IMG/VR virus record: IMGVR_UViG_3300046049_000011 | Span: 1 to 26,145 of that record | Length of the DNA: 26,145 nucleotides | Origin: a virus | Taxonomy: Duplodnaviria > Caudoviricetes | Direction: 5' to 3' (one strand) | Program-made: the position numbers and the translations under genes | Shown: in pieces, positions 1-26,145 of the stretch | How positions within the stretch are numbered: the first letter of the stretch is position 1 | How the letters are laid out: each line of letters opens with the position of its first letter | Notes under the pieces: generated by a model | Databases searched by the model: none | What the model saw: the letters and a program-made list of their open reading frames with translations, nothing else | What the model was told of the DNA's origin: nothing

Positions 1-335
1 GTCGCGAGCACGTCGACGCCGACGAGCACCAGCTGGGTGCGCTGGGCCGCGACGTCGCCCCGGACGGCCAGGCGCGCGTCGGCGACGATCTCCGCGAGGC
101 CGAGCGAGGGCGCCTCGAGGTGGCGGCCGTGCTCGTGACAGTCGAGACAGCGCAGCTCAGCGACCGACCACGTGCCGACGTCGGCCGCCCGATACGCGTA
201 GCAGCGGACGCGATCGCCCTCGCGCATGCGGACGGTGCGCTGGCACGACGAGCAGACGGCGCCGTCCAGGTCGCCGACGGGCTGGCCTGCGAGGACCGTG
301 GCGGGCTCGGCCTCGACGCGCTCGATCGAGGTCAT
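1..335 (-). CDS. Hypothetical CxxC Zn-binding protein, 3' end beyond window edge (MTSIERVEAEPATVLAGQPVG...CSSC...CLDC...)
   Basis: Read by hand, not in the ORF track. ATG at 335 overlaps the SWIM stop (ATGA); open to position 1; two CxxC pairs. Confidence 0.7.
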   Translation of the reverse strand, partial: MTSIERVEAEPATVLAGQPVGDLDGAVCSSCQRTVRMREGDRVRCYAYRAADVGTWSVAELRCLDCHEHGRHLEAPSLGLAEIVADARLAVRGDVAAQRTQLVLVGVDVLA

Positions 336-910
336 CGCTCGCCCTCCGCTGTCACGAGCGGATTCTCACACCTGTCGTCGTGATGGATTTGTCGCCCCAT
401 CATGCGCTCCGTCCAGCGGATCGACTCGGCGCCGCAGTGCTCACAGCGCCAGTAGCGAGCGCCGCCGACCTCGCGCGGCTCGACGTGCGTGCTGAATCCT
501 TGCGGTGGGTCATGGGGGTTGATCCGCTCGAGGCACTCCTCGACTGGATCGGGGTCGCCGGCCTCGGCGTCGGTGCCGCCGTCCGGGACCAACTGGTACG
601 CGTCGTCGTCGGTGTGCTCGCCGAGCTGGTCGTCGACGTCGTCGGGCTCGATCTGCGGAGGAATCGGCCGTTGCCCGTCGGCGAAGCGCGCCCGGCGGAT
701 GTGCTTGCAGCGGACGTCGCGGTGCTCGTGATCCGGACACGTGCAGCGGCCGGCACGCGTGTCGACGCGGTAGCTCGCGCCGGACTGGGAGACGACCTCG
801 TAGATGTCTCCGCCCTGTGGCAGGACACTCATGCACTCCTCGAGGGCGCGGCGGTCGCGATCGGCGGCTGATTCGATACTACTATCTGAGTTGCGTCGTT
901 GGGTGCTCAT
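332..910 (-). CDS. SWIM zinc-finger protein with an extra C-terminal CxxC
   Basis: YxV...CTCPD...CKH SWIM signature; acidic. Start moved to ATG 910, directly after a structured leader. Confidence 0.85.
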   Translation of the reverse strand: MSTQRRNSDSSIESAADRDRRALEECMSVLPQGGDIYEVVSQSGASYRVDTRAGRCTCPDHEHRDVRCKHIRRARFADGQRPIPPQIEPDDVDDQLGEHTDDDAYQLVPDGGTDAEAGDPDPVEECLERINPHDPPQGFSTHVEPREVGGARYWRCEHCGAESIRWTERMMGRQIHHDDRCENPLVTAEGER

Positions 911-982
911 GCTCTCAATCTCCTGAGAGCGCGGTCGGCCGTGCCCAAACACGGCCGGCCAGACAATCGAGTTCTGACCGTG
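911..982 (-). promoter_or_regulatory. Structured 5' leader of the SWIM gene
   Basis: Stems 911-917/924-930 and 937-943/950-956, plus pairing of 930-936 with 976-982. Same architecture upstream of the recombinase gene. Confidence 0.6.
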
Positions 983-1012
983 TCCCGCGCCCTACATACA
1001 GTATTACGTGTT

Positions 1013-1108
1013 GCTTGTAGTTATAGTTTGCGACGCAAACTCGACTATCAAGCCAGAAGTGCAAGCTTTATAATCAAACAGAAACAACGATAGGCTTGTA
1101 ATGCAAGC
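1013..1108. promoter_or_regulatory. Divergent promoter/operator region
   Basis: AT-rich. Perfect palindrome AGTTTGCG-A-CGCAAACT (1025-1041); TTTATAA at 1067-1073, ending 28 nt before ATG 1101; GCTTG/CAAGC half-sites at 1013, 1049, 1062, 1094 and 1104. Confidence 0.65.
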
Positions 1109-1724
1109 TCAGAAAGCAAATCCCATGGCGTTGGACGCTGACGACATGCGGGACGTGGATTTCGACTTGCTCGAGTATCTACGCGAGGGGCGAATCACCC
1201 CGTCGTATGCCCGTGATCGGATGATCGACGAGGGCAAACGCGAAGTGACGTCGACCTACCTCGGCCAGCGCTTACAGCGGTTCGAGGAACACGGCCACGT
1301 CGTCAACCTATTCGACGATGGTCTGTACGAACTCGTCGACGACCCACTGGGCGACGACGACGATCTCCGCGGCGACGGCGCCGGCACGATCGCGCCGGCA
1401 GCCGACGCCGACCAGGCGATCGCCGACGTCGTCCAGGACTGGCGTCCGGGCAACAATCTCGACCGCCGCGAACAGCGCCGCGCGGCCGGCCGGGCCGCCC
1501 TCGAGTTCCTTCGCGATCGCGAGGTCGCCCAGGCCGAGGAGTTCAAACGCGAGCTCGAGCCCGAGCACCCGGTCGACAACCAGTCGCCAGACACGTGGTG
1601 GACCAAGACGGCCCGCGTGTGCCTGAAGCGCGCCGCGGAGGCCGGCCTGGTGCGGCTCGATCAGGATAACAATGACTGGCACTGGGGCGACGATCGCGAT
1701 CAGGAGGACAGCGATGAGGAATGA
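1101..1724 (+). CDS. Winged-HTH regulator (phiH1 repressor-like N-terminal domain) with a second helical domain
   Basis: D..LLEYLREGRITP...YLGQRLQRFEEHGHV...GLYELVDDP pattern typical of haloarchaeal wHTH repressors; divergent from the SWIM gene. Confidence 0.75.
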   Translation: MQAQKANPMALDADDMRDVDFDLLEYLREGRITPSYARDRMIDEGKREVTSTYLGQRLQRFEEHGHVVNLFDDGLYELVDDPLGDDDDLRGDGAGTIAPAADADQAIADVVQDWRPGNNLDRREQRRAAGRAALEFLRDREVAQAEEFKRELEPEHPVDNQSPDTWWTKTARVCLKRAAEAGLVRLDQDNNDWHWGDDRDQEDSDEE

Positions 1725-1930
1725 CTGACATCGTCGAACTCCCCGAAAAGGTCACCCTGTGCATGCGCTGTGCGACCATGCCCGCGCCCGTCGAGGGCTC
1801 CGAACGCCGGGAGTGCGTGGGCTGTGGCGCCGAGGTCTGGGTCTCGCCGGCGTCGCGCCAGTCGATCGAGCGCGGCGTCTATCCGGACGTTTGTGCCTGC
1901 ATGCAGTGTGCCAACGAGCAAGAATCATGA
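1721..1930 (+). CDS. Small Cys-rich Zn-finger protein
   Basis: CMRC, CVGC and CMQC; ATGA coupling at both ends. Confidence 0.7.
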   Translation: MTDIVELPEKVTLCMRCATMPAPVEGSERRECVGCGAEVWVSPASRQSIERGVYPDVCACMQCANEQES

Positions 1931-2310
1931 CGTCACGACGTGACATCCTCGTGGCCATCGTGGCCGCAGGCGGGATCTATCTGGGCCTCGCGGGACTGGT
2001 CGCAGAGTATCCCTCGCTGGCGCCGACCTACGCTGGTCTGATCGGCGCGTTCGTCGCCGTGGCGATACTCGACGCGTTCGACGACGACCCGATCGCCGCC
2101 CGTGAGTTCCAGCAGTACGGCGTCGTCGTGACCGCGATCGCCCGCCAGACGCTCCGGCGGCTCGACGAGCGCGAACAGCATCGCGCCCTTGACGACGCCG
2201 AACGCGAGTTGATGGATGTCCTCGAGCTCGACGTCGAGTTCGATCGCGAGGGACTGCTCGCTCAGGTCGCGACGGAGCCGGACGTCGACGTGGAGGCCAG
2301 CGATGACTAA
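1927..2310 (+). CDS. Membrane protein (2 N-terminal TM segments, acidic tail)
   Basis: ATG 1927 overlaps the previous stop; two hydrophobic stretches, then an acidic C-terminus. Confidence 0.7.
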   Translation: MTSRRDILVAIVAAGGIYLGLAGLVAEYPSLAPTYAGLIGAFVAVAILDAFDDDPIAAREFQQYGVVVTAIARQTLRRLDEREQHRALDDAERELMDVLELDVEFDREGLLAQVATEPDVDVEASDD

Positions 2311-2365
2311 TATGGACTCGGGCGCAGTGTGGCAACGAGCACGCGGAGGGCAGCGATGACTAATA
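2292..2365 (+). repeat. 21-bp direct repeat GGAGG(C/G)CAGCGATGACTAATA at 2292-2312 and 2345-2365
   Basis: Direct reading; one mismatch. Brackets an 18-codon ORF (2303-2359). Confidence 0.85.
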
Positions 2366-2550
2366 ACGCCTCGAGCGGTATCGAACGCCCTTCTGCCCGT
2401 TCTATTCGGTTAGATGATGATGATGCACCGAGTCACTGCGGCAAGTGCAATCGGAGGCTCCTGACTGTCTACTACGATATCGCGGAACGTCCAGCGTGCC
2501 CGCGACTAAACCATTTTCTCGCCGGCACTCGGACGCGTCGGCATGGTTAG
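2356..2550 (+). CDS. Small hypothetical protein with CxxC (possibly degenerate)
   Basis: GGAGG plus coupled ATGA start; CGKC present, but the second knuckle reads CPRL. Confidence 0.5.
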   Translation: MTNNASSGIERPSARSIRLDDDDAPSHCGKCNRRLLTVYYDIAERPACPRLNHFLAGTRTRRHG

Positions 2551-2704
2551 CCCAGACCTCCCGGATCGCGACGTCCCTGGCGACGTGGAGTGGTTCGTCA
2601 CGCTCGTGCCGGAGGACCTTGTCCCCGACGAGATCTGGACCTCGATCGGCAACTGCGCGCTCAAGGCGACCAAGACGATTCGCGAGGTCACCAGCGATGA
2701 GTGA
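2543..2704 (+). CDS. Small acidic hypothetical protein (MVSPDLPDRDVPGDVEWFVTLVPEDLVPDEIW..., 53 aa)
   Basis: Read by hand, below the ORF-track cutoff; halophilic composition; overlaps the upstream stop. Confidence 0.55.
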   Translation: MVSPDLPDRDVPGDVEWFVTLVPEDLVPDEIWTSIGNCALKATKTIREVTSDE

Positions 2705-2754
2705 CGACCACGATCGGCAATAATGTTTAACTATCACTGCTGGTAATTGGGGCC

Positions 2755-3099
2755 GTGTCGAAAGGCGCCTCCCCGGAGCCGGGCGAGACTTGGCCACCAC
2801 GGCGGATTCACGGCGGGCGCCCGGCATGTAACCGCTGTAATAACACGGTGTCACATTCCTTTTATCGTCAATGGGCCGACAACGAGGGGCGGCTAAACGG
2901 CTGCCGGCGCTGTCTGCCCCGATCAGTCAGGTTCGGCGAGGACGTCTACGACCGCGATCCCGACGAGATCGACTTTGACCCGGACCAGCCCAATCGCGGC
3001 CGCGATCCGGCGCCAAGCTCGCGACTGAAAGACGAACTCGAGGCGCTCGAGACCGGCGACGACGAGAACGAACCCCACGCAAGCGCCGACGAGGAGTGA
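2755..3099 (+). CDS. Haloarchaeal small Zn-finger protein (CNRC...F.R.W.D..G....CRRC)
   Basis: Two CxxC with spacing typical of haloarchaeal CPxCG-related fingers; TTTAAC at 2726 upstream of the GTG start. Confidence 0.7.
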   Translation: MSKGASPEPGETWPPRRIHGGRPACNRCNNTVSHSFYRQWADNEGRLNGCRRCLPRSVRFGEDVYDRDPDEIDFDPDQPNRGRDPAPSSRLKDELEALETGDDENEPHASADEE

Positions 3100-3183
3100 T
3101 CAGTTAGGCTTCTTACCTTCTGACACCCTGCCAAATTAACTTTCAGTAACGCGATAATAGCCACACGGCCAGAACACCGATCC

Positions 3184-3546
3184 ATGTCCAAAACCAAGCA
3201 ACATCGATTCCGAAGCGAATCGTTCGATGAATACTGTCGCGCGCTCGAGCTCGTGAAACCATTCGGTATGACCCTGAAGCAACTCCGGACGCTCGAGACG
3301 ATCATCCTCAACGTGATCGTCGGAGCGGTCGCGCTGGCGGCGATCTATAGCGGTGCCGAGCCGACTGTCGTGGGGCTGGCAGCACTCACGGGCTTGGGGC
3401 TGTTGAACGGGATCAAGGTCAGCGAGTGGGCCGCCGCCGCCGAGGTCCTCGCCGAGGCGCGTGCCGCGGCGGTCGAGCGTGAGCAACCGCAGGACGCCAG
3501 CCATTCCTCGAGTAGCCAGGAAGATACTGACTATTCTAATAAATAA
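3184..3546 (+). CDS. Small two-TM membrane protein (holin-like candidate, unproven)
   Basis: Two hydrophobic helices joined by a short GAEP turn; directly upstream of the packaging genes. Confidence 0.65.
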   Translation: MSKTKQHRFRSESFDEYCRALELVKPFGMTLKQLRTLETIILNVIVGAVALAAIYSGAEPTVVGLAALTGLGLLNGIKVSEWAAAAEVLAEARAAAVEREQPQDASHSSSSQEDTDYSNK

Positions 3547-3560
3547 TATAAAGAATATCT
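3537..3560 (+). promoter_or_regulatory. Canonical TATA-type promoter for the terminase operon
   Basis: Very AT-rich; TATAAAGA at 3547-3554, starting 28 nt before ATG 3575 (leaderless geometry). Confidence 0.6.
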
Positions 3561-3574
3561 AGGATGATGGACGC

Positions 3575-4294
3575 ATGAGCTCGCGCGAGCACCGGGTCAC
3601 CTGTGCGATCAAGTGGCACTACCTCGAAGGGCAATCGGCGCCGGAGATCCGCGATCGGATGGAGCAGGAAGGGCTGGGCGATTATGCGGTCTCGACGATC
3701 CGGAACTATCTGAACGAGCAGCCCGCCGAGGAAGCGATGGCGATGATCGAACAGGTGCACGCCAACACGCGGCTCCAGATCGCCGAACACGAACAGCGCA
3801 TGGTCGAGCGGGCACGGCAAGCCGAGTTCTCGGCGACCGAGGCTCGCAAGCGCGTGGGCATGGTCCCGCGGACCTCGACCAACGAGGGGGACCTCGCAAC
3901 CAGGGTCGACGACTGGCGCGAGCTCGAGCCCGACGATCCCGAGGCGCCGGAATGGGCGACCGACGCCGACACGATCATCGCGTTTACCGAGGGCCGCCGG
4001 ACGATCGAGCCCGGCGAGCGCTATCCGATCCAGTCCGTGACGGGCGAGCCGATATACCAGCAGGCGGTCGTCGGCCTCGAGCGCGACCAGCCCGACCAGG
4101 AGGCCCGCCAGCAGTTTCGGTACGAACAGTCGACACACCTCCAGAACAAAGGCGAGGTGCTGGGTGTCTATAGCGAGCACGTCGAGATCGACGCAACCGT
4201 CGACGGTGACGTCGACCTCGAGCTCGGGGCTGACGAGAAGGCCCAGCTTGACCAGCTGTTCGGCGGCGACAGTGACGGCGACGAGGAGCCATGA
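3575..4294 (+). CDS. terS: Probable terminase small subunit (N-terminal HTH)
   Basis: HTH-like start (GQSAPEIRDRM...VSTIRNYL), coiled segment, ATGA-coupled to terL. Confidence 0.65.
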   Translation: MSSREHRVTCAIKWHYLEGQSAPEIRDRMEQEGLGDYAVSTIRNYLNEQPAEEAMAMIEQVHANTRLQIAEHEQRMVERARQAEFSATEARKRVGMVPRTSTNEGDLATRVDDWRELEPDDPEAPEWATDADTIIAFTEGRRTIEPGERYPIQSVTGEPIYQQAVVGLERDQPDQEARQQFRYEQSTHLQNKGEVLGVYSEHVEIDATVDGDVDLELGADEKAQLDQLFGGDSDGDEEP

Positions 4295-5829
4295 GTCAAT
4301 CGCTGGACCCGGCCGAACTTGCCGCGAAGGACCCCCTCGCCCACCCGGCGATCGCCTCGATATGCCTCTTCGAGTACTCCTACCCGCCGGGCGAGCACCT
4401 CCAGGAGTTCTACAACGCCCTGTGGAAGGCCGTCGATCCGGATTTTTCCCACGCTGCCAGTCGGATCGCCCGACTCATGCCCCGCGGACATGGCAAAAGC
4501 GAGGCGGCGTGTATCGTCTTTCCGACGTGGCTGATTCTCCGACGTCCGGAAATCCGGATCGCGATCATCTCCAAGACGGCCGATCTCGCCCAGGATCGCA
4601 CCGAGAAGGTCGTCAACGTCGTCGAGCGCTACGCGGGCCAGTTCGATGTCGCGCTTAGAGACGCCAGTGGCACAACCCTCGAGACCGCGGCCAACCGCCA
4701 CAAGGAGGCCACGATCGAGCCGTTCGGAATCGAGTCGCAACTGACTGGCAAGCACTTCGACGTGATCGTCTTCGATGACGTCGCCGATTGGGACAACCAA
4801 CGCACCGAGACACAGCGCCGGAACCTCCGCCAGTACTTCCGCGATTACGTCGACAATCTCGGCGATCCCGACTCGGTGCTCGAGGGGGGAGCCGTGCAGG
4901 CCCTGATCGGCACCCGCAAGCACCCCCAGGACATCTACGCGACAGACGTGCTCGGGTCGGCGACGTGGGACGTCGGCGTCTACGAGGCGATCGATCCCGT
5001 CGACTGGCCGCTGGTTGAGCAGCGCGCCTGGACGATCCGGGGCGACGACGGGCAGCTGCATGACTCGATCGCCGACTTGCCCGAGGACGTCGCGATCGCC
5101 ACGAACGGCGTCATCCCCGACCAGGAGCTCGACGTGTTGTGGCCCGAGCACAAACCCGCCGAGGCGTTGCTGTACGACATCGTCGACGGCGACGACTCGA
5201 CGGCGATCTGGCAACGCGAAAACCAGCAGGATCCCGAGGCACTCTCCGGCGAGGTATTCAGCTCGGAGTGGCTGATCTACAACGACGAGCTGCCCAAGCC
5301 ACCGACGAGCTACGAGTGGTACGCCGGAATGGACCTCGGTCTCGTCGACGATCTCCAAGCGGCTGCCGAGGGCGACTCCGATTACACGGCGCTGGCGGTG
5401 CTCGCCTGGAACGAGCGCGACGCACAGGGCTACGTCCATCGGCTCCGGCGCGAGCGCGGGCTCTCGGTCAAGGCCGCTGCCGACTGGGCGCGACGCCAGC
5501 TTGCTCACTACCGAATCGACGCGATGAGAATCGAGCAGAACGCCAACCGTGGCGTGGCTCAGCGGCTCCGTGACAACTCGGCGCTGCCAGCCGAGGGCGT
5601 GAGCTCGACCGAGAGCAAAGAGGCCCGGATCCACGACCTTTCGGCGCATTTCGAGAGCGGTCAGCTTCAGCTCATCGGCGACGAACGCGCCGAACACTGG
5701 CGCTCGTTCGAACAAGACGAGTGGCTGCTGTTCCCGAACGCGGCCCACGACGATCGTCTTGACGCGATCGAGCTTGCGACGCGCTGTATCGCGGTGAGCG
5801 GGCACAACGTGGGGGTCGCGTTTGGCTGA
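4291..5829 (+). CDS. terL: Terminase large subunit
   Basis: Walker A PRGHGKS, Walker B VIVFDD, IGTR coupling motif, nuclease motifs GMDLG, SDYTA and HDDRLDA. Confidence 0.95.
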   Translation: MSQSLDPAELAAKDPLAHPAIASICLFEYSYPPGEHLQEFYNALWKAVDPDFSHAASRIARLMPRGHGKSEAACIVFPTWLILRRPEIRIAIISKTADLAQDRTEKVVNVVERYAGQFDVALRDASGTTLETAANRHKEATIEPFGIESQLTGKHFDVIVFDDVADWDNQRTETQRRNLRQYFRDYVDNLGDPDSVLEGGAVQALIGTRKHPQDIYATDVLGSATWDVGVYEAIDPVDWPLVEQRAWTIRGDDGQLHDSIADLPEDVAIATNGVIPDQELDVLWPEHKPAEALLYDIVDGDDSTAIWQRENQQDPEALSGEVFSSEWLIYNDELPKPPTSYEWYAGMDLGLVDDLQAAAEGDSDYTALAVLAWNERDAQGYVHRLRRERGLSVKAAADWARRQLAHYRIDAMRIEQNANRGVAQRLRDNSALPAEGVSSTESKEARIHDLSAHFESGQLQLIGDERAEHWRSFEQDEWLLFPNAAHDDRLDAIELATRCIAVSGHNVGVAFG

Positions 5830-5874
5830 CGCCGGCCGTGCTAGTCCTTTACAGTCCGATCGCGACACACCTGG

Positions 5875-6015
5875 CGCGGAGGGAGGCCATGCCGGGGCGT
5901 GGCTGATGATCTCCGCGGAGGGGGCTCTCGGGGCTCATCTCGTATCGTCTCGTCGACTCGACACGCGCTCGTCGCAGGTGTACCATGGCGTTCCCGGTCA
6001 CTCGGGAACGCTTTT
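5875..6015 (+). ncRNA. Putative structured small RNA containing a kink-turn
   Basis: 211-bp gap without a credible ORF; K-turn geometry at 5875-5917; hairpin 5918-5941; terminal 9-bp hairpin 5988-6011 followed by TTTT; promoter-motif variant at 5848-5868. Confidence 0.5.
5988..6015 (+). terminator. Hairpin plus U-tract overlapping the next promoter box
   Basis: GCGTTCCCG/CGGGAACGC perfect stem followed by TTTT. Confidence 0.45.
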
Positions 6016-6040
6016 CGGCGCTGCTCGTCTCCCTCGAGCT

Positions 6041-6313
6041 ATGGCTGAGGACTCTCCCGAGACGCTACACGCTGCACTGACCGAGATCCGTGGCGTCGGC
6101 CCGGCGACCGCCGAAGAGATCGAGCAGGCACTCGCAGAACACGAGCTCAAAGAGGAAAGCGAGACCGGTCAGGACGACTCCGCAGGCGCCGCCGTCGACG
6201 AGGCGCGCGACCAGCTGGGCACGGCGCTCGAGTATTTCGCGAGCGATCGACCGCGCCACGCCGAGCAGCACGTCCAGCGCGCTCACGAAACACTCGACGA
6301 GCTGGAGGGGTAG
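6041..6313 (+). CDS. Small helix-hairpin-helix protein
   Basis: LTEIRGVGPATAEEI HhH motif; start fixed by the promoter motif. Confidence 0.8.
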   Translation: MAEDSPETLHAALTEIRGVGPATAEEIEQALAEHELKEESETGQDDSAGAAVDEARDQLGTALEYFASDRPRHAEQHVQRAHETLDELEG

Positions 6314-6314
6314 C

Positions 6315-6611
6315 ATGGGACTGCTCGACCGCGATCGCGATCGCGACGACGGCCAGGACCAGGCCGTCGACGCCGACACGGCGCCCACGAGCGAGGCCTC
6401 GTCGAGTGGGCTCCTCGAGCAGGCCCGGCGCGTGCTCGCGGTCCCTCGCGACCAGCTCGAGTGTCCGGAGTGTGGCGCCCTCCTCCAGGCAGGCTACGCT
6501 CGCGATCCCCACACGCAAGGTCACTGGCGTGGGACGCCAGCCCACGTCTGCCCGGAGGACGACTGTGACTATGCCCAGCGCCGCCGCGCCAAGGGCGAGG
6601 GCGAGCGCTAG
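6315..6611 (+). CDS. CPxCG-type Zn-finger protein
   Basis: CPECG...CPEDDC; GGAGG upstream of ATG 6315. Confidence 0.75.
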   Translation: MGLLDRDRDRDDGQDQAVDADTAPTSEASSSGLLEQARRVLAVPRDQLECPECGALLQAGYARDPHTQGHWRGTPAHVCPEDDCDYAQRRRAKGEGER

Positions 6612-6643
6612 CGCTTTTCGCCGGCGCTCGTCACGCCGGGGCC

Positions 6644-8692
6644 ATGACCAACCGACAACGCGAGCCGTTCGTCGGCGACGACCAGCGCAGTGCGGTCTCG
6701 GAGATGCTCGGTCGTGTCCTTGAGCACGTCGCGCCCGACCGGTTCGTCGCCGGCGGCGCCTCGGCCGACCATGGCTTCCAGCAACGCCCGCGAAACTTCG
6801 AGCGGCTCAAGAAGCACGAGCGGGTTTACGCTGCTGGCGGCCCGATCACCGATTTTATCGACACTCGCGCGATCATGACCTACGGCACGGGCGTCGAGTT
6901 CGAGACTGACGAGCCCGAGCTCACCGACGAGCAGGGCCGCACCGTCGCCGAGTGGCTCACCGAGCAGTTTCCACTGGTCGACCAGGCGATGATCAGTCGC
7001 GGGATCCATACCTACGTGTATGGCGACGCGTGGCCCGAGCTCGTCGAAACGCGTGGCGGTGACGTCTCCCATATTACGCTCGTCCATCCGACGACGGTCG
7101 CACCGGAGTGGGACGCCCACGGCGCGATCGAAGCACTCGAGCAGGTCGTCAAAGACGGCCGGGGGCGGTGGCGTCGGCAGCCCCTCGAGCTCGATCGCCA
7201 CGGGCACTGGTTCTACAAAAACGAGTCGGCGGGACCACTGGGCGATTCGTTGCTCGCGCAGAACTGGCGAGAGATCCAGTGGTATCGCCGCAACCAGGAG
7301 CAACGCGCCAACGCGATCCGGCTGCACGGGAGCCCAAAGTACCACATCCAGGTTGGCTCCGAGAGCCAGTCGATCCCCGACCGGCTGATCCGCCGCGTTC
7401 GCGATCGCTTCCGCTCGAGAAATATCGACGAAAAGACGAGCTGGACGACCGGCGGCCAGATCGAAGTGGACGAGCTCGACGCCCCAGGCTTCCAGGGCAT
7501 GGAGTCGATCACCGAGACGGACGTCACGAAACTCGCGAGTGGCTTCGGCGTGCCATTGGAGTGGACAAACTTCGGCAGCGCTGGCCTCGGCGAAGGCACG
7601 CCCGCCGAGAGCCGGATTCAGAAGTTCGAACGCCAGGCCCGGGGCGAGCAACGCCGGGCCGCAGAGCAGTTCAGGAAGTTTCCCCTGCGGCTGATCGTTG
7701 ACGAGTTTTCGCCGTTCCCGCCAGGCACCCAGTTCGACATTCAGTTCGGCGATCCCGTCACGGATCGCCAGAAGATCGCCCAGTGGCTCGATCCCTTTGC
7801 GGAGCACTACACTCGCGACGAGATCCGCTCGAAGTTGGGCGATCCACCACTCACCGAGGAGCAGCGCCAAGCCGTCGAGGAGCGCGCCGAGCAGGACGCT
7901 GGGCCAGCCGAGGGTGGTGGGCTGTTCGCGAGCGCCGCCGACGCCGGCGACGCGATCGACGCGCCGGACCCCCTTGACGAGGACGCCAAGCGCGCCCACA
8001 CCGACGGCGGCACGGCCGCCCGGGACAACAACTCAAGTTGTGGTTCGCGAAACGGTAGTGGGCGGGTGCTGTTGCACGGCGAGGCGGCCGCCGACGCGCT
8101 GACTCAGCAGGAGCTGGTCTGGCAGGATGTCTATGAGAACGTCCTGTGGCCCGATGAGGCGCCGGAGCGCCAACTCTTCGAATTTGATCCCGAGGACGTC
8201 CCTGACTTTGTCATCAAAAATTTGCGCCAGGCCATCGCTTCGAATGCGGTGTTTGACGAGTTCGAAACGATCGGCGCCGCCGCAGCCGAGCAGCTCGAAG
8301 GCGTTCTCATAAAGTCACTCTCCCAACCACAGGGCTGGTCGATCACGTCGCTCGCCGAGAACATCCAGGAGGCCGTGCCCGAACCGCTCGAGCGCACCGA
8401 CGCCGAGCGAATCGCCCGCACGGAGACCCAGTCACTCGTCAACCAGGCCCGCGAGGAGGGCTACGAGGCACAGTTCGATCTGACCGAGGAACGATTCGAC
8501 TGGGTCGGGCCCGACGATCAGCGAAACTCCGACGTCTGCCCGGCGATCAAGTCACGGGTGCCCGACACCGGGCTTCCGCTGGACGATCTTCGCGAGCTCG
8601 TCCAAGAGACTGCCCGCGAATTTGGCCACGACCCTCGGCGCTGGACTCCGCACATATCATGCAGGCACACATTTACGCGGCAAGTCGCGTAG
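6644..8692 (+). CDS. Portal protein fused to a C-terminal MuF/SPP1 gp7-like head morphogenesis domain
   Basis: Position after terL; portal-like YGDAW.E, G.S.L and FGVP motifs; C-terminal ERIARTE...W....D.R...C...H..CR MuF signature. Confidence 0.85.
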   Translation: MTNRQREPFVGDDQRSAVSEMLGRVLEHVAPDRFVAGGASADHGFQQRPRNFERLKKHERVYAAGGPITDFIDTRAIMTYGTGVEFETDEPELTDEQGRTVAEWLTEQFPLVDQAMISRGIHTYVYGDAWPELVETRGGDVSHITLVHPTTVAPEWDAHGAIEALEQVVKDGRGRWRRQPLELDRHGHWFYKNESAGPLGDSLLAQNWREIQWYRRNQEQRANAIRLHGSPKYHIQVGSESQSIPDRLIRRVRDRFRSRNIDEKTSWTTGGQIEVDELDAPGFQGMESITETDVTKLASGFGVPLEWTNFGSAGLGEGTPAESRIQKFERQARGEQRRAAEQFRKFPLRLIVDEFSPFPPGTQFDIQFGDPVTDRQKIAQWLDPFAEHYTRDEIRSKLGDPPLTEEQRQAVEERAEQDAGPAEGGGLFASAADAGDAIDAPDPLDEDAKRAHTDGGTAARDNNSSCGSRNGSGRVLLHGEAAADALTQQELVWQDVYENVLWPDEAPERQLFEFDPEDVPDFVIKNLRQAIASNAVFDEFETIGAAAAEQLEGVLIKSLSQPQGWSITSLAENIQEAVPEPLERTDAERIARTETQSLVNQAREEGYEAQFDLTEERFDWVGPDDQRNSDVCPAIKSRVPDTGLPLDDLRELVQETAREFGHDPRRWTPHISCRHTFTRQVA

Positions 8693-8722
8693 GATTTTCC
8701 CGGCTGTGCGTCACGTCGATGC

Positions 8723-10096
8723 ATGGCCGATCCGCCATTTAACCCACAACGCGACGGCAGCGGCGCCAACGGCACCAAGGTCTGGGGCGATCTCCGTACC
8801 AATCTCCCGCTGTACGAGGACAATTTCGACCGGCTCGTCGTCAACGAGCTCACCGATCTGGTCAATATCCCCGGTGAGAAGGATTTCACACCCGAACGAC
8901 TCCGATTTTTCAAGGACGGTACGCGCCGGTTTCTCCAGTACGGCACCGACTCGACGCATACGGAGACGGACACCGGTCGCAAGCTCGAGCCCGGCTCGGG
9001 TCAGACGCTCACGCTGAAATCGACCGAGCGACTCACCTATCCGGTCGGGATCGATCTGTGGCCGTCGGCGTCGTACCGGCTCCTCGCCGAGCCCCAATCC
9101 GGCGATGCCGCTGGGTGGGGCTATGGCAAGATCGACCTCGCGAACTTCGACCCGGAAAGCGAGGAGTGGTCGGGCACCGACGCCGACGGCTATTTCGCGA
9201 TCTATACCGAGTCGACAGGCACTGGCAACGTCTTGTTGATCGGCGCTCGGAACGGCACCGTATTTAACAAAACCACTGTCTCGAAGCAAAAGGCGGCCGA
9301 TACCCTCTCGATCATCGAGGCTCGGCTCAACTGGTACGACGTCGGGCCGGCCGTGTTCCGCGAGAGCTTCACCGACGTCGCGAACGATTCATTCGATCCC
9401 CAGCAAAACCCGATCCTGGGCGCGATCGCCAATGACGACGGGAAGGGAGCGGCCCTTGGCTCCCAGCGCCCACAGTTCGCGATCCACCAAGCGTCGGGCA
9501 ACTCCGGCTTCGGGCTCGAGGCCGGGAGCATAGCCGTCAAGGCTTCCAGCATGCCGAATTTCCAGTTTAAGACGAAATCGCACACGATGACACTCGAGTA
9601 TCAGAACCCGACTGGAGAATTTCAGGTACTCGGGGCGATCCGTGGCGATAACGACCGCCCGACGATCCAACTCCGATTTCCGGAGATCGAGATCTCGGAG
9701 ACGCCCGGCTCCGGCACGAATCGGACAAAAGTCGTGTTCGTCGCCGTCCACCCTGACGAGGCCGACGCCGATACAAAGACGTTCTCCACGCCGCCGGAGC
9801 ACAGCAGCGCGAACTCGGTCGTCGAGCACGTCGAGGACAACACCATCACCGGCCCAGACGAGGACGGCAGCAACACGGACGTCAGTGGCCCGGACACGAC
9901 CAACGACATGGACAACCCCGGCGGGTATCAGCTCGCGGCGGATGTCGTCGGCTCCGACTCCGGATCTGGCGGTGTGTTCGACGCGAGCCAGAGCGGCCGC
10001 CGCGAGGTCGCCGACACTGACATCGCGCTCGTGCTCGGTAGTGGATCGACGAGCGGCACGATCAAGCTCGAGGTCCAGACCGAGCAGAACTCCTGA
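8723..10096 (+). CDS. Beta-rich probable virion accessory protein (lectin/ConA-like fold suspected)
   Basis: Own promoter motif; G/T/S/D-rich beta pattern with Y.VG, GWG, DGYF and WY..G motifs; located in the head module. Confidence 0.55.
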   Translation: MADPPFNPQRDGSGANGTKVWGDLRTNLPLYEDNFDRLVVNELTDLVNIPGEKDFTPERLRFFKDGTRRFLQYGTDSTHTETDTGRKLEPGSGQTLTLKSTERLTYPVGIDLWPSASYRLLAEPQSGDAAGWGYGKIDLANFDPESEEWSGTDADGYFAIYTESTGTGNVLLIGARNGTVFNKTTVSKQKAADTLSIIEARLNWYDVGPAVFRESFTDVANDSFDPQQNPILGAIANDDGKGAALGSQRPQFAIHQASGNSGFGLEAGSIAVKASSMPNFQFKTKSHTMTLEYQNPTGEFQVLGAIRGDNDRPTIQLRFPEIEISETPGSGTNRTKVVFVAVHPDEADADTKTFSTPPEHSSANSVVEHVEDNTITGPDEDGSNTDVSGPDTTNDMDNPGGYQLAADVVGSDSGSGGVFDASQSGRREVADTDIALVLGSGSTSGTIKLEVQTEQNS

Positions 10097-10171
10097 CCTA
10101 CCGTGGCGTGACGTGCGTGCCCCACTGTACGTAACACTTACCACAGGGCCGGGGCACGACCTGAAGCATCG

Positions 10172-10537
10172 ATGAGTAACCGCCGTGATCTCGGGACGAT
10201 CAAGATCCCGCGGACGACCGCCGCCGATCCTGACGGTGCCGCCAACGACTCGTTTACCTTCGATGCGACGGTGTACGACGCCGAGGCGATCCACGGGTAT
10301 GAGATCCATCGTCAGCGCAAGGACGCGCTGGGCCAGACCTGGCTCGAGTACGTCAACGAGCAGGCGACTCCGATGGCGCCGGCCGAGCAACTGGCCGAGC
10401 AGCTCGAGGACGGCCTCGCGACGGGCGGCGTCGGCGAGCCCATCGAGGACATCGCCCGGCAGGTCGTCGACGATCTCGAGGGCCATGTCCGGCAGGCCGC
10501 CTACCAGGGTGCCCGCGAAGCGATTCGCGAACGATGA
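10172..10537 (+). CDS. Hypothetical protein (possible ribbon-helix-helix-like)
   Basis: GTIKIPR strand followed later by helical RKDALGQTWLEYV; acidic. Confidence 0.6.
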   Translation: MSNRRDLGTIKIPRTTAADPDGAANDSFTFDATVYDAEAIHGYEIHRQRKDALGQTWLEYVNEQATPMAPAEQLAEQLEDGLATGGVGEPIEDIARQVVDDLEGHVRQAAYQGAREAIRER

Positions 10538-10704
10538 ACGCCGACGCGGCAGCAGTCTATGTCGGTGTCGGCCTACTCACCTACCATGGCTGGGGCCTCG
10601 TCGGCGCCGGTGCCGCGTTGCTCGGCGGCGGCGTCGCGATGATCGTGCTCGCGTCGCTGCTCGAGCCGTCGCCGCACCGATCGCCGCGGCGACCGCGTCA
10701 GTAG
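10534..10704 (+). CDS. Small two-TM membrane protein with basic tail (MNADAAAVYVGVGLLTYHGWGLVGAGAALLGGGVAMIVLASLL..., 56 aa)
   Basis: Read by hand; ATGA-coupled; fills the gap up to the next promoter. Confidence 0.65.
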   Translation: MNADAAAVYVGVGLLTYHGWGLVGAGAALLGGGVAMIVLASLLEPSPHRSPRRPRQ

Positions 10705-10735
10705 CCTTATCGCTCGGTTTCGTCACCGCCGGGCC

Positions 10736-12187
10736 ATGGACGGCACTGATTTCGATCCCGACGATATGACTGATGGCGAGCATCGCGCGCTGGCCGAGTT
10801 TCGCAACCCTGCCGAGATCCGCCGCGTCGAGGAGGGCTCGGGCGTCCGGTACAAACGCGTTATGCTGCTGTCGCCGGGCACCTGGGCCGACGCCGGCAGC
10901 CAAGAACACGTCGAGTACAACGCCGACGCGATCCGTGCGTCGGCGGATAACTGGGTGGATCTCGAGGCGATCCGCGACACGATCCCCGAGTGGCAGCAGC
11001 TCGCGAATGCCGATCGGGCGTCGCGACTCGCCGAGCTCGAGGACACAGTCATGCTCGAGGACGCGGCGCCGATCAACTTTCTGCATGGGCCGGCCATGTA
11101 CGGAGCTGAAAGCCTCGACGAGATCGGCGAGGTCCCCCTTGAGTCGATCATCGTCGACGATGACGGTCGCCTGTTTGGTGACATCGTGCTTGATGGCGAC
11201 TCGCCACAATCACAGACGGCGATCGAGCTCGTCGACGAGGTGCTCGAGGCCACCCAGGATCCGAGCGTCGATCCGCCGCCGGTCGGTCCGTCAGTGGAGA
11301 TCCCCGCCGATCGCGTCTCGCAAGATGAGGGCGTCAAGTCCCTCGAGCAGGCGTTCTTTAGCGCTGTGGGGATCGTCTTCGGCCCCGCAAGTCGACCAGT
11401 CGAACTCGGGGAGCAGGCCCGGGAGCGCGCCGTCGCGCTGACCGGGAACGCAGGAAACGGTGGGGTGGTGCTCCGTCGTGATCGCGACGACGGCAGCGGC
11501 GACGGCAATGCATCTAAACCGGCCCCACGTCACCGGTCGCTCATGTCTGACCAGTTTGATCCCGACGCGATGGACGACGAGGAGCTCGCCGAGGTCCTGC
11601 GGACGATGCAGGAGGACATGGCCGAGCTCGAGAGTGCGCTCCAGGACGTCGACGTCGATCCCCAGATGGCCCAGCAGGCCATCGCCCAGGAGGTGAGCAT
11701 GCGCGTCGACGCCGACGAGGAGCTGACCGAGGACGAGGCTCAGGCCGCGGTGATCGACGAGCTCGCCAGCGCGACTGGCCGGGACGCCGATACCCTCCGG
11801 GCGATCGCCAGCGGCGAGATCGACGAGGTGCCCGAGGACGTCGCGACGGCGATGACCGAGGTGCTCGACGTCGACATGGACGACTTAGGCTCACCAGCCG
11901 AAGACGACGAGATGGACGAGAACGAACAGGAGGCCACGATGGCCGAGCTCAAGCAGGTCAAAAACGTCGTCGGCGAGGTCGCCGACCACATGTCTGATAT
12001 CAAGGACATGCTCCAGGCTCGCGAGGAGGAACGCGAAACCCAGGTCGAGGAGCTCGAGCGCCGGCTCTCGGAGCTCGAGAACGAGCCCGTCAAGCGTTCG
12101 CTGACTGGCGAGCAGGACAGCGCGGAGTTCGTCGACGAGGACGACGGACTTGACGACGCGCCGGCTACCGACCGGCCGCTGATGTAG
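10736..12187 (+). CDS. Prohead protease with C-terminal scaffold domain
   Basis: Between portal and capsid genes; PGTW, FLHG (His) and GPSVE (Ser) motifs; acidic coiled-coil C-terminus. Confidence 0.75.
   Translation: MDGTDFDPDDMTDGEHRALAEFRNPAEIRRVEEGSGVRYKRVMLLSPGTWADAGSQEHVEYNADAIRASADNWVDLEAIRDTIPEWQQLANADRASRLAELEDTVMLEDAAPINFLHGPAMYGAESLDEIGEVPLESIIVDDDGRLFGDIVLDGDSPQSQTAIELVDEVLEATQDPSVDPPPVGPSVEIPADRVSQDEGVKSLEQAFFSAVGIVFGPASRPVELGEQARERAVALTGNAGNGGVVLRRDRDDGSGDGNASKPAPRHRSLMSDQFDPDAMDDEELAEVLRTMQEDMAELESALQDVDVDPQMAQQAIAQEVSMRVDADEELTEDEAQAAVIDELASATGRDADTLRAIASGEIDEVPEDVATAMTEVLDVDMDDLGSPAEDDEMDENEQEATMAELKQVKNVVGEVADHMSDIKDMLQAREEERETQVEELERRLSELENEPVKRSLTGEQDSAEFVDEDDGLDDAPATDRPLM
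11543..12187 (+). CDS. Nested in-frame scaffold protein (214 aa)
   Basis: In-frame ATG at the domain boundary, with TCTAAA at -30 and CGTCAC at -15. Confidence 0.65.
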   Translation: MSDQFDPDAMDDEELAEVLRTMQEDMAELESALQDVDVDPQMAQQAIAQEVSMRVDADEELTEDEAQAAVIDELASATGRDADTLRAIASGEIDEVPEDVATAMTEVLDVDMDDLGSPAEDDEMDENEQEATMAELKQVKNVVGEVADHMSDIKDMLQAREEERETQVEELERRLSELENEPVKRSLTGEQDSAEFVDEDDGLDDAPATDRPLM

Positions 12188-12267
12188 GCCTCGCACGCTG
12201 TACCGTACGACACCGTACACGCCGGCCCCGGCCCTTTTTCCCGGCTGTTCGTCACCACTGGAGCAGA

Positions 12268-12693
12268 ATGGCATTTCGAACGTACTCGAAGCCTGTTCTC
12301 ACGGAGCCAGCTCGTGCGGGGGCTGATATCGACTCCTACGACGCGGAGAACGCGGTCTCCCAAGGACAGGTCGTCAAGCAGGGCAGCAACGAGGACCAGG
12401 TAACGCCGTCCGATACGGACGGCGAGAAGGTCATCGGCGTCGCGCTCTACGACGCCAGCTCGGGTGACATCGTCGACGTCGTCCGCGAGGCCAACGGGGT
12501 CCGGCTAACGTCGGGCTCGGGCTCGATCTCGGCCGACGACGCACTCGCAAGCCATGGCGGGAGCGGCGAGAACGGCGAGGTCGACTCGGCCGCGGCGGGC
12601 GATTACATCCTCGGTACCGCAAAACGGGCCGACGAGGGCAGCAACGACGACGTAATCGCGTCGCTCAACCCCCAGCCAGGGAGTGATCTGTAA
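12268..12693 (+). CDS. Head decoration/capsid cement protein (DUF2190-like)
   Basis: AENAVSQGQVV...VIGVALYDA..GD.V.V pattern; immediately before the capsid gene (TAATG overlap). Confidence 0.8.
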   Translation: MAFRTYSKPVLTEPARAGADIDSYDAENAVSQGQVVKQGSNEDQVTPSDTDGEKVIGVALYDASSGDIVDVVREANGVRLTSGSGSISADDALASHGGSGENGEVDSAAAGDYILGTAKRADEGSNDDVIASLNPQPGSDL

Positions 12694-13991
12694 TGCCGGG
12701 GATCCAGACGCGCAACGACGTCCGCCGGCGACTCAAGCAGTACTGGCGCGATCCCGGTAACCCGCGACTCCGCGGGCTGTTCTTGGCAGCGCTCCCCAAC
12801 TCGGGCGCCGACCCCGAGACCGTCGGCCAGTGCTGGCCGACGCGACCCGACGAGCGTGAGCGCCATCTCCAGACCGTCTACGGGCAGTACGACGGGCAGC
12901 CCCATCGAGTGATGACCGCACCCGTCAAACAGGAGTTCTCGCCGGGTTGGCTCTTCGATGATTTCGAGAGCCGCCCCGAGAGTGGCGTTGCCCGGTCGCT
13001 CGCTCGCGATCACTTCACGCAGGACGAGGACGTCCACAAGTTCCTCTCGGGTGAGGAGACGATGGATCTCGATCGCTACATCAAACGGGCACTGCTCCAA
13101 GACTCGCCGACGCACCTGGATACGCTCTTCCGCAAGGAGCTTGAGGACACGTTCGTCATGGGCGCGCAGCCGCGCAAGATCTTCCGCGACGCGGCCAACG
13201 TCCGGCGGGTCAACCGCGAGAAGGGCGATTTCCCGCGGGAGAGCGACGAGCCGTACGCGCCGATCATCGGCCACAACGACGAGATCCGGACGGGCCAGCA
13301 GGGATTCGACACGGTCAGTTTCGACTGTGACAAGATCGCCACTGGCTTCGAGATCAGCGACTCGCTGATGAACCAGTCCGAGCCGGACGCGTTCGCGAGT
13401 CTCGCCGAGGGGGTGGGCGCGGCCGTCGAGAACACCCTCAACCGCAAGGCGCTCGTCACGGCAATCGATAACGCCGACTCGAACAACGACGTCGACGCCG
13501 ACATCGGCGGCTCGAACGAACAGTCGGCCGTCCAGGCGCTGAACGAGGCGGTCACGAACGTCGACATCAACGACTACGGCGAGCCCGACTCGGTGGTCGT
13601 CCATCCCGAGTTCGAGCAGGCGATTTTCGACGACACCAACGTGGTGTACGCCAATCGCTCGGGCGAGACCGAGCCCGTCCAGGATCGCGAGATGGGCTCG
13701 ATCATGGGCCTCGGGCGCTGGAAAGGGTCGGACAGCACGTACAACAATGCCGGCAGCGCCTCGTACGGCAAACAGCTCTCGACGTCGAACACGTGGGGAT
13801 ACGATGGCGACACGGAGATCGGCGCCGTGGCGTTCCCCAGCCGGATGTTCAACGTCGTGATTTGGGACGATTTCGACATGGAGACCAAATCCTACGAAGA
13901 TCCGATCCGGGATCTCGAAGGGCAAAACGTCCGCACGTGGATGGACGCCGTCTACGGCCAGCAGGGAGCCGGAGCAGTCATCAAACACTAA
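12693..13991 (+). CDS. Major capsid protein (HK97 fold) with N-terminal extension
   Basis: Synteny and size; K...FEISDSLM, VVVHP, G.IMGL and terminal A..I motifs. Confidence 0.88.
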   Translation: MPGIQTRNDVRRRLKQYWRDPGNPRLRGLFLAALPNSGADPETVGQCWPTRPDERERHLQTVYGQYDGQPHRVMTAPVKQEFSPGWLFDDFESRPESGVARSLARDHFTQDEDVHKFLSGEETMDLDRYIKRALLQDSPTHLDTLFRKELEDTFVMGAQPRKIFRDAANVRRVNREKGDFPRESDEPYAPIIGHNDEIRTGQQGFDTVSFDCDKIATGFEISDSLMNQSEPDAFASLAEGVGAAVENTLNRKALVTAIDNADSNNDVDADIGGSNEQSAVQALNEAVTNVDINDYGEPDSVVVHPEFEQAIFDDTNVVYANRSGETEPVQDREMGSIMGLGRWKGSDSTYNNAGSASYGKQLSTSNTWGYDGDTEIGAVAFPSRMFNVVIWDDFDMETKSYEDPIRDLEGQNVRTWMDAVYGQQGAGAVIKH

Positions 13992-14000
13992 CACAGGATC

Positions 14001-14372
14001 ATGACTGATTGGAACCAGGGCTCACCAGTCCACATCAACAACCAGGACGAACAGACAGCAAGCGACTACGTGACTGTCAACGTCAATACCACAGGCACGA
14101 CCGATCTGCTTGATCCCTCGAACACGCGGCGGATCCACGGCGTGTTTGGCGCGGCCGCAACGGCCAGCTCGACGATCGACCTCGAGCTCACCGACGGCAC
14201 CAACACGGCCACGCTCGATGGGAATGCCGACGGCGACGACGTCGTGTTCGGCGAGACGTTCAACATGCGATCGACCGACAAGCTCCAGGCCAACGTGACG
14301 AGTGCCGATACCGATACGGACACGACGCTGGTCGTGTTGCATAGCGCCGTCGATCACGTCACCGACGAATAG
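14001..14372 (+). CDS. Small beta-rich probable capsid-associated protein
   Basis: T/D-rich beta-sandwich-like sequence 9 nt after the capsid stop. Confidence 0.65.
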   Translation: MTDWNQGSPVHINNQDEQTASDYVTVNVNTTGTTDLLDPSNTRRIHGVFGAAATASSTIDLELTDGTNTATLDGNADGDDVVFGETFNMRSTDKLQANVTSADTDTDTTLVVLHSAVDHVTDE

Positions 14373-14428
14373 CGTCGCAGGCCACCGTTCTTTTCGCGCT
14401 GGCGCGTCTCTCGTTGATTCGATCGAGT

Positions 14429-14686
14429 ATGATCCACGACCACGCCAACGAGGGCAAGGTCGTCGACGCCGAGTGGCACGCATTCCGCCAGATGGCTCGC
14501 GAGACTGCCATGTCACCGGAGGAGTTCGACGATCGTGATCGGACACGGTACAACCTCGACGATGACGATCCGGTCGCGCCGGCGCGGATCACCGGCGCGA
14601 ACAACCCCGAAACCTACGAGGGCGACGGCGAGGGCGATCTCGCGCCGCTGCCCGACTACGACTCGGGGGACGCGCCGTACCGTTAG
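14429..14686 (+). CDS. Small acidic hypothetical protein
   Basis: Promoter motif at 14390; halophilic composition. Confidence 0.7.
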   Translation: MIHDHANEGKVVDAEWHAFRQMARETAMSPEEFDDRDRTRYNLDDDDPVAPARITGANNPETYEGDGEGDLAPLPDYDSGDAPYR

Positions 14687-14745
14687 GTACGATACGGTAC
14701 ACGACAGCCCCGGAGCTTTTCGTGGCTGCTCGTCTCGGCTGGCGT

Positions 14746-14934
14746 ATGCCAACGACACTGTTCCCGTCGATCCTGCCCGATCGCGACGCCGACGACATCC
14801 ACACGCTCGAGAGTGCGTTCGGCGATGGCTGTCCGTTCTGCGACGAGTACACGGGCGAGCACGGCCGCCAGCACGCTCGCAACGCTCACCCCGACCAGTA
14901 CGAGGAGCTCGCGGACCGACACGAGGAGGCCTGA
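14746..14934 (+). CDS. Small C2H2-like Zn-finger protein
   Basis: CPFC...HARNAHP; promoter motif at -30/-15. Confidence 0.75.
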   Translation: MPTTLFPSILPDRDADDIHTLESAFGDGCPFCDEYTGEHGRQHARNAHPDQYEELADRHEEA

Positions 14935-14937
14935 GCG

Positions 14938-15348
14938 ATGGTCACGACGCCGACGGTCGACGAGGTCCAGCGGGGCTACAACGGCAATCCCGTCGACGAG
15001 GGCGATCTCTCGTCGGATTCGAACACGAGCCCGCCGTTCAGCGATCCGAGCACCGAGGCCGAGCAGCAGATCGTCGAGGCCGTCGATATGTTCGAGGCTG
15101 TCTTCTCCGATCAGCTGCTTTTCACTGCTGAGACACTCGACGAGGACAACGCAATCCGACTGCTCTGCCGGCACAAGTGGGCGCTCACGCTGGGCGATAC
15201 GATCCAATCGGAGGGGCAAGCGGGTACGAGTGTGACCTATAACGTCTCGACACGCACCGAGCGCTCGCTCTCGCGGACGTCCTACGGTCTCGAGTTTCTC
15301 GAGTATCTCCGCGACGAGCCCAATATCTCGGTCTACCGGGGGCGCTGA
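14938..15348 (+). CDS. Head-tail adaptor (SPP1 gp15/HK97 gp6-like)
   Basis: Helical N-terminus, SVTY strand, TSYGLEFLEY C-terminal motif; synteny. Confidence 0.7.
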   Translation: MVTTPTVDEVQRGYNGNPVDEGDLSSDSNTSPPFSDPSTEAEQQIVEAVDMFEAVFSDQLLFTAETLDEDNAIRLLCRHKWALTLGDTIQSEGQAGTSVTYNVSTRTERSLSRTSYGLEFLEYLRDEPNISVYRGR

Positions 15349-15809
15349 TGGTCCGGACGCGTGTCGAGACGCGGGTCGATCGCGACGCCAGTGGGGCCGT
15401 CCGGTCGGCGACCGACCGCCACATGCTCGACGTTGCCCAGGCTGGGTTCAATAAAAGCCAGGACGTGATCCTCGACGAGGCCACGGACACGGGCCAGCTC
15501 GAGCGCTCGGGGTTTGCACCGCGTCGACGCGACGACGGCACAGTCGTCTATGGCTGGTCCGCAGACTACGCCGCGGCCGTCGACCAGGGGACCGTGCCCC
15601 ACTGGCCACCGATCAAGCCCCTGCTGGGCTGGGTACGACGCGTGTTCGGCGTCGACGGCTCACGCAAGTGGGCTGCCGCGAAGGGCGTCCAACAGAAGAT
15701 CGCTGAGGAGGGCACCGCCCCCGTGGGCTTTGTCGAACACGGTCTCGAGGCCGCCCGGGCAAAAGCCCGCGAGCGGGGGCTCGACAAGCTCGTCAGCGAG
15801 CGGCTCTAA
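15348..15809 (+). CDS. HK97 gp10-like tail/neck completion protein
   Basis: DTGQLERS...YAAAVDQGT.PH.PP motifs. Confidence 0.8.
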   Translation: MVRTRVETRVDRDASGAVRSATDRHMLDVAQAGFNKSQDVILDEATDTGQLERSGFAPRRRDDGTVVYGWSADYAAAVDQGTVPHWPPIKPLLGWVRRVFGVDGSRKWAAAKGVQQKIAEEGTAPVGFVEHGLEAARAKARERGLDKLVSERL

Positions 15810-15853
15810 TCTGACCACGGATGCTTTTCGCCTCCTCGCGCCACCGCAGGGGT

Positions 15854-16135
15854 ATGCTTGGCTACTTACTCGTCGCCGGCGTCGTCGGGCTCGCCCTTGG
15901 GGCGGTGCTCGTCGCGACCGGCCAGTGGCTTGCCGATCGGCGCCGCGTCGCCAGGGATCCGTTCGGTGCACCTGCCCATCCGACCCACGTCTCAATCGCA
16001 TGCACCGCATGTCACGATACCTTTCCCGATCGCCAGTCTGCCGAGGAGCATCTCGCCGAGGAGCACGGCATGGTCCTCGAGGGCGATGAGGCCGACGACG
16101 TCCTCGTCGAGGCCGAGGTCGAGGGGGGAAACTGA
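15854..16135 (+). CDS. Membrane-anchored C2H2 Zn-finger protein
   Basis: N-terminal TM followed by RRR, then CTAC...F.......H....H. Confidence 0.75.
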   Translation: MLGYLLVAGVVGLALGAVLVATGQWLADRRRVARDPFGAPAHPTHVSIACTACHDTFPDRQSAEEHLAEEHGMVLEGDEADDVLVEAEVEGGN

Positions 16136-16695
16136 TGGGGAGTCTCACCAGCTCGGTTGACCCGGTCACGGCGACGATCGACATTCTCCAGTGGGCCACA
16201 CGCTCGGCGCCGAGCGATCTGTTGCTCGCAGGGTTTGGCGCCTCGCAAGCGGGGTTTGGGAGTGACCTACCAGGACTGACCAGCGAGACGACCGAGTACT
16301 ATCCTGGCGGCGCCGATCCCGATCGGATCAAACGTGATGAGGACGTCGACCCCTCCGACAAGCAACAAAACCAGCGCCTTTCGCAGGTCTCCCTCTACGT
16401 CGGCCCCGCCACCGACGGAGAGACGGACAAATTCTCGGCGGCCGGCGACGCGCTGGTCGTGAACACGACCGCGATCGAGATCTGGACCAGCGATTCGACG
16501 ACGACCCACAACTGGCTTCGTGATCTCATGGATCTCTTCGGAGAGTTTAGTGCCGACAACGGCACGAGCACGCCCTTTTACGAGGTCTATCCCGACCAGG
16601 GGATTGTCGATAATCGGCCCCAGGGCTTCTACTACGGCGGGTTTAATCCTGAGAGTCTCAACGTCCGGCTCGAGGAGCACCGCGAGATCGGCTAG
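16135..16695 (+). CDS. Probable tail terminator (SPP1 gp17/lambda U-like)
   Basis: Position before the tail tube; IEIW strand followed by a helix. Confidence 0.55.
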   Translation: MGSLTSSVDPVTATIDILQWATRSAPSDLLLAGFGASQAGFGSDLPGLTSETTEYYPGGADPDRIKRDEDVDPSDKQQNQRLSQVSLYVGPATDGETDKFSAAGDALVVNTTAIEIWTSDSTTTHNWLRDLMDLFGEFSADNGTSTPFYEVYPDQGIVDNRPQGFYYGGFNPESLNVRLEEHREIG

Positions 16696-16733
16696 CCCCC
16701 GAGGCTTTTCGGCGCTGTGCGTCACGCCGGCGT

Positions 16734-17213
16734 ATGGCTCAGCTAGGCCCGTACTATGGCGATACGATGACTGTCTCGCTCAAGGCCGTTGGCACGCCGA
16801 CGGACATCCCGGTGGGTAAGGCCCAAAACGTCGAGATCCGAATCGAGGCCGAAGAAACGGAGTATTTCAGCGCCGAATCGACACTGCGGGACGTCTCTCG
16901 GTTCTCGGAGATCCGGCCGATCTGTGTATTCGAGGTCGGCGCGTGGGACGTCAGTCTGTATAAACAATGGATGGGTGGCAGCGACGACGCGAACACGTCG
17001 TCGTCACTATCAGGTGGGAGCCCACAGGACCCACAGAAATTCAACTTCACTGGGAAATTAACGCCGAGTGACGGCTCGACGGCCTGGGAGGTGACCGTCA
17101 GCAACGTCACGATCCCGACGCTGCCCTTCTGGAACGCCGAGCGCAACGAGTTCGTGGGCAACTCCTACGAGGGCGCCGGCGACGATCTCTCGATCGACAC
17201 GGAGCCGGCATGA
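16734..17213 (+). CDS. Major tail tube protein
   Basis: 159 aa, beta-rich (PVG.AQNVEI); precedes chaperone and tape measure; no sheath gene. Confidence 0.75.
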   Translation: MAQLGPYYGDTMTVSLKAVGTPTDIPVGKAQNVEIRIEAEETEYFSAESTLRDVSRFSEIRPICVFEVGAWDVSLYKQWMGGSDDANTSSSLSGGSPQDPQKFNFTGKLTPSDGSTAWEVTVSNVTIPTLPFWNAERNEFVGNSYEGAGDDLSIDTEPA

Positions 17214-17259
17214 TAGATCGGCACGTCGCTTATTCCGTGTGCATGCCTCACTGTGGGGC

Positions 17260-17820
17260 ATGTCATCGACAGATCCCTCGAAGATCCATCCCGAGCACGA
17301 TGAACCCACGCCAGCGAACATGGACGACTGGAGCGAGGAGCAACTCGAGCAGTACGAGCGAGCCCAAAAACGTGAGCTCGATCGGGACGCCAAAGAGCAT
17401 CGTCGTGAGCTCGTCCAGGAGGAACGCGAAGCCCTCGACAAGCTTCGCGACGCGACCAGCGAGACGCCCGCCGCCGAGCAGACGACGACCGTCGCATTCG
17501 GCGACGCCGAACTCGTCGTGACGACCAAGGTCACCGGCGAGCTTGAGGGGCTGTTCGACGATATCGTCGACGAGCAGCGTAAGGAGGTGTCCCGGCCGGG
17601 GACGATCAAGAAGACGCTAATCGACGCGATCCTCTTGCTGATCGTCGACGATGACGAACCCGACGACGACCCGGTCACGTTTCAGTCACGAGCACTCTGG
17701 GAACAGTACTATCTCAGCGAGGGGTCAGCCGGGCTGATGGAGGCATTTGACACGCTCGCCGAGCCGGCCCTCGAGCGCTACGAGGAATTGGGAAACTCGC
17801 ACGAACGGACACGGCAATAG
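17260..17820 (+). CDS. Tail assembly chaperone (lambda G analogue)
   Basis: Between tube and tape measure genes; slippery heptamer near the 3' end. Confidence 0.75.
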   Translation: MSSTDPSKIHPEHDEPTPANMDDWSEEQLEQYERAQKRELDRDAKEHRRELVQEEREALDKLRDATSETPAAEQTTTVAFGDAELVVTTKVTGELEGLFDDIVDEQRKEVSRPGTIKKTLIDAILLLIVDDDEPDDDPVTFQSRALWEQYYLSEGSAGLMEAFDTLAEPALERYEELGNSHERTRQ

Positions 17821-17999
17821 ATCTCGTCGAGGTCATGCACGTCACGGGCTCGACGATGGGCGAGGTCCTCGCGATGTCCGACGAGGAGCTCATGCTGACG
17901 CGAATCGCGATCGGCGCGTGGCGGCAGGCTCACTCGGGTGGCCGCGGTCGCGGCGGGGCGGGGCAGCTCCCGGAGTCCCTGCCCGGCGACCTGGGCTAG
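17790..17999 (+). CDS. -1 frameshift extension of the chaperone (lambda GT analogue)
   Basis: G GGA AAC at 17790-17796 in the correct phase; the -1 frame (KLARTDTAIDLVEVMHVTG...) is open to TAG 17999. Confidence 0.8.
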   Translation, partial: GKLARTDTAIDLVEVMHVTGSTMGEVLAMSDEELMLTRIAIGAWRQAHSGGRGRGGAGQLPESLPGDLG

Positions 18000-18036
18000 C
18001 CCCCCAGTTTTGCCAGTCACCCGTCACGCCGACGCC

Positions 18037-19398
18037 ATGGCTGAGACGATCAACGACCTGCTCGTGCGGATCACGCCCGAGGGGATCGACGAGACGACCG
18101 ACGAACTCGACGAGGCACGGGATTCCTTCGAGGAGACCGCCAACGTTGCCGGCGAGTCGGCTGCCGAGCTCGAAGGCTTTGCCAATCGCTGGCAAGGCGC
18201 CTTGCAGGCGATCACCGCCGGGCTCGTCGCGGGCGCGGCCGTGCTCCTCTCAAAAGTCCCTGTCTTGGGCGAGTCGATGTCGGCGTTGAACGCGATCATC
18301 GACGCCTTTGCGCTCAGGTTGGACTCGGTGTTACGACCGGCGCTGGGGGACACGAACAGCGCACTCTTTGAGTTCGCGAACACAGTCGCCACGGCCGAGG
18401 GGCCGCTCGGAATATTGTTCGACGCGGTCTCCGTGGTGATCGGAATCATCGGGCCGGCGATCGTCGCGATCGCCGCGATCGGCTCGCAGATAGGCAAGTG
18501 GGCGACGACGACGGCGGGCGTTGGCGCGATCCTCCAGAGCCTGGGCTCGACAATCGCGAGCGTGGTCTCGTCGATCGCCGGCTTCATCGCCTCATCGACG
18601 GCGGCCGTGGTCGCGGTCGGGGCGCTCCTGGGCACGCTGGGCGTGGCTGTCCTCGAGGTCACGGGCGTCCTCGACGCGTTCGAGGACCTCGGCGCTGCTC
18701 TGTCGGGGACGGTCGGCGACGCCTTGGTCACGTTCGGCTCGATCATCTCGCTGGGGATCCTCCCGCTGATTGCGAGCCTGGGTGCGGCGATCGTCGGTTT
18801 TGTCAGGGGCACACTCGAGGGGGGCTTTTCGGAAGGGCTCCGACGCGCCAAAGAAAACGCGATCCAAGCCTTCGGGACGCTCAAAGAGAGCATCACCAGC
18901 ACACTCGACTCGCTGGCGACGGCGCTGTTCGACGCTGGTTCAGGGCTCGTCGACGAGCTCATCGACGGGTTGTTGAGCAAGGTCAGCGAGCTTGAGGACG
19001 CTGCCGGCAAGCTCGCCAACGCGATCGCGAAGAACATGCCCTCCTCGCCCGCTGAGACGGGGCCGCTTGCCGATCTCGATCAGGCTGGCCCGGGACTGGT
19101 CGAGACTGTCGCGACGGGCATGGAGCGCTCGGTCGGCCGCCTCGACCAGGCCAGCGGCCGCGTCGCGATGGCCGCGGATCCACGCGGGCAGGGGCAAGGT
19201 CGACGTGGCGATCGCGGCGGTGCCGGTGGTGCCGGCCAGGACGCGGTCACGCGGCAGCTCCAGCAGCTCGTCCAGGCGATGCAACAGTCGCGCCGGGAGA
19301 CCGTCCTTGAGCTCGACGGGCAAACGGTCGCCCGCCAGCTCGAACCACTCTTGGGCGAGGGCGCCGTCCTCTCGGGTGCCACGCAAGTGCGGCGGTGA
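18037..19398 (+). CDS. Tape measure protein (453 aa)
   Basis: A/G/L-rich helical protein with a hydrophobic middle; P.SPA..GPL and LELDG C-terminal motifs. Confidence 0.88.
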   Translation: MAETINDLLVRITPEGIDETTDELDEARDSFEETANVAGESAAELEGFANRWQGALQAITAGLVAGAAVLLSKVPVLGESMSALNAIIDAFALRLDSVLRPALGDTNSALFEFANTVATAEGPLGILFDAVSVVIGIIGPAIVAIAAIGSQIGKWATTTAGVGAILQSLGSTIASVVSSIAGFIASSTAAVVAVGALLGTLGVAVLEVTGVLDAFEDLGAALSGTVGDALVTFGSIISLGILPLIASLGAAIVGFVRGTLEGGFSEGLRRAKENAIQAFGTLKESITSTLDSLATALFDAGSGLVDELIDGLLSKVSELEDAAGKLANAIAKNMPSSPAETGPLADLDQAGPGLVETVATGMERSVGRLDQASGRVAMAADPRGQGQGRRGDRGGAGGAGQDAVTRQLQQLVQAMQQSRRETVLELDGQTVARQLEPLLGEGAVLSGATQVRR

Positions 19399-19404
19399 CC
19401 AGCG

Positions 19405-20262
19405 ATGGCCAACATCGCAACCCTCTCGCGAAACGGCACGAGCGTCGACATCGATCTCGTTGGCGAGGGGGGCGATCTGTCGGTCGCGCGCGATTTGGGC
19501 AAGCCAAATCTAGATGTCAACGCCGTTGGGGCCGAAAACCCAATCCACCAGGACTATCAAAATGCCCAGGACGTCTGGACGGTCATCGGCTTTTTGATCG
19601 GCTCGAACGCGTATAGCGACGCCAGGACGCTCGCCGAGGACATCATCAAACCCCGGTTGAGCAGTGCGCTCACACTCGACCTCTCGGACCTCCCCGAACG
19701 ATCGACCTACGACGTCGTCCCGGCCGGTCAGTCGGCCTGCACGCTGACGTACGTCCCGGGCACGGTCGATATCGTCGGCGTCCAGTGCTCGCTGCCGGTC
19801 GTCAGTACCGTCCAGGGCGGCACGCAAAACAGCACGGCGCCGGGCTCGCCAGGGAGTGGCGACGGGATCAAACTCACGCGGACGGACGACTCGACGAGCG
19901 TCACGCTCTCGCGGAAGCTCACGCTCACCCGCGAGGTCGGCAGGCCCGAGCTCCAGCTCAACCCGACCAACGGCGAGCTCCCGATCGCGATCGACGAAAA
20001 CGCGCCGGCGGCAGACACCTGGCAACTCTCGGGAGCGCTGGTCTCGAGTGCGACCGCGACGGCCAGCACGCTCGAGGCGGATCTCCTGCGGCCAAGGCTG
20101 GGCGACGCGGCGATCACGCTGGAGTTTCTGGGCAATCAGTGGGGCCTCCAGAAGTACCAGACGATCCCGACAGGCACCCAGTCACTGCGGACGGCACTCT
20201 CGGCCGGTGCGAACGGCGTCGTCGATGTGCCCACGCTCGAGCTCCAGTCCGTGCGGACGTGA
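19405..20262 (+). CDS. Distal tail (Dit-like)/tube-to-hub adaptor with internal duplication
   Basis: Follows the tape measure; two similar halves of ~140 aa. Confidence 0.65.
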   Translation: MANIATLSRNGTSVDIDLVGEGGDLSVARDLGKPNLDVNAVGAENPIHQDYQNAQDVWTVIGFLIGSNAYSDARTLAEDIIKPRLSSALTLDLSDLPERSTYDVVPAGQSACTLTYVPGTVDIVGVQCSLPVVSTVQGGTQNSTAPGSPGSGDGIKLTRTDDSTSVTLSRKLTLTREVGRPELQLNPTNGELPIAIDENAPAADTWQLSGALVSSATATASTLEADLLRPRLGDAAITLEFLGNQWGLQKYQTIPTGTQSLRTALSAGANGVVDVPTLELQSVRT

Positions 20263-20302
20263 GCCAGCCAGGCTTATCCTAACCTCGCGGCACGCCAATG
20301 CC

Positions 20303-22393
20303 ATGAGTGGCATTCTCGCCTTTCGCGCTCGGCGGCCGGCCGACGGGACGGCCGACACGGACCTGTACGACGTCGCACCATTACGAGACGCGTTCGAACG
20401 CTTCGCTGGCGGCGCCACGTTGCGATTTCTGGATCCTGACCAGTCCAAGATCGACGAGTACCCATACGGCACGCGGGTGGAGGTCCAGGTCAACCAAGAC
20501 GCCGGCAGCGATCAGTTCGCCGGCGTGTTTGTCGGCGGCTTTGGCGAGTCGCAAGCGGGCTTTGGAATCAGTGACGTCGTCGCGCTCTCCTCGACTCGTG
20601 GCTGGTGGACGCGTGGTGCATTCGTGTGCCTCGAGCCCTCGCGGACGACCACCGACGGGATCCCGATGGTCGAGGTCGACGCCGTCGGCTACAACCACCT
20701 CCTCACCCGCGAGCAGATCATCAAAGACTACTCCAGCACCGCCAAGACGGACATCTTGAAGGATATCATCACCACGTTCACGCCGATCACGTGGGACGCC
20801 AACCAGGTCGACGTCGAGGACGACTCCGCGATCGATCTCTCACTGCGAGGGATCACGCCCGCCGAGGCAATCAGCGAGCTGGCCTCGCGCTCGGCCGACG
20901 AGGAGTGGTTCGTCGACGACTCTTTTACGTTCGTCTTCAGGCAACAGGATATTGCGCGTGCGAACGCCGTCACGGACACGGATGTCCTCAATCACGATCT
21001 CCCCGAGCGTGGGGCTCGCGAGGTCAACAAGTTCACCGTCTACTACGGCACCAACGAGGATCAGGCCTGGACCGAAGAGGATCGCGAGGCCCAGGAAAAA
21101 CTCCAGGATCAGCTTGACGCCGATCGGCGTGTGGTCGTCGCCGACAGTGACTCGTTTCCGGAGATCACGACCGAGAGTGAAGCCAAAAAGAAGGCCAAAA
21201 AACGCCTGGACGACCAGTCAGTCACCCAGACCGGCGAGATCGAAACACCGCTTGGCTATCTGGATACCAGTGCAGGCGACGTCTTTAGCCTGACACTCTC
21301 CGACGCCGGGATCGACACCGAGGATTTCCGGGTTGCTCAGGTCGATTACGAGTGGGGCGCGGGCGTCGTGCGCCGGGTGATTGCGAGAAACACGGGCGGA
21401 AACGTCGACGAGTTGCTCGTCTCGCTCTCAGAGTCGCTCACCAACGAACGGCTCCAGAACGTCGCGACGGATCCGGCGACGGTGAATGCGGTCCGGGCCG
21501 AAGCTCAGCTTACGGTCACCGTGGATGCAACGATCGTCACCAAGTCGACCAGGAGTGACTCGTTTCTCCCCGGCCAGTCCGAGCTCGGCTTGGGCACCGA
21601 CGACGAACTCGGCGGCGGCCTCGCCAGTGGGCAGACGGCCGTGGCCCTCGAGACGAAAAAGGCGACACGCGGGTTGTTGAACCTCCTGCGGGACCTCTGG
21701 CGCAACGGGAACAGTGCCTACGTCGACCTCTCATATCTGTCCGCGGGTACAGACGACAGCTCGGCGACGCGCTCGGATAGCGAGCTCGAGGTTGAGGTCG
21801 GCCGGACGGCCGTCCAATCGGTCAACAAATCTGTCACCGAGGGGCAGGCCGAGGTCCTCGCGACGATCCCGGCCGGCGGCCCCTTCGCCGACGCGGGCCA
21901 GCTCGCCGAGTTCGGGATCCAGGACGCTGCCAGTGGTGGGTCACTCTACTCGCGGCTGACGATCGCCGATACGAAACTCGACGCGTCGACGCGCCTGTCG
22001 GTCGCAATCTCAATCACGCTGAACAACGACAGCGACGGCGATGGTGTCGTCACGGCCACTGGCCAGGAGCGCTGGCGCGATCTCCTCGTCGGCGAAAGCG
22101 GCGTCGAACCAACTAATTTCGTGTACGGCGACGGGACGAGCGACCCAAGTGTATCGGACACGAGTCTCGACAACCAGATCCACGAGGACGCGATCGACTC
22201 CACGGAAGCCGGCTCGACGGGGATCGTCCGGCTGATAGAGCGTGTCAAGACTGGCGATACAGCCACCGAGGATATTAGCGAGTTCGGTCAGGAGAACAGT
22301 GACGACGAGCTGCTCTCTCGGTACCAGTTCGAAGCGTTTGGTGAGTCGGTCGAGATCGAGGCGATTCATGGCTACAGGGCACACAACCCCTAA
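20303..22393 (+). CDS. Baseplate hub (Tal/gp27-like) with two repeated C-terminal fibre-attachment-like domains
   Basis: Start fixed by the promoter motif; hub-like AISELA...WFVD...F.F; two T..G....RDL...G......SD..L...EFG......L.SR repeats. Confidence 0.75.
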   Translation: MSGILAFRARRPADGTADTDLYDVAPLRDAFERFAGGATLRFLDPDQSKIDEYPYGTRVEVQVNQDAGSDQFAGVFVGGFGESQAGFGISDVVALSSTRGWWTRGAFVCLEPSRTTTDGIPMVEVDAVGYNHLLTREQIIKDYSSTAKTDILKDIITTFTPITWDANQVDVEDDSAIDLSLRGITPAEAISELASRSADEEWFVDDSFTFVFRQQDIARANAVTDTDVLNHDLPERGAREVNKFTVYYGTNEDQAWTEEDREAQEKLQDQLDADRRVVVADSDSFPEITTESEAKKKAKKRLDDQSVTQTGEIETPLGYLDTSAGDVFSLTLSDAGIDTEDFRVAQVDYEWGAGVVRRVIARNTGGNVDELLVSLSESLTNERLQNVATDPATVNAVRAEAQLTVTVDATIVTKSTRSDSFLPGQSELGLGTDDELGGGLASGQTAVALETKKATRGLLNLLRDLWRNGNSAYVDLSYLSAGTDDSSATRSDSELEVEVGRTAVQSVNKSVTEGQAEVLATIPAGGPFADAGQLAEFGIQDAASGGSLYSRLTIADTKLDASTRLSVAISITLNNDSDGDGVVTATGQERWRDLLVGESGVEPTNFVYGDGTSDPSVSDTSLDNQIHEDAIDSTEAGSTGIVRLIERVKTGDTATEDISEFGQENSDDELLSRYQFEAFGESVEIEAIHGYRAHNP

Positions 22394-22417
22394 GCCTCAC
22401 TAGGGCCACGGGCCGGC

Positions 22418-23998
22418 ATGAGTCGCAATCCGACGGACGACAACACAGCCCTGTGGTCGGCGACGCTGAACGCGTTTGCGTCGCGTCAGGCTGGGCTCGC
22501 GATTCTCAGCGGCTGTACGGTCTCGAAGGGCACCGGCGATTTTGACTCGGATGTCTCCTCGGGGACCGTCTGGCTCAACGGCGCGCGTGTGTCGGTCTCG
22601 AGTGCGACCCTCACGCACACCGATACGTCGAACATGTCAAGCGGGGAGACGCGCGTCGACCTGATCTCGGCTGACTCCAATGGCGCCGTCTCGATCACCA
22701 AGGGCACGGCCGCAATGGACCCGGCGGCCCCCGGAATTCCGACTGATGAGGTACTGCTGGGATATTGGCAGATTGCCGGCGACGACGCGTCGCTCGCGTC
22801 ATCGGATCTCTTTGACATCCCTGACCTGGCGATCTCCGTCGAAGACCTGACGTCCGCCGGATCGGATGGGGACATGCCGGTCGTGCAAAGCGACGGGAGC
22901 CTCGAGATGCGCCAGGCCAAATTGCCCGCGCTCTCAGACATCGATAGCAGCTCGTCGGACGCTGCGATCAACCGGCTCGATCGGGTGCTCTCCGACGACA
23001 GTTGGGGCTCGATCGGGTTTGGTCGCGGTGACACCGGGACGTCCGATGAGCACCTGGGCAGCATCCTACTCCCAGATGGTCGCGTGCTATTCCCCCACGA
23101 CGCGAATTCGACGGGAGTGAACATGCTCATTTTCGATCCCAGCGACAACTCAACGACCAGTGGCCCCAATTCCGGCGAGGGGGCGAATCCATTCGGGGGC
23201 GGCGCACTGCTTGAGGATGGCCGTGTCGCCCTCGCACCAGACGAATCGGACAACGTCGGACTTTTCGACCCGTCAGACGACAGTTACACGAGTGGTCCGG
23301 CCCACGGTGAAGGGGACTTCGCGTTCCATGGGGCCGTTCTGGCCCCCGACGGCCGGGCCATTCTTGTCCCGGCGAATTCGGGGAACGTCGGGATTTTCGA
23401 CCCCAGCGACGACTCGTATTCGAGCGTCAATCACACTGAGGGCACCTCGGTGGAATTCAACGGGGGTGTTTTGCTTGCCGACGGTCGCGTCGTCTTCGCT
23501 CCACAAACATCAGACAACGTCGGGATTTTTGACCCGTCAGACGACAGTTACACGAGTGGTCCGGGCCACGGCGAAACTGAACCTGCGTTCAAGGGTGGCG
23601 GGGCGTTGCTCCCCGACGGCCGCGTCGTTTTTTCACCATGGGATTCGGACAACGTCGGGATTTTTGACCCGTCAGACGACAGTTACACGAGTGGTCCGGC
23701 CCACGGTGAAGGAGACAGCGCGTTTTATGGAACGTCGGCCCTCCCCGACGGTCGCGTCGTCTTCGCTCCGAATAACTCAAGCAACGTCGGGATTTTCGAC
23801 CCGTCAGACGACAGTTACACGAGCGGGCCCGATACACAGGCAACGGATGGCGACTTTCGTGGGGCGGCGACGCTCCCCGACGGCCGCGTCGTCTTCACTC
23901 CCGGTGGAACGCGGAATGACTATGGTCTCGTCTATTCGCACGGCCAGCTCCCGAACCCGACGCGGAACTGCACACATCCGTTCATACAGGGGTTCTAA
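22418..23998 (+). CDS. Tail fibre/receptor-binding protein 1 with a 7-blade Kelch-like beta-propeller
   Basis: Anchor domain shared with the next gene; seven ~44-aa LPDGRVVF.P..S.NVGIFDP repeats. Confidence 0.8.
   Translation: MSRNPTDDNTALWSATLNAFASRQAGLAILSGCTVSKGTGDFDSDVSSGTVWLNGARVSVSSATLTHTDTSNMSSGETRVDLISADSNGAVSITKGTAAMDPAAPGIPTDEVLLGYWQIAGDDASLASSDLFDIPDLAISVEDLTSAGSDGDMPVVQSDGSLEMRQAKLPALSDIDSSSSDAAINRLDRVLSDDSWGSIGFGRGDTGTSDEHLGSILLPDGRVLFPHDANSTGVNMLIFDPSDNSTTSGPNSGEGANPFGGGALLEDGRVALAPDESDNVGLFDPSDDSYTSGPAHGEGDFAFHGAVLAPDGRAILVPANSGNVGIFDPSDDSYSSVNHTEGTSVEFNGGVLLADGRVVFAPQTSDNVGIFDPSDDSYTSGPGHGETEPAFKGGGALLPDGRVVFSPWDSDNVGIFDPSDDSYTSGPAHGEGDSAFYGTSALPDGRVVFAPNNSSNVGIFDPSDDSYTSGPDTQATDGDFRGAATLPDGRVVFTPGGTRNDYGLVYSHGQLPNPTRNCTHPFIQGF
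23051..23940 (+). repeat. Intragenic tandem repeats, ~132-bp period
   Basis: AACGTCGGGATTTT(C/T)GACCCGTCAGACGACAGTTACACGAG recurs nearly verbatim. Confidence 0.9.
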
Positions 23999-24042
23999 TC
24001 GACGCTGTCATAGTTATATGGAACACCCGTCACGGCGGGGAT

Positions 24043-25131
24043 ATGACTCGTAATCCTGTCGGCGATCGCGAGGACTTTTCGGCGACGTACTGGAGTGCGA
24101 TCCTCAATGCACACGCGAAAGAGGCCGTCGTCTCGGGCTGTACGCCGTCAAAAGGCTCGGGCGATTGGGACGTCGACATCGCGAGCGGCGAGGTCGTCGT
24201 CGGGGGCACGCAGGTGTCGGTGAGCGCGGATACGGTGACCCTGTCACCAAGCGACAGCGACGATCGCGTCGATCTCGTCCACGTTGATAGTTCGGGGACA
24301 GTGAGCTCGACGGAAGGCACGGCCGCGACGAACCCGACGGCGCCAGACATTCCAAGCGGCGAGGTCCTCCTGGCGACCGTGCTCGTCGAGGGCGGCGCGT
24401 CGGATCTCTCGAGTGCGGGCTCGTCGATCAACGACTACCGGACGATCTACGTCGGCGGACGAGCAGCCATGACGATCTCGTCGGCCACAACCACCGCCGA
24501 CGAGGAGGTCATCGGCGTCGACTCATCTACGGGAGCAATCACCGTCACGCTCGCCTCGGCAGACGCTTATCTCGGCAAGGAGCTCGTCGTCTTTGACGCC
24601 GGCGACAACGCCTCGAGCAACACCATCACGATCGATACCGAGGGCTCGGAGACGATCGACCCCGGGGGCGCGTCGTCAAAAACCATCACTGTCGACGGCA
24701 CATTCGTTCGGCTCTACAGCGACGGTTCAAACTGGTTCGCCGAGGGGCGTGCGATCGACGCCGAGACGATAAGTACAGATACCCTAACAATCGAAGAACC
24801 AAGCGGGCCGACAGTTGTCGGGACATTTGGAGCGCAGGGGGAATTAATCGCGTCTGATGTCTTCACTTTGGCAGATGACGAGGTGATTGTGTTAGCAGAG
24901 GGGGCGAAATCAGCCAATCTGATCCTGATTAAAGACGAGAGTGGTAACGCAGAGGCGTTCATTCGGACTGTTGGCTCAGATATAACCGTGGAGTCGACCC
25001 AAGGGACAACTGATTTTGTCTCTGGAGATGTCGATGGGAAAAATTCAATCATTTACGACGCGGGGGACATTCGTCTTAAAAACCGGACTGGGTCCAGCAA
25101 CAACTATTCTGTGACGATACTCGCTAATTAG
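24043..25131 (+). CDS. Tail fibre/receptor-binding protein 2
   Basis: Same N-terminal anchor (SGC..SKG.GD.D.D..SG.V...RVDL...P.AP.IP..EVLL); middle domain ITVTL...NTITIDT.GSETID...LYSDGSNW; lower-GC tip. Confidence 0.8.
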   Translation: MTRNPVGDREDFSATYWSAILNAHAKEAVVSGCTPSKGSGDWDVDIASGEVVVGGTQVSVSADTVTLSPSDSDDRVDLVHVDSSGTVSSTEGTAATNPTAPDIPSGEVLLATVLVEGGASDLSSAGSSINDYRTIYVGGRAAMTISSATTTADEEVIGVDSSTGAITVTLASADAYLGKELVVFDAGDNASSNTITIDTEGSETIDPGGASSKTITVDGTFVRLYSDGSNWFAEGRAIDAETISTDTLTIEEPSGPTVVGTFGAQGELIASDVFTLADDEVIVLAEGAKSANLILIKDESGNAEAFIRTVGSDITVESTQGTTDFVSGDVDGKNSIIYDAGDIRLKNRTGSSNNYSVTILAN

Positions 25132-25192
25132 TGAGAACGTGGTAACGGGTGTTACTCGGCAAGCAGGCGTGAAAAATAGAGCGGTGTGAAAC

Positions 25193-25936
25193 CTATCGCG
25201 AGTGAGTCGCGTTCAGCGCGCGGCGCGTTCGCGTCCCCGACCGGCGGACGTACCGATGGGCCGTCGAGAGATCAGCCCAGCCCAGGAGTGCTTGGAGGGC
25301 AAGCGCGTCGAGGCCGCGGCTGGCGTGATACGACGCGGCCGTTGCCCGGAGACAGTGCGGGTAGATCGCGTCGGCGTCAAGACCGTCGACACGCTCGGCG
25401 GCGCGATCGAGCCGACGGTGGACCGCTGAGTGCGAGCCCTGGTACTGGTCGAAGCGATCGAAATAGTGTTCCAGGGCGAGCTCGACGCGTGGGTCAAAGT
25501 CAAAGGGGATCTCGCGGGCGGCGGCCTCGGTCTTGGATTGCCAGCGCTGCTTGAGGGCGGTCTCGAGATCGAGGGCCTCGTCCTCGCCGGAATGGGCGAC
25601 CTGCTGTTTGGCGAGTTGGGTGCAGTGCCCACAGACCCCACCGTTGCGGCCGTTCGTGCAGGGGTCGTAGCGTGGAATCTCGAGCATCCGATCGCGCCAG
25701 TTGATCCAGCTCTCGTCGAGATGCGTAAGCTCGCCGACGCGGAGCCCGAGTCGCCCCGTCAGCAGGACGATCGTCCGCGTCTCCAACTGGTAGTAGTCAT
25801 CGTCAAGTCGGTAACAGGCCTCGAGGAGCCGCTGAAACTCCCGATCGTCCAGTGCGTCGTCCTTGCTGTGACGAGGAGACTGTCGGTTGGAGTGGCTGCC
25901 GATACGCCTATCCGTACCGCTGTGTGAGTTCGACAT
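25193..25936 (-). CDS. Short tyrosine recombinase/integrase (catalytic domain with Cys-rich insertion)
   Basis: GLRVGEL (R), SKT (K), HCLR, LGW and RY catalytic residues; C-x7-C-x2-C insertion. Start placed at ATG 25936 next to the structured leader. Confidence 0.9.
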   Translation of the reverse strand: MSNSHSGTDRRIGSHSNRQSPRHSKDDALDDREFQRLLEACYRLDDDYYQLETRTIVLLTGRLGLRVGELTHLDESWINWRDRMLEIPRYDPCTNGRNGGVCGHCTQLAKQQVAHSGEDEALDLETALKQRWQSKTEAAAREIPFDFDPRVELALEHYFDRFDQYQGSHSAVHRRLDRAAERVDGLDADAIYPHCLRATAASYHASRGLDALALQALLGWADLSTAHRYVRRSGTRTRRALNATHSR

Positions 25937-26002
25937 GCTTCTGGTCCACCAGAAGCGCGGTCCGCTGTCCAAGCAGCGGGCCTTTCGTGGCCGATGACCG
26001 CG
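25937..26002 (-). promoter_or_regulatory. Structured 5' leader of the recombinase gene
   Basis: Stems 25937-25944/25949-25956, 25963-25967/25974-25978 and 25956-25962/25996-26002. Confidence 0.65.
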
Positions 26003-26145
26003 TTCTGGATGAGTATTCTTGCACAATCCGACTAGTTAAAACCACTGATAATACTCGGGTTGGAGCCAGTGAGAAGCGACCGCCACTCACGTGCTGGCCC
26101 AAGACGGCCACGGTGACAGTGCCGTCAGCACGTGTGAGCCTCCAC

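Follow-up and report, generated by a model that had tools for sequence, protein, structure and literature searches.

Kink-turns (K-turns) of the Haloarcula marismortui Kt-7 class are the closest described counterparts of the element reported here. In the available parts of the cited papers, the Kt-7 set is given as G at -1n and 3n together with C:G at 4b:4n, box C/D K-turns are assigned U:U at 3b:3n and G:C at 4b:4n (PMC5689011), and G at 3n is described as allowing a K-turn to fold in ions (PMC4382518, PMC8191799). Binding of Kt-7 by the Archaeoglobus L7Ae protein is placed at ~10 pM in the accessible portion of PMC3884654. K-turns and their use in control by L7Ae are already known, archaeal mRNAs being regulated in this way according to the part of PMC5539422 that was available, and so are tRNA, antisense and hammerhead RNAs in haloviruses. 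The excerpts at hand describe a hammerhead RNA in the haloarchaeal tailed viruses HF1/HF2 (PMC3088659) and a tRNA-Thr and antisense RNAs in HFTV1 (PMC12542753; bioRxiv 10.64898/2026.09.13.751334), where the tRNA is a non-coding cassette expressed in the head-gene region (bioRxiv 10.64898/2026.09.13.751334). The intron-bearing tRNA at 6434-6552 of the HFTV1 locus (L127) is absent from the GenBank annotation, and available parts of the same two sources already report it.

[quoted passage not shown] No publication describing a K-turn RNA from an archaeal virus was found, in a search that left subscription journals largely outside its reach.

The window, meaning the whole stretch of DNA analysed, is the complete record IMGVR_UViG_3300046049_000011 (26,145 bases, ~33% of a viral genome). 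It encodes terL (4291-5829), a portal-gpF fusion (6644-8692), the capsid protein (12693-13991) and tail genes. Portal and capsid are 29-33% identical to their counterparts in HFTV1 (portal 29%, capsid 31%), HRTV-4, HRTV-29 and BLv36, and the records of HFTV1, HRTV-4 and HRTV-29 are assigned to the family Haloferuviridae. Of the relatives found, the nearest with shared synteny is a provirus in genome G069 (identities: terL 57%, HhH 43%, portal 45%, capsid 55%), of which two copies lie 37,080 bases apart at ~1,305,000-1,362,000 of G069:C1 (loci L093-L096); the second copy has frame breaks in the portal gene and two tail-region genes. The element lies in the 211-base, gene-free gap between terL and the next gene, which encodes a small helix-hairpin-helix (HhH) protein. 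The features are as follows, all on the + strand.

4291..5829, +, terminase large subunit gene (terL); stop TGA at 5827-5829; Pfam Terminase_6C E 6.8e-9, PHROG 38 E 2.7e-70
5848..5868, +, putative weak late-promoter variant; T-box 5848-5853 (TTTACA), hexamer 5863-5868 (CGACAC); predicted start 5877/5878
5867..5873, +, 5' strand of a closing helix, acceptor-stem-like; perfect inverted repeat with 5975-5981; overlaps the promoter hexamer
5875..5917, +, standard K-turn hairpin, Kt-7 type, from sequence and secondary structure (motif scan, folding, shuffles)
5914..5941, +, shorter tandem paralogue of the 5875-5913 unit; alignment score reached in 0/5,000 shuffles, or 3/5,000 without the shared CGCG
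5959..5974, +, 4-bp hairpin with an 8-nt loop in the T-arm position, stacked on the closing helix; pair probability ~0.43; no T-loop sequence
5975..5985, +, 3' strand of the closing helix (5975-5981), then ACCA (5982-5985), from sequence
5988..6015, +, 9-bp hairpin (5988-6011) and U-tract (TTTT, 6012-6015); -18.6 kcal/mol, z -5.67, 0/200 shuffles as stable
6012..6031, +, consensus late promoter of the HhH gene; 21.4 bits (20.7 leave-one-out); ATG 15 nt after the hexamer start
6041..6313, +, HhH protein gene, 90 aa; weak HHH_8 match, E 0.0045; outside the RNA

The reading favoured here, at a probability of roughly 0.36, is that the gap encodes a stand-alone late RNA of ~140 nt (~5876-6015) that would be held in its kinked form and protected by host L7Ae and would probably act as an L7Ae decoy. 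The element is small and was found in one instance; the motif is real, its existence as an RNA unproven.

The kink-turn hairpin and its class

The elements that a preliminary description had located in the gap are all present at the positions it gave, including the hairpin at 5918-5941, the hairpin at 5988-6011 with its TTTT, TTTACA at 5848 and CGACAC at 5863. Its central claim, a textbook K-turn at 5875-5917, stands, since the signature is complete. Seven Watson-Crick pairs between 5875-5881 and 5911-5917 form the NC helix, and eight pairs between 5885-5892 and 5897-5904, closed by a CGGG loop, form the C helix. The non-bulged strand contributes G5882 (3n), G5883 (2n) and A5884 (1n), and the three-nucleotide bulge G5905-A5906-U5907 is followed by G5908 (1b), A5909 (2b) and U5910 (3b), so that the sequence supplies every element of a standard K-turn: C helix, 3-nt bulge, the tandem G1b.A1n and A2b.G2n pairs, and NC helix. 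The hairpin has a folding energy of -26.7 kcal/mol (z -3.65), and none of 200 shuffles was as stable; its reverse strand folds at -18.0 kcal/mol (z -2.40), the + strand being 8.7 kcal/mol more stable.

A motif scan of the window returned 5875-5917 as the sole + strand match with both helices of at least 5 bp. Shuffling the window produced one comparable motif in 60 trials and two in another set of 150, and shuffling the gap produced none in 20,000; this apparent rarity is inflated, because the motif was selected from a very large scan. Four of the seven NC pairs moreover come free, because both tandem units begin with the palindrome CGCG; hairpin 2 (5918-5941), which lies within the paralogue, has no G.A pairs. 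With these four duplication-derived pairs discounted, the motif was matched in 7/20,000 gap shuffles. Among 34 haloarchaeal virus and provirus loci (431,543 bases), a single motif obeyed the Kt-7 rules, with helices of 5 and 3 bp, and no comparable K-turn was found in HFTV1, HRTV-4, HRTV-29 or BLv36.

These counts bear on a neutral or merely structural reading, in which the gap holds a relic cassette and the terL 3' UTR in a hypervariable slot, the K-turn is incidental to a tandemly duplicated hairpin, and function is confined to the last hairpin and U-tract, which act as terminator and promoter. The clear tandem duplication that supplies four of the seven NC pairs favours it, as do the 17 occurrences of the discounted motif (C helix at least 8, NC helix at least 3 pairs) in 150 shuffled windows and the random-like middle of the ~140-nt region (z +0.68). 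The region as a whole is not unusually stable (z -1.37 to -1.81, and -1.43 in a separate calculation). Against the neutral reading, the discounted motif is still rare in shuffles of the gap, and it carried the three positions of the folding rules only twice in those 150 windows.

The hairpin has all the rule positions for ion-induced folding, G5882 (3n), G5885 (-1n) and C5911:G5881 (4b:4n). At 3b:3n it has U:G, which is not a Watson-Crick pair, at -1b:-1n again U:G, that is U instead of C at -1b, and at L3 a U. By its sequence, therefore, 5875-5917 obeys rules of the Kt-7 type and not those of box C/D, and a kinked fold in ions as well as L7Ae binding are predicted for it. The letters UGAUGA had been called box C-like; that reading fails, since it is the second GA of the six letters that supplies 1b and 2b, which shifts UGAUGA by one GA from the register of a box C, and the only CUGA in the gap, at 5903, overlaps UGAUGA itself. 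A box C/D or antisense guide was likewise rejected. The longest perfect antisense match to the 16S, 23S and 28 tRNAs of G069 was 9 nt, and 482 of 500 shuffles reached at least 9.

Other RNA classes fit no better. Archaeal H/ACA sRNAs combine a pseudouridylation pocket, placed beneath the K-turn, with an ACA box at the 3' end; here the NC helix is continuous, with no pocket, and ACC rather than ACA follows the closing helix. A hammerhead ribozyme was rejected too, CUGAUGA being present at 5903-5909 in a gap that has no GAAA and has G at the cleavage-site position. Judged by the accessible part of PMC12045711, a TIGR array is also ruled out, with no dual-spacer array among the repeats and no Nop match in the ~33%-complete record. 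Rfam returned 0 matches at E<=10 for 5600-6300 and none at the gathering threshold across the window. L7Ae genes are present in all three haloarchaeal genomes checked, and none was found in the ~33%-complete virus record.

Transcription signals and coding potential of the gap

Late genes of this virus share a motif composed of a T-box, ~9 nt and a CGTCAC-like hexamer, which precedes most of them and recurs in the G069 provirus; the corresponding pattern has 13 sites in the window and 7 in each provirus copy. Sites lie at 6012, 6615, 8695, 10707, 12236, 14391, 14717, 15825, 16706, 18008, ~20274 and 24014. In 7 of 10 training sites the first ATG follows the hexamer start by 14-15 nt, a spacing that implies leaderless starts. 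The motif also suggests that the true gene starts may lie near 15854, 18037 and 20303 instead of at the longest-ORF starts, and that small genes may be present at 14429-14685 and 14746-14935.

The variant at 5848/5863 begins 19 nt after the terL stop and places its predicted start at the 5' end of the K-turn hairpin. It scores 10.3 bits, rank 20 of 52,230 positions; the training sites all score higher (12.5-21.9 bits, leave-one-out), as do seven probable chance sites. By my own arithmetic, the chance of a site this good in the 45 nt between stop codon and hairpin is ~0.6%. The proposal of a late-promoter variant with a start at ~5875-5878 remains plausible for 5877/5878, although the site is weak, and promoter activity at 5848-5868 is proposed on the letters of the site. 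In halovirus HF2, promoter activity of intergenic repeats is reported for a different motif in the part of PMC8707807 that was available.

At the other end of the gap, the hairpin and U-tract at 5988-6015 are likely to form the 3' end of the RNA and would serve in termination. Their description as terminator-like needs one correction: TTTT 6012-6015 doubles as the T-box of the promoter of the 6041 gene, and the same motif precedes the G069 orthologue. Since the HhH gene has this separate promoter, the element is not its leader, and the gene itself likely has a leaderless start. Downstream of it, 6315-6611 holds a 98-aa ORF with two CxxC-like motifs, in whose start codon G replaces A in one low-depth contig of run X1; none of the contigs of this DNA run spans the gap itself. 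At the end of the record, a 277-aa ORF on the - strand (25193-26026) opposes the late genes and may encode a recombinase.

The gap is non-coding. The first ATG opens five codons, as originally remarked; that remark overlooked a second ATG, at 5906, which opens a 45-codon extension in a frame that is open from 5822 to 6313 and runs into the HhH gene. A translated ORF across the gap would have spoken against a non-coding RNA, but the coding score of the extension, -0.41 bits per codon, is lower than that of each of the 359 true-frame windows, and 4% of its residues are acidic (D+E), compared with 27% in the body of the HhH gene. These results bear on a translational-control reading, in which GGAGG 5878-5882 would serve the ATG at 5889 and its five codons, whose stop overlaps the ATG 5906 in the K-turn bulge, and L7Ae would repress a 135-aa long form of the HhH protein. 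The open frame, the SD-like spacing and the TGATG overlap are indeed present. The coding score and acidic content speak against it, however, as do four homologues (P0004, P0006, the G069 gene and BLv36 ORF48) that all begin at the position equivalent to 6041, and a terminator-like hairpin and a promoter inside the extension; I regard it as very improbable.

The closing helix and alternative folds

The strands ACACCTG (5867) and CAGGTGT (5975), first proposed as closing the domain in a terL read-through transcript, are a perfect inverted repeat; the ACCA that follows had been missed. The helix is exactly 7 bp and is then followed by ACCA, like the acceptor end of a tRNA. In segments of 119-186 nt that end at 5985 or 6015 it forms with a pair probability of 0.97-1.00, against 0.23-0.57 in three longer contexts. 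A helix followed by NCCA occurred in 4 of 20,000 shuffles when the 5' strand had to adjoin the hairpin and in 48 of 20,000 when it could lie anywhere upstream, counts from a test that was post hoc as to ACCA. A start at 5877/5878 leaves the closing helix and three outer NC pairs upstream of the RNA, so that the promoter and acceptor readings are mutually exclusive unless both RNAs are made.

One can therefore imagine a tRNA-acceptor mimic, in which a terL read-through transcript would fold at 5867-5985 into a 119-nt, cloverleaf-like domain composed of the 7-bp stem with ACCA, the K-turn arm, hairpin 2 and the hairpin in the T position, and RNase P would cut at 5866/5867, yielding an L7Ae-bound tRNA-like RNA and a defined terL 3' end. 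The 7-bp stem, discriminator A and CCA, their low frequency in shuffles and the high local pair probability all fit, and this form keeps the full NC helix. In the available part of PMC4919913, RNase P is described as cutting non-tRNA substrates and as needing a T-loop in some form, and no T-arm with a T-loop is present here, nor are a D-loop GG and an anticodon arm; stem and arm together have 11 bp. A canonical tRNA is rejected (ARAGORN 0 genes, Rfam 0 matches, and only implausible calls from ARAGORN with relaxed settings), among 28 haloarchaeal tRNA genes checked, a single one has CCA encoded, the 5867-5985 domain is of ordinary stability (z -1.13, 39/300), and the promoter variant is left unexplained. 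The mimic is unlikely; were it to hold, a tRNA end with a K-turn arm would be the halophile member of an undescribed class engaging both L7Ae and tRNA-processing enzymes.

The stand-alone RNA faces a competing fold, in which 5905-5920 pairs with 5925-5939 and the K-turn is abolished. With a start at 5877/5878, the equilibrium probability of the protein-free K-turn is at most 0.03 and its cost 4.1-4.6 kcal/mol, whereas with a start at 5875/5876 the competing fold is not dominant. The competitor is not special, because shuffled tails act alike, breaking the NC helix in 140 of 300 trials. By arithmetic, L7Ae at 1 uM would yield ~7 kcal/mol, enough to restore the K-turn; a halophilic L7Ae may bind more weakly than the Archaeoglobus protein.

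Refolding of this kind could also be put to use in an L7Ae-sensing attenuator. Without L7Ae, 5881-5891 would pair with 5984-5994, the 5' arm of the terminator, and the genes for the HhH protein, the zinc-finger protein and the portal would be reached by read-through; bound L7Ae would lock the K-turn and let the terminator form. The antiterminator fold does dominate nascent RNAs running from 5876 or 5878 to 6002 (P 0.92 and 0.997), it and the K-turn are mutually exclusive, and regulation of archaeal mRNAs by L7Ae through K-turns is known from what was accessible of PMC5539422. The controls, ranging from 2% to 54%, take much of this away: a 10-of-11 partner was present in 1,042 of 2,000 shuffles, equally strong nascent pairing arose in 14 and 20 of 250, and the duplex test gave 73/3,000 for the 5' strand and 1,610/3,000 for the whole hairpin, in addition to the effect of shuffled tails on the NC helix. 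The HhH and portal genes, furthermore, have consensus promoters of their own, and hairpin-switched termination is not known as an established archaeal mechanism. This attenuator is decidedly unlikely.

Relatives of the locus and known systems

The comparison took in 33 terL loci, redundant copies among them, of which 2 reach no further than the stop codon. In the 31 informative loci, read by eye, the post-terL slot never contains the element, and no more than ~35 nt separate the stop from the following ATG. Most of the 31 carry other head modules, the G069 provirus being the one syntenic case. There the slot holds a promoter-like motif and a 67-aa hydrophobic ORF, followed by the HhH promoter; the ORF (L126, 2940-3143), with its own promoter-like motif, resembles a moron cassette. 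As G069 fills the slot with a different cassette, the slot, which is variable between relatives, accommodates cassettes that can be swapped. A stand-alone cassette agrees with this. A conserved role tied to terL finds no support, and the pattern speaks against a packaging RNA like the pRNA of phi29, as had loosely been suggested at first, which would act with the adjacent terminase and portal. For such a role one can cite the position between terL and portal and the late-type timing. It is extremely improbable, given a slot lacking the element in 31/31 informative loci, syntenic provirus included, the presence of a terminase and of an HK97-type capsid akin to that of HFTV1, and the lack of a comparable K-turn in that virus, HRTV-4, HRTV-29 and BLv36; the packaging system is presumably not a phi29-type motor.

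No homologue of the gap was found in the sources searched, and so no covariation was found. Blastn against phages and plasmids gave only chance pieces of 19-44 nt. Matches at E<=0.05 turned up in 180 of the 401 Halobacteria genomes searched, the best at 1.7e-4; inspection of 15 of 30 fetched loci placed the recurring match, a chance one, inside a conserved protein-coding gene. A pattern scan of viral contigs gave 43 loci and 0 homologues. A single-sequence covariance model reached a best non-self E of 0.11 in 40 sources and E<=0.05 in 2 of 141 genomes, and its three top matches sit in protein-coding ORFs. Scans of viral contigs with the HhH protein, an HhH alignment, the portal and the capsid confirmed no locus, a metagenome scan returned 7 unrelated HhH-bearing proteins, and an ESM Atlas query with the HhH protein gave sub-threshold HhH look-alikes only. 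A portal profile matches 2 of the 401 genomes; G107 was covered in the covariance-model search by its 4-kb locus alone.

During these comparisons, an unannotated intergenic element of ~90 nt was seen in three cultured viruses, HRTV-4 (L128 21826-21915), HRTV-29 (L129 ~25036-25125) and BLv36 (L130 ~31500-31590). Its ends are paired and its inner helices apparently compensating, by eye; L128 and L129 gave no Rfam gathering match, the HRTV-4 copy matching only at E>2.8. It could represent a structured RNA or ribozyme that has yet to be described, and has no visible relation to the element of the window.

The absence of a homologue in any source searched and the variability of the slot also favour the neutral reading, in which the K-turn is incidental. 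Against it stand the promoter variant and the helix with ACCA, as further low-probability features, and a 211-nt gap far longer than that of the terL relatives. I consider it a possible but somewhat unlikely account. Taken in combination, the readings that give the K-turn some functional role are fairly probable.

The stand-alone, L7Ae-held RNA is favoured by the rarity of the K-turn, its Kt-7 rule set, the stability bias towards the + strand, the non-coding gap, the promoter variant at the hairpin, the cassettes of G069 and (a tRNA) HFTV1, and the L7Ae genes in 3/3 genomes. Against it count the lack of a homologue, the weak promoter, the competing fold, a start that omits NC pairs, the pairs made by duplication, a whole RNA no stabler than its shuffles, and selection from a large scan. 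If it is correct, the 5848-5868 variant would fire together with the other late promoters; the 5' hairpin would fold first during transcription and be bound by L7Ae, outweighing the competing fold; the hairpin and U-tract at 5988-6015 would end transcription; and late in infection the RNP would, by titration, draw L7Ae away from the assembly of host ribosomes, RNase P and guide RNPs. Titration is the weakest step, falling somewhat short of an even chance even if the others hold, and one K-turn per RNA would make a poor sponge. The weight of the case is that of a single, unconserved instance from a fragment of an uncultured virus.

Compared with known systems, as far as the available parts of the cited papers describe them, the viral element is closest to the Kt-7 class of H. 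marismortui (PMC4382518, PMC5689011, PMC8191799). It shares the 3-nt bulge, the tandem G.A/A.G pairs, G at -1n and 3n and C:G at 4b:4n; it differs in having U:G and not A:G at 3b:3n, a U:G wobble at -1b:-1n, a pair outside the rules taken from the cited passages, and a position in an intergenic cassette with a competing fold.

With the K-turns of archaeal box C/D (C'/D') sRNAs it has in common a U at L3, the letters UGAUGA and the strand order of a C'/D' motif, non-bulged strand first. It departs from them in its U:G at 3b:3n, its C:G at 4b:4n and the absence of single-stranded guides.

Like the L7Ae-regulated archaeal mRNA leaders, as presented in the accessible part of PMC5539422 (compare PMC6298567), it has a K-turn near the 5' end over an SD-like GGAGG and an AUG; in contrast to them, the nearest real gene downstream is served by a separate promoter, probably starts leaderless, and lies 124 nt and a terminator-like hairpin away. 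With the RNAs of HFTV1 and HF1/HF2, as the available excerpts describe them, it shares the form of a small non-coding cassette in a haloviral genome, and it differs from them in having neither a tRNA fold nor a hammerhead core and in not being antisense to a gene.

Follow-up and report, generated by a model that had tools for sequence, protein, structure and literature searches.

In translational riboswitches and RNA thermometers, the expression platform sequesters the Shine-Dalgarno sequence or the AUG. Haloarchaea make mostly leaderless mRNAs, and to our knowledge few cis-regulatory RNA structures are known in archaea as a whole. Haloferax volcanii possesses tRNA-like t-elements that are reportedly cut by RNase P and tRNase Z. 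Among mobile elements, the transposase mRNAs of IS10 and IS50 are subject to fold-back inhibition, in which additional 5' sequence, present in transcripts that read through, occludes the start site. A bacterial RNA motif associated with integrases, STAXI, is described in the accessible part of PMC2864571 as a tandem pseudoknot of unknown role.

The leaders analyzed here precede a tyrosine integrase gene and a SWIM-like gene at opposite ends of one viral sequence, and they belong to a family whose members consist of a three-way junction (helix P1 enclosing hairpins P2 and P3) followed by a further hairpin, h3, that ends 0-4 nt before the AUG. As in riboswitch and thermometer platforms, a hairpin would occlude the strand before the start codon and a competing helix, here a long form of P1, would free it, both being conserved; the differences are that the motif is not known to respond to a ligand or to temperature, that its competitor is the 5' terminus of the RNA itself, and that it belongs to mobile-element genes of haloarchaea. 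The t-elements, likewise haloarchaeal, also have a GC-rich stem of ~7 bp that closes the structure and stacks on a hairpin of 5 bp, but the motif lacks a T-loop, has two inner arms, receives no tRNA call from ARAGORN or Rfam, and is followed by a conserved hairpin and an AUG. As with IS10 and IS50, where alternative pairings of a 5' segment and the start region set the transposase level, the mRNA is that of a mobile element, whereas here the 5' end is predicted to open the start site and there is no relation in sequence or structure. With STAXI, as far as the accessible part of PMC2864571 describes it, the motif has in common that it is structured, was found by covariation and lies beside integrase and other DNA-handling genes; the two are unrelated in fold, position and host.

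The window and its two leaders

The window (the whole stretch of DNA analyzed, 26,145 bases) is an entire IMG/VR virus record, classed as linear, with a CheckV completeness of 33%. Its plus strand encodes a terminase large subunit, a portal, a major head protein, a tape measure and a baseplate-like protein. Taken together with the tyrosine integrase at the right end and the minus-strand SWIM-like gene at the left end, which lies beside a predicted transcription regulator (1101-1724, its divergent neighbor), these structural genes indicate that the window is a temperate tailed haloarchaeal virus or provirus; megablast against phage records gave no match. The integrase start at 25936 agrees with that of many homologues of 235-250 aa, which cover 100% of the query from residue 1. 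The SWIM-like protein (P0001) is 46% identical over 114 aa to a leader-bearing protein in G028, and a Pfam search at E 0.01 detected neither SWIM nor any other family in it.

Two repeats were observed among the plus-strand genes. One family of repeats, 34 nt in length (GCTTTTCG...CGTCAC...CATG), stops at or beside the ATG of structural genes (6010-6043, 6613-6646, 10705-10738, 14715-14748, 15823-15856, 16704-16737 and 18006-18039) and may be an intergenic promoter or terminator repeat. A unit of ~132 nt occurs in four to five tandem copies, 61-80% identical, at 23195-23901 within a 526-aa ORF (22418-23998); it is a repeated protein domain, and the ORF likely encodes a tail or fibre protein.

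Table 1. Leader elements and associated genes in the window, by position from its first base
Feature	Position	Strand	Basis or remark
Tyrosine integrase gene (247 aa, P0002)	25193..25936	-	right end; PF00589, E 1.8e-14; PHROG integrase
Integrase AUG	25934..25936	-	read from sequence/ORF
TATA-like box TTTTAA, integrase leader (putative promoter)	26036..26041	-	33-38 nt before first model column (26003)
5' competitor CCAGAA	26003..26008	-	repeats h3 3' arm; can pair with UUCUGG of h3 5' arm (extended P1)
Integrase P1 5' strand CGCGGUC	25996..26002	-	fold and covariation
Integrase P2 hairpin GGCC-ACGAAA-GGCC	25979..25992	-	A-rich loop; family consensus AGAA..A
Integrase P3 hairpin CGCUG-CUUGGA-CAGCG	25963..25978	-	fold and covariation
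Integrase P1 3' strand GACCGCG	25956..25962	-	fold and covariation
Integrase h3 GCUUCUGG-UGGA-CCAGAAGC	25937..25956	-	hairpin abutting start codon; fold and covariation
+25..+37 motif, integrase gene, GAUAGGCGUAUCG	25900..25912	-	family consensus
SWIM-like gene (192 aa, P0001)	332..910	-	left end; CxC...CxH motif; phrog_17897, E 5e-25
SWIM-like gene start codon	908..910	-	sequence/ORF
TATA-like box CTATAA, SWIM-gene leader (putative promoter)	1021..1026	-	31-36 nt before 990
SWIM 5' competitor AGG	991..993	-	can pair with UCU of h3 5' arm; extension of 3
SWIM P1 5' strand GCGCGG	985..990	-	covariance-model alignments
SWIM P2 hairpin GGUCAGA...UCUGGCC	957..979	-	fold and model alignment
SWIM P3 hairpin GGCCGUG-UUUGGG-CACGGCC	937..956	-	fold and model alignment
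SWIM P1 3' strand CCGCGC	929..934	-	last two bases common to h3
SWIM h3 GCUCUCAG-GAGA-UUGAGAGC	911..930	-	GGAG at loop
+25..+37 motif, SWIM-like gene, GAUAGUAGUAUCG	874..886	-	family consensus

Both leader strings quoted in a first-pass annotation of this DNA are present on the minus strand of the window (Table 1). The integrase leader runs from 26002 to 25937 and is followed directly by the AUG, its elements being, in order, the 5' strand of P1, AU, P2, P3, the 3' strand of P1 and h3; the SWIM-gene leader runs from 990 to 911, again directly up to the AUG, and contains P3, GACCGCG and then h3. Each folds into an outer stem around two hairpins and then an 8-bp hairpin ending at GC-AUG, as that annotation had proposed, with an energy of -37.7 kcal/mol (z -3.92) for the integrase leader and -43.4 kcal/mol (z -4.60) for the SWIM-gene leader, and in neither case was any of 200 shuffles as stable. 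The claim that pairing is retained despite differing stem sequences holds for both copies, except that the outer stem of the SWIM-gene copy is formed by GCGCGG (990-985) with CCGCGC (934-929) and not by CACGGUC with GACCGCG; because this stem starts at 990, the element extends to that position and not to 982. The YUUGGR loop of these two copies is not constant across the family, in which the consensus of the P3 loop is roughly YUGSAR.

Other explanations of the leader regions were considered at the level of the window. The 9-mer GACCGCGCU, common to both leaders, is not significant alone, with at least two copies in 34 of 100 shuffles; as an att-type repeat it was rejected, since it occurs at chance level and a longer end repeat was not found in the window. 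Two other possibilities, that translation starts leaderless or that the proteins begin farther upstream, at TTG 26026 or GTG 952, were also rejected because homologues cover the integrase from residue 1 and the region shows covariation of the RNA type. Separately, a 7-bp inverted repeat, GAGTATT...AATACTC (26050-26056 and 26011-26017, minus strand), brackets the TATA-like box and the predicted start of the integrase transcript, and is a candidate operator.

A structured leader family in Halobacteria

Both leaders are instances of a structured RNA motif that is common ahead of mobile-element genes in haloarchaea and has no Rfam entry. A covariance model, R1, built from the integrase leader of the window and its closest relative only (L002, an integrase locus with the same leader and a protein 72% identical), recovers the SWIM-gene leader with 31.2 bits and E 6e-4, the fourth-best of 23 matches in 270 kb, which bears out the proposal that the two are copies of one shared cis RNA. 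Even between the two sequences in R1 there is a C-to-U change in the outer stem that keeps a G-U pair. R1 also matches the leaders of more distant integrases (six loci and others), and a second model, R2, built from 13 matches, lifts the SWIM-gene leader to 52.5 bits and adds copies before non-integrase genes that lie upstream of integrases, at four loci (among them L026). Strains in whose records an integrase is preceded by the element include Haloarcula amylovorans LR21 (L033), Halomarina rubra ZS-47-S (L072) and Halorussus marinus LYG-36 (L081).

When applied to haloarchaeal genomes, R2 has matches in 53 of 151 Halobacteria (E <= 0.01 per genome), these being an even sample from the class of a Haloarcula genome; it has none in 101 control genomes from the bacterial order of a Pseudoduganella genome, and none in five others (two bacteria and three non-halophilic archaea). 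Two copies within 4-32 kb, as in the window, are present in G003, G004 and contig C2 of each of G113 and G057, and also in the viral contigs of L003 and L004. The lower-scoring genome matches, of which 40 of 41 were examined, have an ATG at the expected place in 39 of the 40, and 28 of the 39 have at least four A/T among the five positions -35 to -31. The model finds no match at the related integrase of HCTV-5 (L009) or anywhere in the record of CGphi46, which also has a related integrase; the integrases of phiH, PhiCh1 and ChaoS9, compared as integrases only, are just 39-40% identical to that of the window. Blastn of one element against plasmids gave just two weak matches, and a scan of IMG/VR with the pattern CGGT..ACCGYGCTTC..GAAGCA returned 58 stretches, 4 of which pass the model, the remainder being chance matches. 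Integrase loci L051-L065, 42-43% identical to the window's integrase, are without the element and have a conserved upstream string of their own, CCTCTATATTCAGC....

No Rfam 15 model matches the window at the gathering score, and even with the E limit relaxed to 10 the leader region has no match. No account of a motif of this kind was found in Rfam 15 or in the accessible portions of the literature searched; the accessible text of PMC5737381 and PMC2864571 contains no word starting with 'halo', and the supplementary lists of these two papers could name archaeal motifs.

Covariation among the homologues is strong and extends to all helices. MAFFT by itself misaligns the inner hairpins, and the alignments used (A7-A9) were fitted to the model. 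A first set of 13 sequences has pairs in 95.7% of cells where slid controls have 28-45%, with compensatory changes in 16 of 23 pairs and none of 500 shuffles reaching these values, figures that are upper bounds because fitted alignments favor the model structure and the kinship of the sequences inflates shuffle tests. Subject to the same bias, so again as upper bounds, the 85 aligned matches of A9 have standard pairs in 93.2% of 1841 cells (35.8-37.3% with partners slid by 1-3 columns), compensatory changes in 21 of 23 pairs, and 385 doubly changed cells where shuffles give 118.6 +/- 9.2, and 0 of 500 shuffles reach any covariation measure; within this set P3 (helix 4) is paired in 99.8% of cells with compensatory changes in 5 of 5 pairs, and h3 (helix 5) in 94.4% with such changes in 7 of 8. 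The compensatory types CGCUG/CAGCG, CGGUG/CACCG, GGGCG/CGCCC and CCGUG/CACGG are plain in the raw alignment. G-U exceeds A-C in helix cells, 62 to 40 (p 0.037), which favors a structure read on the sense strand, and all matches checked in locus searches are sense to the neighboring gene.

The unpaired bases that are conserved lie in the A-rich loop of P2 (AGAA..A) and in the P3 loop, and the sequence of P1 is strongly conserved. P1 pairs across a variable span of 40-60 nt, P2 varies freely in length and sequence while its pairing is kept, and the junction strands measure 0-3 nt and are variable. Inspection of the alignments by eye for contacts of a loop with another loop or with an arm, such as the P2 loop with the arm of h3 or the P3 loop with the region around +31, showed no consistent pairing.

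Upstream of the first model column, a profile of 45 distinct sequences anchored on that column shows A at -39 and -38, a T/A peak at -34 to -31 (82-91% A+T), W at -15 (84%) and -13 (71%), and a conserved GAA at -3 to -1. This matches the haloarchaeal BRE, TATA box 'TTWT' and '-10 WW' element as given in the accessible part of PMC4983044. From this profile and a TATA-like box ~32 nt upstream, we infer that transcripts would start about 4 nt before P1. The family can thus be described as conserved structured RNAs of roughly 75 nt between a promoter-like box and a start codon. One subgroup of four loci (L257, L267, L270 and L273) is without the TATA-like box and has a different conserved upstream sequence. 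Palindromes of the form GCTAAC...GTTAGC flank the TATA-like box of many copies (seven loci, among them L203 and L207) and are likely repressor sites.

An ATG follows the element in 83 of 85 matches, 0-4 nt after h3, the two without one being L026 and L260. The ORF that follows is the integrase itself in 11 loci. Other downstream products include SWIM zinc-finger proteins (PF04434, in three loci), an IS1595 transposase, HTH-HNH endonucleases (two loci, one of them L212), DUF7344 proteins (two loci), winged-helix/HTH proteins (two loci) and many small proteins without a family. The element is therefore not specific to early or lysogeny genes of this virus, as had been supposed; it precedes many kinds of mobile-element genes across Halobacteria. 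A tRNA-Val gene (2482-2556, minus strand) lies ~900 nt downstream of the element-bearing HTH-HNH gene of L212, which fits an integrated element beside a tRNA gene.

The first ORF is short (17-37 codons) in 12 of 45 loci, and in 6 of these 12 the next ORF begins in an ATGA overlap. Short ORFs of 21-37 codons whose stop overlaps the start of the main gene in this way occur in L081, L211, L212, L215, L219 and L035, an arrangement that suggests translational coupling; the next ORF is the integrase in L081 and L035, and a like arrangement was seen by eye in L003 and L004. In the window, the codons of the short ORF are fused to the integrase as an N-terminal extension.

Conservation extends into the coding region. 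At +25 to +37 from the AUG, at a fixed distance and before unrelated proteins, there is a nucleotide motif, SAWARNNGYAYCG, with A26 in 36, C36 in 32 and G37 in 36 of 44 sequences; the residues it encodes differ widely (D, E, Q, L, F and others). A covarying or pairing partner for it was sought in the coding region and in the leader, and none stood out.

Competing helices before the start codon

The conserved GAA before P1 and the GC with which P1 begins together read GAAGC, as does the 3' end of h3 next to the AUG, and both copies are complementary to GCUUC, where the 3' strand of P1 joins the 5' arm of h3. Long P1 and h3 are accordingly mutually exclusive conserved helices at the translation start region. 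The upstream bases can pair with positions 3-5 of the h3 arm in 78 of 85 sequences at -1, 63 of 84 at -2 and 65 of 84 at -3, and pairing falls off farther upstream (29 of 79 at -4 and 32 of 77 at -5). Variants change together, GAAA and GAGA each with UUUC, and the SWIM-gene copy of the window, with AGG and UCU, has the usual GAA/UUC of the family altered on both sides. P1 is extended by 2.65 pairs on average; exchanging the upstream parts at random among the sequences lowers this to 2.16 +/- 0.09, and 0 of 1000 such shuffles reach the observed value. When 26 of the 85 sequences, each with 4 upstream nt added, are aligned with MAFFT alone, RNAalifold returns exactly the long P1 as the consensus, with 9 pairs of which 4 have compensatory changes.

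We compared the energies of the two folds in 83 sequences (L026 and L260, which have no ATG, were dropped). Forcing open the last 9 nt and the AUG has a median cost of 1.7 kcal/mol. Without this constraint, 24 sequences have a minimum-energy fold that leaves all 8 nt before the AUG unpaired, and 29 have a closed one, with 7-8 of these 8 nt paired; when folded open, 62 of 83 pair at least three of the four 5'-terminal nt. For the integrase leader of the window, the h3 form (-37.7 kcal/mol) is favored over the open form (-32.5) by 5.2 kcal/mol, and in the constrained open fold 5'-CAGAACGCGGUC pairs with GACCGCG(C)UUCUG, using the CCAGAA at 26008-26003. The SWIM-gene leader has -43.4 kcal/mol in its closed form and -41.4 in its open form. 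By these energy models, the integrase copy appears to lean to the closed fold and the SWIM-gene copy to be nearly balanced.

What is new here is that the 5'-terminal GAAGC duplicates the GAAGC before the AUG and that the two folds are nearly isoenergetic, which in the models suggests a translational switch. Two helices that exclude each other, are each conserved and differ little in energy are characteristic of a switch. We put at roughly one half the probability that these leaders switch translation between two states through competition of the 5' end with the strand that precedes the AUG. In the fold with short P1 and h3, the strand before the AUG would be locked and translation low. In the fold with long P1, which would include the 5' end of the RNA, the AUG would be free along with the 3' arm of h3 and a GGAG-like stretch rich in G, and translation could proceed. 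Candidate triggers are the order of co-transcriptional folding, a factor acting at the conserved P2 or P3 loops, or start-site choice. Since h3 and the alternative helix compete for the AUG-adjacent strand, a role in translation fits best. The first-pass annotation had proposed a shared cis RNA that controls processing or translation; the cis element, its mRNA sense and its covariation stand, translation is the role that fits best, and the tRNA-like part is not supported, as discussed below.

Some observations count against the switch. One is the advantage of 5.2 kcal/mol that the closed fold has in the integrase copy of the window. Sequences whose h3 begins GCUG... have P1 extended by one pair only, and the +25..+37 motif is left unexplained. 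The GAA before P1 probably belongs to the RNA, judging from promoter geometry, and could be conserved as an initiator element instead of for pairing.

We also examined Shine-Dalgarno-like content. GGAG, GAGG, AGGA or GGUG is present in h3 in 27 of 45 sequences, where 13.7 are expected. The SSU rRNA was sought in the draft genome G001, where it was not found, and was taken from two carrier genomes, G097 and G111, in which its tail reads ...GGAUCACCUCCU. A match of at least 4 nt to the complement of this tail occurs in the last 25 nt of 52 of 83 leaders, compared with 35.4 +/- 4.3 in 300 shuffles (maximum 47), with a modal spacing of 9-10 nt to the AUG, but the measure is unspecific, as the first 45 nt also hold a 4-nt match in 63 of 83, because GGUG belongs to P3. 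Haloferax 5' UTRs reportedly do not need Shine-Dalgarno pairing. This content lends weak support to the switch.

Alternative readings and significance

Not all conserved features of the leaders require switching. The nucleotides of the P2 loop (AGAA..A) and the P3 loop (YUGSAR) are conserved, as is the sequence of P1, and the +25..+37 motif points to recognition beyond the helices, all of which would be expected of a static module whose junction and loops are the binding site of a protein, encoded by the host or by the element, or protect the 5' end against 5'-3' decay. Such a module needs no pair of exclusive helices, whereas long P1 and h3 both show compensatory changes and are nearly isoenergetic, and we consider it rather improbable. 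The exclusive helices are also what a ligand-sensing riboswitch would have, with the P1/P2/P3 junction as aptamer and h3 as expression platform: the layout is that of translational riboswitches, where stabilization of P1 decides whether the AUG-adjacent strand is free, and some unpaired nucleotides, in the P2 and P3 loops, are conserved. Junction strands of 0-3 nt and variable length leave little room for a binding pocket, however, and the mobile-element genes downstream have no metabolite in common, so that a riboswitch in this sense seems quite unlikely.

A tRNA-like processing signal was the reading given by the first-pass annotation, and its geometry can be followed in the family as far as size goes. 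Between P3 (5-7 bp) and the 3' strand of the 7-bp P1 there are 0-2 nt, so that the acceptor-like stem is contiguous with a T-stem-like P3 in a stack of ~12 bp, and the integrase copy of the window has 2-3 nt between the 5' strand of P1 and P2. If P1 on P3 mimicked an acceptor/T-arm minihelix, RNase P and/or tRNase Z could cut there, as with the tRNA-like elements that Haloferax uses, and the mRNA would begin at h3. A T-arm consists of a 5-bp stem and a 7-nt UUCRANY loop; the P3 loop has mostly 6 nt and the form YUGSAR, and is neither a 7-nt T-loop nor of the UUCRANY type. ARAGORN calls no tRNA in the window and none at the element in 60 loci, the Rfam scan at E up to 10, which includes the tRNA model, leaves the leader region unmatched, the anticodon arm is missing and only two inner arms are present, and the predicted 5' leader before the outer stem is only about 4 nt long. 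The repeat of the h3 3' arm at the 5' end is also left unaccounted for. The likeness to a tRNA is one of geometry only, and we give the processing signal little credence.

The inverted repeats could also act as DNA, as operators or as recombination sites, whether double-stranded or as attC-like folded single strands. In favor of this, P3 forms a palindrome that is fairly well conserved, many copies having CCGGUG-N6-CACCGG, recombinase genes are among those that the element accompanies, and the 9-mer of the two window copies is a direct repeat. This 9-mer is expected by chance, though, and the element also stands before genes unrelated to recombination, in a fixed position between a TATA-like box and the ATG; pairing of P1 across a variable span, free variation of P2 with its pairing kept, and the excess of G-U over A-C all speak against a site that is read in DNA, which we judge very improbable. 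Integron attC sites lie at the 3' end of promoterless cassettes, in arrays beside the integron integrase; the leader motif does not fit that type, being located between a TATA-like box and an ATG, in one to a few copies per mobile element and without arrays.

We therefore return to the two-state translational switch as the main reading. A further and more tentative idea, to which we give a low probability, is that the three-way junction may sense ionic conditions, a small molecule or a protein of the host and thereby tip a bistable leader across the haloarchaeal mobilome. If so, integrases, transposases and other selfish genes would be translated according to the condition of the host cell, and the motif would be the first regulator class of its kind reported from mobile elements of haloarchaea.

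The motif is common, being present in about one third of the sampled Halobacteria genomes, and is strictly tied to mobile-element genes. It bears on how structured, leadered mRNAs are translated in haloarchaea, and it is a compact, mutable test object both for archaeal translation initiation and for the throttling of recombinases by proviruses and transposons. Its covariance model is a practical marker of the starts of mobile-element genes, including many small ORFs that are unannotated.
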